DNA of 64,000 bases. Source: an uncultured Actinomycetes bacterium (lineage in GTDB: Bacteria > Actinomycetota > UBA4738 > HRBIN12). A model generated the notes under the pieces. It saw nothing but the letters and a program-made list of their open reading frames with translations. It ran no database searches and was not told the origin of the DNA. A program made the translations under genes and the position numbers. Within the stretch, counting starts at the first letter, position 1, and each line of letters opens with the position of its first letter. The stretch lies in NCBI GenBank assembly GCA_963749895.1, contig CAVVOG010000003.1:987151-1051150 (forward strand). Reading direction: 5' to 3'. This document shows positions 1-64,000 of the stretch, in pieces.

Positions 1-150
1 CCGGCCGTCCTCCTCCGCCACGATCGCGAACGACCCCGGGGCGTCGCGGACCTCGTCGACGATCCGGGGCTCATCGGGCGTGTCGAACGCGGCCCGCTCC
101 ACCGCCAGCGAGGCCTCGCGGTCCTCCGGACGTTCCAGCCTGAGGTTCAC
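1..150 (-). CDS. Partial CDS (N-terminus only) of a GNAT-like acetyltransferase. It starts at GTG 150..148 and runs off the left edge of the window.
   Basis: Minus-strand translation from the GTG at 150 gives VNLRLERPEDREASLAVERAAFDTPDEPRIVDEVRDAPGSFAIVAEEDGR with no stop before position 1. The pattern resembles a GNAT N-terminal region. The GTG overlaps the dut stop codon (GTGA). The track does not list it because it is truncated. Confidence 0.4.
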   Translation of the reverse strand, partial: MNLRLERPEDREASLAVERAAFDTPDEPRIVDEVRDAPGSFAIVAEEDGR

Positions 151-581
151 GAGCGGCCCGTAGAGCCGAACCCACCCTCGCCGCGCGCGGTGTCCGGCAG
201 ATCGTCCGTCCACCCAGCCTCGATCGTCGGGATCGGGACGACCACCAACTGGGCGATCCGATCTCCGACCTCGACCTGCACGGCCTCGGTCCGATCGAGG
301 TTCACGACCGCGCAGATCACCTCACCGCGATAGCCGGCGTCGATCAGTCCCGGCGCGTTCGCGAGGGTCAACCCGCGCTTCGACGCGAGGCCGCTGCGGG
401 GCAGCACGAGCCCCGCATGGCCGTCCGGGATCGCCACCGCGATGCCCGTGGGGATCATCGCGCGCTCGCCGGGACCCACGACCGCGGCCTCCGCCGCGCG
501 CAGGTCGAGACCAGCATCGCCAGGGTGCTGAGCGGCCGGGAGCTCCGCTCCCGGCCGCACCCGCTTGACGCGGAGGTCCAC
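147..581 (-). CDS. dut: dUTP diphosphatase (dUTPase)
   Basis: The track ORF 147..668 carries dUTPase motifs AGLDL, PRSGL and GLIDAGYRGEV. I placed the start at in-frame GTG 581 (VDLRVKRVRPGAELP...), 3 nt past the nrdJ stop, because the track's longer N-terminus would overlap nrdJ by 85 nt. Confidence 0.85.
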   Translation of the reverse strand: MDLRVKRVRPGAELPAAQHPGDAGLDLRAAEAAVVGPGERAMIPTGIAVAIPDGHAGLVLPRSGLASKRGLTLANAPGLIDAGYRGEVICAVVNLDRTEAVQVEVGDRIAQLVVVPIPTIEAGWTDDLPDTARGEGGFGSTGRS

Positions 582-583
582 CC

Positions 584-3337
584 CTACGAGCAGCCGCTCG
601 TGCTGCCGCAGCTCCCACACACGTAGCAGGAGCCGGCCGGCTGCATCTTGGAGCCGCACTGGTAACACAGCGGAGCGTCGAGGGCCTTCGCGCTGGGCTT
701 GTCACCCATCTCGATCCGCTGCGGGGTACCCGTCACCGGCCCGGTCTCGACCGGCGCGTCGTCCGCGCCGGCGCCCACCGGGAGCTCGCCGATCTTCTCC
801 TGGGCCTCGACCTTGCGCTCCTCGATCGACTTGATGCCCAGGCCCTCGCGCACCTCGATCGGGAGGTGGTCCAGCGCGAGACGCCGGAACACGTAGTCCA
901 CGAGCGAGGTCGCGAACCGGATGTCCGGATCGTTCGTCATGCCGCTGGGCTCGAACTTCGTGTTGATGAACTTCGAGACGAAGGCCTCCAGCGGCACGCC
1001 GTACTGGAGACCGAGCGAGACCGCGATCGCGAACGCGTCCATCACGCCCGACAGGGTCGAACCCTGCTTCGAGGTCTTCAGGAAGATCTCGCCGAGACCG
1101 TCGTCCGGGTACATGCCGGCGTTGATGTAGCCCTCGGCGTCGCCGACCTGGAACGAGGTCGTGATCGACGGACGGCTCATCGGCAGCCGCTTGCGGACCG
1201 GATGCGCCATCGTCGCCGCCTCGGGCTCCGCCTTCTTCTTCTTGTCGGCCGACAGCGGCTGCGCGACCTTGCAGTTGTCGCGGTAGATCGCGACCGCCTT
1301 CAGGCCGAGCTTCCAGCTCTCGACGAAGAGCTGCTCGACCTCTTCGACCGTGGCCTCCTCGGGCATGTTCACGGTCTTCGAGATCGCGCCGGAGATGAAG
1401 GGCTGTGCGGCCCCCATCATCCGCACGTGGCCCATGTAGTGGATCGGCTGAGCCCCCATGGCCGTGTCGAAGACCGCGTGGTGCTCGGTCTTGAGATGTG
1501 GCGAGTCCAGCACCGAGTTGTGCTCAGCGATGTACCCGACGATGTCCTCGACCTCGTTCTGCGAATAGCCGAGCTTCGCGAGGGCTCGCGGCACGGTCTG
1601 GTTCACGAACCGCATCGTGCCCCCGCCGACGAGCTTCTTCGTCTTCACCAGGGCGAGCTCCGGCTCGATGCCGGTGGTGTCGCAATCCATCATCAGACCG
1701 ATCGTGCCCGTCGGCGCGAGCACCGACGCCTGCGCGTTGCGGTACCCGTGGATCTCGCCGAGGGCGACGGCCTCGTCCCACGATTGCTTCGCCGCGGACA
1801 GCATGCCCTCGGGGACGAGCTCGGCGTCGATCTCGTCGGCGGCGGCGCGGTGCTTGCGCATCACGCGCAGCATCGCGTCCGCGTTCGGTGCGTACCCATC
1901 GAACGGACCCGTCACCTCCGCGATCCGGGCACTCGTCCGGTATGCCCAGCCGGTCATGATCGCGGTGATCGCGCCCGCCCAGGCACGGCCCTGGTCGGAG
2001 TCGTACGGGAGGCCCCGTGCCATCAGCAGAGCGCCGAGGTTCGCGTAGCCGATCCCGAGCTGGCGGTACTGACGGGCGTTCTCGCCGATCCTCTCGGTCG
2101 GGTAGTCGGACTCGCCCACCACGATCTCCTGCGCGGTGAAGACGATCTCGACCGCGTGACGGAAGCTCGCGACGTCGAAGTTGCCGTCGTCGTCGAGGAA
2201 CCTCATCAGGTTCAGTGACGCGAGGTTGCACGCGCTGTTGTCGAGGTGCATGTACTCCGAGCACGGGTTGGACCCGTTGATCCGGCCGCTCGCCGGGCAC
2301 GTGTGCCACTCGTTGATCGTGGTGTCGTACTGCATCCCCGGGTCGGCGCACTCCCAGGCGGCTTGCGCGACGTCGCGCATCAGGTCGCGAGCCCGCACCG
2401 ACTCGACGGTCTCTCCGGTCGTCACCGCCTTCAGCTTCCAGTCCCGGTCCTCGAGGACCGCCTGCATGAACTCGTCGGTCACCCGGACCGAGTTGTTCGC
2501 GTTCTGGTACTGGATCGAGTAGCTGTCGCGTCCGTCGAGGTCCATGTCGAACCCGGCGTCGCGGAGCGCACGGGCCTTCTTCTCCTCGAGCGCCTTGCAC
2601 CAGACGAACTCGCGCACGTCTGGGTGGTCGACGTTGAGGATCACCATCTTCGCCGCGCGGCGGGTCTTGCCCCCGGACTTGATCGTCCCCGCGCTGGCGT
2701 CGGCGCCGCGCATGAAGCTCACCGGTCCGCTCGCCGTGCCCCCGCCGGCCAGTGGCTCGCGCGAGGAGCGGATCTTGCTGAGGTTGATCCCCGAGCCCGA
2801 GCCGCCCTTGAAGATCGTGCCCTCCTCGACGTACCAGTTGAGGATCGAGCTCATGTGGTCGTCGACCGCCAGGATGAAGCACGCCGAGCACTGCTGGGGG
2901 GTGTCGGGCACACCCACGTTGAACCACACCGGGGAGTTGAACGCGGCCTTCTGGTTCACCAGGAGGTGACTGAGCTCCTCGGCGAAGACCTGTGCGTCGT
3001 GCTCGGTGGCGAAGTAGCCGTTCTTGCGTCCCCACCCGGTGATCGTGTCCACGACGCGGGACACGAGCTGGCGCACCGAGGACTCTCGCTGGGGGGTCCC
3101 GAGCGTGCCGCGGAAGTACTTCTGGGCGACGATGTTCGTGGCGTTCTGCGACCACGACGCGGGGAACTCGACGTCCCGCTGCTCGAAGGCGTTGCCGCCC
3201 TCCTTGTAGTTCGGGATCACCGCGTCGCGGGTCTCCCACTCCACCTGGTCGAACGGGTGCACGCCGTCGGTGGTGAAGTAGCGGGTGAAGGTCAGTCCGT
3301 CGCGGATGACCTCCACGTCTCCCTCGCGTGTCGCCAT
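584..3337 (-). CDS. nrdJ: Adenosylcobalamin-dependent ribonucleoside-diphosphate reductase, class II, monomeric
   Basis: 917 aa. The N-terminus MATREGDVEVIRDGLTFTRYFTTDGVHPFDQVEWETRD is typical of NrdJ. It has a long catalytic core and a C-terminal Cys-rich tail (CYQCGSKMQPAGSCYVCGSCGSTSGCS). Position downstream of nrdR matches actinobacterial synteny. Confidence 0.95.
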   Translation of the reverse strand: MATREGDVEVIRDGLTFTRYFTTDGVHPFDQVEWETRDAVIPNYKEGGNAFEQRDVEFPASWSQNATNIVAQKYFRGTLGTPQRESSVRQLVSRVVDTITGWGRKNGYFATEHDAQVFAEELSHLLVNQKAAFNSPVWFNVGVPDTPQQCSACFILAVDDHMSSILNWYVEEGTIFKGGSGSGINLSKIRSSREPLAGGGTASGPVSFMRGADASAGTIKSGGKTRRAAKMVILNVDHPDVREFVWCKALEEKKARALRDAGFDMDLDGRDSYSIQYQNANNSVRVTDEFMQAVLEDRDWKLKAVTTGETVESVRARDLMRDVAQAAWECADPGMQYDTTINEWHTCPASGRINGSNPCSEYMHLDNSACNLASLNLMRFLDDDGNFDVASFRHAVEIVFTAQEIVVGESDYPTERIGENARQYRQLGIGYANLGALLMARGLPYDSDQGRAWAGAITAIMTGWAYRTSARIAEVTGPFDGYAPNADAMLRVMRKHRAAADEIDAELVPEGMLSAAKQSWDEAVALGEIHGYRNAQASVLAPTGTIGLMMDCDTTGIEPELALVKTKKLVGGGTMRFVNQTVPRALAKLGYSQNEVEDIVGYIAEHNSVLDSPHLKTEHHAVFDTAMGAQPIHYMGHVRMMGAAQPFISGAISKTVNMPEEATVEEVEQLFVESWKLGLKAVAIYRDNCKVAQPLSADKKKKAEPEAATMAHPVRKRLPMSRPSITTSFQVGDAEGYINAGMYPDDGLGEIFLKTSKQGSTLSGVMDAFAIAVSLGLQYGVPLEAFVSKFINTKFEPSGMTNDPDIRFATSLVDYVFRRLALDHLPIEVREGLGIKSIEERKVEAQEKIGELPVGAGADDAPVETGPVTGTPQRIEMGDKPSAKALDAPLCYQCGSKMQPAGSCYVCGSCGSTSGCS

Positions 3338-3560
3338 ACGTTCCCCTCCTCGGTACTCGATGCTGTGGATACCCCGTGGGGAAGCGGTGGGTATCCTGTG
3401 GACAGACTTACATCCCTGTGATTCCGGGCCCGGGCATCATGGACCTCCGGCGTGCGAACGTCAAGCGCTAGTGGCCAGAATCGTGTGCACCCACAACATC
3501 TAGTATCCCAGACCCAGCCACACGCCCGACAGGCACCACATGATGGGCGGCGGACGAGAC
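3338..3560. promoter_or_regulatory. nrdR-nrdJ intergenic region containing candidate NrdR operator boxes and the nrdJ promoter
   Basis: 223-bp non-coding gap. It contains the inverted repeat GGATACC...GGTATCC flanked by direct CTGTGG repeats (about 3363..3410), plus CACTAG/ACTAGA-containing elements (about 3450..3506) that partly resemble the 16-bp NrdR palindrome. I could not fit them to the consensus by eye. Confidence 0.3.
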
Positions 3561-4037
3561 CTACCGGGGTCGCCGCTTCGCCGGCACCTTCTTCTCGAGC
3601 AGCAGCCCGAGTTCCCGCTCGAAATCCGTGATGCCCTGGAAGTCCTTGTAGACGCTGGCGAAGCGCAGGTACGCGACCTCGTCGACCTTCTGCAGGGCGG
3701 CCAGCACCTCGGCACCGACCTGTCGGGAGGTCACGTCCGGGCCTTTGCGGCGGAGGCGCAGCTCGATCCGGTCGACGATCTCGTCGATCCGATGGTTCGA
3801 GACGGGCCGGCCCGCGAGGGCCTTGCGGATCCCCGCCTCGACCTTGTCCCGGTCGAACGGCTCGCGAACCCCCGCGCGCTTCACGACGACCAGGCCGACG
3901 TCTTCGATCCGTTCGTAGGTCGTGAACCTCCGCCGGCACGTGGCGCACTCGCGTCGGCGGCGGATCGCCGAGCCCGTGTCCGCGGGTCGCGAATCCACCA
4001 CCCGGTCGTCGTCGGCATCGCACCACGGGCAGCGCAT
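3561..4037 (-). CDS. nrdR: Transcriptional repressor NrdR (zinc-ribbon plus ATP-cone)
   Basis: MRCPWCDADDDRVVDSRPADTGSAIRRRRECATCRRRFTTYERIED... zinc ribbon followed by an ATP-cone. The start is ATG 4037. The Arg-rich upstream part of track ORF 3561..4268 is discarded. Confidence 0.9.
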   Translation of the reverse strand: MRCPWCDADDDRVVDSRPADTGSAIRRRRECATCRRRFTTYERIEDVGLVVVKRAGVREPFDRDKVEAGIRKALAGRPVSNHRIDEIVDRIELRLRRKGPDVTSRQVGAEVLAALQKVDEVAYLRFASVYKDFQGITDFERELGLLLEKKVPAKRRPR

Positions 4038-4095
4038 CGTGAAGAGCCACAAGATGTTGTGGCGGCGCGCACGGTAGCCGGGACACGGGTGGGCG

Positions 4096-4380
4096 TCAAC
4101 CGACGTGCAGGACCAGCACCTGTCCAGGGACGATCGCCGCGCCGTCGAGGGCGTTGGCCTCGACGAGCCGGTCGACGACGTCGCGCGGGTCCTCCTGGGG
4201 GGCGAGGCGCGTGGCGACCGCCCAGAGCGTGTCTCCGGCACGGACCACGTACCGCTGCGGCGGAGCATCGGTGGAAGGCCCGCCGAACGCGTTCGCGGCC
4301 GCCGGTGCGCCGAGGGCCACCGTCAGGACGAGGACGGCGACCGCCCCGATCCGCCGCCGACGAACACGTGTTCGATGCAT
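4096..4380 (-). CDS. Small LysM-domain secreted/membrane protein (homolog of the mycobacterial Rv2719c-type SOS-induced LysM protein)
   Basis: Signal/TM segment MHRTRVRRRRIGAVAVLVLTVALGAPAAANA followed by a LysM domain (YVVRAGDTLWAVATRL...GQVLVL). It is divergent from lexA with SOS boxes in the shared promoter. The start is ATG 4380. Confidence 0.75.
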   Translation of the reverse strand: MHRTRVRRRRIGAVAVLVLTVALGAPAAANAFGGPSTDAPPQRYVVRAGDTLWAVATRLAPQEDPRDVVDRLVEANALDGAAIVPGQVLVLHVG

Positions 4381-4393
4381 GATGGAAGCCTGA

Positions 4394-4409
4394 CCGAACG
4401 GATGTTCGG
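4394..4409. promoter_or_regulatory. LexA operator (Cheo-type SOS box) 1, CCGAACggatGTTCGG
   Basis: Matches the actinobacterial SOS box TCGAAC-N4-GTTCGA. It sits in the LysM/lexA divergent promoter, about 110 nt upstream of the lexA ATG. Confidence 0.7.
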
Positions 4410-4423
4410 TGTCAACGAACGAC

Positions 4424-4439
4424 TCGAACATATGTTTGA
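4424..4439. promoter_or_regulatory. LexA operator (SOS box) 2, TCGAACatatGTTTGA
   Basis: Second GAAC-N4-GTT(T/C) palindrome, 30 bp from box 1, with one mismatch to the consensus. Confidence 0.6.
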
Positions 4440-4517
4440 ACCTCCCTCGGGCTGGTGCTACCTTCCGCCCCAACGAACCCGCCCCTCGGATCGGGCGATA
4501 CCAGGAGGGTATGGACC

Positions 4518-5126
4518 ATGTCTGACATCACTTCCCGCCAGCAGCGGATCCTCGACGTCATCGCCGAGACCGTGCGCGACCGGGGCTACCCACCGACCGT
4601 CCGCGAGATCGGCGAGGCGGTCGGCCTGACGTCGTCGTCGTCGGTCCACGCGCAGCTGGCGAACCTCGAGCGCAAGGGTCTGCTCCACAAGGACCCCACG
4701 AAGCCTCGTGCGGTGACCTTGGACGGTCCTCGCGCCGACGGCACGACCGTGCCGCTCGTGGGGCGGATCGCGGCGGGCGCTCCCACCCTCGCGACCGAGC
4801 ACGTCGAGGACTACCTGACGGTCCCCGCGGACTTCACCCGCGGCGGCGGGGAGCACTTCGCCCTGCGCGTCACCGGCGACTCGATGATCGGCGCCGGGAT
4901 CCTCGACGGCGACGTCGTGGTCGTCCGGAGCCAGGAGACGGCCTCGGACGGCGACATCGTCGCGGCGCTCATGCCCGGCCCTGCCGAGGACGAGGCCACC
5001 GTCAAGCGCTTCGGGCACGATGGTCCCCGTGTGATGCTGATCCCCGAGAACCCGTCCCTCCAGCCTTTCGAGATGAGCGACGGACGGATCCTCGGCCGTA
5101 TCGTCGCGGTCCTCAGACACCTCTGA
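4518..5126 (+). CDS. lexA: LexA repressor
   Basis: MSDITSRQQRILDVIAETVRDRGYPPTVREIGEAVGLTSSSSVHAQLANLERKGLL... winged HTH, followed by the S24 peptidase domain (GDSMIGAGILDGD). Start is ATG 4518. Two upstream SOS boxes indicate autoregulation. Confidence 0.95.
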   Translation: MSDITSRQQRILDVIAETVRDRGYPPTVREIGEAVGLTSSSSVHAQLANLERKGLLHKDPTKPRAVTLDGPRADGTTVPLVGRIAAGAPTLATEHVEDYLTVPADFTRGGGEHFALRVTGDSMIGAGILDGDVVVVRSQETASDGDIVAALMPGPAEDEATVKRFGHDGPRVMLIPENPSLQPFEMSDGRILGRIVAVLRHL

Positions 5127-5171
5127 CGTGCGCTAGGCTCCCCCCGTCCGTCACGACGGAAGGAGCCAGGA

Positions 5172-6170
5172 GTGGCGCAGCAGGGGCACACGGCCTTCGA
5201 GCATCAGATCCGTTCCCAGCCCGCCGAGCTCGAACACCTGCTGACCGACCCTCGCGCGCGTGAGCAGATCCACGCGGCGGCCGAGGGCCTCCATCGCGTC
5301 CGTCGACTCTGGGTCGTAGGTACCGGCAGCAGCCAGCACGTCGCTCACCTCGGAGCGGCCATGCTCCAAGATGCCGGTCGGTCGGCGCATGCGGTGTCGT
5401 CGATGCAGTTCGTCCGCAACGCCCCGATCGTGGGCCCCCATGACGGCGTCGTGATCGTCACGCACTCGGGTTCGAGCGCCTACGCGATGGCGGCGCGCGT
5501 CCTGGCCTTCTCCGCGGGGCTGCAGACCGTGACGATCACGCGCCGCGGCACCGCGCTGAACGACGTGATCGAGACGACCGCGGCCGAGACGTCCGAGACG
5601 CACTCGGTCGGCTACACGACCGCGCTCTTCGCGATGGGGCTGCTTTCCGCCGAGATGGGCGCCGACTCGATCACCCTCGAGGCCCTCGCGGGGGTGCCTT
5701 CGGCGGTGGGCGCCGCCCTCACGGACACCGGGACGCAGCAGGTCCCTGCGCCGTCGCGCGCCCTCGTGTTCGCGGGAGCCGGCCCCACGGCGATCACCGC
5801 GAAGGAGGGCGCCGTGAAGGTCAGGGAGGCGGCCCACCTCCTGGGCGAGGGGTTCGACGCCGAGTACCTGCTCCACGGGAGCGGCACCGTCCTGACCTCC
5901 GCCGACCACCTGGTCGCGCTCGTGACACCCGACGAAGACGGCCTGGTCGACGGCGTCGCCCGCGCGGCCGAAGCGAGCGGCGTGGGCGTGACGCGCGTCG
6001 CCGAGCCCGCTCCCCTTCCGCCGCTCCTCGCGCAGATCCCGTACGCGGCGCGGTTGCAGGTCCTGGCATTGCGCCTTGCCCTCGCGAAAGGCCGCAACCC
6101 TGACGTGGTGTCGACCGGCGCCTGGGCCGATCCGGCGTTGTGGGCGATCGGCGCCCCGAAGACCGGCTAG
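5172..6170 (+). CDS. SIS-domain protein (GlmS C-terminal/AgaS-like sugar-phosphate isomerase or aminotransferase family)
   Basis: 332 aa with the tandem SIS signature VVGTGSSQHVAHLGAAML...IVTHSGSSA. GTG start with a GGAAGGAG Shine-Dalgarno (SD) sequence about 9 nt upstream. It lies 45 nt downstream of lexA on the same strand. Confidence 0.75.
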   Translation: MAQQGHTAFEHQIRSQPAELEHLLTDPRAREQIHAAAEGLHRVRRLWVVGTGSSQHVAHLGAAMLQDAGRSAHAVSSMQFVRNAPIVGPHDGVVIVTHSGSSAYAMAARVLAFSAGLQTVTITRRGTALNDVIETTAAETSETHSVGYTTALFAMGLLSAEMGADSITLEALAGVPSAVGAALTDTGTQQVPAPSRALVFAGAGPTAITAKEGAVKVREAAHLLGEGFDAEYLLHGSGTVLTSADHLVALVTPDEDGLVDGVARAAEASGVGVTRVAEPAPLPPLLAQIPYAARLQVLALRLALAKGRNPDVVSTGAWADPALWAIGAPKTG

Positions 6171-7513
6171 GTCTCGGCGTCCGGGACCGGGACGCGCACG
6201 ACCCCCTGGGCGTAGGTGCGCACCTGGCTGAGCACGCGCAGGCCGACGCGCGCGGTGACCCGGGTCCCCTCGGGCTCCGCCACCGCCTCCAGCACGTCGG
6301 CCTCGCGGTAGAGCATCGCGACCAAGTCTCCACGCGCCCACGGGATCAGCACCTCGATGTCGACCGGCGGGCGAGGGAGCGCCTCCTCGATCGCCACCAG
6401 CAAGCCGTCGATCCCCTCCCCCGTCAACGCGGAGACCGGGACCGAGCCGGGGAAGCGACGTGCCAGGCGGACACGCTCGCTGCCGGACAACGCGTCGACC
6501 TTGTTCAGGACCAAGATCTCGGGGAGATGCCCGGCGTCGATCTCGTCGAGCACCCGCCGTACGGCTTCGATCTGTCGGTCGACCGCGGGCGACGCCGCGT
6601 CGGCGATGTGCACGACCAGGTCCGAGAGGGTGACCTCCTCGAGGGTCGAGCGGAACGCCTCGACCAGGTCGTGCGGGAGCTTCTGGACGAACCCCACCGT
6701 GTCGGCGATCGTCGCCTTCCGCCCACCGGGGAGCTCGAGCTTCCTCGTCGTGGGATCGAGCGTGGCGAACAGCTGGTCCGCGACGATCACGTCGGCGCCG
6801 GTCACCCGGCGCATCAGGGTGGACTTGCCCGCGTTCGTGTACCCGGCGATCGCGACCTGGGGGACGTCCGAATCCAAGCGCCGGGCACGTTTCACGTCGC
6901 GCGTCTTCGCGAGCTGTTTCAGATCGCGACGCAGCTTCGAGATCCGGCGACGGATGTGCTGGCGGTCGACCTCGAGCTTCGTCTCCCCGCCGCCGAACCG
7001 CGTCCCGATCCCACCGCCGGACCGGCTCAGGGCTTCTCCCCAGCCACGCAGCCGCGGGAGGAGGTAGTTCAGCTGCGCGAGCTCGACCTGGGCCTTGCCC
7101 TCGCGCGACCGCGCATGGAGGGCGAATATGTCGAGGATCAGGGCCGTCCGGTCGATCACCTTGACCTTCAGGCGGGCCTCGAGGGAGCGCAGGTGCCCAG
7201 GCGTGAGCTCCTCGTCGAGGATGACCAGCCCGGCACCGGTCGCATGCAGCAGCCGGTGGAGCTCTTCGACCTTCCCCTTACCGATCCAGTACTGAGGATC
7301 GGGCTCGGAGCGGCTCTGGACGACCCGACCGACCGGCTCGGCGCCGGCGGAGTCGGCGAGCGCGGCGAGCTCGTCGAGATCGTCCTCGGCGATCCCCGGG
7401 CCGATCCCGACCAGGACCGCCTTCTCGTGGGCGATCGAGCGCCACGTGGCGGCGATCGGGGACTCGAGGATCCGATCGAGGGGATCTGTCGACGCAGGGG
7501 GTCGCTCGGGCAT
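6167..7513 (-). CDS. hflX: GTPase HflX
   Basis: HflX N-domain followed by a G-domain (GYTNAGKSTLMRRVTGADVIVADQLFATLDPTTR...DTVGFV). I placed the start at ATG 7513, 8 nt past the dapD stop. The track's longer start at 7615 would overlap dapD. Confidence 0.9.
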   Translation of the reverse strand: MPERPPASTDPLDRILESPIAATWRSIAHEKAVLVGIGPGIAEDDLDELAALADSAGAEPVGRVVQSRSEPDPQYWIGKGKVEELHRLLHATGAGLVILDEELTPGHLRSLEARLKVKVIDRTALILDIFALHARSREGKAQVELAQLNYLLPRLRGWGEALSRSGGGIGTRFGGGETKLEVDRQHIRRRISKLRRDLKQLAKTRDVKRARRLDSDVPQVAIAGYTNAGKSTLMRRVTGADVIVADQLFATLDPTTRKLELPGGRKATIADTVGFVQKLPHDLVEAFRSTLEEVTLSDLVVHIADAASPAVDRQIEAVRRVLDEIDAGHLPEILVLNKVDALSGSERVRLARRFPGSVPVSALTGEGIDGLLVAIEEALPRPPVDIEVLIPWARGDLVAMLYREADVLEAVAEPEGTRVTARVGLRVLSQVRTYAQGVVRVPVPDAET

Positions 7514-7521
7514 CTCGCGGC

Positions 7522-8346
7522 TCACCCCATCGAGGACCCGAAGTCGCGCAGGAGGTCGTTCAGCTGCACCTTCGACTCGGTCGCCTCGCTCCGATACCCG
7601 ATGATCAGCCCGCACGGTAGCCCGAAATGCCCCGCCTCGAACTCGCGGGGCCGGTTCCCGGGGATCACGATCGCGCGTGAGGGGACCCGACCTCGGTGCT
7701 CCACGGGTTCAGGGCCGGTGACGTCGATCACGGGGGTGTTCCCGGTCAGGACCACACCCGCCCCCAGCACGGCCTCGCGACCGACCCGGACCCCTTCCAC
7801 GACGATGGATCGCGAGCCGATGAACGCGCCGTCCTCGACGATCACGGGCGCTGCCTGGAGCGGCTCGAGCACGCCACCGATCCCGACCCCTCCGGCAAGG
7901 TGCACGTCGGCGCCGATCTGCGCGCAGGACCCCACCGTGGCCCACGTGTCGACCATCGTCCCGCCGCCGACCCACGCGCCGATGTTGACGTAGCTCGGCA
8001 TCAGGACGACCCCGGGCTCCAGGTGCGCGCCGTACCGGGCCGTGGCCGGTGGCACGACGCGGACCCCGAGCCCGTCGTACCCGTGCTTGAGCGGCAGCTT
8101 GTCGTGGTACTCGAACGGCCCCGCTTCGGAGGTCTCCAGACCGCGGACGCGGAAGTAGAGCAGCACGGCCTGCTTCGCCCAGGCGTTGACGCGCCAACCC
8201 TCGCCGTCCGGTTCGGCCACGCGGATCTCTCCACGGTCCAGCAGCGCGATCGCCTCCTCCACCGCCGCCGCGTCGATCGCCGCGCCCGACGCCAGGCCGT
8301 CCCACGATGCCTCGATCCGGCCGGCCAGCTCCTCCAGCTCACTCAT
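7522..8346 (-). CDS. dapD: 2,3,4,5-tetrahydropyridine-2,6-dicarboxylate N-succinyltransferase
   Basis: Left-handed beta-helix hexapeptide repeats (GAWVGGGTMVDTWATVGSCAQIGADVHLAGGVGIGGVLEP...). Start is ATG 8346, which forms an ATGA overlap with the dapC stop. Confidence 0.85.
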   Translation of the reverse strand: MSELEELAGRIEASWDGLASGAAIDAAAVEEAIALLDRGEIRVAEPDGEGWRVNAWAKQAVLLYFRVRGLETSEAGPFEYHDKLPLKHGYDGLGVRVVPPATARYGAHLEPGVVLMPSYVNIGAWVGGGTMVDTWATVGSCAQIGADVHLAGGVGIGGVLEPLQAAPVIVEDGAFIGSRSIVVEGVRVGREAVLGAGVVLTGNTPVIDVTGPEPVEHRGRVPSRAIVIPGNRPREFEAGHFGLPCGLIIGYRSEATESKVQLNDLLRDFGSSMG

Positions 8347-9521
8347 CCCTCGCCCTCCGTGAACACGCGGTCCAGCGCCTCGGCCGCTCGCTCGCACGCC
8401 TCGAGCGGCGGCACCATCGCGATCCGCACGTACCCCTCCCCCTCCGGACCGAAGAACGACCCTGGGGCCACCACGACGTTCGCACGATCGAGCAGCTCGA
8501 GGGCCCATCCCAGCGACGGCCGTCCCGCCGGCACCGCGACCCACAGGTAGAACGTGGCCTCACTCCCGGTGACCTCGACGCCGTGGCGCTCGAAGAGGTC
8601 GAGGAAGACGCGGCGCTTCGCCGCGTACCGTGCCCGATTCTGCTCCACGTGCAGCTCGTCCGCCCAGGCCGCCACGGAGGCACGCTGGACGAACTCCTGC
8701 GGGGTGACGCCGACCGCGGGACGGAGCCGCCTCAGCGCGCCGATCAGCTCGACGTCCCCGGCGATGAACCCGCTGCGGTACCCGGTCATCGACGAGCGCT
8801 TCGACAAGGTGTTGATCGCGACCACGTTGCCGTGGTCTCGCCCCGGAACCTCCAGCGCGCTCGGGGGCGGCGGGGCATCGAACCACAGCTCGCTGTATGC
8901 CTCGTCCGACGCCAACAGGACGTCATGCGCGCGGCACCGATCCACCGCCTCCTCCAGGAACGACAGGGGCGCCACCGCGCCGGTGGGGTTGTTCGGGTAG
9001 TTCAGCCACAGGATCGCGGCACGGCTCCAGGTCGCGTCGTCGATCGCGCCGAGGTCCGGCAGGAACCCCCGATCGGCGGTGAGCGGGAGCCGCCGGACCT
9101 CGCCGCCCGCGTATCGGGCCCCGCGCTCCGGGATCGGGTATCCGGGCGCCGTGACGAGGACCAGGTCCTTGCCGACGCCGGGGTCGAGGACCGCCTGCGC
9201 GAGCGAGAACACGACCTCCTTCGACCCCAGGATCGGAAGGATCTGCCGGTCGGGATCGACGTGGACACCGAAGCGACGTTCGATCCAGACCTCGATCGCG
9301 TGGCGGAGCTCGGGGAGACCGGCTGCGCGCGGGTACGACGACATCGGCGCGATCGCGTCCCTCAGGGCATCACGGATCAGCTCCGGTGTCTCCTCCCTCG
9401 GGTCGCCGACCCCGAAGTCGATCAAGGTGCGGCCTTCGGCGTGCGCGGCAGCCACGCGCCGGTCGAGCTCCTCGAACGGGTACGGCTCGACGGCACGGAT
9501 CCCCGGCGACAGGTGCGTCAT
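8343..9521 (-). CDS. dapC: Class I PLP aminotransferase, probably N-succinyldiaminopimelate aminotransferase
   Basis: Fold-type I aminotransferase with the Lys motif SKRSSMTGYRSGF. It is sandwiched between dapE and dapD with 4-nt overlaps on both sides. Confidence 0.8.
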   Translation of the reverse strand: MTHLSPGIRAVEPYPFEELDRRVAAAHAEGRTLIDFGVGDPREETPELIRDALRDAIAPMSSYPRAAGLPELRHAIEVWIERRFGVHVDPDRQILPILGSKEVVFSLAQAVLDPGVGKDLVLVTAPGYPIPERGARYAGGEVRRLPLTADRGFLPDLGAIDDATWSRAAILWLNYPNNPTGAVAPLSFLEEAVDRCRAHDVLLASDEAYSELWFDAPPPPSALEVPGRDHGNVVAINTLSKRSSMTGYRSGFIAGDVELIGALRRLRPAVGVTPQEFVQRASVAAWADELHVEQNRARYAAKRRVFLDLFERHGVEVTGSEATFYLWVAVPAGRPSLGWALELLDRANVVVAPGSFFGPEGEGYVRIAMVPPLEACERAAEALDRVFTEGEG

Positions 9522-10612
9522 ACGATGCCCTCCGCACCCTCGAGGAACGCCGCGACCGTGCGGAAGCTGCGCTCGAGCGCCGCGACCGTGACGAGTTCGT
9601 CGTCCCGATGCGCGAAGGCCGGATCACCGGGTCCGAAGTTCACCGCCTCGATCCCGCCCTCGGCGAACTCGGCGACCGGGGTCCAGGCCTGCTTCGGGCG
9701 GACCTCCAGGTCACCGGCCCGCCGCAAGCGCTCGACGAGCGGGTTGCGGATCGCGACGGGTCCCGGGCGGGCGTTCGACACGACCTCGACCTCGACCGCG
9801 CGGTGGCCGAGCAGCTCGCGGATCCGAGCCTCGGCCTGTGCCGGCGTGACGCTCGGCGCGTAGCGGAAGTTCACCGTCGCCTCGACGTGGTCGGGAAGGA
9901 CGTTGGCGGCGACGCCGCCGTCGATCCGGGTGACGTTCACGACCTCGCGATAGACGAGCCCGTCGATCTCGACATCACGGATCGGCAGATCGGCGATCGA
10001 GGCGAGCGCCTCGATCGCGTGGTGGATCGCGTTGTCGCCCAGCCAGGGGCGGGCGCTGTGCGCCGCGACCCCTCGTGCGATCACCCGCGCGTTCAGGTTC
10101 CCCAGGCACCCGATCTCCAGAGCGTTGTCGGTCGGCTCCATCACGACCGCCAGGTCGGCCTCGCGCAGCGCCGGCGCCCGTTCGAACAGGGGAAGCAGCG
10201 CGCTATCGTCGGTCGAGACCTCTTCTCGACCGAAGAAGAGGAAGCCGACGTCGAGGTCGGTGGCGAGCTCGCCTCTCGCGAACGCCTCCATCGCCTCGAG
10301 CATCACGGCCACGCCGGCCTTCATGTCGGAGGCACCGCGACCGATCACGGCGTCGCCCTCGCGACGTCCCGGGACGTTGTCGGCCACCGGGACCGTGTCG
10401 ACGTGCCCGGCGAACACGACCAGCGGCGCTCCCCCGCGGCGCGTCGTCGGCAGGTAGAGCAGGCAGGCGTCGGCGTCGTCGGCGAGGTCGAACCCCTCGG
10501 GGACCTCCTCGCGGAGGTGGGCCAATATCGTGGCCTCGTCCCAGCTCTCCGAAGCCACGTCGATCAGCGCGAGGGTCCGGGCAGCCAGCCGTTCGGCGAC
10601 CTGTGCATTCAT
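9518..10612 (-). CDS. dapE: Succinyl-diaminopimelate desuccinylase (M20 family)
   Basis: M20 peptidase motifs (FAGHVDTVP, GASDMKAG). Start is ATG 10612. The 246 Arg-rich codons upstream in the track ORF are discarded. Forms an ATGA overlap with the dapF stop. Confidence 0.85.
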   Translation of the reverse strand: MNAQVAERLAARTLALIDVASESWDEATILAHLREEVPEGFDLADDADACLLYLPTTRRGGAPLVVFAGHVDTVPVADNVPGRREGDAVIGRGASDMKAGVAVMLEAMEAFARGELATDLDVGFLFFGREEVSTDDSALLPLFERAPALREADLAVVMEPTDNALEIGCLGNLNARVIARGVAAHSARPWLGDNAIHHAIEALASIADLPIRDVEIDGLVYREVVNVTRIDGGVAANVLPDHVEATVNFRYAPSVTPAQAEARIRELLGHRAVEVEVVSNARPGPVAIRNPLVERLRRAGDLEVRPKQAWTPVAEFAEGGIEAVNFGPGDPAFAHRDDELVTVAALERSFRTVAAFLEGAEGIV

Positions 10613-11454
10613 CCGAGGCCGTCCAGGTCCACGTCGGCCTCGAACACCTTCGACACCGGCCCACCCAGGAGGACCTCGCCGTCGTCGCGACGCTCGACCG
10701 ACAGCGGCCCGCCGGGGAACCGCACCGTGACCGTCGCGGGAGCTCGGCCCGACTCGTGAGCCGCGACCGCGACCGCGCACGCGCCCGTCCCGCAGGCGAG
10801 CGTCTCCCCCACCCCGCGCTCCCACACGCGCACGTCGATCCCGTCGGTGCCGACGCGAGCGAACTCGACGTTCGTCCGCTCCGGGAAGAGCTCGTGGCGC
10901 TCCAGCATCGGCCCGAGGTGGTGCAGGTGGAATGCCTCCGGATCGTCCTCGGTGAACAGGACCAGGTGCGGGTTCCCCATCGACACGGCGCTCGCCGTGA
11001 GGACCAGCCCCCCGCCGAGGTCGAACGGCTGCTCCAGGAACGTCTCCCAGGCCGGGCCCCGCATCGGGATCGCCGCCTTCGTGAAGTTCGGCACGCCCAT
11101 CGCGACCGTGGCGCCCCGCACGCGCCCCTCGGCGACCTGGAGCGTCACGCGTCGGGGTCCCGCGAGGGTCGTGACGTCCAACGTCTCGCCGTCCACCCGC
11201 CCACGATCGAACGCGAACGCCCCGACGCATCGCAGTCCGTTCCCGCTGACCTCCGCCGGTGTCCCGTCGGCGTTCACGAGCTCGAAACCGAACGACGAAC
11301 CGTCGCCACCGCGCAGTCCGATCACGCCGTCCGCGCCCACCCCGTGCCACCGGTCGCAGAGGGCCCGGACGTCGCCCGCGGCAGGCGCCGGGCCGTCGAC
11401 GAGCAGGAAGTCGTTGCCCGACGCCTGGTACTTCGCCACCCGTAGCTCACGCAT
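10609..11454 (-). CDS. dapF: Diaminopimelate epimerase
   Basis: MRELRVAKYQASGNDFLLVDG...NPH...CGTGACAVAVAA, the two catalytic Cys half-domains. The position downstream of miaA is canonical. Confidence 0.9.
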   Translation of the reverse strand: MRELRVAKYQASGNDFLLVDGPAPAAGDVRALCDRWHGVGADGVIGLRGGDGSSFGFELVNADGTPAEVSGNGLRCVGAFAFDRGRVDGETLDVTTLAGPRRVTLQVAEGRVRGATVAMGVPNFTKAAIPMRGPAWETFLEQPFDLGGGLVLTASAVSMGNPHLVLFTEDDPEAFHLHHLGPMLERHELFPERTNVEFARVGTDGIDVRVWERGVGETLACGTGACAVAVAAHESGRAPATVTVRFPGGPLSVERRDDGEVLLGGPVSKVFEADVDLDGLG

Positions 11455-12352
11455 CGGCACCCTCGAGGTACACCGCGATCGCGTCGAGTGCATCGCCTGG
11501 GCCGTCCGGGCCGACGTCGAACCAGCAGATCCTCGGATCCTTCCGGAACCACGCCATCTGACGGCGCGCCAACTCCTTCGTACGCTTCACGGTCCGCTCC
11601 ACGGCTTCTTCCAGCGAGAGCCTACCGTCGAGGTGCCAGGCCAGTTCCGCGTACCCGATCGCCTGCGTGGAGGTGAGCCATCCGCCGAGGCCGCGCCCCA
11701 CGAGGTCGCGGACCTCGTCGAGCCACCCGGCGACCAGCATCGCCTCGATGCGGCCCGCGATCCGTGCCGCGAGGACCGGTCGGTCGACCCGCAGGCCCGC
11801 CGCCCGGACGCGCGCGGGATCGTAGACCTCCCACGCCTCGGCGAAGGCGCTGAACGGGGCACCGGACACCGCCGCGACCTCGAGCGCCCGGACGATCCGC
11901 CGGACGTTCCCCGGCTCGATCCTGCCTGCCGCGACCGGATCGAGCGCCGCGAGCCGTTCGAACATCCGGGCGGCTCCGACGACCTCCGCCTCGACCTGGA
12001 GGCTCGCTCTGACCGTGGCGTCCTCCGGTGGGAACGTCAGGTCGTCGACGATCGCACGCAGATAGAGCCCGCTGCCGCCGACCAGCAGGGGACGATCGAC
12101 CCGTGGCAGGACGTCGCGCGCCGCCGCCTGGAACCGGGCGACCGTGAATCGCTCCGAGGGCTCGGCCAGGTCGATGAGATGGTGCGACACCGTGGCTCGT
12201 TGGATCGCCGTGGGCTTGGCCGTCCCGATGTCCATGCCCCGGTAGACGAGCATCGAGTCAACCGAGACGACCTCACACCCGAGCCGCTGCGCGAGCGCGA
12301 TACCCGCCTCGGTCTTGCCGCTCGCGGTGGGCCCGACGAGGGCGCGGAGCAT
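11447..12352 (-). CDS. miaA: tRNA dimethylallyltransferase
   Basis: P-loop GPTASGKTEAGIALAQRLGCEVVSVDSMLVYRGMDIGTAKPT. Start is ATG 12352, overlapping the miaB stop. Confidence 0.9.
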   Translation of the reverse strand: MLRALVGPTASGKTEAGIALAQRLGCEVVSVDSMLVYRGMDIGTAKPTAIQRATVSHHLIDLAEPSERFTVARFQAAARDVLPRVDRPLLVGGSGLYLRAIVDDLTFPPEDATVRASLQVEAEVVGAARMFERLAALDPVAAGRIEPGNVRRIVRALEVAAVSGAPFSAFAEAWEVYDPARVRAAGLRVDRPVLAARIAGRIEAMLVAGWLDEVRDLVGRGLGGWLTSTQAIGYAELAWHLDGRLSLEEAVERTVKRTKELARRQMAWFRKDPRICWFDVGPDGPGDALDAIAVYLEGADA

Positions 12353-13695
12353 CAGACCGCGACGGCCTCGGGGGTGGCCACGACCTCGCCGGCCAGGTGG
12401 TGCGGGGCGGCGTCGGTGATCCTCGCCCACGCGAACGTCCCGGGGTCGAGCGGCTCCGCGAGATGCACGATGCGGTTCGTTCGGGTACGCGACTGCGTGG
12501 AGCCGCCCTTCTTCCCGGCGCCCTCGACGAGGACCTCCACCGTCGTGCCCACCTGGGCGCGTCCACGCTCGAACGAGATCCGCTCCTGGAGGGCGAGCAG
12601 CCGGTCGAACCGATCTTGGACGACCTCCTTCGACACCTGATGCTCCATCGACGCCGCGCGGGTCCCCGGCCGCGGCGAGTACTGGAACATGTACGCCGAA
12701 TCGAATCGGGCTCGCTCGACCAGGTCGAGCGTCTCGGCGAAGTCCCGTTCGGTCTCACCGGGGAAGCCGACGATGATGTCGGTCGACACCGCGATGCCGG
12801 GGATGGCCGCGCGGATCGCACCGAGCCACTCGAGGTACCGCTCGCGACGGTAGGAGCGCTGCATCGCCTTCAGGACCTCGTCGGAGCCCGACTGGAGCGG
12901 GAAGTGGATGTGCTCGCAGACCTTCTCGCTCTCGGCCATCGCCTCGATGACGTCGGGCGTGAAGTCGTGCGGGTGGGGCGACGTGAACCGGATCCGCCGC
13001 AGGCCGTCGACCTCGTTCACCATCCGGAGAAGGTCGGCGAAGAGGGGACGACGCGCCGAACCGTCGACCGTCACGTCGCGACCGTAGGTGTTCACGTTCT
13101 GACCCAGCAGGGTCACCTCGACGACCCCGCGGGTGGCGAGGCCCTGGACCTCGGCGAGCACGTCGCCGATCGCCCGTGAACGCTGGGCACCGCGGACGAA
13201 CGGCACGATGCAGAACGAGCAGGCGTTGTCACACCCCGTGGCGATCGAGACCCACGCGCGGAAGTCATCGTGTCGAGCGGCCGGGAGCGCACTCGGGAAC
13301 GTCTCCGTGTACTCCCGAACATCCATCTGGGGACCTTCGCGGTCCGCCCGCTCGAGCAGGTCGAGCAGGTGCGGCAGCGCGTGGGTACCGACGACCACGT
13401 CGACCCAGGGCGCCTTCGACTGGATCAGTCCCTGGTCCTTCTGCGCGAGGCACCCCGCGACGACGATCCGAAGGTCGGGGTTCCGGTCCTTCAGAGGCTT
13501 GAGATGGCCGAGGTTCCCGTAGAGCCTGTTGTCGGCGTTCTCGCGGATCGCGCACGTGTTGAACACCACGACCCGTGCCTCGGCGACCTCGTCGGTCGGT
13601 GTCATCCCGGCGGCCATCAAGACCCCGCCGATCCGCTCCGAGTCATGCTCGTTCATCTGGCACCCGAAGGTGCGGATCAGGTACCTGGGCTCCAT
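12352..13695 (-). CDS. miaB: tRNA-i6A37 methylthiotransferase (radical SAM)
   Basis: N-terminal MTTase domain (FGCQMNEHDSER), a radical-SAM CxxxCxxC motif (CDNACSFC), and a TRAM domain. Start is ATG 13695. Confidence 0.9.
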   Translation of the reverse strand: MEPRYLIRTFGCQMNEHDSERIGGVLMAAGMTPTDEVAEARVVVFNTCAIRENADNRLYGNLGHLKPLKDRNPDLRIVVAGCLAQKDQGLIQSKAPWVDVVVGTHALPHLLDLLERADREGPQMDVREYTETFPSALPAARHDDFRAWVSIATGCDNACSFCIVPFVRGAQRSRAIGDVLAEVQGLATRGVVEVTLLGQNVNTYGRDVTVDGSARRPLFADLLRMVNEVDGLRRIRFTSPHPHDFTPDVIEAMAESEKVCEHIHFPLQSGSDEVLKAMQRSYRRERYLEWLGAIRAAIPGIAVSTDIIVGFPGETERDFAETLDLVERARFDSAYMFQYSPRPGTRAASMEHQVSKEVVQDRFDRLLALQERISFERGRAQVGTTVEVLVEGAGKKGGSTQSRTRTNRIVHLAEPLDPGTFAWARITDAAPHHLAGEVVATPEAVAV

Positions 13696-13763
13696 ACGGA
13701 GAACCAGGCTAGCGGACGGTCGGACGCCTGGCGCGACGACACCGCGCGTGGCAGCATGCGAAC

Positions 13764-14657
13764 GTGGAGCCCACGCGAGATCTCGAGGAGCTGATCGCCG
13801 CGGTCGCTCCGTTCCTCCCGGTCCCCGAACGCGGCGCGGAGCCCGTCGTCCTCGCCGGGTCACGCGCCACGCTGGTCGTCAGGCTCGCAGACACGGTCGT
13901 CCGGTTCCCCCTCGACGATGCCGGGCGCAGGCGACTGGAGCTCCAGGTGCGTCTCCTGCCCGTGTTGGCTGGGCGTCTTCCCGCAGCGGTGCCGTCACCC
14001 CTGACCGTCGTGGATCCCGGCCCGGGTCTTCCGTTCGGCGCGCTCGCGTACCCACGCCTGCCCGGCCGAGCGCTCGCGCGCGGCGACGAAGACACATGGC
14101 CATCGATCGCCGGGGACCTCGCCCATCTCCTGGCGAGCATCCACGGCACACCGGTCAGCCGCGCCACCGCGGCAGGTGTGCCGATCTGGAGCGCCTCCGA
14201 GCGCATGTCGGAGCTCGACGCTGCCGTCGGTCCGGCGCTGGCCGACGCCCTATCGGCAGAGGAGGCGACGAAGTTCTCGTACCGTTGGGACGACGCCGTC
14301 GCCGTGCTGGCGCTCCACCCGCCGGCCCCCCTCCTGTGCCACGGCGATCCCTGGTACGACAACCTCCTGATCGATGAAGCGTCCGGACGGATCGTCGCCG
14401 TGCTCGACTTCGAGCACGCGGTGATCGCCGACGTCGCCCTCGATCTCGCCGCCGTGTTCCACATGAGCGAAGCGTTCGGGCTCGCCGTCGTCGAGGGTTA
14501 CGAGGACCGGCGTGGCCTCGACCCGTCGCTCCGCGGACGGATCGCAGCTCACCGACTGATCCGTGAGATCGCTGGGCTCGCAGATGCCGTCGCCAACGAC
14601 CCTCTCGAGGTCCCGGAGCAGGTCGCGAAGGTCAAGCGGCTGATCTCCGCGACGTAG
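13764..14657 (+). CDS. Aminoglycoside/kinase-like phosphotransferase (APH family)
   Basis: Kinase-like motifs HGDPWYDNLL and DFEHA. GTG start. It is a lone plus-strand gene between miaB and rny. Confidence 0.7.
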   Translation: MEPTRDLEELIAAVAPFLPVPERGAEPVVLAGSRATLVVRLADTVVRFPLDDAGRRRLELQVRLLPVLAGRLPAAVPSPLTVVDPGPGLPFGALAYPRLPGRALARGDEDTWPSIAGDLAHLLASIHGTPVSRATAAGVPIWSASERMSELDAAVGPALADALSAEEATKFSYRWDDAVAVLALHPPAPLLCHGDPWYDNLLIDEASGRIVAVLDFEHAVIADVALDLAAVFHMSEAFGLAVVEGYEDRRGLDPSLRGRIAAHRLIREIAGLADAVANDPLEVPEQVAKVKRLISAT

Positions 14658-14660
14658 GCG

Positions 14661-16247
14661 CTATCTCGCGTACTCCGTGGCGCGGGTCTCGCGGACCACC
14701 GTGATGCGGATCTGTCCGGGGTACTGCAGCTCCTCCTCCACCTGCTTCGCGATGTCGCGAGCGATCACCTGCGCCTGGATGTCGTCCACGTCCTCGGGCT
14801 GCACCAGCACGCGGACCTCACGGCCGGCCTGCATCGCGTAGACCTTCTCGACGCCCTCGAACGCGTTGCAGATCTCCTCGAGCCGTTCGAGCCGCTTCAC
14901 GTAGGTCTCGAGCGACTCGCGTCGAGCGCCGGGGCGCCCTCCGCTGATCGAGTCGGCGATCTGGGCGAGCACCGCGTGGATCGTGCGCTGCTCGACCTCG
15001 CCGTGATGCGACTCGATGCAGTGGACGACCTCGGGGTCCTCCTTCATGCGCCGCGCGATCTCCGCGCCGATGATCGCGTGGGATCCCTCGACCTCGTGCG
15101 TCACCGCCTTCCCGACGTCGTGCAGGAACGCGCCGCGCTTCGCGATCGTGGGGTCGACGCCGAGCTCGGCGGCGAGGGACGACGCGATGTGGGCGGACTC
15201 GACGAGGTGCTTCAGCACGTTCTGGCCATAGCTCGTGCGGAACTGCAGGCGCCCGAGCAGCTTCACCATCTCGGGGTGGATATCCGTGATGCCCACCTCG
15301 GCCACGGCGTCCTCACCCGCCCGGCGGATCCGCTCATCGATCTCGGCGAGGGAACGCTCGTGAACCTCTTCGATCCGCGCCGGATGGATCCGACCGTCGG
15401 CGACGAGCTTCTCGAGCGTGAGCCTGGCGGCCTCTCGACGGACCGGATCGAACGAGCTCAGCACGACCGCCTCAGGGGTGTCATCGATGATGATGTTGAC
15501 CCCGGTCGCCGCCTCGAAGGCGCGGATGTTCCGGCCCTCGCGACCGATGATGCGCCCCTTCATGTCCTCGCTGGGGAGGGTGAACACCGCTACCGTCGAC
15601 TCCGCGGTCTGTTCGGAGGCGACCCGCTGGATCGCTACCGTGAGGATCTTCCGGGCGCGTTCTTCGCCCTCCTCTCGGGCGTGCTGCTCGATCTCGCGGA
15701 CCTGGGTCATCGCGGACCGCTTCGCGTCGTCGACGACCTCGGACACCAGGGTCTCCCTGGCCTCGGCAGAGGTCATGCCGGCCACCCGCTCCAGCTGAGC
15801 ACGGTGTTGTTCGGCCGCCTTCTCGAGCCGAGCACGGACCTCGGCGAGCCGCTCGTCGCGCTCCTGCAGCTCTTCGGCGCGGGCGTCCAGCCGTTGAGTC
15901 CTCGTACGGATCTCGTCTTCAGCCTCGCTGATCCGGCGCTCGAGCCTGGCGATCTCCTCGCGCCGCGCCTTCACGTCCTCCTCAGCCTCGCGGCGGATCT
16001 GGGCGGCGTCGTTCTTGGCCTCCTCGAGAGACCGTCGGAGGGTCTGCGCGGCCTCCTGCTCGGCCTGGACCCGGACCTGCTCCGCATCACGGCGGATCTG
16101 GTCGGACTCCTGTCGGGCGTTCGCGAGCGTCGTAGTGGCTTGGGCCTCGATCGTGCGGGCACCGGAACGGGCCAGCGAGGCACGGATCAGGAACCCGGCC
16201 GCGACGCCCAGGAGCAGAGCGACGAGGCCGACGATGACCGAGGTCAT
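14661..16247 (-). CDS. rny: Ribonuclease Y
   Basis: N-terminal TM helix, a long coiled-coil, a KH domain and an HD domain (GQNVLKHLVESAHIASSLAAELG...HDVGK). It sits downstream of recA-recX, as in Firmicutes. Confidence 0.9.
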   Translation of the reverse strand: MTSVIVGLVALLLGVAAGFLIRASLARSGARTIEAQATTTLANARQESDQIRRDAEQVRVQAEQEAAQTLRRSLEEAKNDAAQIRREAEEDVKARREEIARLERRISEAEDEIRTRTQRLDARAEELQERDERLAEVRARLEKAAEQHRAQLERVAGMTSAEARETLVSEVVDDAKRSAMTQVREIEQHAREEGEERARKILTVAIQRVASEQTAESTVAVFTLPSEDMKGRIIGREGRNIRAFEAATGVNIIIDDTPEAVVLSSFDPVRREAARLTLEKLVADGRIHPARIEEVHERSLAEIDERIRRAGEDAVAEVGITDIHPEMVKLLGRLQFRTSYGQNVLKHLVESAHIASSLAAELGVDPTIAKRGAFLHDVGKAVTHEVEGSHAIIGAEIARRMKEDPEVVHCIESHHGEVEQRTIHAVLAQIADSISGGRPGARRESLETYVKRLERLEEICNAFEGVEKVYAMQAGREVRVLVQPEDVDDIQAQVIARDIAKQVEEELQYPGQIRITVVRETRATEYAR

Positions 16248-16488
16248 GGTTCCTCCCTCTCGTCAGGGAGAGGAACCCGTGGAACGCCGTTCCTTCGGCT
16301 GCCAGAGCGCGTACGGACGCGGACCGCGCCCGCCTAGGGCGTACCTCGCTCCTTGGGGGAGGTCGATCGGTTCCTGGGATGGTCGCTCATGTGGCTGGTC
16401 TCAGGTGAACGGGCGGGATCCGTTGGGTTGCCTCTCGGTGGATATCGTGTCCCGCCACGATACGGCGGCCCACCCCCGGAGGCAAGGC

Positions 16489-16983
16489 TCAGTCCTCGTC
16501 AGCCTGCAAGGCAAGGGCTCTCCGCGCAGATCGACGGGCGATCTCAGGTGCGTAGCCGCGCCGCATCAGCAACCCGCTCAGTCGGGCGAAGGCCTTGTCC
16601 GGGGCGATCCCCGCGAGGCGGCCGGCACGCTCGACCGCCAGCGCGTCTGCTTGCGCATCCTCGTCGACCGCGAGGTCGTCCAGGACGCTCGCGGCGGTGT
16701 CGCCCGCCACGCCGGCCGCCGCGAGGCGGCCCGCGACGACGCGCCGAGCCTCACGTCGCCGCCCCACTGCGTGCTCCGCGAGCGCCCGGGCGAACGCCTC
16801 GTCGTCGATCAGGCCCACACGCTCGAGGCGCTCGAGCTCGTCGTCGACCTCGTCGGCATCGAAACCTGCTCCTACGAGCCGGCGCTCGAGCTCTCGGCGG
16901 CTGCGCTGTCGCACCGCCAAGAGCCCGAGCGCGCGCTCGTGAACGTCCTTCGTCGCACGACGAGATCCGCCGGCAGCGGGCAC
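16489..16983 (-). CDS. recX: Recombination regulator RecX
   Basis: 164 aa helical-repeat protein, 5 nt downstream of the recA stop. Confidence 0.85.
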   Translation of the reverse strand: MPAAGGSRRATKDVHERALGLLAVRQRSRRELERRLVGAGFDADEVDDELERLERVGLIDDEAFARALAEHAVGRRREARRVVAGRLAAAGVAGDTAASVLDDLAVDEDAQADALAVERAGRLAGIAPDKAFARLSGLLMRRGYAPEIARRSARRALALQADED

Positions 16984-16990
16984 CGGGCCG

Positions 16991-18160
<1,170 letters not shown>

Positions 18161-18204
18161 AAGTTACACCTCTGTCATTCCCGACAGGGTGCGGCGAGCC
18201 TACC

Positions 18205-18218
18205 CGAACACCTGTTCG
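18205..18218. promoter_or_regulatory. LexA operator (SOS box) CGAACacctGTTCG upstream of recA
   Basis: Perfect GAAC-N4-GTTC palindrome 45 to 58 nt upstream of the recA start codon. Confidence 0.7.
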
Positions 18219-18267
18219 ACCGCAAGCACGCGGAGGCGGCGTTCGAGGCCCCCGGGGCCTCCCCTCC

Positions 18268-18792
18268 TCAGCCGGCGTGGTGCGGATGCGGGTGCTCGGT
18301 GTGGACCGGAGGCTCGGGCAGAGGTGGCACGTCGCCGCTGGCCGCGGCCCGGACCGCTTTCACGATGCCGTCGTAGCCGGTGCAGCGGCAGAGGTTCCCC
18401 GACAGCCCAACGCGGATCTCGTCGTCGGTCGCCGCCGGCGTGTCGCGCAGGAGGGCGGTCGCCGAGACCAGCATCCCCGGGGTGCAGAACCCGCACTGGA
18501 CCCCTCCGAACTCGAGGAACGCCCGCTGAAGGGCACCCAGCTCGTCACCGGGGCTCAGCCCCTCCACCGTGGTCACCTGCTTGCCCTCGGCCTGCAACGC
18601 GAGGTAGGAGCACGAGTTCACGGGCTTGCCGTCGAGCAGCATCATGCAGGCGCCGCATTCCGAGTCGTCACAGCCCTCCTTCGCGCCGGTCAGCCCGATC
18701 TGGTCGCGGACGGCCTTGAGCAGGCTCGTGTGGGGATCGAGCTCCACCGGATAGGCGGCGCCGTTCACGCTGAGGGTGGCCTGGACCTTCAT
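18268..18792 (-). CDS. Molybdenum hydroxylase (xanthine dehydrogenase / CO dehydrogenase family) small subunit, 2x[2Fe-2S]
   Basis: Plant-type ferredoxin Cys cluster (CGACMMLLDG...NSC) and a second cluster (GFCTPGM, CRCTGY). Confidence 0.85.
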   Translation of the reverse strand: MKVQATLSVNGAAYPVELDPHTSLLKAVRDQIGLTGAKEGCDDSECGACMMLLDGKPVNSCSYLALQAEGKQVTTVEGLSPGDELGALQRAFLEFGGVQCGFCTPGMLVSATALLRDTPAATDDEIRVGLSGNLCRCTGYDGIVKAVRAAASGDVPPLPEPPVHTEHPHPHHAG

Positions 18793-18807
18793 CTGTTCGC
18801 TTCCTCC

Positions 18808-19704
18808 TCAGGCGCCGAAGAGCGCTTGGCTGGCGGGGACGGGGATCTCCTGACCGCGGGCCCGCGCGAGCGCGGCCACGATGGCTCGCCGCGCGATCAC
18901 CTCGGCCATCGCTGAGCGGTACGCGGCGGAGCCGCGGACGTCGCCGATCGGCGATGACCCGGCTGCGGTGGCTCGCGCCGCGGCCTCGATCGCGGGCTCT
19001 CCGCCGTCGGTGTCGACGAGCGCTCGCTCCGCCTCGGCGACCCTGCGGATCGTGGGCGCGAGGGCGGTGATCGCGATCCGGGCATCGCTGACCGCGTCAC
19101 CATCGACGGTGACGACGGCCGTCGCCCCGACGACGGCGATCTCCATGTGCCGCCGGTACTCGAGCCGGACGTACGCCGATCCGGTGTTCGGCGCCGGCGC
19201 GGGCAGATCGATCCCGAGCAGGAGCTCGTCCGGCGCGGCGCTCGTCGATCCGGGTCCCGTCCAGAGCTCGTCGAGCCCGACCGACCGGGTACCGGAGGCG
19301 GACGCGAGCGACGCGATCGCGCCGAAGCACAGCAGCGGCCCGCCCGTGTCCATCGCGGGGGAACCGTTCATCACGTTGCCCCCGATCGTGCCGTTCGCCC
19401 GGGTCGCGTGCGACCCCACGATCGCGGACGCGTCCGCGATCGCCGTGAAACGCCCGCGCACGACCGGATCCACCACCAGCTCGGCGTGGGTGGCCAGTGC
19501 GCCGAGATGGAGTCCTCCGTCGGCCTCGGTGACCCCTCGCAGCTCGGCGATCCGATCGATCGCGACGACGGCCTCGGGCAACGGCGCCTTGCCCTGCCGG
19601 GCGCCGACCACGAGGTCGGTACCGCCCGCGACCGGCCTCGCCCCGGCGCCGATCGCGTCGAGCGCCTCCCGGACCGTCGTCGCGGACGTGAAGGACCGCG
19701 TCAC
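18808..19704 (-). CDS. Molybdenum hydroxylase medium subunit (FAD-binding, CoxM/XdhB-like)
   Basis: FAD-binding PCMH domain (VAGGTDLVVG...GTIGGNV) and a CO-dehydrogenase flavoprotein C-terminal domain. I placed the start at GTG 19704, forming a GTGA overlap with the large-subunit stop. The upstream 550 codons of the track ORF are Arg-rich artifact. Confidence 0.8.
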   Translation of the reverse strand: MTRSFTSATTVREALDAIGAGARPVAGGTDLVVGARQGKAPLPEAVVAIDRIAELRGVTEADGGLHLGALATHAELVVDPVVRGRFTAIADASAIVGSHATRANGTIGGNVMNGSPAMDTGGPLLCFGAIASLASASGTRSVGLDELWTGPGSTSAAPDELLLGIDLPAPAPNTGSAYVRLEYRRHMEIAVVGATAVVTVDGDAVSDARIAITALAPTIRRVAEAERALVDTDGGEPAIEAAARATAAGSSPIGDVRGSAAYRSAMAEVIARRAIVAALARARGQEIPVPASQALFGA

Positions 19705-22007
19705 GCCTCCACCCCCTGCGAGGTCGCCCACACCCGTTCGGGTGTCATCGGCATCTGCCGCACCTGATCCCCGATCACCTTCGTGATCGCGTTCGCGATC
19801 GCCCCGGCCGTCGGCACCTGCGGGGGCTCGCCGACGCCCTTCGATCCCCGAGGGCCCGCGCCTGCCGTCGGGATCTGGATCCAGTCGACCTCGATCTCCG
19901 GAGCGTCCGAGCAGGTGACGAGCTTGTAGTCCAGGAGCGCGGGGTTCCGCTGGCGGCCCTGGTCGTCCAAGATCGTGCCCTCGGACAGCGCGAGGCCGAC
20001 GCCCATCACCACGCCGCCGGTGACCTGACCGTCGGCGCCCTTGCGGTTCAAGATGATCCCCGAGTCGTGGGCGGCCGCGATCTTCAGCACCCGAACCACG
20101 CCCGTGCTGCGGTCCACCTTCACGTGAGCGGCATGGGTGATCAGCTGGGGCGCCAGGAACGTCTCGTTCCCCAGTCGTCCGACGCACCCGCCCGTGTCGC
20201 CCGTGGGCGCATCGGGGACCTCGCCCGAGCCCTTCCCGTGGATCGTCGCCTCGGCCGCCAGGTCGGCGATCGTCACCGATCGGTCGGGCGATCCCTTCAC
20301 GCGGACGCTCCCCTCGACCAGCTCGAGGTCCTCTCGGTCTGCCTCCAGCTGGGACGCGGCGGCGTCGAGCAGCTGCTCCCTGACGTCGGCGGCGGCGGCC
20401 AGGATCGCGCGCCCGCTGTTGAACGTGGTCTGCGAGCCGCACGAGCCCATGTCCCAGTTCGCCGCGGCGGTGTCCTGATACAGGATCGTGAAGTCCTCGG
20501 GCTGCATCCCGAGCTCCTCCGCCACGAACATCGGCATCGCCATCACCGCGCCGCTGCCGTTCTCCTGGGCGCCCGTCACGATCGTGCCGCTCCCGTCGCC
20601 GTTGATGTGGACGTAGGCGCCCGAAGGGGCCGGCATGGAGGGCCACCACCCGACCGCGACACCGATCGCCTCGTCCTCGGGGAGGTCGCGGCCGTACCCG
20701 ATCATCTCGGTGGCCCGCTCGAGCGTCTGCTTCACCCCGAGCGCATCGAACACCTGGCGCGTCGGCCCCTCGGCGCCCTCCTCGATCAAGGTGCGGCGGC
20801 GCAGTTCGACGGGGTCCATGTCGATCGCGCGGGCGATCTCGTCCATGTGCTGCTCGAGCCCCCAACAGACCTGCGGAGCCGTCGGAGCCCGCACGGAACC
20901 CGAGGGTTGGTTGTTCGTGTAGTTCAGGTGGGACTCGATCGCGATGTTCTCGATCCGATACGGGCCGCAGGCGTGCATCGCCGCCATCTGCCCGAGGAAG
21001 CCGCCCTCGCCGCAGTACGCGCCCTTGTCCAGCACGAGCCTGGCCTTGCGGGCGACCAGGCGGCCGTCGCGGGTCACGCCGGTCTCGAACTCCATCACGA
21101 TGCCCTCGCGGCGCTGCGCGATCGCCACGAACTCCTCGCGGCGGCTGAAGACGAGCTTCACCGGGCGGCGCGCCGCGCGGGCGAGCGCCGCGACCTGCGC
21201 CTCGAAGTGCAGGTCGCACTTCGCGCCGAACCCCCCGCCCAGCAGCGGGACGACGATCCGGACGTTCGCCTCGGCGATCTGGAGGGTCTGCGCCACCCCC
21301 GCCCGTGCGGCGTACGGGACCTGGGTCGACGACCAGATCGTGACCTCGTCTCCCTGCCACTGCGCGACGACGGCGCGAGGTTCGATCGGGACCCCCTGCG
21401 AGGCATCGGAGACGTAACGGCCCTTCACGACGACGTCGGCCTGCGACATCGCGGTGTCCGCATCCCCCTTCACGATCGTGTGGTAGGCCATCGTGTTGCC
21501 GGTCGCGACGATGTTCTCGTCCTTCTCGTACGCGTCCAGGTCCGGGTGGATCAGGGGCGCGGCGGGGTCCATCGCCGCCACGAAGTCGGTGACCGCCGGG
21601 AGCGGTTCGTACTCGACCTCGATCAGCCGCACGGCCTCGATGGCGATCTCCTCGGTGAGCGCCGCGACGCCCGCGACGATCTCACCTTCGAACCGCACGA
21701 GGTCCTTCGCGAACAAGGTCCGGTCCTGGACGAACCCCCCGAACCGGACGTCGGGGAGATCGTCCTGGGTCACGACGGCGACGACACCCGGAAACGCCTT
21801 CGCCTTCGACGTGTCGATCGACACGATCCTCGCGTGCGGGTGATCGGCGTAGCGGAACTTCGCGATCGCCATGCCGGTGAGGGTCAGATCCGCGGTGTAC
21901 CGACCGGTCCCGGTCACCTTCTCGTGGCCGTCGGGGCGGATGAACATGGGCGCGGTCGAGGTGTCCGTCGGTGTCACGCTGAAGGTCTCCTTCCGATGGG
22001 CGAGCAT
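19701..22007 (-). CDS. Molybdenum hydroxylase large subunit (molybdopterin-binding, XDH family)
   Basis: 768 aa with aldehyde-oxidase/xanthine-dehydrogenase a/b-hammerhead and MoCo-binding domains (GGGFGAK). The CODH-specific loops AYRCSFR or AYRGAGR were not seen, so the substrate is unassigned. The start could also be Met21 at 21947. Confidence 0.85.
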   Translation of the reverse strand: MLAHRKETFSVTPTDTSTAPMFIRPDGHEKVTGTGRYTADLTLTGMAIAKFRYADHPHARIVSIDTSKAKAFPGVVAVVTQDDLPDVRFGGFVQDRTLFAKDLVRFEGEIVAGVAALTEEIAIEAVRLIEVEYEPLPAVTDFVAAMDPAAPLIHPDLDAYEKDENIVATGNTMAYHTIVKGDADTAMSQADVVVKGRYVSDASQGVPIEPRAVVAQWQGDEVTIWSSTQVPYAARAGVAQTLQIAEANVRIVVPLLGGGFGAKCDLHFEAQVAALARAARRPVKLVFSRREEFVAIAQRREGIVMEFETGVTRDGRLVARKARLVLDKGAYCGEGGFLGQMAAMHACGPYRIENIAIESHLNYTNNQPSGSVRAPTAPQVCWGLEQHMDEIARAIDMDPVELRRRTLIEEGAEGPTRQVFDALGVKQTLERATEMIGYGRDLPEDEAIGVAVGWWPSMPAPSGAYVHINGDGSGTIVTGAQENGSGAVMAMPMFVAEELGMQPEDFTILYQDTAAANWDMGSCGSQTTFNSGRAILAAAADVREQLLDAAASQLEADREDLELVEGSVRVKGSPDRSVTIADLAAEATIHGKGSGEVPDAPTGDTGGCVGRLGNETFLAPQLITHAAHVKVDRSTGVVRVLKIAAAHDSGIILNRKGADGQVTGGVVMGVGLALSEGTILDDQGRQRNPALLDYKLVTCSDAPEIEVDWIQIPTAGAGPRGSKGVGEPPQVPTAGAIANAITKVIGDQVRQMPMTPERVWATSQGVEA

Positions 22008-22023
22008 CGTACCGGGCGAGCGC

Positions 22024-22617
22024 TCAGGCGTGCAGCCCGAGGCTGTAGCTCTGCAGAGCTTCGTACCTGGGGGCGGGCCGCTGCAGATGGCTGCGGAACA
22101 GCACCACCCGATCGACCCGCCACGCGATCGGTCGCACCGGCACGGCCAGATCCCCCTCGGTCAACGTCAGCGGTGGGTCGCTTCGCGCCAGGGTGAGATG
22201 GGCGGAGAAGGGCCGGCGGTCACGAGGGAACTCGGACTCGAGCGCCCCCTGGACCGCGGAGGCGGCACCCGCCAACGCCCCCGACGGTTCGTCGTGCAAG
22301 CCGACCCACACGACGCGCGCACGTGAGGGGGTTCGGAACGCCCCGAGGCCGTCGAGCCGCACCTCGAACGCCACCAGCCCCTCCGCGGCCTCGGCGATGC
22401 GCTCACGCACCCAACCTTCGAGGCGTGGCCACGTCTGGCCCAGGAATGCCAGCGTCACGTGCTGGTTCTCGGGCGGCGCCCACCGCGCCTTCGGGAACCG
22501 CTCCCGCAGACCTGCGGTGGCGTCGGCCGCCGCGGCTTTCGCCGCGTCGGGGACCTCCACCGCCACGAACAGCCGAAGGGCCTTCGCCTCCGGCCGGGAG
22601 CTGCGATCGCGTGCCAT
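22024..22617 (-). CDS. thpR: RNA 2',3'-cyclic phosphodiesterase (2H family, ThpR/LigT)
   Basis: Two HxTL motifs (HVTLAFLG, HLTLARS). Start is ATG 22617, overlapping the cinA stop. The upstream track extension is artifact. Confidence 0.8.
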   Translation of the reverse strand: MARDRSSRPEAKALRLFVAVEVPDAAKAAAADATAGLRERFPKARWAPPENQHVTLAFLGQTWPRLEGWVRERIAEAAEGLVAFEVRLDGLGAFRTPSRARVVWVGLHDEPSGALAGAASAVQGALESEFPRDRRPFSAHLTLARSDPPLTLTEGDLAVPVRPIAWRVDRVVLFRSHLQRPAPRYEALQSYSLGLHA

Positions 22618-23885
22618 CAGATCGTCGTGTCGGACGTCGGCAGGGGCCGCCCCTCGAGGTACCGACGGACCAGGTCGAGCACGGCCTGCTGCGCCCATCT
22701 GATCACCCGGTCGCGCTCGCCCTTGACCCGGAACCCGCGTGCATGCGTCACCTCGTCGGTGTCCAGCGCGATCCAGATCGTGCCGGGTGGCTGCCCACCG
22801 TGAGGCTCGGGCCCGGCGGCCCCCGTCAGCGAGATCCCGACATCGGCCCCCAGCAGCCTTCGGACGCCTGCGGCCATCTCGCGCGCACACGCCTCGCTCA
22901 CCACCCCAGGACCCTCCAGGGTCTCCGCCCGGACGGCGAGGACGTCCCGCTTGACGTCCTCCTGGTACGCGACGAGGCCACCGCGGAACGCGTCGGAGGC
23001 CCCCGGCACGCCGGCCAGCCGAGCGCTCACTCCCCCGCCCGTGAGCGATTCCGCGCAAGCGATCGTGCGACGGCTGCTCCGGAGCAGCGCGAGGACCTCC
23101 TCCTCGAGCGACCGATCGCGATCGGAGAACACCGCATCGCCCAGGCGCGTCCGGACCTCGGCGACGAGCGGCGCGAGGAGCGCCTCGGCCTCGCGCTCGG
23201 TGGACGCCTTCGCGGTCAGACGGACCTTCACCTCACCGGCGCTCGCGAGGAACGCCACCGTGGGATTGACGGACCCCTCGTACAGGTCGCCGAGCAGCTC
23301 AGCGACGGCCGACTCCCCGACCCCTGTGAGACGCAGCACCTGCGACACGATCGTGCCGGCCCCCGCCATGGCGGCGAGCTCGGGCAGGATCGTCCCCTCC
23401 ATCATCTCGACCATCTCGCGGGGGACACCGGGGACCGCGTAGAGACGGCGGCCACGCCCCAGGTCGGCGATCAGGCCAGGTGCGGTCCCACGCTCGGGCA
23501 CGATCCACCGGACCCCTTCGGGGACCTGGGCCTGACGCAGGTTCGACTCGGGCATGGGCGCCGACGAGAACCCGGCGAACTTCTGGCGCAGCAGTGACTC
23601 GATCTCATCGTGATGGACCAGCCTGGCGTCCAGCATCGAGGCGATCGCGTCGCGGGTAAGGTCGTCCTGCGTCGGCCCGAGACCCCCGCACACGAGGACC
23701 ACCTCGGCGCGGTCGGATGCCTCGCGGAGCGTGTCGACGATCCGCCGGAGGTTGTCGCCGACGACCCGGTGATGGAGCACGTCGATGCCGATCGTGGCCA
23801 GACGCTCGGACATCCACCGAGCGTTCGAGTTCACGATCTGCCCCAGGAGGAGCTCGGTGCCGACGGCGACGATCTCCGCCCTCAC
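22617..23885 (-). CDS. cinA: Competence/damage-inducible protein CinA (MocF-like N-domain plus PncC-type NMN deamidase C-domain)
   Basis: MRAEIVAVGTELLLGQIVNSNARW...CGGLGPTQDDLT, with a C-terminal CinA domain. GTG start, forming a GTGA overlap with the upstream gene. Confidence 0.9.
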   Translation of the reverse strand: MRAEIVAVGTELLLGQIVNSNARWMSERLATIGIDVLHHRVVGDNLRRIVDTLREASDRAEVVLVCGGLGPTQDDLTRDAIASMLDARLVHHDEIESLLRQKFAGFSSAPMPESNLRQAQVPEGVRWIVPERGTAPGLIADLGRGRRLYAVPGVPREMVEMMEGTILPELAAMAGAGTIVSQVLRLTGVGESAVAELLGDLYEGSVNPTVAFLASAGEVKVRLTAKASTEREAEALLAPLVAEVRTRLGDAVFSDRDRSLEEEVLALLRSSRRTIACAESLTGGGVSARLAGVPGASDAFRGGLVAYQEDVKRDVLAVRAETLEGPGVVSEACAREMAAGVRRLLGADVGISLTGAAGPEPHGGQPPGTIWIALDTDEVTHARGFRVKGERDRVIRWAQQAVLDLVRRYLEGRPLPTSDTTI

Positions 23886-24643
23886 GTCGGCTCCGGACTC
23901 GACGTGGCCTTGGGTGGGGACACGGGCATGTCCGCCACGGTGAAGGTCTCCGTCCAGGGTTGGCCGAACGTCCCGGGGGTGCCCCGATCCACGCCGGCGA
24001 CCGACAGGCTCACGAGCCCTCCGTCGCTCACCTGGACCACGAGCTCCTGCGCGGCCGAGTACGAGATCACCTCGCCCGCCCTCAGGGTCACCGCCTCGAT
24101 CGGCTCGCCGTCGGCGATCGCCGACGCGGTCACCTCCTCGGTCGCGGTGAGAGCCACGTCGATCCCGGGGATCAGGTCGGACTCCGGAGGCGCCGAGGGC
24201 GCGGTCACCGTCGCGATCGGATCGGGAGGCGGGGCACCGCGCCGCGACACGAGGCCGACCGCGATCAGCGCCACCAGGACGACCACGGCGGCGATCAGGA
24301 GGAAGCGCTGGTTGTCACGGACACGCGTCGCCGCGATCGCACGCTCGACACGGCCCATCTTCCCCGGCGGCGAGGGAGGCGGGCGTTCCTCCGCATGGCG
24401 TGCGTAGGCACGGACGACCTTCTCCGGGTCCAGGCCGAGGTACTGCGCGTAGGTCCGCAGCGTGGCCCGCGCGTACACCTCGCCGCCGAACGCCTCGAAA
24501 TCCTCGTCCTCGAGCGCGCGGAGCTGCGCGGCGGACAACCGCGTGTCGCGGACGGCGTCGTCGATCGTGACCTGGCGGATCGTGCGCGCGCGACGCAGCG
24601 CCGACCCGACCCCGATCGAGGTGGGGGGAACCTTCCCGGCCAT
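23882..24643 (-). CDS. RodZ-like HTH (XRE) membrane protein
   Basis: N-terminal HTH (RRARTIRQVTIDDAVRDTRLSAAQLRALE), a single TM helix (FLLIAAVVVLVALIAVGLV) and a C-terminal DUF4115-like region. It is positioned upstream of cinA like Firmicute ymfM/rodZ. Confidence 0.7.
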   Translation of the reverse strand: MAGKVPPTSIGVGSALRRARTIRQVTIDDAVRDTRLSAAQLRALEDEDFEAFGGEVYARATLRTYAQYLGLDPEKVVRAYARHAEERPPPSPPGKMGRVERAIAATRVRDNQRFLLIAAVVVLVALIAVGLVSRRGAPPPDPIATVTAPSAPPESDLIPGIDVALTATEEVTASAIADGEPIEAVTLRAGEVISYSAAQELVVQVSDGGLVSLSVAGVDRGTPGTFGQPWTETFTVADMPVSPPKATSSPEPT

Positions 24644-24687
24644 GGTGCGGGTGATGGTACTGCGCCGTCCACGGCTAGACTCCGGAC

Positions 24688-25173
24688 ATGTCCGACCTGC
24701 TCACGATCGTCGTGGAGATCCCCAAGGGTTCCCGGAACAAGTACGAGATGGACCATGAGACCGGGGACATCTGGCTCGACCGGATGCTCTTCACCTCGAT
24801 GCAGTACCCGGCCGACTACGGCTTCATCCAAGGGACGCTCGGCGGCGACGGCGATCCTCTCGACGCGCTCGTGTTCGTCGGCGAGCCGACCTTCCCGGGA
24901 TGCCGTATCTCCGCGCGTCCGATCGGCCTGTTCCGGATGACCGACGAGAAGGGCGAGGACGAGAAGATCCTGTGCGTCCCCCCGCAGGACCCGTTGTGGG
25001 GCCATATCGCCGATCTCCAGGGACTCCCCCTCACGGTGATGAACGAGATCGAGCACTTCTTCCAGGTCTACAAGGACCTCGAGGGACACAAGGTCTCGAC
25101 CGAGGGGTTCGAACCGCGTGCGTCGGCCGAACGCGTGATCGCCGAGGCCCGGTCCCGCACAGACGCTCACTGA
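24688..25173 (+). CDS. ppa: Inorganic pyrophosphatase
   Basis: Family I PPase motifs (EIPKGSRNKYE, DGDPLDALV). Confidence 0.95.
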   Translation: MSDLLTIVVEIPKGSRNKYEMDHETGDIWLDRMLFTSMQYPADYGFIQGTLGGDGDPLDALVFVGEPTFPGCRISARPIGLFRMTDEKGEDEKILCVPPQDPLWGHIADLQGLPLTVMNEIEHFFQVYKDLEGHKVSTEGFEPRASAERVIAEARSRTDAH

Positions 25174-25272
25174 CCCCGTTCGCCCTCCCGTATCGGGCCC
25201 GATACGGGGAGGATCGGGAACCGCCCCTCCCCGCGGGTGCCGGCCGTCTCGACGTGCCAGGATGGGTCCCCG

Positions 25273-26271
25273 ATGACCCCGCTCCCGCGCCGCGGATCTC
25301 GCGTCTACGTCCGTCAGCTCGGTCCCGACGACCGCGACCCGTTCCTCGCCGCGGTTCGACGCAGCCGACGGCTGCACCACCCCTGGGTCGCGCCCCCGAC
25401 CACCCAGGAGGATTACGACCGGTACGTCACCCCCGATCCCTCGCGCGTGGCCCTCGGCGTGTTCCGCATCGGGGATGCCGCACTGGTCGGCGTCGTGAAC
25501 CTCTCCCCGATCGTCCGAGGCGCGTTCCAGAGCGCGTTCATGGGCTACTACGCGTTCACGCCGCACGCCCGCAAGGGGTACCTGCGCGAGGGGATCGAGT
25601 TGGCCGTGCGACACGCCTTCGACGAACTCGGCCTGCACCGGATCCAGGCGAACGTGCGGCCGGAGAACGTCGCGTCCAGCGAACTGCTCCGCTCGCTCGG
25701 TTTCCGGCTCGAGTCCCACTCCCCCCGCTACCTCTTCCTGGACGGCGCGTGGCGAGACCACCTCGGGTTCGTCCGTCTGAACGAACCCGAGCCCCCCGTC
25801 CTGGGGGCCCACGGGCCGATCACCCTCCACGGCGTCGACTCAACGACCGGGCGGGGGTTGTGGAAGATCGAGGCCACGCCCGACCAGGCGCGCTGGGTGG
25901 CGGGGGTTCCCCACTACCTCGCCCTGTGTCTCACGTTCGGCGAATGGCAGCCGCTCGCGATCCGCGCCGACGGACGCCCGGTCGGGTTCGTGATGTGGGC
26001 GCGCGATCCCGCCGACGGTAGCTACTGGATCGGTGGGTTCGTGATCGACCGCCGCGAACAGGCCAAGGGGTACGGACGGGCCGCGCTCACGGCGCTGATC
26101 GAGATGCTCCGCGGGAAGCCAGGATGCCGGGAGATCGCGCTGTCGTACGGGCCGGACAACGAGGCGGCCAAGAGCCTCTACGGGTCCCTCGGGTTCGTCG
26201 AGACCGGCGAGGTGGAGGGCGATGAGATGGTCGCGCGCCTGCGGGTCGGCGGGTCGCGGCGCAGGGCCTAG
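25273..26271 (+). CDS. GNAT family N-acetyltransferase (tandem GNAT / RimL-like)
   Basis: Two acetyltransferase-like halves. I placed the start at the internal Met (MTPLPRRGSRVYVRQL); the track starts 36 nt earlier. Confidence 0.7.
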   Translation: MTPLPRRGSRVYVRQLGPDDRDPFLAAVRRSRRLHHPWVAPPTTQEDYDRYVTPDPSRVALGVFRIGDAALVGVVNLSPIVRGAFQSAFMGYYAFTPHARKGYLREGIELAVRHAFDELGLHRIQANVRPENVASSELLRSLGFRLESHSPRYLFLDGAWRDHLGFVRLNEPEPPVLGAHGPITLHGVDSTTGRGLWKIEATPDQARWVAGVPHYLALCLTFGEWQPLAIRADGRPVGFVMWARDPADGSYWIGGFVIDRREQAKGYGRAALTALIEMLRGKPGCREIALSYGPDNEAAKSLYGSLGFVETGEVEGDEMVARLRVGGSRRRA

Positions 26272-26364
26272 GTCCGAGGACGTGGCGATGACCGAGCGAA
26301 GTAGCCCTCTGGCCGCTGGCGTCCCCCGGGTGGGTGACTAGCATCCTCCTCGGGAGGGACATCG

Positions 26365-26757
26365 ATGGAGGCGGAGGACATGCGAACGACGACCGAGGAA
26401 GGCTCGCCGCTGGCCGCGCTCCGTGAACCGGTCGTCGCACCGGACGCGCTCGCCGAGGGCCCGGTTCGCTTCTTGCTGGTGTCCGGCTCACGCGACAACG
26501 GCCGCTGGGGGCTGGTGGGGGCGTTCTGGCTGTCGATCGACGGACGGCGCGGCGGCTTCCTCGTGTCCCCGGAGGCGATCTGGCAGGGCTCGGAGATGGT
26601 GCGGAGCCTCAGGAGCGCGATCGGGCGTGGATGGACCCATGAGGACGTCTACCGCTGGTGGCAGACGCAGGTGGGCGCCGTCGGCAACGTGATGATCGAC
26701 CCGCAGCAGCACGCCGACACCTTGTTCCAGGTGGCGCGGCGCGTCGGCGCCCTCTAG
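26365..26757 (+). CDS. Hypothetical protein (130 aa, Trp-rich, no recognizable domain)
   Basis: Clean ORF with normal amino-acid composition and a GGGAGGG SD sequence 7 nt upstream of ATG 26365. No family was recognized. Confidence 0.5.
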   Translation: MEAEDMRTTTEEGSPLAALREPVVAPDALAEGPVRFLLVSGSRDNGRWGLVGAFWLSIDGRRGGFLVSPEAIWQGSEMVRSLRSAIGRGWTHEDVYRWWQTQVGAVGNVMIDPQQHADTLFQVARRVGAL

Positions 26758-26763
26758 CGCTGG

Positions 26764-29073
26764 TCAGGCGCTCCGGCGCTCTTCCCACTCCTCGGGGGTC
26801 ACGAGCACGTCGCGTGCCTTCGATCCCTGTGAAGGACCGACGATCCCCTTCTCCTCCATCAGGTCCATCAACCGTCCCGCGCGGGCGAACCCCACCTTCA
26901 GCTTGCGCTGGAGCATCGAGGTCGAGCCCAGCTGCGAGCGGATCACCAACTCGGCGGCCTGCTCGAGGAGCTCGTCGTCGTCACCCAATCCGTGATCGCC
27001 GGCGTCGTCCGCGGACGGGGGGAGCCCGAGGCCCTCGACCGAGTGCTCGTAGGCGACCTCGCGCTGTCCGCGGATGAACTCGCTGATCGCGAGGATCTCC
27101 TGCTCGGTGACCCACGCGGCCTGCAGGCGCACGGGCTTCGAGAGGTTCGACGGCGCGAACAGCATGTCGCCGTGGCCGACGAGCTTCTCGGCGCCGTTCA
27201 TGTCGAGCACGACCCGGCTGTCGGCCTGGCTCGAGGTCATCAGCGCGATCCGGCTCGGGATGTTCGCCTTGATCAGGCCCGTGACCACGTCGACGCTCGG
27301 ACGCTGGGTCGCGACGACGAGGTGGATCCCGACGGCCCGCGCCATCTGCGCGATCCGGCAGATCGCGTCCTCGACGTCGCGCGGGGCCACCATCATGAGG
27401 TCGGCGAGCTCGTCGATCACCACGACGATGAAGGACATGTGCTCGTAGCGGTGCTCCATCCCCGGCGGGATCCGGAGCGTCCCGGCCTTCAAGCCCTCCT
27501 CGTAGCCGTCGATGTCGCGCACGCCGACGGTGGCGAGCAGTTCGTAGCGGTTCTCCATCTCGCGGACGATCCACTGCAGGGCCTCGGCGGCGCGCTTCGG
27601 GTGCACGATCACCGGGCTGAGCAGGTGCGGGACCTCGGCGAAGTGGCTCAGCTCGACGCGCTTCGGGTCGACGAGCACGAGGCGGACGTCGTCGGGCGTC
27701 GTGCGCATCAACAACGACGTGATGAACGAGTTCACCAGGCTCGACTTGCCCGCACCGGTCGCGCCGGCGATCAGCAGGTGCGGCATCTTCGCGAGGTTCA
27801 CCAGGCGAGCCCGGCCGTGGACATCCTTGCCGAGCGCGACCTCCAACGGATGCGTCGCCTCCTTCGCCGCGCCCGAGCGCAGGATGTCCCCGAGCATCAC
27901 GAAGTCACGGTGCTTGTTCGGTACCTCGACGCCGATCGCGGACTTGCCGGGGATCGGCGCCTGGATCCGCACGTCGGGCGTGGCGAGCGCGTACGCGATA
28001 TCGCTCGACAGCGACAGGACCTTGTTCACCTTCGTCCCGGCGGCGACCTCGACCTCGTACATCGTCACGGTCGGCCCACGGTGGGCGTTCGAGACCTTCG
28101 CGTCGACCCCGAAGGTGCGCATCGTGCGCTCGAGCGCCGCCTGCATCGTGGCCTCGTCCTGCGCGTCGGCCGTCGACGGCGGCGCCGCGCGCAGGAGGTC
28201 CAACGGAGGCAGTTGGTAGGGGCCGCTCGGGGTCTCGACGGTGCGGGTCTTCGGAGAGCGCGTCCGCTTCTTCGGGGCCTCCTCCTCCGCCACCGCGGGC
28301 TCGACCTCGGGCAACGCGATCACGGTCTCCTCGGTCGCGGTCTCCTGCAGCCCGAGGGCCTCGCGGAGACGGCGTCCACGCTTCGGTCGATCGGCCGGCT
28401 CCTCCAACGTGAGGACCGGCTCCGGCTCCGACTCGTCGTCGTCGACGACGTCGGCGGCGGTGAAGAAGTCACGGATCCGACGGATCGCGACGGCGACGGG
28501 CGTCCCCGTGAAGATCAACGCCCCCAGGACGACGAACCCGAGGCACACGATGATCGCCCCCACGGTCGAGAGCACCGCGGACATCGGCGAGGCCACGACC
28601 GCGCCCAGGATGCCCCCCGCCCAGGCGAGTTCCTCGTAGCCCTCACGCGGAGCGGGGTTCCCGCCCATGAGCGACAAGATCCCGAGCACGCCGAGACCGA
28701 ACACCGAGAAGCCGATGAACATCCGGACCCGTTCCTCGCGCGCGGTGTCGCGGAGCAGGATCACGCCCCACCAGATCCCGATCACGGGGAACGCGGCCGC
28801 GGCGACGCCGAACGCCCCCCGCAACAGCCAGGTCAGCCACCCTCCGACCGGGCCGGCGGCGTCGAACCAGACCCCCAGCACCGACAGGAGCGCCAGCACC
28901 ACCAGCCCGATGCCGATCGCGTCGCGCGCCCAGGGGGACAGGATCTGCCGCACCGGGGTCTTCGGGGGCGCCTTCGATGCTGGCTTCTTCGTGGCGCCGG
29001 TCTTGGAGGAGCGTCCGGAGGAGCGCGACGCCGAGCGCCGCGACGGGGAAGTCTTCGTCGCCATAGGCTTCAT
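26764..29073 (-). CDS. ftsK: DNA translocase FtsK
   Basis: N-terminal TM helices, a Pro/Glu linker, an FtsK alpha/beta motor with Walker A GATGAGKSS, and a gamma domain. Confidence 0.95.
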   Translation of the reverse strand: MKPMATKTSPSRRSASRSSGRSSKTGATKKPASKAPPKTPVRQILSPWARDAIGIGLVVLALLSVLGVWFDAAGPVGGWLTWLLRGAFGVAAAAFPVIGIWWGVILLRDTAREERVRMFIGFSVFGLGVLGILSLMGGNPAPREGYEELAWAGGILGAVVASPMSAVLSTVGAIIVCLGFVVLGALIFTGTPVAVAIRRIRDFFTAADVVDDDESEPEPVLTLEEPADRPKRGRRLREALGLQETATEETVIALPEVEPAVAEEEAPKKRTRSPKTRTVETPSGPYQLPPLDLLRAAPPSTADAQDEATMQAALERTMRTFGVDAKVSNAHRGPTVTMYEVEVAAGTKVNKVLSLSSDIAYALATPDVRIQAPIPGKSAIGVEVPNKHRDFVMLGDILRSGAAKEATHPLEVALGKDVHGRARLVNLAKMPHLLIAGATGAGKSSLVNSFITSLLMRTTPDDVRLVLVDPKRVELSHFAEVPHLLSPVIVHPKRAAEALQWIVREMENRYELLATVGVRDIDGYEEGLKAGTLRIPPGMEHRYEHMSFIVVVIDELADLMMVAPRDVEDAICRIAQMARAVGIHLVVATQRPSVDVVTGLIKANIPSRIALMTSSQADSRVVLDMNGAEKLVGHGDMLFAPSNLSKPVRLQAAWVTEQEILAISEFIRGQREVAYEHSVEGLGLPPSADDAGDHGLGDDDELLEQAAELVIRSQLGSTSMLQRKLKVGFARAGRLMDLMEEKGIVGPSQGSKARDVLVTPEEWEERRSA

Positions 29074-29128
29074 AGTCTGACGTCTGGAGCGGGCGCTGCA
29101 AGCAACCTGCGGCCTCTGGCGCCGGGCC

Positions 29129-30814
29129 TCAGGCCTCCATGATCACCGGCAGGATCACCGGCTTGCGCTGCGTGACCTCGAAGAAGTACCGCTTCAGCAC
29201 GCGGCGGATGTCCTGCTGCAGCACCGTCGGGTCGATCACCTCCGACGCCGCCGTCTCGGCCAGCGCCGCGACGACGCGTTCGCGCGCCTCTTCGAGGATC
29301 TCGCCGGAGGTCGCCTCGTGGACGAACCCGCGGTTCACGATGTCGGGACGCCCGATCAGCTCGCCGGTCTGGACGTCCACGGCGACGACCACGACGACGA
29401 CGCCGTCGCCGGCGAGCTTGCGGCGGTCCCGCAGGACCTCGCCCCCGACGTCGCCGATCCCCGATCCGTCGACGAACGTCATGCCGGCCTGGATCCGCTC
29501 GCCCTTGCGGAGCCGTTCATCGATCTCGACGACGTCTCCGTCCTCGCAGATCAAGATCCGGTCGTGTGCGATCCCGATCTCCTCGGCGATCCGGGCGTGG
29601 TGCTGGAGGTGACGGCGCTCCCCGTGGACGGGGATGAACCAGCGTGGCCGGACGAGCGATAGGAGCAATCGGAGCTCTTCCTGCGCCGCGTGCCCGCTCG
29701 CGTGCACGGCGTCGGCGGGCACGTGATAGACGTCGGCACCGCTGCGGTACAAGGCGTCCACCACGCGGTGGATCGCGGGCTCGTTCCCGGGGATCAGGCT
29801 CGACGACAGCACGACGGTGTCGCCCTCGGCGAGCTTCACCCACTTGTGCTCGCGCGCGGCCATCAGGCTGAGCGCGCTGTACGGCTCCCCCTGCGACCCG
29901 GTGCAGGCGATCACCACGTTCTGCGGCCCCACGGTCGGGACGTCGGCGATGTCGATGACGTCGCGGTCGTCGAGCCGGAGGATCCCGAGCCGCCTGGCGA
30001 CGCCGACGCTGTTCTGCATCGAGCGCCCCAGGAACGCGACCACCCGCTGGTTCGCGATCGCGGCGTCGATCACCTGCTGGATCCGGTGGATGTGGCTCGA
30101 GAAGCACGCCACGACGACGATCGCCGGCGCCCGCTCGACGATCTCACGCAGGACCGGCCCGACCGTGCGTTCGCTCGACGTGTGGCCGGGCTCCTCGGCG
30201 TTCGTGGAGTCCGACAGCAGCAGGTGGACGCCGCGCCCGGCCTCCTCGGCGAACCCATGCAGGTCGGTCGGGCGCCCGTCGATCGGCGTCTGGTCGATCT
30301 TGAAGTCGCCGGTGTGCAGCACGGTGCCGAACGGCGTGTCGACCGCGACCGCCATCCCGTCGGGGATCGAGTGGGTCACGTGGAGGAACCGCATCGAGAA
30401 CGGGCCGACGGCGAGCCCCTCACCCGGGACGGCGAGCGTGAGGTCCGCCAGCTCGGTGACCTCGTGCTCGTCGAGCTTGTTCCCGAGCAGCTCCAGGGTG
30501 AAGGACGTCCCGATCACCGGCACCGGGCGTCCGAGATCCTTCAGCAGGTACGGAAGGGCCCCCACGTGATCCTCGTGGCCGTGCGTGAGGACGATCGCCT
30601 CGACGTCGTCCGCACGGTCCCGCACGTACTGCATGTCGGGCAGGACGAGGTCGATCCCCGGCATGTCGGCCGAGGGGAACGACAGGCCCACGTCCATGAC
30701 CAGCAGACGGCCGTCCAGCTCCAGGCAGGCCATGTTGCGACCCACCTCACCCACGCCGCCCAGGAAGACGACGCGACAGCCGGACCCGAGGACCTCAGGC
30801 AAGGAGACCCGCAT
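29129..30814 (-). CDS. rnj: Ribonuclease J
   Basis: Metallo-beta-lactamase HxHxDH motif (LTHGHEDHVG), a beta-CASP domain and the RNase J C-terminal domain. Confidence 0.95.
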   Translation of the reverse strand: MRVSLPEVLGSGCRVVFLGGVGEVGRNMACLELDGRLLVMDVGLSFPSADMPGIDLVLPDMQYVRDRADDVEAIVLTHGHEDHVGALPYLLKDLGRPVPVIGTSFTLELLGNKLDEHEVTELADLTLAVPGEGLAVGPFSMRFLHVTHSIPDGMAVAVDTPFGTVLHTGDFKIDQTPIDGRPTDLHGFAEEAGRGVHLLLSDSTNAEEPGHTSSERTVGPVLREIVERAPAIVVVACFSSHIHRIQQVIDAAIANQRVVAFLGRSMQNSVGVARRLGILRLDDRDVIDIADVPTVGPQNVVIACTGSQGEPYSALSLMAAREHKWVKLAEGDTVVLSSSLIPGNEPAIHRVVDALYRSGADVYHVPADAVHASGHAAQEELRLLLSLVRPRWFIPVHGERRHLQHHARIAEEIGIAHDRILICEDGDVVEIDERLRKGERIQAGMTFVDGSGIGDVGGEVLRDRRKLAGDGVVVVVVAVDVQTGELIGRPDIVNRGFVHEATSGEILEEARERVVAALAETAASEVIDPTVLQQDIRRVLKRYFFEVTQRKPVILPVIMEA

Positions 30815-31682
30815 CCTCCAGGGCGTCGCGCACCCGCTGGCGCTCCTCGGCGGACGCCGGGACCAAGGGCAGGCGTGGTTCGCCGCATCCGCGCCCGATC
30901 AGCTCGAGCGCGGCCTTGAGCGGGATCGGGTTCGAGGTGACGAACAGGGCGTTGAACAGCGGGGAGAGCTCCTCGTGCCGCTTGCGCGCAGCCGCGACGT
31001 CCCCCGTCTCGATCAGTTCGATCATCTGCCGGATCTGCGGACCGACCAGGTGGCTCGCCACGCTGATCACCCCGACCGCTCCCAGGCACAGGTACCCGAA
31101 GGTCGCCCAGTCGTCGCCGGAGTAGACCTCGAACCCCTCGGGCGCCTCGGCGATCAACCTCGACACCGCCTGGAAGTCCCCGGTCGAGTCTTTCACCGCG
31201 ACGATGTTGGGCCGCTCGGCCAACGCCAGGAGCGTGTCGTGCTCGATCCTGGTCGCGGTACGCCCCGGGATGTTGTAGAGGACCATCGGAAGCTCCGTGG
31301 CGTCGGCCACGCGCTCGAAATGGGCGACCAGGCCCCGCTGGGGCGGCTTGTTGTAGTAGGGGGTCACCACGAGCAATCCGTCGGCCCCGGCATCCTCCGC
31401 GGCCTGCGTCAGCTCGAGGGTCTCAGCGGTGGAGTACGTGCCGGTCCCGCACACGAGCCGTCCGCGGCCCCGGATCGCCTCCCCGACCGCGCGGAACAGC
31501 TCGGCCTTCTCCCGATGGGTCAGGGTCGGCGACTCGCCCGTCGACCCCGCGACGACCACCGCGTCGGATCCGTGTTCGACGAGCCAGGAGGCCAGCTCCT
31601 GGGCACGGTCGAGGTCGACGGCGTGATCGTCGCGGAACGGCGTCACCATCGCGGTGACGACGGACCCGAAGCGGCCGGGCAT
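30795..31682 (-). CDS. dapA: 4-hydroxy-tetrahydrodipicolinate synthase
   Basis: MxxFGSVVTAMVTPF, Schiff-base Lys region, typical DapA length. Overlaps the rnj start by 20 nt. Confidence 0.95.
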   Translation of the reverse strand: MPGRFGSVVTAMVTPFRDDHAVDLDRAQELASWLVEHGSDAVVVAGSTGESPTLTHREKAELFRAVGEAIRGRGRLVCGTGTYSTAETLELTQAAEDAGADGLLVVTPYYNKPPQRGLVAHFERVADATELPMVLYNIPGRTATRIEHDTLLALAERPNIVAVKDSTGDFQAVSRLIAEAPEGFEVYSGDDWATFGYLCLGAVGVISVASHLVGPQIRQMIELIETGDVAAARKRHEELSPLFNALFVTSNPIPLKAALELIGRGCGEPRLPLVPASAEERQRVRDALEDAGLLA

Positions 31683-31753
31683 GGCGTCGCCTCCTTCGTC
31701 GGTCCTGGCGCCGGCCGGGGCGCCGACGCTGCATCCGCCTATGCTAGCCCCCG

Positions 31754-32299
31754 ATGCCGCGCATCTACACGAAGACCGGCGACGACGGCACCACCGGCCT
31801 CCTGTACGGGGGTCGTGTCCCGAAGTCCGACCTCGTCACGGAGGCCTACGGAACGACCGACGAAGCCGTGGCCGCGCTCGGCTTGGCACGGGCCCTCGCC
31901 GACGACGACGACATGCGACTGGACCTGCTCACCCTCCAGCGCGAGCTGTTCGTGGTCGGGGCGGACCTCGCGGCCAACCCCGACGACCGCGGCAAGCTCG
32001 AGCCCGGTGTCTCCCTGGTCACCGAGGACATGGTGGAGCGGCTCGAACACCGGATCGACCACCTCGTCGAGCTGCGTCCGCTCCCCGAGTCGTTCGTCGT
32101 CCCCGGCGCGAACCCTGCGAGCGCCGCGATCGACGTCGCGCGCTCGATCGTCCGGCGGGCCGAACGGGCGACCGTGGCCCTCGAACAGGCCGGACGCGAG
32201 GCGAACCCCGCCGTCCGCCTGTACCTCAACCGACTGAGCGACCTGCTGTTCGTGCTGGCGCGCTGGCAGGCGGGCGAGAGCGAACCCGCCACCCGCTGA
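31754..32299 (+). CDS. Cob(I)yrinic acid a,c-diamide adenosyltransferase, PduO-type
   Basis: The N-terminus MPRIYTKTGDDGTTGLLYG is diagnostic for PduO-type ATP:corrinoid adenosyltransferases. Confidence 0.85.
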   Translation: MPRIYTKTGDDGTTGLLYGGRVPKSDLVTEAYGTTDEAVAALGLARALADDDDMRLDLLTLQRELFVVGADLAANPDDRGKLEPGVSLVTEDMVERLEHRIDHLVELRPLPESFVVPGANPASAAIDVARSIVRRAERATVALEQAGREANPAVRLYLNRLSDLLFVLARWQAGESEPATR

Positions 32300-32300
32300 G

Positions 32301-32816
32301 TCAGCGCGCGTGGCGGATCGTCCCGGCGTCGGGGAGCCAGTCCACGCACGGCGACGACCGCGCGCACGGCCTGCGGTTCCAAACGGACCACACCGCGAAA
32401 CGGTAGGGCGTTCCCCGGCTCACGGTGGTCGGCACGTGGACCGTGACGCGGTCGCGTGCGATCCGCCGGACGGTGACGAACCGCAAGAAGTCTCCGTCGC
32501 GGTCGGCGACGACCCCTCGCAGCTCGCCCTCGACGCGCATCACGTACACGCTCCGGCGCCAGCCGTCCTTGCCCGCGAAGCCGATCCGGATCCACCCACG
32601 CTCTCCATCGACCTCGCCGTCTCGGAACCCGCCGCGGGTGGCGATCCGAACGACCTCCCCAGCCGCCTCGTGCGACACCCGGACCCGGCGCAGGTCCAGG
32701 GGCGATCCGGTGTCGGCCGGGTCGGTGCGAGCGATCGTCGTGCCGGCAGCCGGGACCGCCGCAAGGGCGAGGTGCAGGGCGAGGGCGGCGGCGACCACGA
32801 GCGTTCGCCTGGTCAC
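32301..32816 (-). CDS. Secreted hypothetical protein (171 aa, signal peptide)
   Basis: GTG 32816 start followed by a signal peptide (VTRRTLVVAAALALHLALAAVPAAG). The 176 Arg-rich codons upstream in the track are discarded. No family assigned. Confidence 0.5.
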   Translation of the reverse strand: MTRRTLVVAAALALHLALAAVPAAGTTIARTDPADTGSPLDLRRVRVSHEAAGEVVRIATRGGFRDGEVDGERGWIRIGFAGKDGWRRSVYVMRVEGELRGVVADRDGDFLRFVTVRRIARDRVTVHVPTTVSRGTPYRFAVWSVWNRRPCARSSPCVDWLPDAGTIRHAR

Positions 32817-32818
32817 GC

Positions 32819-33274
32819 TCACTCCTCGACGGCGACCGGCGAGAGCGCGCCCCAGTTCTGGTCTCCGAACAACAGGACCACGAGACCGACGTCCTTGAGG
32901 GACAGGTCCTCCGGGAAGGTCGCGACGAGCTCCGCAGCCTCGCCGTCCGGGATCGGGGCGGTCTCGGCGACCTCCGCGTCGGACCGATCCTGGGTCTGCG
33001 AGACCACGTACAGCCCGGGAGGACCCAGCTCGGCGCCGGAGCCGTTCTCGACGCTGAGGGTGCCGCTCTCCCACGAGAAGGCGACGGTCACGCCGTTGTT
33101 CTCGTAGGTCCATTCGCCCGGCACGAAGTCGACGGGCACGTCCTCGGTGGGAAGCGGTGAGCCCGTGTCGGTGGGGTCGCTCGGGCTCGGCGACGGGTCG
33201 TCGCCGGTGCAGGCCGCCCCCACGAGCGCCAGGACCAGCAGCAGGGCGGCCAGTGATCGGGTCGGGATGCGCAC
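32819..33274 (-). CDS. Putative lipoprotein / secreted low-complexity protein (151 aa)
   Basis: Start placed at in-frame GTG 33274 (VRIPTRSLAALLLVLALVGAAC; the N-terminal 52 residues of track ORF 32819..33430 discarded as Arg/Ser-rich artifact). Signal peptide ending in a lipobox-like ALVGAAC, then a Pro/Asp/Ser/Thr-rich mature region. Located 2 nt upstream of the next secreted gene. Confidence 0.5.
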   Translation of the reverse strand: MRIPTRSLAALLLVLALVGAACTGDDPSPSPSDPTDTGSPLPTEDVPVDFVPGEWTYENNGVTVAFSWESGTLSVENGSGAELGPPGLYVVSQTQDRSDAEVAETAPIPDGEAAELVATFPEDLSLKDVGLVVLLFGDQNWGALSPVAVEE

Positions 33275-33317
33275 GGGTGCGGCATGATACGCGAGCGGCC
33301 CGAGCCGCGACCTCGCG

Positions 33318-33785
33318 ATGGAACGGATCGAGCTGCGACGCCACGCCCCGCGGGACCCGGTCGCCGACCGGCTGTCCGCGGCCGGCCGTGCCCTGGCTGA
33401 GGACGTCGGGCGGACCCAGCGCGACGTCACCTACGACGCCGTCTACGTCTCCCCAGCCCAGCGGGCTGCCGAGACCGCCGCGTGGTTCCTCCGCGGCGCC
33501 GGGGCGCAGCTACCCGAGCACGCGGTCGTGCCCGGCCTCGGCGGTCAGGACGTGACCGGTGGCTCCCCCGAGGGCATGGCCGCTGGCATCCGCGCGTTGT
33601 TCGACCAGATCCCGGCGGGTGGCCGAGCCCTCGCGATCAGCCATACGCCGCTCGTCGAGCGGGCCGCGTTCGGCCTGACCGGCCGCGAGGTCGATGCGAT
33701 GCGCGAGTGCGAGGGTCTCCTGATCACCCGCCACGAGGACGGCCGGATCGAGGTGGAGGAGCTGCGCCTGGCGGCTCCGCGATGA
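33318..33785 (+). CDS. Histidine phosphatase superfamily protein (SixA/PGAM-like)
   Basis: Catalytic RHG-type motif near the N-terminus (LRRHAPRD), about 155 aa. Confidence 0.7.
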   Translation: MERIELRRHAPRDPVADRLSAAGRALAEDVGRTQRDVTYDAVYVSPAQRAAETAAWFLRGAGAQLPEHAVVPGLGGQDVTGGSPEGMAAGIRALFDQIPAGGRALAISHTPLVERAAFGLTGREVDAMRECEGLLITRHEDGRIEVEELRLAAPR

Positions 33786-34414
33786 GCGACGCCTGGACCT
33801 GGATCGCACCGGCGTTCGCGCTCGGGTTCGCGCTCGGGGCCGCGCCGGGACCCGTCCAGGTCCTGATCCTGTCCCAGAGCGCCCAGCGTGGGTTCGCGGG
33901 TGGGGTCCGCGTGATGCTCGGGGCGAACCTCACGCTGCTCGCGATCTTGGTCGTGCTCGCGCTCGGCTTCTCGGCGGCCGAGCCCGGCGACGAGCTCCTG
34001 CGGATCCTGCAACTCGCCGGCGGCGCCGTCCTGGTCTGGATCGCCGCGAGCGAGATCCGCGGGCTCCGAGGCGCCCAACTCATCACCGAGGCCGACGTGC
34101 CCGCGCGCCGCCTCGGTCCCACCGCGCTCGGCGTCGTGGCCGTCGTGCTGAATCCCGGCGCATGGATCTTCTTCGCGACGACGGCGTCGGCGGTCATCGC
34201 CGATGCGTCGTCGGGGGGCGGACGCACGGCGGCGTTGCTCACCGCGTTCACGATGGCGTTCGGCGTCTCGACCTCGGACCTCACCTTCACCCTGCTCGGC
34301 AGCGGCGGCCACCGTGTGCTCGGCGAACGGGGTCTGCGGTGGGTCCGGATCGGTCTCGCGGCGCTGCTGGGCGCGATCGGCGTCGTCTTCGTCGTCCAGG
34401 GCCTGACGGGCTGA
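33782..34414 (+). CDS. LysE/RhtB family amino-acid exporter
   Basis: Six TM helices with LysE-type N-terminal helix MSDAWTWIAPAFALGFALGAAPGPVQ. ATG 33782 forms an ATGA overlap with the preceding gene. The track's long Arg-rich N-terminus is discarded. Confidence 0.8.
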   Translation: MSDAWTWIAPAFALGFALGAAPGPVQVLILSQSAQRGFAGGVRVMLGANLTLLAILVVLALGFSAAEPGDELLRILQLAGGAVLVWIAASEIRGLRGAQLITEADVPARRLGPTALGVVAVVLNPGAWIFFATTASAVIADASSGGGRTAALLTAFTMAFGVSTSDLTFTLLGSGGHRVLGERGLRWVRIGLAALLGAIGVVFVVQGLTG

Positions 34415-34422
34415 GCCGGCGC

Positions 34423-35631
34423 TCAGAAGAAGAAGGGCACCCAGGGAGCCGGGCCGGACCCGAACATCGACTCCACGGCCGCGAGCGCCGACGGGGACCG
34501 CACCTCGACCCGTCCCGCGGCCGCGAGGGTGGACCACGTGGCTCCGCCCAGGTAGACCGAGCCGATCTCGTTCACCGAGCAGACGAGGTCGGGGGCGGTG
34601 TCGACCCGCACGCACGACGGCTCGCCGCCCTCGACCGTGAGGGCGAACGTGCCCGCGACCTCCGGGATGAACGGGTCGGTCACGGCCAGGACAACCCGGC
34701 CGTCGCCGCCGTAACCGCGCGATCCGAGGGCGTTCGCGACGTCGACCGGACGCGCGTACAGACCGTCGTAGAGGCGGGCGCGCGCCGCACGAGGCTCCTG
34801 GAGCTGCCAGCGGAGCGGCTCGTCGAGCGGTCGATCCTGGGTCCTGATCCGCGACACGAGGTCGATGTCGAACAGGAAGCGCCACATCGAAGCGTTCGCC
34901 CGCGGGGTGGTCGCGATCAGCTGGCGGAGCTTGACCTCGACGTTCGGAAGGGAGCTCGGCCACTTGTGCTTCGTGCGGTACACGGCGAAGGCGTCGGGCG
35001 TGCCCTCCTCGTCCGTGTGCACCGCGTAGAAGTGGGGCTCGTCCTTCTTCTCCATGAACAGCCCCGGGAACAGCCGTTCCTCGTACACGAGGGCGCCGGG
35101 ACGGGTCGGTGCCCACCGGTCGTAGATCTCGCGCATCAGGGGCAGCGCCTCGTCACGTCCGAGCAGTCGGACGTGCCCGCGGGGCTCGAACCCCGGCGCG
35201 AACACCGCCCGGTCGGTCACGACGTCGAGCTCGACGCCGTGCGTCGCCAGACCGAACCCGAAACGGCCGTAGATCGCGGCCTGCGAGGCGAACAGCGATG
35301 CGATCGGCTCCCGCCGGTCGCGCGCCTGCACCATGATCCGACCGAGCAGCTCGGTCGTGATCCCCCGGCGACGATGGGTCGGCAGCACCCCGACCGTCGT
35401 GACCCCCGCGGTGCCGACGGCGACGCCACCGGGTACGACGGTCCGCAGGGAGAACGTGCCCGCGCAGCCGACGATCCGGCCGTCCTCGAGCGCCGCCCAG
35501 GTGCGCTCGGGTTCCATGAAGACGCGGTCGACCTCGAGATCGAACTCGTCGGGCCTCGCCTCGCCGAACGAAGCCGCGAGTGCCGTCGTGAACGCGTCGA
35601 ACTCCTCGGCCTCGATCGTGCGGTATTCCAT
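34423..35631 (-). CDS. eis: Eis-like GNAT N-acetyltransferase (three-domain: GNAT, GNAT, SCP2-like)
   Basis: 402 aa. GNAT motif (VLPTHRRRGITTELL) and the Eis-characteristic C-terminal tail ending in Phe (...APWVPFFF). Confidence 0.8.
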   Translation of the reverse strand: MEYRTIEAEEFDAFTTALAASFGEARPDEFDLEVDRVFMEPERTWAALEDGRIVGCAGTFSLRTVVPGGVAVGTAGVTTVGVLPTHRRRGITTELLGRIMVQARDRREPIASLFASQAAIYGRFGFGLATHGVELDVVTDRAVFAPGFEPRGHVRLLGRDEALPLMREIYDRWAPTRPGALVYEERLFPGLFMEKKDEPHFYAVHTDEEGTPDAFAVYRTKHKWPSSLPNVEVKLRQLIATTPRANASMWRFLFDIDLVSRIRTQDRPLDEPLRWQLQEPRAARARLYDGLYARPVDVANALGSRGYGGDGRVVLAVTDPFIPEVAGTFALTVEGGEPSCVRVDTAPDLVCSVNEIGSVYLGGATWSTLAAAGRVEVRSPSALAAVESMFGSGPAPWVPFFF

Positions 35632-35643
35632 CGTCCCCGCAGC

Positions 35644-36432
35644 CTATCCGGGCGGGAGCGCCTCGAAGACGTCGCGGAGCACGGGCGCGCCGGGAGCGCG
35701 GGAAGGCCACGCCATCACGAACGCTTCCTGGCCGAGCGCCTCGACCTGCTCGTCCTCGGTCATATCCTCGTCGTCGCCGGCCTGCGTGACGTGCTCGCGG
35801 AGCGCGACGAGCTTGCGCGCCGCGACCGACGAGCAGTCGACGATCACGCCGATCGTCTCGTCGGGGACCCCGCGGGGGTGGTAGAGCTGCTCGGGATCGA
35901 ACGGCTCGCGTCCGGAGGCGACGAGCTGCGCGTTCCAGGCATCCATCCACGACTGCGGCAGGCTGTTGAGCAGCAGCCGTAGGAGGCCGTCGCCGCCTTC
36001 CTCGCGGACCCGGTGGAACGCCTCCATGGTCGCGCGACCGACCGTGACGTGGTCGGGATGACCGGTGATCCCGTCGGGACCGAACGTGATCACGACGTCC
36101 GGGCGCTCCTCGCGCAGCACGGCCGCGATCCGCTCGACGAGACCGTCGTACGGTTCCGTCTCGACACCGTGGTCCGGGAGACGGAACCACTCGTGACGGT
36201 CGGGCGCCCGACCGAGGGCGACCCAGGAACGCCGATCCTCCTCTTCCCGGACGCGCCCCAGCGTCGCAGGTGTGGCTCCGCTGCCTTCGGCGATCTGGCC
36301 GGCCTCGCCGCTCGTGACGTGGACCAGCACGAACCGGAACGCCGGATCTTCGGCGTGGAGCGCGACCGTGCCGGCGACACCCCAGGTGTCGTCGTCAGGG
36401 TGCGCGACGATCGCGGCGAGCCGTCGCGACAT
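35644..36432 (-). CDS. PIG-L/LmbE family N-acetylglucosaminyl deacetylase (MshB/Mca-like)
   Basis: Zinc-binding motifs AHPDDDT and HPDH. Start is ATG 36432. The 160 upstream track codons are Arg-rich artifact. Confidence 0.8.
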   Translation of the reverse strand: MSRRLAAIVAHPDDDTWGVAGTVALHAEDPAFRFVLVHVTSGEAGQIAEGSGATPATLGRVREEEDRRSWVALGRAPDRHEWFRLPDHGVETEPYDGLVERIAAVLREERPDVVITFGPDGITGHPDHVTVGRATMEAFHRVREEGGDGLLRLLLNSLPQSWMDAWNAQLVASGREPFDPEQLYHPRGVPDETIGVIVDCSSVAARKLVALREHVTQAGDDEDMTEDEQVEALGQEAFVMAWPSRAPGAPVLRDVFEALPPG

Positions 36433-36458
36433 GGCGACCAGGGTAGCGCCGGGCGCTG

Positions 36459-37208
36459 CTACAGGAGGGCGTCGAGCCCCACGGTGAGGCCGGGACGGTC
36501 CCCGACCGCACGGATCGCCATCAGCACGCCCGGCATGAACGCCGTGCGGTCGGTCGTGTCGTGACGGATCGTGAGCGTCTGGCCGGGACCGCCGAACAGC
36601 ACCTCCTGGTGGGCCAGCAGCCCGGGAAGGCGGATGCCGTGGACCCTGACCCCCTCGACGTCGGCGCCTCGCGCGCCCGGATGGGCCTCGTCGCCCCCCG
36701 GCGCCATCCACCCACCGGCGCGGGCCGCGGCGATCGCGCGCGCCGTCGCGATCGCGGTCCCGCTCGGCGCGTCGGCCTTGCGGTCGTGGTGCAGCTCGAT
36801 CACCTCGGCGGCGTCGAAGTGCCGGGCCGCTTCGGCGGCGAACCGCATCATCAGCACGGCCCCGATCGAGAAGTTGGGGACCACGACGATGCCGACGGTC
36901 GCGTCGGCCCACGCCTCGTCGATCGCGAACCCGGTGGTTCCCTCGACGACGTGGATCCCGTGCTCGATCGCCCAGTCGACGTGCCCGGGCGCGTGAGCCG
37001 CGCCCGTGAAGTCGACGAGCACCTCGGCGGCGGCGTCGAGGACCTCGTCGAGCGATCCCGCGTAGACGAGATCGGTTCCCTCGACGGGAGCCCCTGTCGC
37101 GGATCTCGAGACGGCGGCCACGAGCGAGAGGTCTTCCGCCCCGAGGACCGCCGTGCAGACGGCCCGGCCCATCTTCCCGGTGGCGCCCAGGACGCCGACC
37201 CGGATCAC
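36459..37208 (-). CDS. dapB: 4-hydroxy-tetrahydrodipicolinate reductase
   Basis: N-terminal Rossmann fold MIRVGVLGATGKMGRAV and DapB C-terminal domain. GTG start forms a GTGA overlap with the pepR stop. Confidence 0.95.
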   Translation of the reverse strand: MIRVGVLGATGKMGRAVCTAVLGAEDLSLVAAVSRSATGAPVEGTDLVYAGSLDEVLDAAAEVLVDFTGAAHAPGHVDWAIEHGIHVVEGTTGFAIDEAWADATVGIVVVPNFSIGAVLMMRFAAEAARHFDAAEVIELHHDRKADAPSGTAIATARAIAAARAGGWMAPGGDEAHPGARGADVEGVRVHGIRLPGLLAHQEVLFGGPGQTLTIRHDTTDRTAFMPGVLMAIRAVGDRPGLTVGLDALL

Positions 37209-38479
37209 TCCAGGGCCCCCTTGAACGCCGCGGGCCCGAGCGGACCGAGCACGGTGAGCGTCATCGGCTGCGACAGTACCCGGTCGGCCACCCGGCGTGC
37301 ATCGTCGAGGGTGACCGCGTTCAGGCGCCGCAGGGACTCCTGGACCGTGAGGATCTCGCCGTGGGCGATCTCGGACTTGCCCAGGCGCGACATCCGACCA
37401 CCCGGGTCCTCCAGCGACAGGGCCGTCGAGCCCCTCACGTGACCCTTCGCTCGCTCGAACTCCTCACGGGTGAGGCCCCCGTCGCGAACGTCGGCGATCT
37501 CACGCCGCATCAGATCGACGACGTCGCGGGCGCGGCCAGGGGTGGTCCCGGCGTAGGCGCTGAAGATGCCGGCCTCCGTGTACTGGGCGTGGAAGCTGTA
37601 CGCGGTATAGGCCAGCCCCCGCTTCTCGCGGATCTCCTGGAACAGCCGCGACGACATCCCCCCGCCGAGCGCGGTGTTCGCGATCAGCATCGCGAACCGG
37701 TCCGGGTCGGTGCGCGGCAGCCCGTTCGTCCCCATCACGATGTGCGCCTGCTCGGAGCGGCGGCGCTTCACGAACGTCGCTCCGCTCGGGCGTGGCGCCC
37801 GCACGTGCGTCCGCAGGTTCCATGCCGAGGGCCGGCCCGGTCGCAGCGGCCGCCCCACGGCCATCCGGTCGGCGAGCATCCGCACCACGTCGTCGTGACG
37901 GACGTTGCCGGCCACGGCCACGACCAGGTGGCCGGGGACGTAGCGGCGACGATAGAAGCCGCGGACCGACGAGCGCGTCGCCTGCCGGATCCGCTCCTTC
38001 GTCCCCAGGATCGGTCGCCCGAGCGGATGCCCGGGCCAGAGCGTCTCCATGAACAGGTCGTGCACGACGTCTTCGGGTGAATCCTCGTGCATGTCGATCT
38101 CGGACAGGATCACCTGGGCCTCGGCGCCGAGATCCTCCGACCTGATCGTGGAGTGCTGGAGCATGTCGGCCAGGTGGTCGACCGCCATCTCCAGATCGCG
38201 GTCACGGACCCGCGCGTAGTAGCACGTGTACTCCTTCGCGGTGAAGGCGTTCACGTCGCCGCCCACGGCGTCGAACGCCTGGGCGATGTCGAGGGCGCTA
38301 CGGTTCGACGTCCCCTTGAACAGCAGGTGTTCTAGGAAGTGGCTATGGCCGCTGATCGCCGGTCGCTCGTCTCGCGAGCCGGCGAGCACCCAGAAACCGA
38401 TCGAGACGGAGCGGACGCCGGGCATCCGCTCCGTCACGACGCGCAGGCCGGAGTCGAACTCCGAGCGCGTGATCGGCAT
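37205..38479 (-). CDS. pepR: M16 family zinc peptidase (PepR-like)
   Basis: Inverted zincin motif HFLEHLLFKGT. The position between pnp and dapB matches mycobacterial synteny. Confidence 0.85.
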   Translation of the reverse strand: MPITRSEFDSGLRVVTERMPGVRSVSIGFWVLAGSRDERPAISGHSHFLEHLLFKGTSNRSALDIAQAFDAVGGDVNAFTAKEYTCYYARVRDRDLEMAVDHLADMLQHSTIRSEDLGAEAQVILSEIDMHEDSPEDVVHDLFMETLWPGHPLGRPILGTKERIRQATRSSVRGFYRRRYVPGHLVVAVAGNVRHDDVVRMLADRMAVGRPLRPGRPSAWNLRTHVRAPRPSGATFVKRRRSEQAHIVMGTNGLPRTDPDRFAMLIANTALGGGMSSRLFQEIREKRGLAYTAYSFHAQYTEAGIFSAYAGTTPGRARDVVDLMRREIADVRDGGLTREEFERAKGHVRGSTALSLEDPGGRMSRLGKSEIAHGEILTVQESLRRLNAVTLDDARRVADRVLSQPMTLTVLGPLGPAAFKGALE

Positions 38480-38487
38480 GGTTCGGG

Positions 38488-40776
38488 TCAGCCGTTCGAG
38501 CCGGCGTCGCCGCCGTCACGGTCGCGGAAGCGCTTCCCTTGACGGTCACCGCGGTCACGGCGCGGACGGTCGCCGCCGCCTCCACGCCGCTCGCCGCCAC
38601 CGGTCTCGACCTCCTGGCCCTCGGGGACCTCCCACTCGGACCCGATCGGCTTGAGGCTGATCTTGCCCTGAGGGTCGATGTCCTCGACCAAGACGGTGAT
38701 CGTGTCACCTTCCTTGATGGCCTCCTCGACGCTCGACAGACGCTTGCCGCGTCCGAGCTTCGAGATGTGCACCAGGCCGTCGCGGCCGGGCACGAGGTTG
38801 ACGAACGCTCCGAAGGTCGTCGTCTTCACGACGCGGCCCTCGTAGGTCTCCCCGACCAGGACCGGACGCGGGTTCGCGATCTCGTCGATCATCCGCGCAG
38901 CCTCGTCGGTGCCCTCGGCGTCGTGCGAGCCGATGAACACCGTGCCGTCGTCCTCGATGTTGATGTCGGCGCCGGTCAGGGCGATGATCTCGTTGATCTT
39001 CTTCCCCTTCGGGCCGATCACCTCGCCGATCTTGTCGACGGGGATCTGGATCGTGATGATCCGCGGCGCCTTCGCGCTCACCTCGTCGCGCGGCGCCGGG
39101 ATCGCGGCCAGCATCACCTCGAGGATCTGCAGCCGGGCCTCCTTCGCCTGCTGCAGCGCACCGGCCAGGACATCGGCGGGCATCCCCGCGACCTTCATGT
39201 CGAGCTGGATCGCCGTGACGAAGTCCTCGGTCCCCGCCACCTTGAAGTCCATGTCGCCGAGCGCGTCCTCGGCGCCCAGGATGTCGGTCAGGGTGATGAA
39301 CTGCCCGTCGTCGGCGATCATCCCCATCGCGATCCCGGCCACCGGCGCCTTGATCGGCACCCCGGCGTCCATCAGCGACAGGGTCGAGCCGCAGACGCTC
39401 GCCATCGAGGTCGAGCCGTTCGACGACATCACGTCGGACACGAGCCGCAGCGCGTACGGGAACTCCTCCTCGTTCGGGATCACGGGGATCAGCGCCCGCT
39501 CGGCGAGCGCACCGTGCCCGATCTCGCGCCGGCGCGGCGAGCCGACGCGGCCCGTCTCACCGGTGGAGTAGGGCGGGAAGTTGTAGTGGTGCATGTACCG
39601 CTTGGAGTCCTCGGGGTCGAGCGTGTCGATCATCTGGGTCATCCGGAGCATGCCCAGCGTCGTGATGTTGAGGACCTGCGTGTCGCCCCGGTTGAACAGG
39701 GCGGACCCGTGAGCCCGCGGGACCAGGTTCACCTCGGCCGACAGCGGCCGGATGTCCTTCGGGCCGCGGCCGTCGAGCCGGATCCCCTGCTCCACCACGC
39801 GGCGACGCATGACCTTCTTCTGCAGCGACTTCCACGCGGCCGAGAACTCCTGGCCACGCACCGCGAACTCATCCTCACCGAGGGTGGCGGCGAGCGAGAC
39901 CTTGGCCTCCTCCTTCACCGCGCTGAACGCGGCGTCGCGCGCCTCGCGGTCCGGCACGATCGCGGCCGCGACCTTCCCGGCGAACCCCTCGTAGAGCGGC
40001 TGCCAGATGTCGTCGCCGTACAGCGGCGTCGGCTCCCAGTCCATCTCGCTCACGCCGTGCGCGGTCAGGAACTCCTCCTGGAACGCGATCAGCTGGCCGA
40101 TCTCGGCCTTCGCGACCTCGAGGCCCTGCGCGACGACCTCCTCGGTCGGCGCCTTCGCGCCCTCGGCGATCAGCGGCCACGTCTCCTCGGGCGCCTCGCC
40201 CTCGATCATCAGGACGTCGACCCCGCCGTCGGAAGCCTTCGAACCCGCGACGACGATATCGAAGGTGGCGTCCTCGACCTCCTGGAACGTCGGGTTCACG
40301 ACCCACTCGCCCCCGATCAGACCGAGGCGCACCGCGGCGACCGGACCGTCGAACGGCAGCCCGGCGAGCCCGACCGCGCAGGCGGCGGCGTTCATCGCGG
40401 GGATGTCGTAGGGGTTGGCCATGTCGACCGACAGCACGGTGACCACGACCTGGACCTCGTCGCGGAAGCCCTCCTTGAAGGTTGGCCGCAGCGGGCGGTC
40501 GATCAGGCGGGCGGTCAGGATCGCCGTCTCGCCGGGCCGGCCCTCACGCCGGAAGAACGAGCCGGGGATCTTCCCGGCCGCGTAGGCCCGCTCCTCGACG
40601 TCGATCGTGAGCGGGAAGAAGTCGATCCCCTCGCGGGGCTTCGAACGGACGCAGGTCGCGATGACCTGGGTCTGTCCGTAGGTGACGACGACGGCCCCAT
40701 CGGCGAGCTTCGCGAGCTTGCCAGCCTGGAACGTCATGTCGTGCGCGCCTACCTGGCGCGTCATCTCGGTGACCAT
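38488..40776 (-). CDS. pnp: Polyribonucleotide nucleotidyltransferase (PNPase)
   Basis: Two RNase PH domains, then KH and S1 domains, and a C-terminal Gly/Arg/Asp-rich tail. Confidence 0.95.
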   Translation of the reverse strand: MVTEMTRQVGAHDMTFQAGKLAKLADGAVVVTYGQTQVIATCVRSKPREGIDFFPLTIDVEERAYAAGKIPGSFFRREGRPGETAILTARLIDRPLRPTFKEGFRDEVQVVVTVLSVDMANPYDIPAMNAAACAVGLAGLPFDGPVAAVRLGLIGGEWVVNPTFQEVEDATFDIVVAGSKASDGGVDVLMIEGEAPEETWPLIAEGAKAPTEEVVAQGLEVAKAEIGQLIAFQEEFLTAHGVSEMDWEPTPLYGDDIWQPLYEGFAGKVAAAIVPDREARDAAFSAVKEEAKVSLAATLGEDEFAVRGQEFSAAWKSLQKKVMRRRVVEQGIRLDGRGPKDIRPLSAEVNLVPRAHGSALFNRGDTQVLNITTLGMLRMTQMIDTLDPEDSKRYMHHYNFPPYSTGETGRVGSPRRREIGHGALAERALIPVIPNEEEFPYALRLVSDVMSSNGSTSMASVCGSTLSLMDAGVPIKAPVAGIAMGMIADDGQFITLTDILGAEDALGDMDFKVAGTEDFVTAIQLDMKVAGMPADVLAGALQQAKEARLQILEVMLAAIPAPRDEVSAKAPRIITIQIPVDKIGEVIGPKGKKINEIIALTGADINIEDDGTVFIGSHDAEGTDEAARMIDEIANPRPVLVGETYEGRVVKTTTFGAFVNLVPGRDGLVHISKLGRGKRLSSVEEAIKEGDTITVLVEDIDPQGKISLKPIGSEWEVPEGQEVETGGGERRGGGGDRPRRDRGDRQGKRFRDRDGGDAGSNG

Positions 40777-40963
40777 ACCGGTCGGTCCTCCTGTGGTTCG
40801 TGCGGCGCCCTCGTGGCGTCGCGTCAGGTGGAGGGGGGCGGCCGGTTCTCAGTGGTGAACGTCCGAGCGGGTTCGGGCGCTCGCCACTGACAACCGACCG
40901 TTCGGGGCTGTCCCTCCGGTCAGCCGCGGGTCAACTCAGGGGCATCAGCTCCTCATGCGGAGC

Positions 40964-40982
40964 GGGCGCCTGCGAGGCGCCC
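40964..40982 (-). terminator. GC hairpin (GGGCGCC-tgcga-GGCGCCC) 11 nt downstream of rpsO; candidate rpsO terminator and pnp leader processing element
   Basis: Perfect 7-bp stem with a 5-nt loop in the rpsO-pnp intergenic region. No U-tract follows, which is common in high-GC actinobacteria. Confidence 0.5.
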
Positions 40983-40992
40983 TCGGAAGCGG

Positions 40993-41262
40993 TCAGCGGC
41001 GGAGACCGAGCTTCGCGACGATCGCACGGTAGCGCTCGATGTCCTCACGCTTGAGGTACTCGAGCAGCCGACGGCGCCGGCCGACCAGCATCAGCAGGCC
41101 GCGACGGCTGTGGTGGTCCTGCTTGTGCATCTTGAGGTGCTCGGTCAGATCCGAGATCCGGCGCGTCAGCACCGCGATCTGCACCTCGGCCGAGCCGGTG
41201 TCGCCCGTGGAACGGGCGTGCTCGGCGATGATCTGGGTCTTGTCGTCTTTGGTCAACGTCAT
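40993..41262 (-). CDS. rpsO: 30S ribosomal protein S15
   Basis: 89 aa, [71 protein letters not shown]. Confidence 0.95.
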
Positions 41263-41264
41263 GG

Positions 41265-42599
41265 TCAGTCGTCAAGGCTACCAGCGAGGTTCCCCTGGCG
41301 ACCCTCGAGCGCCGCGTCCACCTCGTCGACGAGCCATGCCCGACGTTCGGCCAGATCCTCGGCGGCCCTGCCGGGGACCGCGAGGCGTGACGGACGCAGC
41401 CGAGCGAGGCGCGCGCGACGCGCCCGATCCCCGACGACCGCCGCGACGAGCCCACAGACAGGGCCGACGACCAACGTGAGCAGCCACGGACCCGAGGCGT
41501 CCGCGAAGGCCAGGTAGCGCCAGGCGAGCCAGGTCGCCGGGAAGGTCACGAACCCGACGAGGAACTTCACCGTCGCCAGGGTGACCGGCGCGGCAGGACG
41601 ACGACCGGCCAGGTGGACCAGCAGCGCCGGCACCCCGTTCACGATCAACCCGACGACCGCGAGGGGCAGTGCGACGAGGGTGAGGAGCCCGCCCACGAGC
41701 CGCGCGGGACGGGCGACGTCACGAGGACCGGCGGCTACCTGGCGGTCCGACGCGTCGTTCGCCTCGAGCGCCGCGCGGTAGCTCGCGACCGCCCCTCGGA
41801 CCCGCGCCTGGGTCGCGGTGGGGGCGTCGGCGAGCGCGCCTGCCACCCGGTCGATCGCCGACAGAGGCGGCGCCCAGGAAGGGTCACTTCCGGATCTGCG
41901 GAGGTAGACGGCGGCCGCGTAGCCGAGGTCGGATGCCTGCGCCGCATCCCGATAGTCGAGCGCCGCCCGGCCGAGCCCCTCGCCGATCACTGCCGTCAGC
42001 CGCCCGACGGCCGCATGGTCGCTCGGATCCGCGGTCCCCGTGCCGAGCCACCCGTCGAGATCGATCGGGGTTGCCACACGGACGTACGCGCGGGTTCGAG
42101 CCGTCTGCTTCCGCTCGTAGATCAACCCGACCGGCACGATCCGGATCCGCCGGACGCCCGAGGCGCGCGCCCCGAGCACGATCCGGGCCGCCCCGGTCTT
42201 GACGGGGAGCAGGTGGGGTTCGTCGCTCGCTTGCCCCTCGGGGAAGATCCCGACGATCCCGCCGTCGCCGAGGGCTCGGCGTGCCGCGGCGAACGCGTCC
42301 ACGTTGCGACCCGTCGCGCCGTCCTGCGCCCTGCGGACCGGGATCGCCCCGGCGAACGCCAGGATCGGACGGATCGGCCAGATCCGCCACAGGGCCGCCA
42401 TCGCGAGGAAGCGTGGCACGCGGGGCAGGATCGCGGTCAGCAGCGCCGGATCGACGAACCCCCCGGGGTGGTTGGCCACGATCAGGGTCGGGTGATCCGT
42501 CTCGACCAGGTGGACCCCGACGACCTCGACCGATCGGAACCACCCGAGCGTCGCCAGGCGGGCGACCAGGTGGAGCACGCGATCGGCGAGACGACGCAT
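41265..42599 (-). CDS. Lysophospholipid (1-acyl-sn-glycerol-3-phosphate) acyltransferase family protein with a C-terminal membrane domain
   Basis: PlsC motifs HPGGFVDP and FPEG, with a C-terminal region of TM helices. I placed the start at ATG 42599, since the track start at 42683 would overlap the divergent gene. Its stop lies 2 nt before the rpsO ATG. Confidence 0.75.
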
Positions 42600-42649
42600 C
42601 GCGGCGATGCTGCCACACGCGGAGGCTACGATGCCGGGGTGAGGTGCCC

Positions 42650-43369
42650 GTGAGCGACCGTCCCGGCCGGTTCCGTGCGGCATGCGGCCTGATCGGGCCG
42701 GCTGCGTTCACGTCGGCATGGCTGGTCGCGACGCGGCGCCAGCCCACCTACTCGCTCGCCAACGAGCACATCAGCGGGCTGGCCGCCCCGGACGCCGAGA
42801 TCCCCCACGTGATGACCGCGGGATTCGTGGCGTTCGGGGCGTGCACGGTGGCCTTCGCCTCCGAACTCGAGCGGCGACTCTCTCACGGGGGGCACGCCGC
42901 CGGGATCGGGCCGACCTTGATGGCGGCATCCGGGATCGCGATGATCACGGCCGGCGCCTTCCGGCGTGACCGGATCTCGAACTACCCGATGCCCGGTGAG
43001 CGCGACGACCCGCAGTCGTGGCGCAACGACGTCCACGATCTGTCGGCGGTGGCAGCCGGGGGTCTCGGGATCGGCGCCCTGATCACCCTCGGCGGACGGT
43101 TCCGCGGCGACCCCGCCTGGCGAGCCCTCGCCTCGCCGGCCCTGCGCACGGCCGTGGCCAGCGCCGGCCTCTCGGGCTGGTTCGTCCGTGACGTCACGCG
43201 GCCCGGGAACGGGCTCGTCCAGCGCGCGAGCATCTCCCTGCCGCTGGCGTTCATGGCTCGCGTCGCGTGGCGGATGCTCCGTCAGCCGAGCGCCTCGCCG
43301 GGCACGAGCGCGACCGTTCGATCCACGTCGTCGGCGATCGCCGCCACGAGCTCCTCGATCGAGTCGTAG
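42650..43369 (+). CDS. DUF998-like integral membrane protein
   Basis: GTG 42650 has a GAGG SD sequence 5 nt upstream. The hydrophobic 240 aa sequence (VSDRPGRFRAACGLIGPAAFTSAWLV...NEHISGLAAP...) fits the DUF998 pattern. The ORF runs into ribF, giving an 88-nt convergent overlap, so its 3' end is uncertain. Confidence 0.5.
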   Translation: MSDRPGRFRAACGLIGPAAFTSAWLVATRRQPTYSLANEHISGLAAPDAEIPHVMTAGFVAFGACTVAFASELERRLSHGGHAAGIGPTLMAASGIAMITAGAFRRDRISNYPMPGERDDPQSWRNDVHDLSAVAAGGLGIGALITLGGRFRGDPAWRALASPALRTAVASAGLSGWFVRDVTRPGNGLVQRASISLPLAFMARVAWRMLRQPSASPGTSATVRSTSSAIAATSSSIES

Positions 43370-44223
43370 CGCTCCTCGTCGCGGAGGCGCCCCCAGAACT
43401 CGATCGACAGCGGCTCCCCCGGGAGCTCACCGCCTCCGTAGCCGAGGAGGAACGCCTCGACGTGGAGCGGCTCGACGCCGAACGTCGGGTTCGTGCCGAC
43501 GTCCAGGGCCGTGCGATAGCGACGACCTCGGTGCTCGGCGACGCCCGCGTAGATACCCTGCCCGGGCAGCAGCAGTCGAGGCCACGTCCGGAGGTTCGCC
43601 GTCGGATAGCCGAGCCCCTTGCCCCGGCCGTGGCCTGTGACCACCTCACCGTCGAGCACGAACCTCCGTCCGAGCGCGAGCGTCGGCCACTCGAGGTCGC
43701 CGGCCGCCAGGGCCTCACGGATCGACGTCGACGACACGGGCCGGCCGGCCGTCTCGTACAGCCCGACCGTCTCGGCCGTGAGCCCGAACGGCTCTCCGAA
43801 TTCAGGGAGGTTCTCCATCGTGCCGAACGCCTTGAAGCCGAACGTGAAGTTCGCCCCCATCGCGACGTGCCGGGCATGGACGCCGTGCACGAGCACGTCC
43901 CGGACGAAGTCCTCAGCGGGGATCAATGAGAAGTCACGGTCGAACTCGAGCACCACGAGCACGTCGATCCCACACCCGGCGATCAGCTCGGCCTTGCGCT
44001 CGACCGTCGTCAGGAGACGAGGCTCGCTCCCCGGGGACAGCACCTCGCGAGGATGACGGTCGAAGGTGATCGCCACCGCGCGCAGGCCGTCCGCGCGTGC
44101 TCGTTCGACGATCCGCTCGAACACCGCCCGGTGGCCCAGATGTACGCCGTCGAAGAAACCGACGGTGGCGACGCTCGGCTCGTGATCCAACGGCAGCGAG
44201 CCCATCCCTCGCAGGATCTCCAC
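43282..44223 (-). CDS. ribF: Bifunctional riboflavin kinase / FMN adenylyltransferase
   Basis: FAD synthetase N-domain (GFFDGVHLGHRAV) and a riboflavin kinase C-domain. GTG start. Confidence 0.9.
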   Translation of the reverse strand: MEILRGMGSLPLDHEPSVATVGFFDGVHLGHRAVFERIVERARADGLRAVAITFDRHPREVLSPGSEPRLLTTVERKAELIAGCGIDVLVVLEFDRDFSLIPAEDFVRDVLVHGVHARHVAMGANFTFGFKAFGTMENLPEFGEPFGLTAETVGLYETAGRPVSSTSIREALAAGDLEWPTLALGRRFVLDGEVVTGHGRGKGLGYPTANLRTWPRLLLPGQGIYAGVAEHRGRRYRTALDVGTNPTFGVEPLHVEAFLLGYGGGELPGEPLSIEFWGRLRDEERYDSIEELVAAIADDVDRTVALVPGEALG

Positions 44224-44256
44224 GCGCGGAGGCTACCGGACGACGGCCGTGCGACG

Positions 44257-44841
44257 TCACACGGCGGCGGCGATCAGGAACGTGAGCCCGGCAACCGCCA
44301 GCCCGATCCCGGCGCCACCCACGATGTCGAGCGGGAGGTGCACCCCGACGTACATCCGGCCGAGCCAGGTCAGCACCATCAGGGCGAGCACGAGCGCCCA
44401 CCACCATCCGCCGAGCACCGCCCCCAGGACGACGGCCAGCGTCGTCGAGGTCGCCGCGTGCCCCGACGGGAAACCCGATCCGCCCTCCTTCGGACCTCGC
44501 AGACGGACGTCGTCGTCCAGCACGTGCTGCGGACGGCCACGCCGTGCGATCTCCTTCACGAGCTTGGCGAGCAGCCACGACGAGGTCCCGGCCACGAACA
44601 TGGCCACCCCCTCTCCCCGGCGCCCTGTCGACCAGAGCACGACGGCCACGATCGGCGTCGTGACGTAGGTCCCGAACTGCATCGCCACGACGATCGGCAC
44701 GAACGCGGCGTCACCGGTGCCGTTGATCGCCCGGAAGAACCGCGCTTCACCCGCGCTCACACCACGGACGGCCAGGGCCCCCGACCCGATCAGCACGGTC
44801 AGGCCGATGACGACGAGCGCCACGGCGCCCGACGTGCTCAC
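44257..44841 (-). CDS. PAP2 family phosphatase (membrane)
   Basis: PAP2 motifs KxxxxxxRP (KLVKEIARRGRP), PSGH and the GVHLPLD region, with TM helices. Confidence 0.8.
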   Translation of the reverse strand: MSTSGAVALVVIGLTVLIGSGALAVRGVSAGEARFFRAINGTGDAAFVPIVVAMQFGTYVTTPIVAVVLWSTGRRGEGVAMFVAGTSSWLLAKLVKEIARRGRPQHVLDDDVRLRGPKEGGSGFPSGHAATSTTLAVVLGAVLGGWWWALVLALMVLTWLGRMYVGVHLPLDIVGGAGIGLAVAGLTFLIAAAV

Positions 44842-45698
44842 GAGGGAGCGAGCACCATCTCGGGGCGCGCCTTCGGGCCGTCGTCGCGCCAGATCCCGAT
44901 CAGCCGTCCGTTCGGGCCGAAGACCGCGTGAGGACCGGCGGCCCCGGCCGGCGCCAGCACCGAGCCGTGCGAGGCGACGCGGGCCTCCTCGTCGTCGAGG
45001 TCCACCCGCGGCAGGTGGACCACCGCCCGCTCCATCGGCAGGGGCGCCCCCGGGTCGCTCGGCGCCACGGCGTCGTGGACCTGGAACGGACCGATCGCGG
45101 TCCGACGCAGGCGAGTCAGATGCGCCCCGACGCCGACCGCATCCCCCACGTCGGCCACCAGCACCCGAACGTAGGTTCCCCCGCTCACCGTCGCGACGAA
45201 GTCGACATCCGGGGGTCGATACGCGACCACGTCGAACGCGTCGACGCGGATCACCCGCGCCTCGGCCTGGATGTGCTCACCCTTGCGGGCGGCCTCGTAG
45301 AGCTTGCGCCCTCCGACCTTCACGGCGCTGAAGGCGGGCGGTCGCTGGGCCGACGCCCCCAGCTTGGCGGCCATCGCGGCCGCGACCGCGGACCCCTCCA
45401 CCCCGGTGGGGTCGCTCCGCTCGACGACGTCCCCGTGCGCGTCGAGCGTGGTGGTCCGGACCCCGAGACGGAACGCCCCCTCGTAGGTCTTCGGCAGATC
45501 GCCCAGGAACCGCAGCAGCCGCGTCGCACGGCCGACGCCCATCACGAGCAACCCGGTCGCCATCGGGTCGAGCGTCCCCGCGTGACCCACCTTGCGGGTC
45601 CCCAGCGCTCGCCGGACCTGCGCGACCGCGTCGTGCGACGTGATGCCGGACGGCTTGTCGACGAGCAGCAGGCCCTCCGGGCCGGCGTCGTCGCTCAC
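44838..45698 (-). CDS. truB: tRNA pseudouridine(55) synthase
   Basis: Catalytic Asp motif GHAGTLDPMATGLL and a PUA domain. Forms a 4-nt overlap with the downstream gene. Confidence 0.95.
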   Translation of the reverse strand: MSDDAGPEGLLLVDKPSGITSHDAVAQVRRALGTRKVGHAGTLDPMATGLLVMGVGRATRLLRFLGDLPKTYEGAFRLGVRTTTLDAHGDVVERSDPTGVEGSAVAAAMAAKLGASAQRPPAFSAVKVGGRKLYEAARKGEHIQAEARVIRVDAFDVVAYRPPDVDFVATVSGGTYVRVLVADVGDAVGVGAHLTRLRRTAIGPFQVHDAVAPSDPGAPLPMERAVVHLPRVDLDDEEARVASHGSVLAPAGAAGPHAVFGPNGRLIGIWRDDGPKARPEMVLAPS

Positions 45699-46723
45699 GC
45701 AGGCTCCTGGCTCCGAAGGACCTCGATCAGCGCGTCGATCGTGGCCCGCGGGCCACGATCGCTCGTGTACCCCGCCGCGAGCCGGTGGCCGCCGCCGCCG
45801 AAGGCACCGGCGGCCATGCTCAGGTCGTGCCCACCCCGGGACCGCACGCTGACCTTGAACCGACCGTCGCGCTGCTGCTTCACGAGCGCCGCCACGTCGG
45901 CTTCACGGGCCGTTCGGATCACGTCGATCAGATCCTCGGTATCGGCAGGGTGCACTCCCGCCTCGGCGAGATCGGCCTGCGTGAGGTAGGTCCAGACGAG
46001 GTCCGCGTCCTCGACGAGGGTGAGCCGCTCGAGGGCGGTCCCCAGCACCCGCAGGTACGCGAACCGGTTGTCCTCGTAGAGGACCTGTGACAACCGCGCA
46101 TGGTCGAAGTCGAACTCGCGCAGCCGTGCGGCGACCCGGAGCGTCTGCGGCCCCGCCGCCTCGTACTGGAACCGCCCGGTGTCGGTGACCAAGCCCGCGT
46201 ACAGGCACACCGCCGATGCGTCGCCCATCTCCCCACCGATCGCGTCGATCAGCCCAACCACGAGCTCACACGTGCTCGACGCCGCCGGGTCGACGAGCCG
46301 GATCGTTCCGAGCCCGTCGTTCGACCGGTGGTGGTCGATCCAGATCAGCTCACGAGCCTTCGACGCGGCGTGACCGAGCGGCCCGAGCCGGTCGAACGAT
46401 GCGCAGTCGCACGTGACCATCACGTCCGGTTCCTTCGGGAAGTCCCCCGGAGGCACGATCACGTCCGCGCCGGGGAGGAAGGACGACCACCGCGGCAGGT
46501 CGAGCGGCTCATTGGGGTAGGAGCAAACGGTCTCGATCCCCAGCGTTCGCAGGTGGTTCGCGAGCCCCAGCATCGACCCCAGGGCATCGGTGTCGGGGTT
46601 CACGTGACATGCGATCGCGACGGTCGGGGATCCACGCAGGACCTCCCCGGCGCGTGCGAGGTCCTCAGGCTTCACCGGTCTCCTCCTCGTGGATACGCTC
46701 GATGATCGCATCGATCCGTTCAC
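45695..46723 (-). CDS. nrnA: DHH/DHHA1 family phosphoesterase (NrnA-like nanoRNase / pAp phosphatase)
   Basis: DHH motif (IWIDHHRSNDG) and DHHA1 GGGH motif (FGGGGHRLAAG). The start is uncertain: track start 46723 overlaps the rbfA 3' end by 59 nt; an alternative GTG lies at 46675. Confidence 0.85.
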   Translation of the reverse strand: MNGSMRSSSVSTRRRPVKPEDLARAGEVLRGSPTVAIACHVNPDTDALGSMLGLANHLRTLGIETVCSYPNEPLDLPRWSSFLPGADVIVPPGDFPKEPDVMVTCDCASFDRLGPLGHAASKARELIWIDHHRSNDGLGTIRLVDPAASSTCELVVGLIDAIGGEMGDASAVCLYAGLVTDTGRFQYEAAGPQTLRVAARLREFDFDHARLSQVLYEDNRFAYLRVLGTALERLTLVEDADLVWTYLTQADLAEAGVHPADTEDLIDVIRTAREADVAALVKQQRDGRFKVSVRSRGGHDLSMAAGAFGGGGHRLAAGYTSDRGPRATIDALIEVLRSQEPA

Positions 46724-47024
46724 CGGTCGCGATCGAGGCGTCCTCCTCGAACCGGATCTCCGGGGTCGCCTTCAACCGGACCTGTCGCCCGAGCTCGTGG
46801 CGCAGGTGCGGAGCCGCCGACCGCAGCGCCGCCCGCGAGGCCGCCTTCGCCTTGTCGTCGCCGAACGCCGAGAAGAAGACCCAGGCGACGCGCAGATCCG
46901 GTGAGACCTTCACCCCGGTCACCGTGACGAACCCCACGCGGGGATCCTTCAGCTTCTGGATCTCTTCGGCGAGGATCTCGCGGAACTCCTCGCCGACGCG
47001 GTCGGTGCGCTCGCCCCGTGGCAT
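46665..47024 (-). CDS. rbfA: Ribosome-binding factor A
   Basis: KH-like RbfA core. Start is ATG 47024 (MPRGERTDRVGEEFREILAEEIQKLKDPR), 11 nt downstream of the DUF503 gene stop. Confidence 0.9.
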   Translation of the reverse strand: MPRGERTDRVGEEFREILAEEIQKLKDPRVGFVTVTGVKVSPDLRVAWVFFSAFGDDKAKAASRAALRSAAPHLRHELGRQVRLKATPEIRFEEDASIATGERIDAIIERIHEEETGEA

Positions 47025-47037
47025 CCGACCAGCGTAC

Positions 47038-47331
47038 TCAGTCGTCCGGCCACAGGAGCTGCAACTCAGCATCGATCACCTCGACCTCGGCCCAGCGCTC
47101 GACGAGCTTCTCGACCTCGTGCATCACGCGGCGCAGGTGGTGCTGCTCGGATCCGACCGCCGCCACGGCGATCGCCGCGCGCTGCCACAGATCATGGTGG
47201 TCCACCTCCGCGACGCTCACGGGGAACCTCTGCCGCAGGGCCGCGGACAGAGCCTTCACGACGTGTCGCTTCTCCTTGAGGGAACGACAGCCCGGGATGC
47301 GCAGGTCGAACCGTTCGAGGGCGACCAGCAT
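47038..47331 (-). CDS. DUF503 (YlxP-like) protein
   Basis: 97 aa. The position between infB and rbfA is conserved in Actinobacteria and Firmicutes. Confidence 0.8.
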   Translation of the reverse strand: MLVALERFDLRIPGCRSLKEKRHVVKALSAALRQRFPVSVAEVDHHDLWQRAAIAVAAVGSEQHHLRRVMHEVEKLVERWAEVEVIDAELQLLWPDD

Positions 47332-47335
47332 GGGA

Positions 47336-49531
47336 TCAGATCGAGCGGGCGATCTCCTCGACCTCGTAGACCTCGATGATGTCGCCCTCCTTGACGTCCT
47401 GGAAGTTCGTCAGCCCGATCCCGCACTCGAACCCGTCGCGGACCTCACCGACGTCGTCCTTGAACCGGCGCAGCGACCCAACCTTGCCGTCGTAGACCAC
47501 GACCCCGTCGCGGACCAGCCGCGCGGTCGCGTTGCGGCGGATCGTCCCGGAGCGGACGTAGGACCCTGCGATCACCCCGAGCTTCGGGACACGGAAGGTC
47601 TGGCGGATCTCGGCCTCGCCCAGGATCTTCTCGCGCTCCTCGGGCTTCAGCATGCCGGACAGCGCCGCTTTGATGTCGTCGATCGCGTCGTAGATCACCC
47701 GGTAGACCCGGATGTCGACGCCTTCCTTCTCGGCGAGCTCGCGCGCTCCCGTGTTCGGCCGGACGTTGAACCCGACGATGATCGCGTTGGAGGCCATCGC
47801 GAGCTGGACGTCGTTCTCGGTGATCCCACCGGCGCCGCCTCGGACGATGTTCACCTTTACCTCGTCCTGCGGGAGCTTCAACAGCGAGTCCTCGAGGGCC
47901 TGGAGGGATCCTTGGACGTCGGCCTTCACGATCAGGTTCAGCTCGGCGACGTCGGCGCGCGCGACCTGACGCATCAGGTCCTGCAGCGTCGCACGGCGGC
48001 TCGTCACGAGTTCCGCGGCTCGAGCCTTCGCCTCGCGCTCCTCGGCGATGTGGCGAGCTTCACGCTCGTCCTGCACCTCGCGGAAGTCGTCGCTCGCGCT
48101 CGGGACGTGGCTCCACCCCAGGATCTGGACCGGCTTCGACGGCCCGGCGTGCTCGAGGGGCTGGCCGTTCTCGTCCTGCATCGCGCGGATACGGCAGTAG
48201 GCGGTGCCGGCGACCAGCGCGTCCCCCACCGAGAGCGTCCCCTTCTGGACCAGGACCGTCGCCACCGGACCACGGCCCTTGTCCAGGTGAGCCTCGAGGA
48301 CCGTGCCGCGTGAGTGCCCCGTCGGATCGCCCTTGAGGTCCTGCAGATCGGCCACCACCAAGAGCGTGTCGAGCAGCCCGTCGAGGTTGAGCTGCGCCTT
48401 GGCCGACACGTCGACGAACTCGAAGTCGCCGCCCCACTCCGCGGGGACGATCCCGCGCTCGACCATCTGCGTGCGCACGCGGTTCGGGTCGGCCTCTTCC
48501 TTGTCGACCTTGTTCACGGCCACCACGATCGGCACGTTGGCCGCCTTCGCGTGATCGAGGGCCTCGACCGTCTGCGGCATCACGCCGTCGTCCGCGGCCA
48601 CCACGAGCACCGCGATGTCGGTGACGCTCGCTCCGCGGGCCCGCATCGCCGTGAACGCCTCGTGGCCCGGGGTGTCGATGAAGGTGATGTCGCGGTCGCC
48701 CACGTGCGCCTGGTAGGCGCCGATGTGCTGCGTGATGCCGCCGAACTCCCCCGCGACGACGTTCGTCGAGCGGATCGCGTCGAGGAGCTTCGTCTTGCCG
48801 TGGTCGACGTGGCCCATGATCGTCACGACCGGGGCTCGCGGCACGAGGTTCGCTTCGTCGACATCCTCGGCCTCCTCCTCGGTCTTCAGCTCGTCCTCGA
48901 GCCCCACGACGTCGACGTCGTAGCCGAGCTGGTCGGCGACGAGCTCGATCGCGCCATCGGTCAGCGACGTGGTGGCGGTGACCATCTCGCCGGCCAGGAA
49001 CAGGACCTTCACGATGTCGGCCGGTGACCGGTCGAGCTTCTCCGCCAGCGTCTGGGGGGTCGATCCGTGGATCACCTGGAGGACCGGACGGGACGGCTTC
49101 GCAGGCTCGGGCTTCGGCGTCGTCGGCGCCGTCGCTGCCGGGGTCGGAGCGGCGGCGGGCGTGGCAGGAACCGTGGCCGCCTGCGCCTCGGACGGGGCAG
49201 GAGGAGCGGGAGCCTCGGTCGCCGTCGCCTCGGCCTTGGGCTCGGGCTCGGCCTTCGGCTTGGGCTCGGCCTTCGGCTTGGGCTCGGCCTTCGGCTTGGG
49301 CTCGGCCTTCGGCTTGGGCTTCGGTTTGCGCGGCTGCGTCGGCGGCTCGAGGACCTCGCGTGACTTCGCCACGGTCGCCGTCGCCTTCCCGCCGGACGCG
49401 CGGAGCCGCGGGACCATGTCCTCGGGCACGCTGGATGAGGCGGACTTGCCCTCCACCCCCATCTGAGCGAGCGCCGCCAGCAGTTCCTTGCTGGTGACAC
49501 CCAGCTCCTTGGCCAGCTCGTGAACCCTCAC
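47336..49531 (-). CDS. infB: Translation initiation factor IF-2
   Basis: N-terminal domain, a Pro/Lys/Ala/Glu-rich linker, a G-domain ([12 protein letters not shown]) and a C-terminal beta-barrel. Confidence 0.95.
49238..49330. repeat. 18-bp tandem repeat (about 5 copies of GGCTCGGCCTTCGGCTTG) inside infB, encoding the (KPKAEP)n linker
   Basis: Visible as a repeated sequence string. The protein reads [30 protein letters not shown]. Confidence 0.7.
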
Positions 49532-49800
49532 GTGTCCCTCAACATCCTTTCCAGAAACGCCCTTAGCCTACCGACTTCGTCCGATCCCACACCCGCCCGC
49601 AGCGCTCGTCCGATCGCGCCCCGACGCAGCGCCGCGTCGACGCAGCCGGGGTCCCGATGGACGTACGCCCCTCGTCCTGGAGCCACCGCGCGCTCATCGA
49701 CGTCGACCCGTCCGTCCGGTCCACGGACCAGGCGCAGCAGCGAGCCCTTCGGCGCCGTACCCCGGCACCCGACGCAGGTGCGGACCGGGGCCGACCCCAC
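49528..49800 (-). CDS. YlxR family (DUF448) RNA-binding protein
   Basis: RTCVGCR signature motif. Located between nusA and infB with 4-nt overlaps. Confidence 0.8.
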   Translation of the reverse strand: MGSAPVRTCVGCRGTAPKGSLLRLVRGPDGRVDVDERAVAPGRGAYVHRDPGCVDAALRRGAIGRALRAGVGSDEVGRLRAFLERMLRDT

Positions 49801-49801
49801 C

Positions 49802-50851
49802 TCAGCCCTCCGCGGGAGCCTCCGGCGTGGAGGCCTGCGTCTCGGACTTGATGTCGATCCGCCACCCCGTGAGCCGCGCCGCGAGGCGCGCGTTCTGGCC
49901 CTCCTTGCCGATCGCGAGGGACAGCTGATAGTCGGGGACGATCACCTGCGCGGTCTGGGAGTCCGGATCGATCCGGACCTCCTTGACCTTCGCCGGCTGG
50001 AGCGCATTCGCCACGAGCTCGGCGGGGTTGTCGGACCACGGGACCACGTCGATCTTCTCGCCGCGGAGCTCCGTGACCACGTTGCGGACGCGCGAACCCT
50101 TCGGCCCCACGCACGCACCGACGGGATCGACCGCGGGTTCGTACGAGAACACCGCGATCTTCGAGCGGTGCCCGGGCTCGCGCGCGACGCCCTTGATCTC
50201 GACGACGCCGTCCTCGATCTCGGGCACCTCGAGCTCGAACAGCTTCTTCAGCAGTCCGGGGTGGGTCCTCGACACGACGATCTGCGGGCCCTTCGCGCCG
50301 CGCCTGACCTCCGTGATGAACGCCTTGAGCCGCTCGCCGTTGCGGTACGGCTCGGAGGGGACCTGTTCCGCCTGCGGCAGGAGCGCCTCGACCTTGCCCA
50401 GGTCGAGCAGCGTGTAGCGACGTTCGGACTGCTGCACGATGCCCGTGACGATGTCGCCCTCTCGACCGGCGAACTCCTCGTAGGTCATCTCGCGCTCGGC
50501 GTCGCGGAGCTTCTGGAAGATCACCTGCTTGGCGGTCTGGGCGCCGATCCGTCCCTTGAAGTCCTCGGCGACCTCGACCTCCTCCTCGGAACGGATCTCC
50601 ATCACGAGGGTCTCGCCGTCCTCCGCCTCGACCTCGTCGAGCACCTGCTGGAACATCCGCATCTCACCGGTCTCGGGGTCGATCTCGGCGCGGAACCCGA
50701 CGAAATCGTCGTCGGCGGTGGGGTTCTCCTGCTTCCAGGCGGACTTGTAGGCGGCGGCCATCGCCTCCTCCAGGCCCTGGAGGATGGTCTCGAACGCGAT
50801 GCCCTTCTCGCGCTCCAGTTCCCGGAGCGCCGCGATCATCTCTGCGTTCAT
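49802..50851 (-). CDS. nusA: Transcription termination/antitermination factor NusA
   Basis: N-terminal RNAP-binding domain, then S1 and two KH domains. Start is ATG 50851 (MNAEMIAALRELEREKG). The 157 upstream track codons are artifact. Confidence 0.9.
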   Translation of the reverse strand: MNAEMIAALRELEREKGIAFETILQGLEEAMAAAYKSAWKQENPTADDDFVGFRAEIDPETGEMRMFQQVLDEVEAEDGETLVMEIRSEEEVEVAEDFKGRIGAQTAKQVIFQKLRDAEREMTYEEFAGREGDIVTGIVQQSERRYTLLDLGKVEALLPQAEQVPSEPYRNGERLKAFITEVRRGAKGPQIVVSRTHPGLLKKLFELEVPEIEDGVVEIKGVAREPGHRSKIAVFSYEPAVDPVGACVGPKGSRVRNVVTELRGEKIDVVPWSDNPAELVANALQPAKVKEVRIDPDSQTAQVIVPDYQLSLAIGKEGQNARLAARLTGWRIDIKSETQASTPEAPAEG

Positions 50852-51312
50852 GCCCTGCTCCCCTTCAGTTCCGCGTCCCAGTCGGCGACGGTCCTCGCCG
50901 AGGTCACCGCGTCGAGCGCCACCGTGCGCTCCACGCCGTCGACCTCGATCGTGACGGTCGCGTCGTCGGCCGCGACGAGCGTGCCCGCGTGCACCCGCGC
51001 GCCTTCGACCGGATCGCTCGTCTTCACCTTCACCTGCGTCCCCACGAACCGCCGGAACTGCGCCGGCGTCTTCAGCGGACGCTCGATCCCGGGCGAGCTG
51101 ACCTCCAGCTCGTAGCGCCCGCGACCGAAGTCTTCGAGGTCCAGCCGTCGCGACACCTTCTCGGAGAGCGCCGAAAGCGCTTCGAGATCCATGTCCTCGC
51201 GGTCGACCGTCACCCGGAGGATCTGGCGCCCGCCCTCGCGGCGGAACACCACTTCCACCAGTTCGTAGCCGGCCCCCTCGACGACGGGCCGGAGCAGCGT
51301 CTCCGCCTCCAT
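50848..51312 (-). CDS. rimP: Ribosome maturation factor RimP
   Basis: 154 aa RimP. ATG 51312 has a GAGGAGG SD sequence. Forms an ATGA overlap with nusA. Confidence 0.9.
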   Translation of the reverse strand: MEAETLLRPVVEGAGYELVEVVFRREGGRQILRVTVDREDMDLEALSALSEKVSRRLDLEDFGRGRYELEVSSPGIERPLKTPAQFRRFVGTQVKVKTSDPVEGARVHAGTLVAADDATVTIEVDGVERTVALDAVTSARTVADWDAELKGSRA

Positions 51313-51330
51313 CCGGTCCCACCTCCTCGA

Positions 51331-51355
51331 AGAAAAAGGTGGGCGCGCGCCCACC
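51331..51355 (-). terminator. Intrinsic terminator/attenuator: GGTGGGCGCGCGCCCACC hairpin followed by a T-tract on the minus strand, immediately 5' of the rimP SD
   Basis: Perfect 18-nt GC palindrome followed by TTTTTCT on the transcribed strand. It lies between the proS-like stop and the rimP start. Confidence 0.6.
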
Positions 51356-51419
51356 TCCGGCTCGTGCAACGGTACGTCTGTCGTTGGGGAGTATAGCGGA
51401 GGCCGTCCCGCGGAGCCGC

Positions 51420-52637
51420 TCAGGGCAGTCGATCGAGGCCCGCGAGGATCTCCTCGGGGAGGTCGGTCAAGGCGACGGAGGCGGTGTCGCCGGTGTGGCG
51501 GAGCGTCAGATCGCCCAGGCCGTCGGCGACACCGCGGGTTCCCACCGTCGCCCGCAGCGGCGACCCGAGCAGGTCGGCGTCGGCGAACTTGCGCCCGGCC
51601 CGCTCGACCCGGTCGTCGAGGTAGACCGTGGCGCCGCCCGCCTCGAGCGCGTCGTGGAGGTCGGCGGCTGCGGCCGCGGCCCGGGTGTCGTCGGGCGTGA
51701 CCAGCACGACCGTCACCGCGAACGGGGCGAGCGCCCGCGGCCACACCGGCCCCTTCTCGTCGGCGCACCGGACGGCGGTCGCCCGGACGAGCGCCTCGGG
51801 GTCGACCACGCTATCGCGGGCGACCACGAGCCCCCGGCGGGCCTGCAAGGGCGTCCCGCACGCCGGACACGGGTCGCCCTCGCGTGCGGGCACGAGGTCG
51901 GCCCAGGTGTCGACGGCCACATCGCGGCCGATCACGAGCCCCTTCACGTGGTGATCGTCGAGGTTCGCTCCGGCCGCCCACGCCCCGCGGGAGGCGACGC
52001 CGTGATCGGCCACGACCGTCGCCCCCGGATGGTCGTGGGGACCCATGAACCCCTTGGAAAGCTCGCGACGGGCGAAGCCGTCCTCGTCGAGCCGCGCGAG
52101 CGTCCCCGGCGCGACCACCGCGGCGAGCTTGCCCTCGTCGACGGCACGGTCCCCGGGCACGATCGCGAGGAGCAGGGCCCCGTCGACCTCGTAGGCCATC
52201 GTCTTGAGGTTCGCCTCGACCGGCAGGCCGAGCGCCTCGGCCGCCGTCTTCATCGTGGTCGCCCCGGGCGTCGGCACGACCTCGAGGACCGCTGAGCCGT
52301 CCGGCGGCACGGGCTCGGGAACCCGGCGGGAGGCCGCCGAAAGGGTGGCGGCGTCTCCGCACGATGGGCAGACGAGCAGCCGTAAGTCGCCCTCGTCGAT
52401 CGTCACGACCGAGAGCGACGCGTCCGCGTCGCGGGCCGCGATCACGTCGAGGCCGACCGCCGCGGGGTCGAGCGAGCTTGCACGCTCGAACACACGCTCT
52501 CCGAGCCAGGTCCGCTCGAGCGACCCGTCGACGTTGCGGACGAGGTACCCGCCACGGACCAAGAGGCGGTCGGCCTCGCCGCGGACGCCCGCAGGCGCAT
52601 CGCGGAGCGTGGCGATCGTGTGCTCGGTGGCGCGCAT
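51420..52637 (-). CDS. Truncated ProRS-like protein retaining the N-terminal segment, INS editing domain and anticodon-binding domain, but lacking class II catalytic motifs 2 and 3
   Basis: The N-terminus MRATEHTIATLRDAPAGV..ADRLLVRGGYLVR matches bacterial ProRS. An INS/YbaK-like block (VVPTPGATTMKTAAEALGLPVEANLKTMAYEV...) and an anticodon-binding block (...VWPRALAPFAVTVVLV...YLDDRVERAGRKFADADLLGSP) follow. At 405 aa it is about 170 aa shorter than bacterial ProRS. The FRDE/MKDAYSF and GCYGIG motifs are absent. Confidence 0.7.
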   Translation of the reverse strand: MRATEHTIATLRDAPAGVRGEADRLLVRGGYLVRNVDGSLERTWLGERVFERASSLDPAAVGLDVIAARDADASLSVVTIDEGDLRLLVCPSCGDAATLSAASRRVPEPVPPDGSAVLEVVPTPGATTMKTAAEALGLPVEANLKTMAYEVDGALLLAIVPGDRAVDEGKLAAVVAPGTLARLDEDGFARRELSKGFMGPHDHPGATVVADHGVASRGAWAAGANLDDHHVKGLVIGRDVAVDTWADLVPAREGDPCPACGTPLQARRGLVVARDSVVDPEALVRATAVRCADEKGPVWPRALAPFAVTVVLVTPDDTRAAAAAADLHDALEAGGATVYLDDRVERAGRKFADADLLGSPLRATVGTRGVADGLGDLTLRHTGDTASVALTDLPEEILAGLDRLP

Positions 52638-52837
52638 CGGCTCGGCACGCTACCAGCCGTCGTTGACGCACCCTTCGACACCGTGCCACCATCGCCGTCC
52701 GATGTCGACGCGGCAGAGCTGGTGGTGGCCCCAGGGCTCGTGAGCCTGGTGCCACCGCGCGACGCCGCACCCGCATCACCCACGAGCCCCGGGCCCCCAG
52801 GTCCGGGGTTCTCGCGTTTCCGAGAGGATGTGACCCG

Positions 52838-54313
52838 ATGGAGCTGCAGATCCGACCCGACCGGGACGAGTTCGACCGCCTCGCGGCCGACTGGCCGCTG
52901 GTCCCCGTCTGGGCGGAGCTGCTCGCCGACGTCGCCACCCCCGTGGGCCTGTTCGACGCCGTCGCCGGCGACGGCCCCGGGATCCTGCTCGAGTCGGTCG
53001 AGCGCTCGGAGCGCTGGGGCCGCTACTCGTTCGTCGCCGGCGATCCGGCGGCGACCCTCGTGGTCGACCGCGACGGCGCCCGACTCGAGGACGTCGCGCG
53101 TGACCTCCCGGCGGTCCCGGACGCGGAACCTCGCGAGGCCCTGACCCTGTTCGCCCACGCGCTCCGGGGACCGCGGCTCCCCGACCTCCCGCCGCTCACC
53201 GGAGGGCTGATGGGGATGCTCGCGTACGAGGCCGCCGGCCTCCTCGACGGACATCCCGCCCCGCGCGCCGACGATGCGCCGTGCCCGCCGATCTCGCTGC
53301 TCGTGATCGACCGCGCCGTCGTGTTCGATCACTGGCGCCAGCGGATCGTGCTGGTGGCCCACGCCCCGGCCGGCGGCTACGACGACGCCGTGGCCGCGCT
53401 CGGCGAGCTCGCCCGGAAGATCGCCGGCGCCACCCCCCCGCCGATCGCCCAGATGGGCTCGCCCGATCTGGCCGACGGCGACCCGAACATGCCCGATCAG
53501 CGCTACCGCGACACCGTCGCCACCTTCAAGGAGCACATCCTCGCCGGCGACATCTTCCAGGGCGTCCCCTCGCGTCGGGTCTCGTTCCCGGCGCCCGGGG
53601 GCGGCTTCCCGATCTACCGGCGTCTGCGGGTCACGAACCCCGCGCCCTACATGTTCTATCTCCGGCTGGGTTCGATGGAGCTCGCCGGCTCCTCACCCGA
53701 GCCGCTCGTGCGCGTCGAAGGCCGCCGCGTCTCGACCCGCCCGATCGCCGGCACCCGTCCCCGCGGCCAGACCGAGGTCCGCGACCGCCTCCTGGAGCAC
53801 GAGCTGCTCGCCGACCCGAAGGAGCAGGCCGAGCACGCGATGCTCGTCGACCTCGCCCGTAACGACCTCGGGCGCGTCTGCGTCCCCGGCTCGGTCCGCC
53901 CGACCGAGCTGATGCAGGTCGAGCGGTTCACGAAGGTGATGCACATCGTCTCGACCGTGGAGGGCGAGCTCCGCGAGGACCAGCACGCCCTCGACGCGCT
54001 CGCCGTGACCTTCCCCGCCGGCACCGTCACCGGCGCCCCGAAACGCCGAGCGATGGAGCTGATCGCCGAGCACGAGCCGACCCCCCGCGGCCCCTACGCC
54101 GGCGCGGTCGGGTACCTCACGTTCGCCGGCGACCTCGACTTCTGCATCACGATCCGCACCGCGGTCGTCACCGACGGCGTCGTGAGCGTCCAGGCCGGCG
54201 CCGGCGTCGTCGCCGACTCCGACCCCGAGACCGAGCTCCGCGAGACGAAGGCGAAGGCCGCCGGTCTGATCCCGGCCGTGGCGCCGGCAGGCGCGAAGGA
54301 GACCGCCCGATGA
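52838..54313 (+). CDS. Anthranilate synthase component I family (TrpE/PabB chorismate-utilizing enzyme)
   Basis: LLESxERxxxGRYSF motif and the chorismate-binding C-terminal domain. Forms an ATGA overlap with the downstream amidotransferase. Confidence 0.9.
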   Translation: MELQIRPDRDEFDRLAADWPLVPVWAELLADVATPVGLFDAVAGDGPGILLESVERSERWGRYSFVAGDPAATLVVDRDGARLEDVARDLPAVPDAEPREALTLFAHALRGPRLPDLPPLTGGLMGMLAYEAAGLLDGHPAPRADDAPCPPISLLVIDRAVVFDHWRQRIVLVAHAPAGGYDDAVAALGELARKIAGATPPPIAQMGSPDLADGDPNMPDQRYRDTVATFKEHILAGDIFQGVPSRRVSFPAPGGGFPIYRRLRVTNPAPYMFYLRLGSMELAGSSPEPLVRVEGRRVSTRPIAGTRPRGQTEVRDRLLEHELLADPKEQAEHAMLVDLARNDLGRVCVPGSVRPTELMQVERFTKVMHIVSTVEGELREDQHALDALAVTFPAGTVTGAPKRRAMELIAEHEPTPRGPYAGAVGYLTFAGDLDFCITIRTAVVTDGVVSVQAGAGVVADSDPETELRETKAKAAGLIPAVAPAGAKETAR

Positions 54314-54876
54314 TCCTCGTCGTCGACCACTACGACTCGTTCACCTACAACCTCGTCCAGCTCGTCGAGTCGCTCGGCCGCGACACGACGGTCGTGAAGT
54401 CGGACGAGAAGCCCGCCGACGAGTTGGTCACCCTCGAGCCCGAGGCGGTGATCCTCTCCCCCGGCCCCGGCCACCCCCGCGACGCCGGCTGCTTCACCGA
54501 GCTGCTCGACACCCTGCCCGCCACGACCCCCGTGCTCGGCGTGTGCCTCGGCCACCAGGCCCTCGGCCTGCAGTGCGGCGGCACGGTCGACCGCGCCGCC
54601 CCGGTCCACGGCAAGGCCTCGCTCGTCTACCACGAGGGCCGCGGGATCCTCGAGGGCGTCACCGTCCCGTTCGAGGCGGGCCGCTACCACTCGCTCGTCG
54701 TCGAACGCGACGACCTGCCCGAGGAGCTCGAGCTCACCGCCTGGACCGAGGACGGTCTCGTGATGGCCGCCCAGCACCGCGAGCTGCCGCGGTTCGGCGT
54801 CCAGTTCCACCCCGAGAGCATCCTGACCCCCGAGGGCCCCAGGATCGTCGAGAACTTCCTGCGCCTCGCGAGCTGA
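54310..54876 (+). CDS. Glutamine amidotransferase component II (TrpG/PabA)
   Basis: Class I GATase triad (GVCLGHQ...HPES). Confidence 0.9.
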   Translation: MILVVDHYDSFTYNLVQLVESLGRDTTVVKSDEKPADELVTLEPEAVILSPGPGHPRDAGCFTELLDTLPATTPVLGVCLGHQALGLQCGGTVDRAAPVHGKASLVYHEGRGILEGVTVPFEAGRYHSLVVERDDLPEELELTAWTEDGLVMAAQHRELPRFGVQFHPESILTPEGPRIVENFLRLAS

Positions 54877-54885
54877 CGGGTTCGG

Positions 54886-55344
54886 TCAAGGTTGCCGGGT
54901 ACCCTGCTCCGCGCACTCGCGACCGACGCGTTCGATCCTGAGGAGCATCGCGGCAGACGGCGTCACCTTGCCGCTCGCGTAGGTGCTCAGTCGGGGCGCG
55001 CTGGTCCCCACCATCTCCGCGAACCTCGCGCTGGTGAGACCCGATCTGGCCACGGCCTCCCGTACCCTCGCGGCGGCCTCCCGTCGATCGGCACGATCCG
55101 CGTCGGCGCGCGCCCGATCGATCGCGAGGGAGAAGAGCATGCTCACCTGGTCCGGCTCGCGATACGAGAGGTACCGCTCGACCCGACGCGCCACCCGTCC
55201 CCACGGCGAACGGCGGATCTCGGCGAAGACGGGCTTCCAGTCCGACACGAGGCCCCTGTCGATCACGATGACGAGCGCTTCGTAGGGCCAGGTGCGGACG
55301 TCGTCGGTCGGGGACGCGTCGACGTTGCGGAACTCGACCGGCAT
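54886..55344 (-). CDS. Small protein with a C-terminal XRE-like HTH (putative antitoxin/regulator partner of the AbiEii-like gene)
   Basis: MPVEFRNVDASPTDDVRTWPYEALVIV... followed by a C-terminal HTH (GLTSARFAEMVGTSAPRLSTYASGKVTPSAAMLLRIERV). Its start overlaps the upstream gene's stop. Confidence 0.6.
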   Translation of the reverse strand: MPVEFRNVDASPTDDVRTWPYEALVIVIDRGLVSDWKPVFAEIRRSPWGRVARRVERYLSYREPDQVSMLFSLAIDRARADADRADRREAAARVREAVARSGLTSARFAEMVGTSAPRLSTYASGKVTPSAAMLLRIERVGRECAEQGTRQP

Positions 55345-56024
55345 CAGACCGCACCCGCCAGCTCGAGCGCCAGCGACCGGCACGTATCGACGACATCGCC
55401 CCACCGGTGGTAGCGCTCGTCCAAGCCCTTGTACCGGGGCAGCTCTTCGATGACGTCGCGGTCCCGCGGGCTCGGATCCGCGAGAGCGATCACCAGCGAC
55501 GTCAGGACCGAGCCCTCCTCCTCCGACCGGTCGGCGTAGTAGGCGTCGATCCCGGACAGCGTCTCGACGGCCGCTCCTTGTCCGAGGTGGTCCGCCAGCG
55601 CGACCACGTCCAGGTAGTCGCGGACGACGTTACGCTGCACGACGAGGTACGCCTTCACCCGCAGGGTCTCGGCTGCGGTCGGCGCGACCACGACCGCGCC
55701 GTCGCCGACCTCCACCTCACAGATCTCGAGAGGCCGCGTGCGCCGCATCTGGCGCAGACCGGCTTCGATGCCCCCCAGCCGACCCATGATGGTGAACGGA
55801 GGCTTGGAGGCCCGCACCGACGTCGCCCACCCCTCCGTCGCCTCCACGGCTTCGAGCACCGACTCGTACCGCTCGACGAGATCGGCGAGCACGTGGGGGT
55901 GATCGAAAGAGTCCCGATGACCGGCATGCAGCGCGGCCGCTGCCCCGCCGACGAGGACGGCGTCGGGCACGACCCCCTGGAGCCTGGCCGCCGAGATGAG
56001 AACCCGTTCCAACGTGCCGCCCAT
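55344..56024 (-). CDS. Nucleotidyltransferase-fold protein of the AbiEii/DUF1814-like family (putative type IV toxin)
   Basis: N-terminal LVGGAAAALHAGHRDSFDHPH, which resembles the AbiEii GG(S/T)AL...R.S.D.D motif with the second Asp replaced by His. C-terminal RDYLDV resembles the AbiEii RD(L/I)(Y/F)D(L/I) motif. 226 aa. Confidence 0.55.
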   Translation of the reverse strand: MGGTLERVLISAARLQGVVPDAVLVGGAAAALHAGHRDSFDHPHVLADLVERYESVLEAVEATEGWATSVRASKPPFTIMGRLGGIEAGLRQMRRTRPLEICEVEVGDGAVVVAPTAAETLRVKAYLVVQRNVVRDYLDVVALADHLGQGAAVETLSGIDAYYADRSEEEGSVLTSLVIALADPSPRDRDVIEELPRYKGLDERYHRWGDVVDTCRSLALELAGAV

Positions 56025-56034
56025 CGACGGTGCT

Positions 56035-56048
56035 TATCAGATCTGATA
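56035..56048. promoter_or_regulatory. Perfect AT-rich 14-bp palindrome TATCAGATCTGATA, 11 nt upstream of the AbiEii-like gene start; candidate operator
   Basis: Exact inverted repeat in a genome that is otherwise about 70% GC. Its position immediately 5' of the two-gene module is typical of autoregulated toxin-antitoxin operators. Confidence 0.5.
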
Positions 56049-56116
56049 TGACTCGTGCAAGCACCGGGATCAGAGCGCGTCCGAAGCAGGGGTTCGCGTC
56101 AGGTCGTGTCGTTGAG

Positions 56117-57076
56117 CTACGGCGCAGGGCACCCCGGGCCGTGCTCGAACCTCGCGGAGTTCGAGGCCACCCGGCACGCGCTCGCGTCGACGGCCTGGAA
56201 CGCCTTCGCGGGGACGGACTTCAGCTCGTCGAGGAGATCGTTCGTCCAGCGCGGGTCTCGCGTGCCCTGGAAGTACCAGTCGCTCCCGTTGTCGCCGACG
56301 ATCAGGCCGTGGGTCTGCATCGCGCGCAGGATCGTGCGGGCGTCGGGGCTGAACCCGGCCAACGAGAACCCGGCCTTGAGGCGGAACCTCGCGCCCATCG
56401 GGGGGCACTTCCGGCCGCCGGTGGCGGCGTGGTGACGCGCCGGCCACAGGTACCTCGCGGATGTGCACGAGGCGGTGACGCGGATCGCGTGGTCGATCTC
56501 GTCGCCGGCGACCTCGTCGTAGCGCAGGAGCCCGGCGAACACCGGGAGCCCCGCGGCGTCGGCGCTCGTCCAGCCGGCGGGACGGAGGCGGTTCGCACCC
56601 GGGCCTTCGAGGGGGAAGACGGCGCCGCTGCCGGCGGTCGGGTCGCCGTCGTTCCAGCGGGCGGCGAACAGCTCGTAGAGCGTGCAGTCGCTGCGGTCGA
56701 TCATCAGCGCGTGGCGATCGGAGCCACCCTCGATCGGGGTGGCGGCGCCGAACGGGTAGGGGCCGGGGTCGCTCTCATCGTCGTAGGTGAACCGGATCGC
56801 CACGTCCGGGTGGCCGGCATCGACGACATCGAAGGGCATCCCGTACGAGGGCGGGCCGAAGTCGGGGTGGAGCAGCGTCCCGCGCGCGTGCATCGAGCGC
56901 TTCCAGACGTCGCTGCGGGGGTGGACGGGCAGGTTCGACACGTCGAGGTGCCAGACGTTCGACGCGGGGAAGACCCGGCACTCGGTGCCGGGGATCTGGT
57001 GGGCCGCTGCGGGCGTCAGCCCTGCGGCGGCAAGCGCAACGATCGCGACGACGAGGGAGTACCTGGAACGACGCAC
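56117..57076 (-). CDS. Secreted hypothetical protein (signal peptide, 319 aa)
   Basis: GTG start followed by a signal peptide (RRSRYSLVVAIVALAAAGLTPAAAHQ). No family recognized. Confidence 0.6.
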   Translation of the reverse strand: MRRSRYSLVVAIVALAAAGLTPAAAHQIPGTECRVFPASNVWHLDVSNLPVHPRSDVWKRSMHARGTLLHPDFGPPSYGMPFDVVDAGHPDVAIRFTYDDESDPGPYPFGAATPIEGGSDRHALMIDRSDCTLYELFAARWNDGDPTAGSGAVFPLEGPGANRLRPAGWTSADAAGLPVFAGLLRYDEVAGDEIDHAIRVTASCTSARYLWPARHHAATGGRKCPPMGARFRLKAGFSLAGFSPDARTILRAMQTHGLIVGDNGSDWYFQGTRDPRWTNDLLDELKSVPAKAFQAVDASACRVASNSARFEHGPGCPAP

Positions 57077-57119
57077 CTGTTCGTCATCGGCATCCGGGGC
57101 CGCTACGGTTGACCCTCAC

Positions 57120-58292
57120 ATGGCCCATCGAGGCGCGACCCGCGGGATCATCGAGGCGACCCCGACCGCCCTGTTGGTGGCCCTGATCGCGGTCCGCGTC
57201 CTGGTCGTCGGCGTGGTGATCGCCGACGCGGGCCGTCACGGCGTCGACGATCCGGTCGTGCTGCGGGCCAACGCGGTCGCGTCGTCGCCTGCCTCGCCGT
57301 GGAAGGGGTTCCCGGTCGCCTCGATGCCGGTCGAGACCGCGCTGATGCATGTGGTCGGGGGCGACTCCCCGACCTCGACCGCGGTCCGCATGGCGCTCCT
57401 CGCGTTCGTCGCGGACCTCGCCGTGTTCGTCGGGGTCGGGTTCGCGTGGGGGCGCCGGGCCGCCTGCACGTACCTGCTGCTGGCGCTGCCGCTGCTGCCG
57501 ATGCTCTACCGGCGGTTCGACCTGGTCTCGGTGGCGCTCGCGACGTGGGGGGCGGCGTTGCTCACCCGTCGCGGCGACGACGAGGTCGGGAGCCCCGGGA
57601 TCGCGTTGGGGCTCGCGATCTGGACGAAGCTCTGGCCGATCGTGCTGCTGCCGGTGCTGTTCCTGCGGCGGGCGCAGCGGTCGCTGCTCGCGACGGGGGG
57701 GCTCGTGCTCCTGGGTGGCGTCGCCTGGTTCTTCGTCGGGGGCAAGAAGGCGCCGTTCCAGGTACTGACGCTCCGAGACGCGGTCGGCTGGTCGGTCGAG
57801 GGCACGGTCGGGAGCACGCTCAGAGCGTTCGGGCTGGCCGGGCCGTGGAACACGGATGGGAACACGGTCCGCTTCGGGACGGTGCCGGGGCTCGCGGAGC
57901 CACTGCTCTTGCTTGCGCTGCTCGCGCTGCTCGGGCTCGTGTGGTGGGGAGCGTCGAGGGAACCGCGGCGCGATCCGTTCGGGGCGACCTCGCTCGCGGC
58001 GATCGCCGCGCTGCTCGTGTGCGCGCCGCTCGTGGCCGCGCAGTACGTGGCCTGGCTCGTGCCTTGGACGGCCGTGGCGTTCGAGGCGGACGAGCCCGAG
58101 CGGGAGGTCGCGGTCGCCTCGACCGTCGCGATCGTCCTGACCGGGTTGACGCAGCTGGTCACGGTCGGCGAGGGGTGGGTCGACGCGTGGCTCCTGTTCG
58201 CCCGGAACCTGGCGCTGGTCACGGTGGTCGGGCTGTGGATCGTGCCGGCGCTGCTGCCGAGCCGCACGACCGACGCCGCGCACGCGGCCTGA
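57120..58292 (+). CDS. Polytopic membrane protein, GT-C-type glycosyltransferase-like (DUF2029/GT87-like)
   Basis: About 10 TM helices, with loop Arg/Asp residues typical of GT-C mannosyl/arabinosyl transferases. I placed the start at ATG 57120. Upstream track codons are artifact. Confidence 0.65.
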   Translation: MAHRGATRGIIEATPTALLVALIAVRVLVVGVVIADAGRHGVDDPVVLRANAVASSPASPWKGFPVASMPVETALMHVVGGDSPTSTAVRMALLAFVADLAVFVGVGFAWGRRAACTYLLLALPLLPMLYRRFDLVSVALATWGAALLTRRGDDEVGSPGIALGLAIWTKLWPIVLLPVLFLRRAQRSLLATGGLVLLGGVAWFFVGGKKAPFQVLTLRDAVGWSVEGTVGSTLRAFGLAGPWNTDGNTVRFGTVPGLAEPLLLLALLALLGLVWWGASREPRRDPFGATSLAAIAALLVCAPLVAAQYVAWLVPWTAVAFEADEPEREVAVASTVAIVLTGLTQLVTVGEGWVDAWLLFARNLALVTVVGLWIVPALLPSRTTDAAHAA

Positions 58293-58297
58293 GCCGG

Positions 58298-59422
58298 TCA
58301 GTCCTCGACGCCGGAGGCGACCTTCTCCTCGGCGATCCGGCGGGCCTCCTCGATCAGGCGCTCGACGAACTTCCCCTCGGGGATCTTGTCGATCACCTCG
58401 CCCTTGACGACGAGGAAGCCCTGGCCCTTGCCGGCGGCGATCCCGATGTCGGCCTCGCGGGCCTCACCGGGGCCGTTCACGACGCAGCCCATCACGGCGA
58501 CGCGGATCGGCGCCTGGAGCTTCTCGCGCTCGAGCGCCTCGTTGACCTCGCGGGTCAGGCCGATCACGTCGACCTCGGCGCGCCCGCACGACGGGCACGC
58601 GACCAGATCGAGGCCGCGCTTGCGGAGGCCCAATGACTGCAGGATCCACGTGCCGACCTTGACCTCCTCGACGGGATCGTCGGTGAGCGAGACGCGGATC
58701 GTGTCCCCGATCCCCTCGGCGAGCAGCGCCCCGATCCCGACGGCGCTCTTCACGCCGCCCATCGGCATCGGGCCGGCCTCGGTGACTCCGAGGTGCAGCG
58801 GGTAGTCGCACTTCTCGGCGAGCTGCCGATACGACTCGATCATCACCGACGGGCTCGAGTGCTTCACGCTGATCTTGATGTCGGTGAAGTCCTCGTCCTC
58901 GAGGATGCGCGCCTCGTTCAGCGCGGACTCGACGAGCGCCTCGGGGGTCGGGTTCCCGTACTTCTCCAGCAGGTCCTTCTCGAGCGAGCCTGCGTTCACC
59001 CCGATCCGGATCGGGACGCCGCGGGCCTTCGCCTCGCGCGCGATCAGCCGGACCTTGTCCTGGTACTTGATGTTGCCGGGGTTGATCCGAAGGCCCTGGA
59101 TCCCCGCCTCGAGCGCGGCCATCGCGTACTTCCACTGGAAGTGGATGTCGGCCACGACCGGCACGGTCGACTTCGCGGCGATCGCGACGAGCGCCTCAGC
59201 GTCCTCCCAGTGCGGGACCGCGACGCGGACGATGTCGACGCCGGCGGCCACGAGCGACGCGATCTGCTGCAGCGTCGCGTTGATGTCGGCCGTCTTCGTC
59301 GTCGTCATCGACTGGATGCTGATCGGCGCGTCACCGCCGACCGGCACGCGGCCGACGTGCAGCTGACGGGTCTGGCGGCGATCGGGGCTCACGGGAACCA
59401 GTCTCCCAGGGCGCTCAGCCAC
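58298..59422 (-). CDS. ispG: 4-hydroxy-3-methylbut-2-en-1-yl diphosphate synthase (flavodoxin)
   Basis: GcpE TIM-barrel and 4Fe-4S domain (CPSCGR...GCVVNGPGE). Confidence 0.95.
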
Positions 59423-59864
59423 CGAAGACGTGGAACGTGATCGTGCGTGGCTTCGGCTCGTCCATCTCGAACAGGATCAGCCGCTGCCACGTGCCGAATC
59501 CCGGCTCCCCCGCGACGACCGGGATCGCGTGCGAGGTAGCCGACAGCAGCATCGCCTTCACGTGGGCGTGGCCGTTGGCACGTTCGTCCTCGTGCATGTT
59601 CTGGGTGCGGATCTCGAAGTCGTCGTGCTGGTAGTAGGTGCCGTCGTGCGGCACCAGGTCGGTGAGGTGCCGGCGGAAGTCGGCCAGCGCCCCGTCCTCC
59701 CACTCGTTGATCAGCAGCGCGCAGGTGGTGTGCCCGCAGAACGCGATCGCGGCGCCCTCGGTGACGCCGGCATCCTTCACCGCGCGCCGGAGGTCATCGG
59801 TGAGATCGAGGTACGCGTACCGGGCGCCGACCTCGACGGTCACGGTCGTGGTGGCGGAGTTCAC
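59415..59864 (-). CDS. YjbQ/UPF0047 family protein
   Basis: 149 aa with the conserved [28 protein letters not shown] block. Confidence 0.85.
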
Positions 59865-61276
59865 GTGGGCTGTCCTCCCTGTCGGGCCGGTCCCTCGGAC
59901 CGGTCGGCCGGATCGTCCTTCGAGCGGTCGCGGGCGACCGCGGGCAGATCGAACGTGAACACGCTGCCGTGTCCGACCTGGCTCTCGGCCCGGATGTGAC
60001 CCCCATGGGCCTCGACGATCGAGCGGGCGATCGCGAGTCCGATCCCCGTCCCGCCGTCCTCGCGGCTCCGGGCAGTGTCGACACGATAGAAACGTTCGAA
60101 CAGCCGGGGGAGAGCCTCTTCAGGGATCCCCGTCCCCGTGTCGGCGACAGCTATCTCGACGTGGCCGTTCACGCGATGCGCGGCGATCGTCACCTCGCCA
60201 CCGGGCGGCGTGAATCGCACGGCGTTGTCGACCAGGTTGAACAGCACCTGGTGCACCCGGGCGGCGTCGGCCTCGAGGGCCGGCAGGTCGGCGTCGATCG
60301 TCCGTTCGATCGTCACGTCGGCCGCCGGACGGGCGACCTCGATCTCGGAGACGACCTGGGACACGAGGGGCTCGACCGGGACCTCCTCGCGGTGGAGGGG
60401 AACCTCGCCAGATTCGAGCTTCGACAGGTCCAGGAGCTGTTCGACGAGACGCCCCAGGCGCTCGGTCTGGCCGAGCATCACCTGGAGCGTCTGCGGGTCG
60501 GGTTCCTCGACGCCGTCGAGGAGGTTCTCGAGGTGCGCCCGGATCGCGGTGATCGGCGTCTTCAACTCGTGGGAGACGTTCGCCACCAGATCGCGCCGGC
60601 TCTGTTCCAGGTTCTCCAGCTCGGCACTCATCCGGTTGAAGGCGGTCGCGAGCTGTCCGACCTCGTCGCGACTCCGGGAGCGCACTCGGACCGAGTAGTC
60701 ACCGACCTCCATCCGCCTCGCGGCCGAGGCCATCTCGCGGAGCGGCTGGGTCATCCCGCGGGCCAGCCACCTGGCCATCAGCAGCGCGATCCCGGACGCG
60801 AGCGCGCCCGCCACCAGGAACTGCCACCAGAACGACCCCAGGAACGCGAAGGTCGCCCCCGCCCGAGCGAGGAACCCCGTGTCGGGGATCGACCGGATCG
60901 CGTACACCATCTCGACGACCGACCCCCCGCGCGCCAGGGGAACCGCGGCGAAGTCGACCGTGGCGGTCTTCCCCACGTAGACGCCGCCATCGGGGAAGGC
61001 CGGCAGACCCTCCGGTGGCGGGGACCCCTCGAGGAGCACACCCTCGGTCGTCATGTGGACGATCGTGATGTGGCGGGGAAGAACCTCGAGCTTGCCGGCG
61101 GCCTCCACGCGTGCCACCCGGAGCAGTTGGAGCCGCTGCGTGTCGCGGTCGTTGTTGCGGAACGCGTAGCCGAGGATCAGGAACAACAGCACCACCGTGA
61201 CGCCGACGGCGATCACGATGACCGATCCGAGCTTCCCTCGGATCGTCGGCAGCTTCTCGAGCGGCCGCATCGCCAT
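59861..61276 (-). CDS. Two-component sensor histidine kinase (TM, HAMP, HisKA, HATPase)
   Basis: TM helices, a HAMP domain, an H-box (SHELKTP) and N/G1/G2 boxes. The start is at Met1 (61276) or Met3 (61270). Confidence 0.9.
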   Translation of the reverse strand: MAMRPLEKLPTIRGKLGSVIVIAVGVTVVLLFLILGYAFRNNDRDTQRLQLLRVARVEAAGKLEVLPRHITIVHMTTEGVLLEGSPPPEGLPAFPDGGVYVGKTATVDFAAVPLARGGSVVEMVYAIRSIPDTGFLARAGATFAFLGSFWWQFLVAGALASGIALLMARWLARGMTQPLREMASAARRMEVGDYSVRVRSRSRDEVGQLATAFNRMSAELENLEQSRRDLVANVSHELKTPITAIRAHLENLLDGVEEPDPQTLQVMLGQTERLGRLVEQLLDLSKLESGEVPLHREEVPVEPLVSQVVSEIEVARPAADVTIERTIDADLPALEADAARVHQVLFNLVDNAVRFTPPGGEVTIAAHRVNGHVEIAVADTGTGIPEEALPRLFERFYRVDTARSREDGGTGIGLAIARSIVEAHGGHIRAESQVGHGSVFTFDLPAVARDRSKDDPADRSEGPARQGGQPT

Positions 61277-61279
61277 GGA

Positions 61280-61978
61280 CTACTCCTTGAAGGCGTAGCC
61301 CACGCCGTGGACCGTGCGGATGAACCGCGGGTCGTTCCCGTCCTCGCCGAGCTTGCGGCGGATCCGCGCGACGTGCGAGTCGACGACCCGACCGCCCGCG
61401 TAGTCCCGGTAGCCCCACACACGGTCCATAAGCTGGTCGCGCGCCATCACGACCCCCGGCTCGCGGGCGAGCGCGTAGAGGATCTCGAACTCGAGCGGCG
61501 TCAGCGCGACCTCCTCGCCGTCCACCGAGACCCTCCGTCGCTGCGGGTCGATCTCGAGCCCGTGCCGCTGGATCGGCACGTCCTGTTCCTGACCTCGCAT
61601 GCGCTCGATCCGCCGCAGGATCGCGGAGACGCGCGCCGCCAGTTCGCGGAGGCTGAAAGGCTTGGTCAGGTAGTCGTCGGCGCCGACCGCGAACCCGGCG
61701 ACCTTGTCGGCCTCCTCGGTCCGCGCGGTCAGCATCAGGACCGGCGTCCAGCGATCCTTCTGGATCCGCGTGCAGACCTCGAGTCCGTCCATCCCGGGGA
61801 GCATCAGGTCGAGCACGACCAGGTCCGGACGCTGTTCCGCGTGGATCCGGATCGCCTCAGGGCCGTCGCCCGCGACGAGGACGCGGTACCCCTCGCTCTC
61901 GAGCCTCGCACGGACCGCCTCGGCGATCGCCTCTTCGTCGTCGACCACCAGGATCGTCTCGTCGCTCACGGGGCACAT
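61280..61978 (-). CDS. OmpR-family response regulator
   Basis: Receiver domain (LVVDDEEAIAE...DLVVLDLMLPGMDG) followed by a winged-helix OmpR C-terminal domain. Start is ATG 61978. Upstream track codons are artifact. Confidence 0.9.
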   Translation of the reverse strand: MCPVSDETILVVDDEEAIAEAVRARLESEGYRVLVAGDGPEAIRIHAEQRPDLVVLDLMLPGMDGLEVCTRIQKDRWTPVLMLTARTEEADKVAGFAVGADDYLTKPFSLRELAARVSAILRRIERMRGQEQDVPIQRHGLEIDPQRRRVSVDGEEVALTPLEFEILYALAREPGVVMARDQLMDRVWGYRDYAGGRVVDSHVARIRRKLGEDGNDPRFIRTVHGVGYAFKE

Positions 61979-62055
61979 CGTAGCCCGCCGGGTCCGCCGG
62001 ACCACCCTCGCGAGGGATGGAGAAATCGTGACGCAGGCCGACGTGTTCGTGCTGG

Positions 62056-63450
62056 TCAGGGGGTCGGCAGCGGCTTCGTGATGTCGACGACCACGGTCGC
62101 CATCACGAACGTGACGAGGAACGCCATCACCGCGACCGACACGGGGATCACCCTTCGCATGTCCACCGCTCGTCCGCGGATCTTCTCGATCGCCAGCATC
62201 AAGAGGTGGCCGCCGTCGAACGGGGGCAGCGGGATCAGGTTCACCAGACCGATGAAGACGGTGACGTAGGCGAGGAACGCGACGACGATCGCCCACTGCC
62301 CCCGGTCGCCGACGGCGCCGACCTGCTGACCGATCCCGACCACCGACGCCGGGTCCGTGACCTCGCGCTCGGCGTCGGTGAACAGCAGCGACGCGACCCG
62401 CCCGACGCCCTCGGGACCGAAGACCCTCCCGATCGACTTCACGGAGTCGACGGCAGAGATCCATACCATGCGCCCGCCCTCGAGGAACGCCTGCGGCAGC
62501 GGCAGCGGGTCGGGCGCCAACATGATGCCCAGCCTCGCCATCTCGATGCCCCCGAGGCACCCACGAACGGGCGTCAGGGCCGTCTCGACGCGCTCGCCGC
62601 TGCGCTCGAGCACGAGCGGAAGCTCCTGGTCGGCCGCGTCGCCGACCGTGGAGCGGACGTCGGCCGCCGTCGGTCCGGCGACGTCGCCGATCGAGGTGAT
62701 CACGTCGCCCTCGCGCAGTCCGGCCGCGGCCGCGGGGCTCACCGAGCCGTCCGGGAGTTCGTCGCGGACCGACGCCACCTCGGCCGGTCCATCCCCCGGT
62801 ACCAGGACGATCCCTGCGATCCCGGCCCACTCCCCGTCGACGCAGTCCGTCACCGGGACGATCGTCAGGTCGAGCTCCTCGTCGCCCCGCCGCACCGTCA
62901 CCGGCATCGGTTCGCCGACGGACGCGTCGATCTCGTCGCTGAGCTCGGCTCCCGACGGGTCCGTGACGTCGCCCGCACGGACGATCTCGTCACCGGCCTC
63001 GATGCCCGCCGCGAACGCAGGCGACGTCGAGCCGTCGGCGAGCGTCTCATCGACCGAGCCCACCTGGTAGGCGATCGTGTTGTCACCCACGAAGAACAGG
63101 ATCGAGGCGAACAGGACGGCGGCCACGAAGAAATGCGAGAACGGGCCCGCCGCGATCACGACGGCGCGCTGCCAGATCGGCTTCGAGTAGTAGGCGCTCG
63201 GCACGTCCTCGGGCGCCACCTCCTCGTAGGGGTTCATCCCGGCGATCTTCACGTAACCGCCCAGCGGCAATGCCTTGACCCCGTACTCGATCCGGTTGCG
63301 CACGGTCGACCAGACCCGAGGGCCGAACCCGACGAAGTACTCGAGCACCCGGAAGCGATAGAGACGGGCGAAGGCGTAGTGACCCAGTTCGTGGATCAAG
63401 ATCACGAACAGCAGCCCGACGAAGAAGGCGACGATCGCGAGCCCACCCAC
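62056..63450 (-). CDS. rseP: Site-2 protease RseP/Rip1 (M50 zinc metalloprotease with PDZ domains)
   Basis: HELGH zinc motif in the first TM region, PDZ domains, and a C-terminal LDG motif region. Confidence 0.9.
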   Translation of the reverse strand: MGGLAIVAFFVGLLFVILIHELGHYAFARLYRFRVLEYFVGFGPRVWSTVRNRIEYGVKALPLGGYVKIAGMNPYEEVAPEDVPSAYYSKPIWQRAVVIAAGPFSHFFVAAVLFASILFFVGDNTIAYQVGSVDETLADGSTSPAFAAGIEAGDEIVRAGDVTDPSGAELSDEIDASVGEPMPVTVRRGDEELDLTIVPVTDCVDGEWAGIAGIVLVPGDGPAEVASVRDELPDGSVSPAAAAGLREGDVITSIGDVAGPTAADVRSTVGDAADQELPLVLERSGERVETALTPVRGCLGGIEMARLGIMLAPDPLPLPQAFLEGGRMVWISAVDSVKSIGRVFGPEGVGRVASLLFTDAEREVTDPASVVGIGQQVGAVGDRGQWAIVVAFLAYVTVFIGLVNLIPLPPFDGGHLLMLAIEKIRGRAVDMRRVIPVSVAVMAFLVTFVMATVVVDITKPLPTP

Positions 63451-63460
63451 CGGTGCTCCC

Positions 63461-64000
63461 TCAGCGTTCCTCGACGATCGCGGCCGCTCGCTGGCGGGCC
63501 CAGGTGTCGGCCCGCTCGATCCCCACGATCGAGACGACCGACGGTGGCTCGTGCTCGTCGACGACCGTCTGCACGATCTCGACGATCCGGGTGAGCCCGA
63601 TCTTCCCCTCGAGGAAGGCCATCACGGCGACCTCGTTCGCGGCGTTCATCACCGCGGGGAACGTCAGGCCGAGCCCACCGACCCGGTAGGCGAGGTCGAC
63701 CGCCGGGAACGCCTCGCGGTCCACCGGCTCGAACGTCAGCGGGCGATCCGTGAGCGGCACGGGCTCGACCCCGTTCGGTAGGCGCTCGGGCCACCCGAGG
63801 GCCAGCTGGATCGGAAGGCGCATGTCGGCCTTGGCCATCTCGGCGCGCAGGCTGCCGTCGCGGAACTCGGCCATCGCGTGGACGAGCCCCTCCGGATGGA
63901 TCAGCACGTGGATCTGCGAGTAGTCCAGGTCGAACAGATGGTGGGCCTCGATCACCTCGAGCCCCTTGTTCATCAGCGTCGCCGAGTCGATCGTGATCTT
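63461..64000 (-). CDS. dxr: 1-deoxy-D-xylulose 5-phosphate reductoisomerase, C-terminal part (gene continues beyond the window end)
   Basis: The Dxr C-terminal catalytic/dimerization region (MNKGLEVIEAHHLF...NAANEVAV) is in frame to the window edge without a start codon. Confidence 0.9.
   Translation of the reverse strand, partial: KITIDSATLMNKGLEVIEAHHLFDLDYSQIHVLIHPEGLVHAMAEFRDGSLRAEMAKADMRLPIQLALGWPERLPNGVEPVPLTDRPLTFEPVDREAFPAVDLAYRVGGLGLTFPAVMNAANEVAVMAFLEGKIGLTRIVEIVQTVVDEHEPPSVVSIVGIERADTWARQRAAAIVEER

Follow-up and report, generated by a model that had tools for sequence, protein, structure and literature searches.

The proofreading of tRNA-Pro serves as a model in the study of translational fidelity. 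Among the free-standing deacylases of the INS superfamily, ProXp-ala recognizes its tRNA by the acceptor stem (G72/A73), and the specificity of YbaK comes from prolyl-tRNA synthetase (ProRS). In another synthetase family, the archaeal protein ThrRS-ed of Crenarchaeota (a Ser-tRNA(Thr) hydrolase, NF011500) proofreads in trans with a synthetase-derived editing domain of unrelated fold and an anticodon-binding domain (ABD), and its pairing with ThrRS-cat is experimentally established. According to a review, all trans members of the INS superfamily are single-domain proteins (PMC11295145), as an earlier examination of the present DNA from its letters alone (hereafter the sequence-only reading) had said of the known trans-editing factors; reviews describe INS as always fused to an active ProRS. 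The INS of Escherichia coli ProRS possesses no tRNA specificity in itself and is dependent on recognition of G35/G36 by the ABD (PMC3973320). In the class Actinomycetes, ProRS derivatives termed ProRSx are found in Streptomyces and Kitasatospora, either as a full-length active synthetase beside a tRNA-ProX gene or in a truncated form of ~200 aa that consists of the ABD only and lies in a murG/tRNA operon (PMC10404621). ProRSx is also the sole ProRS-derived paralog named in a 2022 review of aminoacyl-tRNA synthetase (aaRS) duplications.

The gene analyzed here, located in a window of 64 kb (the whole stretch of DNA under study), encodes a core-less ProRS that we call mini-ProRS. In bacterial-type ProRS, the INS editing domain sits between motifs 2 and 3, and a class IIa ABD forms the C-terminal part. 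With the bacterial-type ProRS (TIGR00409/PRK09194), its apparent direct ancestor, it shares the genomic position, INS, the ABD, the CxxC knuckles and presumably the dependence of INS on the ABD, whereas it lacks motifs 1–3 and the proline/ATP site and falls below the family cut-offs. Like ProXp-ala, YbaK and the other free-standing deacylases it possesses a homologous hydrolytic fold with the catalytic lysine (K145, equivalent to K279 of E. coli), and it can be proposed, like them, to dispose of mischarged tRNA-Pro in trans where ProRS has no INS; unlike them, it derives from INS itself and retains the ABD together with a core scaffold. ThrRS-ed provides the closest functional analogy, although NF011500 matches mini-ProRS weakly and in the ABD only (E 0.03), and although the catalytic partner is known for ThrRS-ed, whereas that of mini-ProRS is presumed. 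Some ProRSx proteins are likewise truncated with the ABD kept, but mini-ProRS keeps INS as well, and we rejected a relationship between the two, given that a tRNA gene scan of the 64-kb window found none and that the locus is a different one, the canonical proS locus. An Rfam search of the DNA returned no match.

Domain content and predicted structure

In the list of open reading frames (ORFs), the gene begins with ATG and encodes 405 aa, and its base composition by codon position (GC1/2/3 of 0.80/0.53/0.92) is typical of the real genes of the window. Its neighbors are trpE/G and rimP-nusA-infB, with rimP-nusA-ylxR-infB-rbfA-nrnA-truB directly downstream, so the gene occupies the canonical proS locus, as the sequence-only reading had recognized. 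Pfam detected the editing domain (tRNA_edit, PF04073, aa 123–232, E 6e-13) and the ABD (HGTP_anticodon, PF03129, aa 308–398, E 2e-12), and found no match to the synthetase core (tRNA-synt_2b, PF00587) at E ≤ 1. The NCBIfam models of ProRS scored far below their cut-offs (198.1 bits versus 558 for PRK09194, 115 bits versus 306.7 for TIGR00409). In a phmmer search against the PDB, three separate blocks of mini-ProRS (1–54, 83–273 and 284–393) matched Pseudomonas aeruginosa ProRS (E 6e-31).

Alignments with E. coli ProS and with the closest intact ProRS (P0011) delimit two deletions, both in frame. The first removes E. coli residues ~61–186 and with them motifs 1 and 2; the second removes residues 414–432 plus 440–449 (GHIFQLGTKYS ... 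MGCYGIG) and with them motif 3. In all, ~165 aa are gone, including all three motifs and the proline/ATP site. With motifs 1, 2 and 3 deleted outright, mini-ProRS should be unable to aminoacylate; along with motif 1, its dimer interface is gone as well. The domain searches and alignments bear out what had been read by eye, namely similarity to ProRS at the N-terminus, INS and ABD only, a missing motif 2 segment (estimated at roughly E. coli 60–175, close to the measured interval), a motif 3 (GCYGIG) replaced by a shorter non-matching stretch, and, as the homologs also indicate, in-frame deletions within an intact ORF. The HMM comparison yielded no end-to-end ProRS with intact motifs.

What is left of the protein is laid out in Table 1. 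The N-terminal remnant contains the TLRDAP motif, a helix (21–28), a hairpin and a second helix (44–54), and strands are predicted at 65–69, 74–79, 85–89 and 96–98 of the residual sheet. The first CxxC (C90, C93) is kept in the clade of the window and in both intact and core-less homologs. The idea that the CxxC pairs form a zinc-ribbon novelty was rejected, as both are ancestral in intact actinobacterial ProRS. At the site of the second deletion, aa ~274–282 stand in for GHxFxLGxKYS...MGCYGIG, and the ABD carries the signature LDDR..G.KFADADL.G.P.

Table 1. Features of the mini-ProRS locus, in coordinates of the window
Feature	Coordinates	Strand	Basis
Core-less ProRS (mini-ProRS), complete CDS, 405 aa + stop	51420..52637	(-)	ORF list, domain matches, homologs, dN/dS
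N-terminal ProRS remnant, aa 1–59; first deletion directly after	52461..52637	(-)	Alignments, pLDDT >90
Residual class II sheet, beta-strands before INS, aa 60–105	52323..52460	(-)	Aligns to P0011 ~189–245
INS editing domain, aa ~106–250	51888..52322	(-)	PF04073, E. coli ProS residue mapping, conservation
Post-INS strands, second CxxC (C257, C260), second deletion, motif-3 helix remnant	51768..51887	(-)	Alignments, conservation
Class IIa anticodon-binding domain, aa 291–405	51423..51767	(-)	PF03129, invariant columns
Candidate extended -10 element TGGTAGCGT, 7–9 nt upstream of ATG	52647..52655	(-)	Conservation and TANNNT rule only

AF2 predicted a confident fold for mini-ProRS (pLDDT 95.8, pTM 0.86), and did so too when given an alignment of core-less homologs only (pLDDT 92.9, pTM 0.84). 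Superposition of the two models on full-length bacterial ProRS gives TM 0.75–0.81 (Foldseek TM of 0.77–0.81 to 2j3l, 8w8j and 5ucm), a likeness in 3-D arrangement that, as regards the geometry between domains, AF2 owes in part to ProRS-like covariation.

Origin and recurrence

The closest intact ProRS, P0011 (40% identity), lies at the same syntenic position (ispG ... trpE/G <-> proS-rimP-nusA-ylxR-infB), and in a neighbor-joining tree the clade of the window joins the branch that holds it, with 63% support. Given this shared position, mini-ProRS is a truncated-in-situ descendant of the bacterial-type proS of its lineage, and hence a positional ortholog instead of the paralog that the sequence-only reading had assumed.

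The same deletion boundaries are found in ~404-aa proteins of Anaerolineales and in the proteins P0136/P0285 and P0143/P0191. For each of these groups, a different intact ProRS is closer than the clade of the window, and judging from these sequence relationships the ~400-aa core-less proteins arose independently in other lineages. There they are encoded at unrelated loci, and their genomic surroundings gave no hint of a function. Moreover, dozens of longer ProRS-like proteins with a degenerate core are among the nearest database representatives. The sequence-only reading had held that a ProRS remnant with both INS and the ABD was undescribed: this stands for the searchable literature, in which the core-less INS and ABD architecture is not described, but not for the databases, where it recurs in entries from other lineages, labeled "YbaK/EbsC family protein" or "prolyl-tRNA synthetase". 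In Anaerolineae, core-less proteins may coexist with an intact INS-containing ProRS, and such coexistence would argue for a function beyond supplying a missing INS.

Proposed function

We consider it rather probable that mini-ProRS is an ABD-guided, trans-acting deacylase of mischarged tRNA-Pro, serving an INS-less ProRS encoded elsewhere; trans-editing of mischarged tRNA-Pro was, next to tRNA binding, one of the candidate functions of the sequence-only reading. Three parts are left: INS with a complete editing site, the ABD, and a small scaffold (the N-terminal ~59 aa, the core strands and the two CxxC knuckles) that would hold INS and the ABD in the geometry of full-length ProRS. With its G35/G36 anticodon docked on the ABD, tRNA-Pro would then bring its acceptor end to the INS pocket, where misacylated tRNA-Pro, most likely Ala-tRNA-Pro, would be hydrolyzed in trans, and the conserved gatekeeper histidine (H230) would spare Pro-tRNA-Pro. 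If mini-ProRS is unable to charge tRNA, its editing, if any, has to be done in trans on product that another enzyme releases. Since INS by itself is not specific for a tRNA, it would have been freed from the synthetase only together with the ABD. We infer deacylase activity, the identity of the substrate and expression of the gene.

Charging would fall to a second ProRS elsewhere in the genome, as the sequence-only reading had also required, most plausibly of the archaeal/eukaryote type without INS, which would perform the housekeeping aminoacylation. This proposal follows precedent, as archaeal/eukaryote-type ProRS is common in the class Actinomycetes. When a Streptomyces archaeal/eukaryote-type proS from a plasmid record was used as a query against protein databases, at least 120 matches were listed, all from Streptomyces/Embleya and all with at least 84% identity; the INS-less 470-aa ProRS is widespread in Streptomyces and Embleya. 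Bacterial-type and archaeal/eukaryote-type ProRS commonly occur together in Streptomyces (PMC10404621). Searches by tblastn with intact ProRS and an approximate archaeal-type probe from Thermus thermophilus found nothing besides the mini-ProRS gene, and no second ProRS, in the 64-kb window and the homologous loci covered, including 20-kb flanks in two relatives. A query with the catalytic half of P0011 returned only short fragments and missed P0011 itself, a result that is uninformative on a vertical paralog. We rejected a split ProRS, since the deleted segments are separate from one another and lie inside the fold, and the neighborhood of the gene contains no such fragments.

Editing pocket and alternative functions

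Mapping on E. coli ProS places the editing residues T257, K279, D350 and H369 at T123, K145, D211 and H230 of mini-ProRS, and the INS domain also has the G196-x-x-G-P200 loop (GxxGP). Neither these residues nor the loop vary among the 11 members of the clade, and the same holds for 19 other proteins of ~400 aa and for 83 homologs with a degenerate core. The pocket itself carries clade-specific changes, M129, A132 and N143, which correspond to I263M, L266A and T277N in E. coli numbering. With the pocket substituted in this way, and with Ala-tRNA-Pro hydrolysis lowered and Ser-tRNA-Pro hydrolysis raised in E. coli L266A (bioRxiv 10.1101/2020.09.11.293571), Ala specificity of mini-ProRS should not be assumed, and the three substitutions may widen its substrate range toward Ser.

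Mini-ProRS could thus be a tRNA-Pro deacylase whose main substrate is not Ala- but Ser-, Cys-, Abu- or azetidine-carboxyl-tRNA-Pro, working alongside other Ala-editing factors. The fixation of all three substitutions in the clade and the shift from Ala- to Ser-tRNA-Pro seen with L266A are consistent with this, and the probable presence of core-less proteins beside INS-containing ProRS in other phyla suggests roles that are non-redundant with a cis-acting INS. However, M129 and A132 may offset each other in volume, the remaining pocket and catalytic residues, the gatekeeper included, are as in Ala-specific INS, and the other independent ~400-aa groups have I/V and L/V at the equivalents of E. 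coli 263 and 266. We regard a main substrate other than Ala-tRNA-Pro as unlikely, if not negligibly so.

A further reading does away with hydrolysis and takes mini-ProRS as a scaffold, chaperone, sensor or regulatory subunit that binds tRNA-Pro or the real ProRS, its INS site serving for CCA-end binding only. HisZ and the accessory subunit of Pol-gamma are reused aaRS folds; in mini-ProRS the ABD is the slowest-evolving region (dN 0.12, the lowest of its regions), and remnants of the N-terminus and the core strands that have no hydrolytic purpose are kept and confidently folded. Yet, without hydrolysis, it is hard to see why the INS catalytic residues should be invariant in more than 110 homologs that are core-less or degenerate, and neither a regulatory partner nor a link to an operon can be seen, mini-ProRS and rimP each having an upstream element of their own. 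A non-catalytic role is, in our view, improbable.

Selection and integrity of the gene

Mini-ProRS is under purifying selection. Across seven orthologs, the median dN/dS is 0.25 at a dS of ~0.7, with no stop or frameshift; this value is comparable to those of the neighboring genes (rimP 0.25, ylxR 0.21), and by region it amounts to 0.34 for the N-terminal part, 0.21 for INS and 0.24 for the ABD. Of the positions conserved in intact ProRS, 64% are retained in the N-terminal part, 85% in INS and 89% in the ABD, versus 5–6% in the core. The gene is less tightly constrained than a true aaRS, since dN (0.18) exceeds that of the neighboring housekeeping genes (nusA 0.014, infB 0.037). Both deletions are ancient. 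At least 10 independent assemblies, drawn from JGI, ENA, NCBI and Logan, carry the same gene of 405–408 aa at the same locus, the homologs showing 66–83% identity, and together with the dN/dS and the absence of stops and frameshifts they point to a retained gene and not to recent decay, as the sequence-only reading had argued. One relative was recovered from MFD09779.bin.2.169 (CAVOYV01), an uncultured Actinomycetes genome, by a scan of genome contigs with the mini-ProRS protein, and a metagenome scan added two further members of the clade, both partial. JGI 3300038379 is an example of a soil sample with the clade.

Actinobacterial promoters follow the TANNNT rule. Upstream of the gene, the block CTGGTAGCGT is invariant in 7/7 loci of the clade, although synonymous sites have diverged by ~0.7. 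The position of the candidate -10 element, so close to the ATG, suggests a leaderless or near-leaderless mRNA; a generic scan for sigma-70 promoters and terminators found nothing. The divergent operon has its trp leader in this same intergenic region. Downstream of the mini-ProRS stop codon, rimP possesses a promoter-like element and a leader to itself.

These data also bear on whether the gene might be a functionless, slowly decaying relic of proS, its ORF open by chance, through high GC or through DNA signals of the neighbors. Such a relic would be consistent with the elevated dN, with the scarcity of stop codons in high-GC sequence and with the shared upstream region, but it is very hard to reconcile with a dN/dS of 0.25 and an undisrupted frame (405–408 aa) in more than 10 lineages at this divergence, with an in-frame GC3 of 0.92, with conservation concentrated at functional residues, with the same end-state reached independently in other lineages, and with the location of the rimP signals beyond the stop codon. 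We give it little credence.

An assembly or sequencing artefact, in which a metagenome-assembled genome from long reads would contain a proS that is frameshifted or collapsed, is scarcely conceivable: the source contig (1.65 Mb) is probably long-read, and the catalytic-half search showed many ProRS genes to be fragmented on long contigs, but a frameshift or misassembly, which the sequence-only reading had named as its possible undoing, is excluded by the identical architecture across the independent assemblies and by the failure of tblastn to find any remnant of the missing segments in any other frame, P0011 residues 1–56 and 200–569 matching abutting coordinates (52637–52470 and 52469–51411).

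Discussion

Beyond this single gene, we tentatively propose, as a scenario about which we are close to evenly divided but lean to doubt, that bacteria have repeatedly converted a redundant bacterial-type ProRS into an anticodon-guided trans-proofreader ("ProRS-ed"). The core would be deleted or degraded, and INS, the ABD and a minimal scaffold kept. In the actinobacterial lineage, an archaeal/eukaryote-type ProRS without INS would first have taken over charging; the conversion would have followed, right at the housekeeping proS locus, and the editing pocket would then have been remodeled (I263M, L266A, T277N) toward a new substrate range.

In mini-ProRS, INS has been freed from the synthetase yet the ABD has been taken along, which fits an INS without tRNA specificity of its own (PMC3973320). 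The recurrence of the architecture and its degenerate-core relatives suggest a broad, uncharacterized class of tRNA-Pro quality-control proteins. If this is true, they would form a large unrecognized family of tRNA-Pro quality-control enzymes, and nature would thereby have demonstrated the need of INS for the ABD. Current annotation would score such a genome as having a canonical proS when it is absent. Moreover, mini-ProRS would offer a small natural scaffold on which to examine the coupling between anticodon binding and an editing site far away from it.

A proS ortholog without its aminoacylation core

The gene at the usual proS locus of the window encodes a protein of 405 aa (mini-ProRS), begins with ATG and has a codon-position GC of 0.80/0.53/0.92, like other real genes of the window (70-75% GC). 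A Pfam scan detected only two domains, PF04073 (aminoacyl-tRNA editing; INS) at aa 123-232 and PF03129 (class IIa anticodon binding; ABD) at aa 308-398, and no class II core (PF00587) even at E<=1. The top NCBIfam matches are ProRS equivalogs far under cut-off (PRK09194, 198 bits versus 558; TIGR00409, 115 bits versus 306.7), and phmmer against PDB sequences places residues 1-54, 83-273 and 284-393 as three blocks on P. aeruginosa and E. faecalis ProRS. Alignment with the real E. coli proS product and the nearest intact homolog revealed two deletions: E. coli residues 61-186, containing motif 1 and motif 2 (FRDE...MKDAYSF), and residues 414-432 plus 440-449, containing GHIFQLGTKYS and the motif 3 strand MGCYGIG. 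By tblastn, the flanks of the first deletion meet exactly on the DNA, and no remnant of the lost segments was found in other frames at the locus. The sequence-only reading had proposed an internally deleted ProRS lacking the motif 2 segment (roughly E. coli 60-175) and motif 3 (GCYGIG), to be checked by domain HMMs; domain searches, alignments and tblastn bear out this description in all material respects.

The closest intact ProRS, P0011 (569 aa, with a normal PF00587 match), is 40% identical overall and 45% over INS and ABD. Its locus, in another uncultured actinomycete assembly, reads ispG ... GATase-Chorismate_bind <-> proS-rimP-nusA-ylxR-infB, which is the position of mini-ProRS; an "uncultured Actinomycetes" metagenome-assembled genome likewise encodes a P0011 relative whose catalytic half is 84% identical. 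In a bootstrapped neighbor-joining (NJ) tree of the INS and ABD columns, mini-ProRS and its orthologs at the rimP-nusA locus of related assemblies (the window clade) are monophyletic (100%), with a group containing P0011 and its relatives P0012 and P0132 as sister (63% support). By shared position and sister grouping, mini-ProRS is a truncated positional ortholog of proS and no duplicated paralog.

Conservation and selection

In the protein database, proteins of 405-408 aa that are 66-83% identical to mini-ProRS make up about ten 90%-identity clusters, drawn from JGI, ENA, NCBI and Logan assemblies; PF00587 is absent from all. We recovered DNA for six orthologs, and in all recovered loci with flanks the gene lies between the divergent Chorismate_bind/GATase pair and rimP-nusA-ylxR-infB. 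None of the seven orthologs contains a stop or frameshift, which together with a dN/dS of 0.25 implies purifying selection. An artefact or recent decay can thus be rejected, given the same architecture in independent assemblies, the open ORFs and this dN/dS; that mini-ProRS is a real, selected gene, as first suggested, is well supported. On these alignments, it is evolving much more quickly than expected of a housekeeping synthetase.

Substitution rates (Nei-Gojobori) across the seven mini-ProRS orthologs and for neighboring genes of the same genomes
Gene or region	dN	dS	dN/dS
mini-ProRS, whole gene	0.18	0.69	0.25
mini-ProRS N-terminus			0.34
mini-ProRS core remnant			0.32
mini-ProRS INS			0.21
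mini-ProRS post-INS			0.23
mini-ProRS ABD	0.12		0.24
rimP			0.25
ylxR			0.21
trpE-like			0.10
infB	0.037		0.07
nusA	0.014		0.04

Recurrence in other lineages

We searched 1.84 billion cluster representatives exhaustively with HMMER, obtained 4,194 matches and classified the best 149 beyond the clade's own representative. About 15 are ~370-420 aa long without motifs 2 and 3 (a few perhaps from truncated gene calls), 80 are 450-596 aa long with both motif patterns degenerate, 17 are intact enzymes and 23 fragments of intact enzymes; clustering at 50% identity favors families that evolve quickly, and the numbers should not be read as abundances. The degenerate-core proteins, for example P0089 (locus L028, 6125-7699), P0139, P0141, P0144, P0162, P0174 and ~60 others, keep INS, ABD and all editing residues (PF04073 and PF03129 in 80/80), with PF00587 found in 20/80 and undetectable in 60/80. 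They may be intermediates on the way to the same non-charging function, or have reached it by a parallel route. Very long contigs also encode many N-terminal ProRS pieces of 220-390 aa (P0434, 1.0-Mb; P0458, 1.47-Mb); frameshift errors in long-read metagenome-assembled genomes have probably broken up the proS genes concerned, a caution for truncated-synthetase screens by length alone.

Genuine ~400-aa groups are P0136/P0285, P0143/P0191 and a diverse Anaerolineales set (P0138/P0286, P0158 [locus L030, 10001-11215], P0176, P0221, P0277, P0151, P0165 and P0160), annotated as "YbaK/EbsC family protein" by NCBI (one member, HEY5984226.1) or "prolyl-tRNA synthetase" by JGI (others). Their deletion boundaries are those of mini-ProRS. 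Over INS and ABD, each group is 50-65% identical to an intact ProRS, a different one each time, against <=42% to the window clade. In the NJ tree, a branch with 91-100% support separates the Anaerolineales group from the window clade, P0136/P0285 are nested with the intact P0025, P0015 and P0149 (70-94%) on a branch outside which the window clade falls (78%), and P0143/P0191 group weakly with the intact P0171. These splits and identities argue that core-less ~400-aa ProRS arose independently at least twice on robust evidence, and probably four times. The other groups occupy unrelated loci (in Anaerolineales, unrelated to rimP-nusA); only the window clade sits at the proS locus.

Retained residues and predicted structure

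For the full set of 140 alignment columns with at least 85% conservation among intact ProRS, we scored how often the consensus residue is kept in each region.

Percentage of conserved columns keeping the consensus residue
Region	Window clade	Other ~400-aa proteins	Degenerate-core proteins
INS	85%	92%	93%
ABD	89%	90%	91%
Core part 1 (motifs 1, 2)	6%	7%	35%
Core part 2 (motif 3)	5%	5%	32%

When mapped onto the real E. coli ProS sequence, E. coli T257, K279, D350 and H369 correspond to T123, K145, D211 and H230 of mini-ProRS. There is no variation at these four editing residues or in the G-x-x-G-P loop among 11 window-clade members, 19 other ~400-aa proteins without motifs 2 and 3, 83 longer degenerate-core homologs and 59 intact enzymes. 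We take T257, I263, T277 and D350 to have the roles assigned by E. coli INS mutagenesis. The E. coli INS literature highlights K279, L266 and H369 (PMC3973320; bioRxiv 10.1101/2020.09.11.293571), K279A being the standard editing-dead mutant and H369 the gatekeeper against Pro-tRNA-Pro in E. coli ProRS. Three changes in the acyl-binding pocket are fixed in the window clade (I263M, L266A and T277N, E. coli numbering). Since L266A in E. coli INS lowers Ala-tRNA-Pro hydrolysis and raises Ser-tRNA-Pro hydrolysis (bioRxiv 10.1101/2020.09.11.293571), the window-clade INS may have shifted in its amino-acid specificity. Two CxxC pairs, the source of weak zinc-ribbon matches, are no novelty: intact relatives carry both, so the pairs are ancestral.

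AlphaFold2 predicts mini-ProRS with a mean pLDDT of 95.8, a pTM of 0.86 and no disordered segments (77-sequence alignment). A second model, built from 22 core-less homologs alone to keep intact ProRS from imposing their geometry, has unchanged secondary structure (pLDDT 92.9, pTM 0.84). For both, superposition on complete bacterial ProRS chains (2j3l, 8w8j, 5ucm) gives a query-normalized TM of 0.75-0.81; the first 59 residues and the residual beta-strands thus appear to be a scaffold holding INS and ABD in the relative placement of the native enzyme. Motif 1, deleted here, is the class II dimer interface.

Neighboring elements

Features in the window
Feature	Position	Strand	Remarks
nusA	49802-50851	-
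rimP start	51312
rimP leader element	51330-51395	-	between mini-ProRS stop and rimP start
rimP leader hairpin	51355-51338	-	GGTGGGCGCGCGCCCACC, then TTTTTCTT
TATACT	51395-51390	-	downstream of mini-ProRS stop
mini-ProRS	51420-52637	-
Deletion 1 junction	52470/52469	-
trp leader ORF	52702-52743	+	MSTRQSWWWPQGS*; 13 codons, three tandem Trp codons
trp leader hairpin	~52786-52822	+	CCCCGGGCC-CCCA-GGTCCGGGG; T-rich tail after it
Chorismate_bind gene	52838-54313		directly after hairpin and tail
GATase gene	54310-54876

A block with TGGTAGCGT, 7-9 nt upstream of the mini-ProRS ATG, is invariant in 7/7 loci and would be consistent with a leaderless transcript started from an extended -10 element. As rimP has its own conserved TATACT and leader, the mini-ProRS ORF is not needed merely to carry the rimP-operon promoter. 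The TATACT and perfect hairpin are 100% conserved in six loci, and an alternative pairing partner for the hairpin's 3' arm could be the rimP Shine-Dalgarno GGAGGTGGG. This rimP-nusA-infB leader element is a candidate autoregulatory attenuator. A generic terminator scan did not flag the hairpin, and the stability of the whole leader fold is not unusual (z = -0.1). On the other strand, the WWW block and conserved hairpin, kept in five related loci, resemble a classical trp attenuator, and the Chorismate_bind/GATase genes are thus probably trpE/trpG and not pabB/pabA. NusA in the window clade (in the window itself and at L022, 11779-12831) is ~350 aa long with no Pfam S1 match on record; that of the sister lineage with intact ProRS (L024) has 425 aa and an S1 match.

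Proposed function

In E. coli, INS has no intrinsic tRNA specificity, and Ala-tRNA-Pro deacylation by ProRS needs ABD recognition of G35/G36, not of the acceptor stem; ProXp-ala reads G72/A73, and YbaK gets its specificity from ProRS (PMC3973320). The dependence of INS on ABD offers a simple rationale for the retention of both: INS could leave the synthetase only with the ABD and enough scaffold to bridge the ~70 Angstrom between the sites. With INS needing the ABD for tRNA choice, we propose that mini-ProRS, if expressed, would be an ABD-anchored, trans-acting deacylase with mischarged tRNA-Pro as its putative substrate. It would have arisen in an ancestor that had two ProRS, one bacterial-type and one INS-less and archaeal/eukaryote-type, where the latter took over charging and selection kept no more of the old enzyme than its proofreading half. 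Many Streptomyces have both types (42 bacterial-type and 34 archaeal/eukaryote-type sequences in 46 genomes; PMC10404621), and our protein database search found a 470-aa ProRS with PF00587 and PF03129 widespread in Streptomyces and Embleya. No second ProRS was found within the 64-kb window or the 20-kb neighborhoods of two relatives, and in database searches for one, Streptomyces sequences or fragments filled the lists of matches.

Without the core and scoring below family thresholds, mini-ProRS does not qualify as a ProRS, the enzyme to which, according to reviews, INS is always appended. Trans-acting INS-superfamily factors, unlike mini-ProRS, are described as single-domain (PMC11295145). 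Crenarchaeal ThrRS-ed, described in reviews as an editing domain plus ABD, is a functional analogy only and otherwise unrelated. ProRSx, the sole ProRS entry in a 2022 survey of aaRS duplications (PMC9437257), and truncated ProRSx differ in domain content, locus and linked tRNA gene, absent here. A core-less protein with INS and ABD did not come up in targeted full-text literature searches. We classify mini-ProRS with trans-editing factors derived from an aaRS, with a testable mechanism. It is plausible that core-less proteins and intact INS-containing ProRS occur together in Anaerolineae; if so, the role of the core-less family may exceed that of replacing a missing INS.

Follow-up and report, generated by a model that had tools for sequence, protein, structure and literature searches.

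A putative toxin-first module of the AbiEii/MenT kind with an unannotated partner domain and a probably attenuated toxin in an uncultured Actinomycetes bacterium

The gene pair, its junction and its operator-like palindrome

In the 64-kb window (i.e., the whole stretch of DNA analyzed here), two genes on the minus strand, A and B, overlap at a TGATG in which the TGA of A (55346-55344) and the ATG of B (55344-55342) have 1 nt in common (Table 1). The original prediction placed two overlapping minus-strand genes here in housekeeping surroundings. Both genes were found to be genuine rather than chance ORFs, given their many homologues (>3000 for A and >1100 for B) and purifying selection, and the neighboring genes confirmed the surroundings. 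B converges with trpG/pabA across a gap of 9 nt, while an ORF of 319 aa lies upstream of A. The local GC content is only slightly lowered (~0.70 vs. 0.73-0.75), too little to be taken as a sign of transfer, and neither convincing target-site duplications nor convincing terminal inverted repeats flank the module, which thus bears no repeat sign of mobility.

Table 1. Positions of the A-B module, its predicted elements and the adjacent genes in the window.
Feature	Position	Strand	Basis
trpG/pabA	54310..54876	+	Pfam GATase
Gene B, putative antitoxin and autorepressor, 152 aa	54886..55344	-	ORF, from ATG at 55344
XRE/Cro-C1 HTH, B residues 91-140	54925..55074	-	Pfam, pLDDT, Foldseek
Unannotated partner domain, putative toxin-neutralizing, B residues 1-80 (FRNVDA...WPYEALVxVIDRGLVxDW...)	55105..55344	-	
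TGATG stop/start overlap of A and B	55342..55346	-	sequence; similar across loci
Gene A, putative toxin, 226 aa	55344..56024	-	ORF, ATG start
Motif III (K124-x6-R131) and motif IV (R135-D-Y-L-D139)	55608..55655	-	alignments
Motif II (R37-D-S39-F-D41-H-P43)	55896..55916	-	sequence, homologue alignment
Motif I (Gly26-Gly27, hG[G/S])	55944..55949	-	alignments; register vs. canonical AbiEii
Palindrome resembling an operator, ATATCAGATCTGATAA, 9 nt ahead of the A start codon	56034..56049	.	sole window match
ORF of 319 aa	56117..57076	-	no Pfam match

The survey of gene order that the original prediction had proposed revealed strict co-conservation of the pair, as B comes directly after A in all 82 loci. 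In nearly all of them the start of B overlaps the stop of A, as either TGATG or ATGA/GTGA, and this overlap probably couples the translation of A and B. A palindrome with the family consensus TTATCAGATATGATAA, which includes a -10-like TATGAT, stands at a fixed distance, 5-9 nt, ahead of the A start in 73 of 79 loci, and only 3 further matches were found in the 751 kb that make up the remainder of these loci. The window has a single match, compared to 0.07 expected, and a scan for consensus sigma-70 promoters and terminators returned no match. With their constant co-occurrence, overlapping reading frames, a helix-turn-helix (HTH) partner and the palindrome, the loci display the traits that are generic to autoregulated toxin-antitoxin operons. 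Neither the conserved operator nor two features discussed below, the novelty of the partner domain and the likely attenuation of the window copy, had been part of the original prediction.

When clustered at 50% identity, the A clade falls into about 1080 clusters, and >3000 and >5500 proteins, respectively, belong to two subfamilies. The neighborhoods of A/B are unrelated between lineages, and synteny is found only within close clades and with the nearest strain. The identity across Acidimicrobiia families is 75-85%, with vertical inheritance in some clades; recent horizontal transfer was rejected as the source of this high identity because dS is about 1.2-1.3. Both genes are under purifying selection (median dN/dS, 0.135 in A and 0.185 in B). 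The high identity, together with the vertical inheritance, is unusual for a toxin-antitoxin system and counts against reading the pair as one, as do the lack of flanking repeats and a scan of viral contigs in which no relatives were found.

Gene A: nucleotidyltransferase fold and loss of metal-binding residues

The original prediction assigned A to the AbiEii/DUF1814-type nucleotidyltransferases and suggested profile searches as a check. For A itself the profile searches fell short: its match to Pfam AbiEii (PF08843) covers residues 109-181 only and reaches 13.5 bits (E = 0.07) against a cut-off of 22.5 bits, no NCBIfam, PADLOC or PHROGs match lies above threshold, and sequence and profile searches against PDB chains gave chance matches only. 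For its relatives they succeeded, as 29 of 54 diverse members matched PF08843 at E <= 0.01 (best E = 4.4e-11) and for some relatives a precomputed match to this model exists. The AF2 model of A (pLDDT 96.3, pTM 0.92) has a Pol-beta-type nucleotidyltransferase fold like that of the solved DUF1814 toxins. In Foldseek searches of the PDB its top matches, all at a probability of 1.00 and with E from 2e-5 to 3e-4, were MenT1 (8an5_B, E = 2.4e-5), JHP933 (4ok0, 4o8s) and MenT3/TglT (6y5u, 6j7s), with 8an4 of MenT1 also among the best, and the fold similarity to these matches is moderate (TM 0.5-0.6). Furthermore, hhalign placed GG, R-x-S-x-D-x-D and K...R..RDxxD of A in register with canonical AbiEii. 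Judged by sequence and modeled fold, A is a divergent, distant member of the DUF1814 (AbiEii/MenT) nucleotidyltransferases, and the family assignment was thus upheld.

Aminoglycoside and lincosamide nucleotidyltransferases were also found in the Foldseek list. Given that ANT(2'')-Ia and LnuA reach a TM of about 0.45-0.6 when normalized to the target, A could be an antibiotic (small-molecule) nucleotidyltransferase of the ANT(2'')/Lnu type under the control of an XRE regulator, with no toxin involved. We regard this as very improbable. Both enzymes rank under MenT1, JHP933 and MenT3, the relatives of A match Pfam AbiEii rather than ANT families, and A carries motif III (K-x6-R) and motif IV (+DxxD), which are specific to DUF1814 proteins (PMC3985639). 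A tight overlap with a partner that has a dedicated binding domain would, moreover, be unexpected for resistance genes.

The four motifs (I-IV) of the AbiEii family were defined previously (PMC3985639). Motif I of A is V25-G26-G27, and G26 and G27 occur in 51 and 50, respectively, of the 54 diverse members. Motif III (K-x6-R, KLxAaxxR) is K124-AYLVVQ-R131 and motif IV is R135-D136-Y-L-D139; R131, R135, D136 and D139 are invariant among the 54 and K124 is found in 53. All three strings quoted in the original prediction were located in A (GGAAAAL at residues 26-32, RDSFDH at residues 37-42 and RDYLDV at residues 135-140), but its reading that the second Asp of motif II is replaced by His was misregistered. 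The family consensus of this motif is HRDSFDHDH, the canonical R-x-S/T-x-D-x-D, in which His42 takes the usual middle place of D-h-D and the second Asp is residue 43. Window A has kept the Arg, the Ser and the first Asp, while residue 43 is, in this copy only, Pro (CCC, 55896-55898), so that R-x-[S/T]-x-D-h-D is present at the level of the family and absent from this copy. Position 43 is Asp in 103 of the 120 closest homologues and in 48 of the 54 diverse members, as well as in the three nearest relatives of window A; two of their contigs, L168 and L169, have a GAT/GAC codon here.

The equivalents of motif II in AbiEii are R63, T65, D67 and D69 (PMC3985639; bioRxiv 10.64898/2026.01.19.700257), and the AbiEii mutants R63A, D67A, D69A and D69E lack toxicity (PMC3985639). 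With its second metal-binding Asp replaced by Pro, window A has most likely lost some or all of its catalytic activity, while B and the operator remain intact. In the window lineage, the dN/dS of A shows no increase (0.155 vs. the nearest relative), which suggests that the D43P attenuation is recent or that it has not abolished the selected function. Motif II also contains a Ser/Thr phospho-acceptor position two residues ahead of the first catalytic Asp, the residue expected for a type VII-like control by antitoxin-induced auto-phosphorylation of the toxin. In A this is S39, which is retained in 120 of 120 close homologues and in 53 of the 54 diverse members, and it aligns with the phospho-acceptors T39 of MenT1, S78 of MenT3 and T65 of AbiEii (PMC11375011; bioRxiv 10.64898/2026.01.19.700257).

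The loss of metal-binding residues is not confined to the window. Among 76 gap-free loci, R37, D41 or D43 is replaced in 16, through about 14 independent events, while no change is seen in H36, S39, R131, R135, D136 or D139 and a single one in K124. Such repeated loss may be regarded as toxin-like behavior and would lend indirect support to a toxic activity of A. The same losses would be expected if catalysis were dispensable. The pair could then be domesticated and non-toxic: A would bind nucleotides as a pseudo-enzyme or sensor and, jointly with the HTH protein B, would control its own promoter or others. Consistent with this explanation are the strong conservation over the whole class with vertical inheritance within clades, the retention of motifs III and IV and of Ser39 in the about 20% of loci without R37, D41 or D43, the dN/dS of the D43P lineage, which is not raised, and the finding that MenT2, another DUF1814 protein, was non-toxic when tested (PMC7450476); the last also counts against reading A as a toxin. 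However, 80% of the loci have the full catalytic set and nearly all variants have close relatives with intact motifs, so that the losses are recent tips rather than a fixed state. The single palindrome in the window gives no sign of a regulon, and the neighborhoods vary as they do for selfish modules. On balance, we consider domestication rather unlikely. Slightly less likely still is the more specific version in which the clade departs from conventional toxin-antitoxin systems and consists of a nucleotidyltransferase-fold sensor and its repressor, domesticated and kept throughout Acidimicrobiia, with A being an NTP-responsive co-regulator or pseudo-enzyme instead of a tRNA poison. In that case, metal-dependent transfer would have been given up time and again, with strong selection retained on nucleotide binding (motifs III and IV), on the phospho-acceptor Ser39 and on partner binding.

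Gene B: a C-terminal HTH and an unannotated partner domain

The C-terminal XRE HTH that had been predicted for B was substantiated. The Pfam models HTH_31 and HTH_3 match it above their cut-offs, at 27.4 and 25.7 bits, respectively, the AF2 model has a pLDDT above 90 in this region, and Foldseek matched it to C.AhdI, C.Csp231I, ClgR, DdrO and P22 c2. The N-terminal domain of B, in contrast, was modeled at low confidence (pLDDT 33-56). It had no match in Pfam, NCBIfam or PDB sequences, and profiles built from it and from the 73-aa partner described below found nothing credible in the PDB and Pfam. Neither A nor this domain is named by any curated model of Pfam, NCBIfam or PADLOC. The real novelty of the locus lies in the domain, a putative antitoxin domain that had no annotation before.

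Further analyses revealed this domain in three arrangements. In a 40-48%-identical subfamily it is a separate protein of 73 aa, whose gene precedes that of the toxin in 73 of 80 loci; in a proteobacterial subfamily of 48% identity it follows an XRE HTH at the C-terminus of partners that are encoded upstream; and in B it is N-terminal to the HTH. In BLASTP searches, the N-terminal domain of B matched the domain that is C-terminal to the HTH in the upstream partner of a related, proteobacterial toxin (E = 3e-6), and that partner domain in turn matched the 73-aa upstream protein (E = 4e-9). The HMM of the 73-aa partner did not directly detect B, nor did the B profile detect the 73-aa partner; the link between these two rests on the proteobacterial HTH-fusion intermediate and on an hhalign permutation control, in which the score was 21.9 compared to a null maximum of 17.4 from 200 column permutations. 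It should be noted that some Acidimicrobiia copies of B have no HTH but retain the partner domain.

In type VII HEPN-MNT systems the antitoxin is a minimal nucleotidyltransferase. By this precedent the roles could be swapped, with A being an antitoxin that modifies B and B being the toxin. This seems highly unlikely, given that B has an HTH and a small helical domain only, without any enzymatic or HEPN domain, that the stand-alone 73-aa partner, which is encoded upstream as antitoxins are, is too small, and that the recurrent loss of catalytic residues suits a toxin, not an antitoxin.

Comparison with known systems and proposed function

Of the solved systems, MenAT1 of Mycobacterium tuberculosis (MenA1/MenT1, Rv0078B/Rv0078A) contains the best structural match to A. 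MenT1 and A are both compact DUF1814 nucleotidyltransferases of ~200 aa, and MenT1 and the A family share R-x-[S/T]-x-D-x-D and the place of the phospho-acceptor in it (T39 and S39, respectively), although the identity between A and MenT1 is just 18-19% in the structural alignment. MenA1 is small (~70 aa) and helical, with a size like that of the 73-aa partner of the related subfamily. MenA1 is, however, MazE-related, lacks a DNA-binding domain and is encoded upstream (PMC7450476), whereas B is encoded downstream and is fused to an XRE HTH. Neither a MenA1-type (MazE-related, 68 aa) nor a COG4861 antitoxin is found upstream of A, B is not a large COG4861-like protein, and the profiles of its N-terminal domain and of the 73-aa partner had no significant match among PDB chains, MenA1 of 8an5 included. 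MenA2/MenT2 was rejected as a match, as MenA2 is a large COG4861 protein (PMC7450476). JHP933 of Helicobacter pylori (4o8s, 4ok0), a DUF1814-type protein of nearly the size of A (about 225-232 aa), has a full-length TM of about 0.55-0.59 to A and an identity of 13-15%.

AbiE of Streptococcus agalactiae (AbiEi/AbiEii), MenAT3 and MenAT4 have toxins of the same superfamily, with all four motifs in common with A, although AbiEii and MenT3 exceed A in length by about 60 residues. They form bicistronic autoregulated operons in which the DNA-binding domain of the antitoxin acts on inverted repeats in the promoter (PMC3985639, PMC7319586), and a counterpart is predicted for B. AbiEi is a COG5340 winged-HTH protein that is encoded upstream and has a C-terminal neutralizing domain. 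In contrast, B is encoded downstream, has a C-terminal XRE HTH and has an unrelated putative neutralizing domain at its N-terminus; no COG5340/AbiEi antitoxin lies upstream of A, and B matches only HTH_31 and HTH_3. The canonical pair of locus L002, used as a positive control, was recognized as AbiEi_1 and AbiEii. The four MenAT pairs of M. tuberculosis use three antitoxin families, every one of which is encoded upstream of the toxin (PMC7450476, PMC11375011). The gene order had been predicted to be reversed relative to AbiE, and this holds for both AbiE and MenAT, whose toxins lie downstream of the antitoxin (PMC7450476, PMC3985639).

With regard to gene order, A-B resembles the type II systems HigBA and MqsRA, which have the toxin first, an XRE-HTH antitoxin second and a palindrome in the promoter. 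MqsA also has an N-terminal toxin-binding domain and a C-terminal XRE HTH, a layout like that of B, and B has a weak match to the NCBIfam MqsA family (E = 1.6e-3). The toxins of HigBA and MqsRA are, however, RNases with folds unrelated to that of A, and B lacks the CxxC zinc motifs of MqsA and has an unrelated N-terminal domain.

AbiEii is the founding member of the superfamily (PMC3985639), one A/B pair adjoins a canonical AbiEi/AbiEii pair (L002), and loci of the related upstream-HTH type lie among TIR, PIN and Eco57I genes (L165/L166). These observations would fit an active abortive-infection system of the AbiE type, whose selected role is phage defense rather than addiction or stress response. 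Against this role are the housekeeping contexts of most loci, including that of the window, the PADLOC AbiEii models, which miss A and merely graze its relatives (E about 3e-3 to 8e-3), and the absence of Asp43 from the window copy, and we find it quite unlikely.

Homology, fold, motif register, co-occurrence, overlap, operator conservation, purifying selection and loss in motif II form the observed basis on which we favor, as fairly probable, an autoregulated and translationally coupled module of the toxin-antitoxin type, which differs from AbiE and MenAT in being toxin-first and in having an antitoxin of a different, unannotated family. The pair would thus probably be a new variant of the AbiEii/MenT kind, with an attenuated copy in the window. 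The original suggestion of a type IV toxin-antitoxin module remains probable as to the kind of module, while the label "type IV" is out of date, since current descriptions have AbiE and MenAT acting by antitoxin-induced auto-phosphorylation of the toxin (PMC11375011; bioRxiv 10.64898/2026.01.19.700257).

In the proposed mechanism, A would be a putative toxin of the DUF1814 family with tRNA 3' ends as its target. DUF1814 enzymes (AbiEii and MenT1-4) add nucleotides to tRNA 3' ends and thereby block translation. The ~80 N-terminal residues of B may serve as the toxin-binding domain that is specific to this family of cognate partners, and contact between A and B is suggested by the genetics. If the analogy with MenA1/MenT1, MenA3/MenT3 and AbiEi/AbiEii holds, the domain would neutralize A by binding at the active site and might also induce auto-phosphorylation of the invariant Ser39. 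The XRE HTH of B is predicted to bind the palindrome and thereby to repress a leaderless or near-leaderless A-B transcript, given that the palindrome overlaps the -10-like hexamer 5-9 nt upstream of the A start.

The DUF1814 toxins (AbiEii and MenT1-4) are a very abundant family of toxins and phage-defense proteins. The analysis brings to light a large clade that is unnamed by current Pfam, NCBIfam and PADLOC models. The three arrangements of its partner domain (stand-alone, behind an HTH, or in front of an HTH and then with the gene order reversed) offer a natural series on how unrelated antitoxins control one enzyme fold, which could be used to test the generality of antitoxin-induced auto-phosphorylation. 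The independent and recurrent losses of metal-binding residues would likewise document, cleanly and in nature, that toxin activity is selected against. Finally, two genes that are common in Acidimicrobiia and annotated as "hypothetical protein" and "HTH regulator" can now be given a label.

Genes of the locus and superfamily assignment of A

The putative toxin gene A and its partner B overlap on the minus strand at a TGATG junction, where the TGA of A and the ATG of B have one base in common. The ORF list and the sequence confirmed these two overlapping genes, as had been predicted; every sequence string quoted in the original prediction was found, and the 9-nt spacing from the end of trpG/pabA was correct when measured from stop codon to stop codon. 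In the window annotation, trpE lies upstream of trpG, with IspG/GcpE, a histidine kinase and a ProRS-like gene nearby, and A is preceded by a 319-aa ORF without a Pfam match. Given that homologues numbered >3000 for A and >1100 for B (best 120 of each, 73–96% identical) and that median pairwise dN/dS was low (0.135 for A and 0.185 for B), A and B are both real genes. With dS at ~1.2–1.3, the high identity cannot be explained by recent transfer.

Two nearby ORFs deserve comment. The 405-aa ORF matched only tRNA_edit (an aminoacyl-tRNA editing domain) and the HGTP anticodon-binding domain, and no class-II catalytic core was found at E ≤ 1e-5; the ORF either encodes a ProRS-like protein that lacks the synthetase core or has a mis-called start. 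The 501-aa ORF, which has no Pfam match, overlaps the end of the 319-aa gene by ~290 nt; its true start probably lies downstream of the listed one, as its hydrophobic part begins later.

Positions of features in the window and in related loci (L001 and so on, fetched loci carrying relatives of A)
Feature	Locus	Position	Strand	Remarks
405-aa ORF	window	51420-52637	-	
trpG/pabA	window	54310..54876	+	Pfam GATase; convergent with B
B	window	54886..55344	-	152-aa ORF, length from ATG at 55344
A	window	55344..56024	-	226-aa ORF
Codon 43 of A	window	55896-55898		CCC (Pro)
Motif I in A	window	G26-G27		
Motif II in A	window	R37-x-S39-x-D41-x-D43		position 43 = Pro in window copy
Motif III in A	window	K124-x6-R131		
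Motif IV in A	window	R135-D-x-x-D139		
Palindrome ATATCAGATCTGATAA	window	56034-56049		sole copy in 64 kb; 0.07 expected
319-aa ORF	window	56117-57076	-	signal-peptide-like N-terminus; no Pfam family
501-aa ORF	window	56787-58292	+	from GTG
319-aa ORF homologue	L001	4042-5526		49% identical
AbiEi_1/AbiEii pair	L002	7216-8789		directly downstream of A/B
Fic/DOC-domain gene	L020	7307-8668		453 aa; directly after A/B
B without HTH	L021, L038, L053, L063	~6680-7150		83-94 aa; Acidimicrobiia
Proteobacterial module and surroundings	L165, L166	1-7500		

A is outside all current family models. Its Pfam AbiEii score was 13.5 bits, compared to a cut-off of 22.5 bits, over residues 109–181 only; NCBIfam, PADLOC and PHROGs searches gave no match, and PDB sequence searches found nothing. 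When 1.84 billion cluster representatives were searched exhaustively, 1079 clusters matched at E ≤ 1e-3, and 29 of 54 diverse members aligned (31–84% identical to A) had their own Pfam AbiEii match (best 4.4e-11). The profile searches thus failed for A itself but succeeded for these 29 relatives. The AlphaFold2 model from the 54-member alignment had a pLDDT of 96.3 and a pTM of 0.92. In Foldseek searches against the PDB it ranked MenT1 (8an5, 8an4), JHP933 (4ok0, 4o8s) and MenT3/TglT (6y5u, 6j7s) at the top, all at probability 1.00 and TM 0.5–0.6, with antibiotic nucleotidyltransferases and poly(A)/CCA enzymes below them. PADLOC AbiEii models barely matched the A relatives (E ~3e-3 to 8e-3, vs 1e-79 for the canonical control). 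With hhalign, the A family profile aligned in register with the canonical AbiEii of L002 over 137 columns (P = 0.009), pairing VGG with RGG, HRxSxDxDHV with LRYSEDLDYV, and E.LRIKA...RN..RDYLD with EELVATK...RRKGRDLFD, so that A has each of the four motifs that Dy et al. (PMC3985639) defined for AbiEii. The AbiEii-like nature originally proposed for A is therefore upheld: the relatives' Pfam matches, the model, the Foldseek ranking and the hhalign register place A in the DUF1814 superfamily as a distant member, an assignment that follows from fold and motifs and that no curated model makes.

Gene order, operator-like palindrome and neighborhoods

We compared 82 loci: 80 from genomes, each of a different GTDB species and most of them Acidimicrobiia MAGs, and two further loci. 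B directly follows A in all 82, nearly always at a TGATG, ATGA or GTGA junction; the predicted reversal relative to AbiE, with the toxin gene first, is thus borne out and held throughout the survey. In 73 of 79 loci, the 100 nt preceding the conserved Val8 codon of A contain a 16-nt palindrome (consensus TTATCAGATATGATAA), mostly 34–35 nt before this codon, which is 5–9 nt before the start; only 3 occurrences of the pattern were found in the other 751 kb of the same loci. The right half of the consensus holds a −10-like TATGAT ~7 nt from the ATG. A ribosome-binding site would not fit in between, which suggests that the A-B transcript may be leaderless or near-leaderless, with the −10 element being covered upon binding of the HTH protein. 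A simple consensus promoter scan found no promoter. The window palindrome has a C where 58 of 73 loci, and also the two closest relatives L168 and L169, have an A base (ATATCAGATATGATAA); with the C, the 14-nt core is perfectly palindromic, but the −10-like TATGAT becomes TCTGAT.

Synteny of the locus is kept within close clades, where A and B evolve at about the rate of the neighboring genes, and the trpG junction of the window is shared by the nearest strain, L168 (dS 0.14). Neighbors vary by lineage: trpG in the window, MFS transporter and beta-lactamase-fold genes in L001, an FMN dehydrogenase and a canonical AbiE pair in L002, ABC permeases, PhyH and Fic in L020, and acyl-CoA dehydrogenase and Ada/AlkA in L040. 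A flanking gene in common with the window was found in only one other genome; among the 80 species loci it is the 319-aa ORF, whose homologue in the Acidimicrobiia genome L001 is likewise directly upstream of the A/B pair. No copy was found in the viral contigs searched, and no flanking repeats were seen around the module.

Several loci are noteworthy in their own right. The canonical pair adjoining A/B in L002 (an Acidimicrobiia MAG) places side by side two DUF1814 systems that differ in their antitoxins. L020, with its Fic/DOC-domain gene, belongs to a sponge-associated Acidimicrobiia clade. In L165 and L166, a proteobacterial upstream-HTH module is located among TIR_2-TPR, PIN (VapC-like) and Eco57I-type restriction-modification genes, which looks like a defense or toxin-antitoxin island. 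The Nanopelagicales MAG WLWL01 has the pair twice, each copy on its own contig (L073, L075), and a near-identical copy (L074) binned in a Rubrivirga (Bacteroidota) MAG reflects either transfer or mis-binning. Nearly all relatives are MAGs, and the labels Myxococcota, Spirochaetaceae and 'Bifidobacterium breve' of some probably reflect mis-binning. At least 378 species have a relative, which is a bare count with no fixed total surveyed.

B and its modular partner domain

The C-terminal half of B is an ordinary Cro/C1/XRE HTH (pLDDT >90), of which residues 91–140 exceed the Pfam HTH_31 and HTH_3 cut-offs, as predicted; its best fold matches are C-proteins, ClgR, DdrO and P22 c2. The N-terminal ~80 residues (consensus FRNVDAsPxDDVxTWPYEALVxVIDRGLVxDWxPxFAExRRSPWGxVARRVExYL) are as conserved as the HTH, were modeled with low confidence, and had no relatives in Pfam, NCBIfam or PDB searches.

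In 80 fetched metagenome loci of a third toxin subfamily (40–48% identical to A), B was not found; 73 of them have a ~73-aa ORF (consensus MxHRHLNHxxxTLAAIDDVIxRGxRxDWxELR...) immediately upstream of and overlapping the toxin start. The partner in a proteobacterial subfamily (toxin 48% identical to A) is 158–169 aa long, also upstream and overlapping, and consists of an N-terminal XRE HTH (residues 6–66) and a C-terminal MPHRHLT..LTKAAIEDVIxRGDxxAW domain. By BLASTP, the latter matched the 73-aa protein (E = 4e-9) and residues 17–55 of window B (E = 3e-6). By hhalign, the B N-terminal and 73-aa profiles scored 21.9 (P = 0.0012), with 0 of 200 column-permuted controls above 17.4. These links identify one partner domain in three layouts: on its own and upstream of the toxin, upstream and behind an HTH (HTH-domain), and, as in the window, downstream and ahead of the HTH (domain-HTH). 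Its coding segment abuts the toxin gene in all three. Four loci have a B with the N-terminal domain and without the HTH, while the B copies of L007 and L026 are frameshift-like, and what is left of their HTH is degenerate and lies in a different frame. A neutralizing domain with an optional DNA-binding domain would be the modularity expected of an antitoxin.

Proposed mechanism and substitutions in motif II

In fold and size the A/B module is closest to MenAT1, in regulatory logic to AbiE, and in the order of its genes and the layout of the antitoxin to HigBA and MqsRA. Membership in the AbiE, MenAT1-2 and MenAT3-4 systems was rejected, as their defining antitoxins are absent and the gene order is reversed. 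In the literature searched, neither a DUF1814 toxin with such an XRE-fusion antitoxin nor this partner domain was found described, which does not prove absence. By analogy to MenT1 and MenT3, for which nucleotidylation of tRNA acceptor ends is established (PMC7450476, PMC10435456), intact A would be a DUF1814 toxin modifying these ends. The N-terminal domain of B would bind and neutralize A, possibly by repositioning Ser39 for auto-phosphorylation of the kind described for MenT1, MenT3 and AbiEii; Ser39 aligns with T39 of MenT1, S78 of MenT3 and T65 of AbiEii, which are phospho-acceptors (PMC11375011; bioRxiv 10.64898/2026.01.19.700257). Because the palindrome is conserved and so positioned, we infer that the HTH of B, alone or complexed with A, represses the operon there.

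The metal-binding motif had been predicted to be variant, with His replacing the second Asp. This Asp is indeed replaced in the window copy, but the family consensus HRDSFDHDH places the second carboxylate at residue 43, which is Pro, not at His42. The three closest relatives (95–96% identical) have Asp at 43, and the contigs of two of them have GAT or GAC as codon 43, so a tandem GA>CC change occurred in the window. In AbiEii, D69A and D69E (equivalent to position 43), R63A and D67A mutants are non-toxic (PMC3985639). Among 76 non-redundant loci whose A aligned gap-free to window A, R37, D41 or D43 is radically substituted in 16 (to S, P, L, A, G or R); as the nearest relatives of nearly every variant have the intact triad, ~14 independent losses are implied. 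H36, S39, R91, R95, R122, R131, R135, D136, D139 and D188 are invariant in these loci, and E119 and K124 are each substituted once. Of the 120 closest A proteins, 103 have D at position 43, 15 have G, one has H and one has Y, whereas every neighboring motif position is ≥97% conserved. The recurrent loss may be read as repeated selection against transfer activity, as for toxins, and D43P, which co-occurs with the operator change, as a further instance. The dN/dS of window A is not raised (0.155 and 0.138 vs its nearest relatives; 0.101 between them), so either D43P is recent or A keeps a selected non-catalytic role. Judged from its motif, toxin A of the window genome is probably disarmed.
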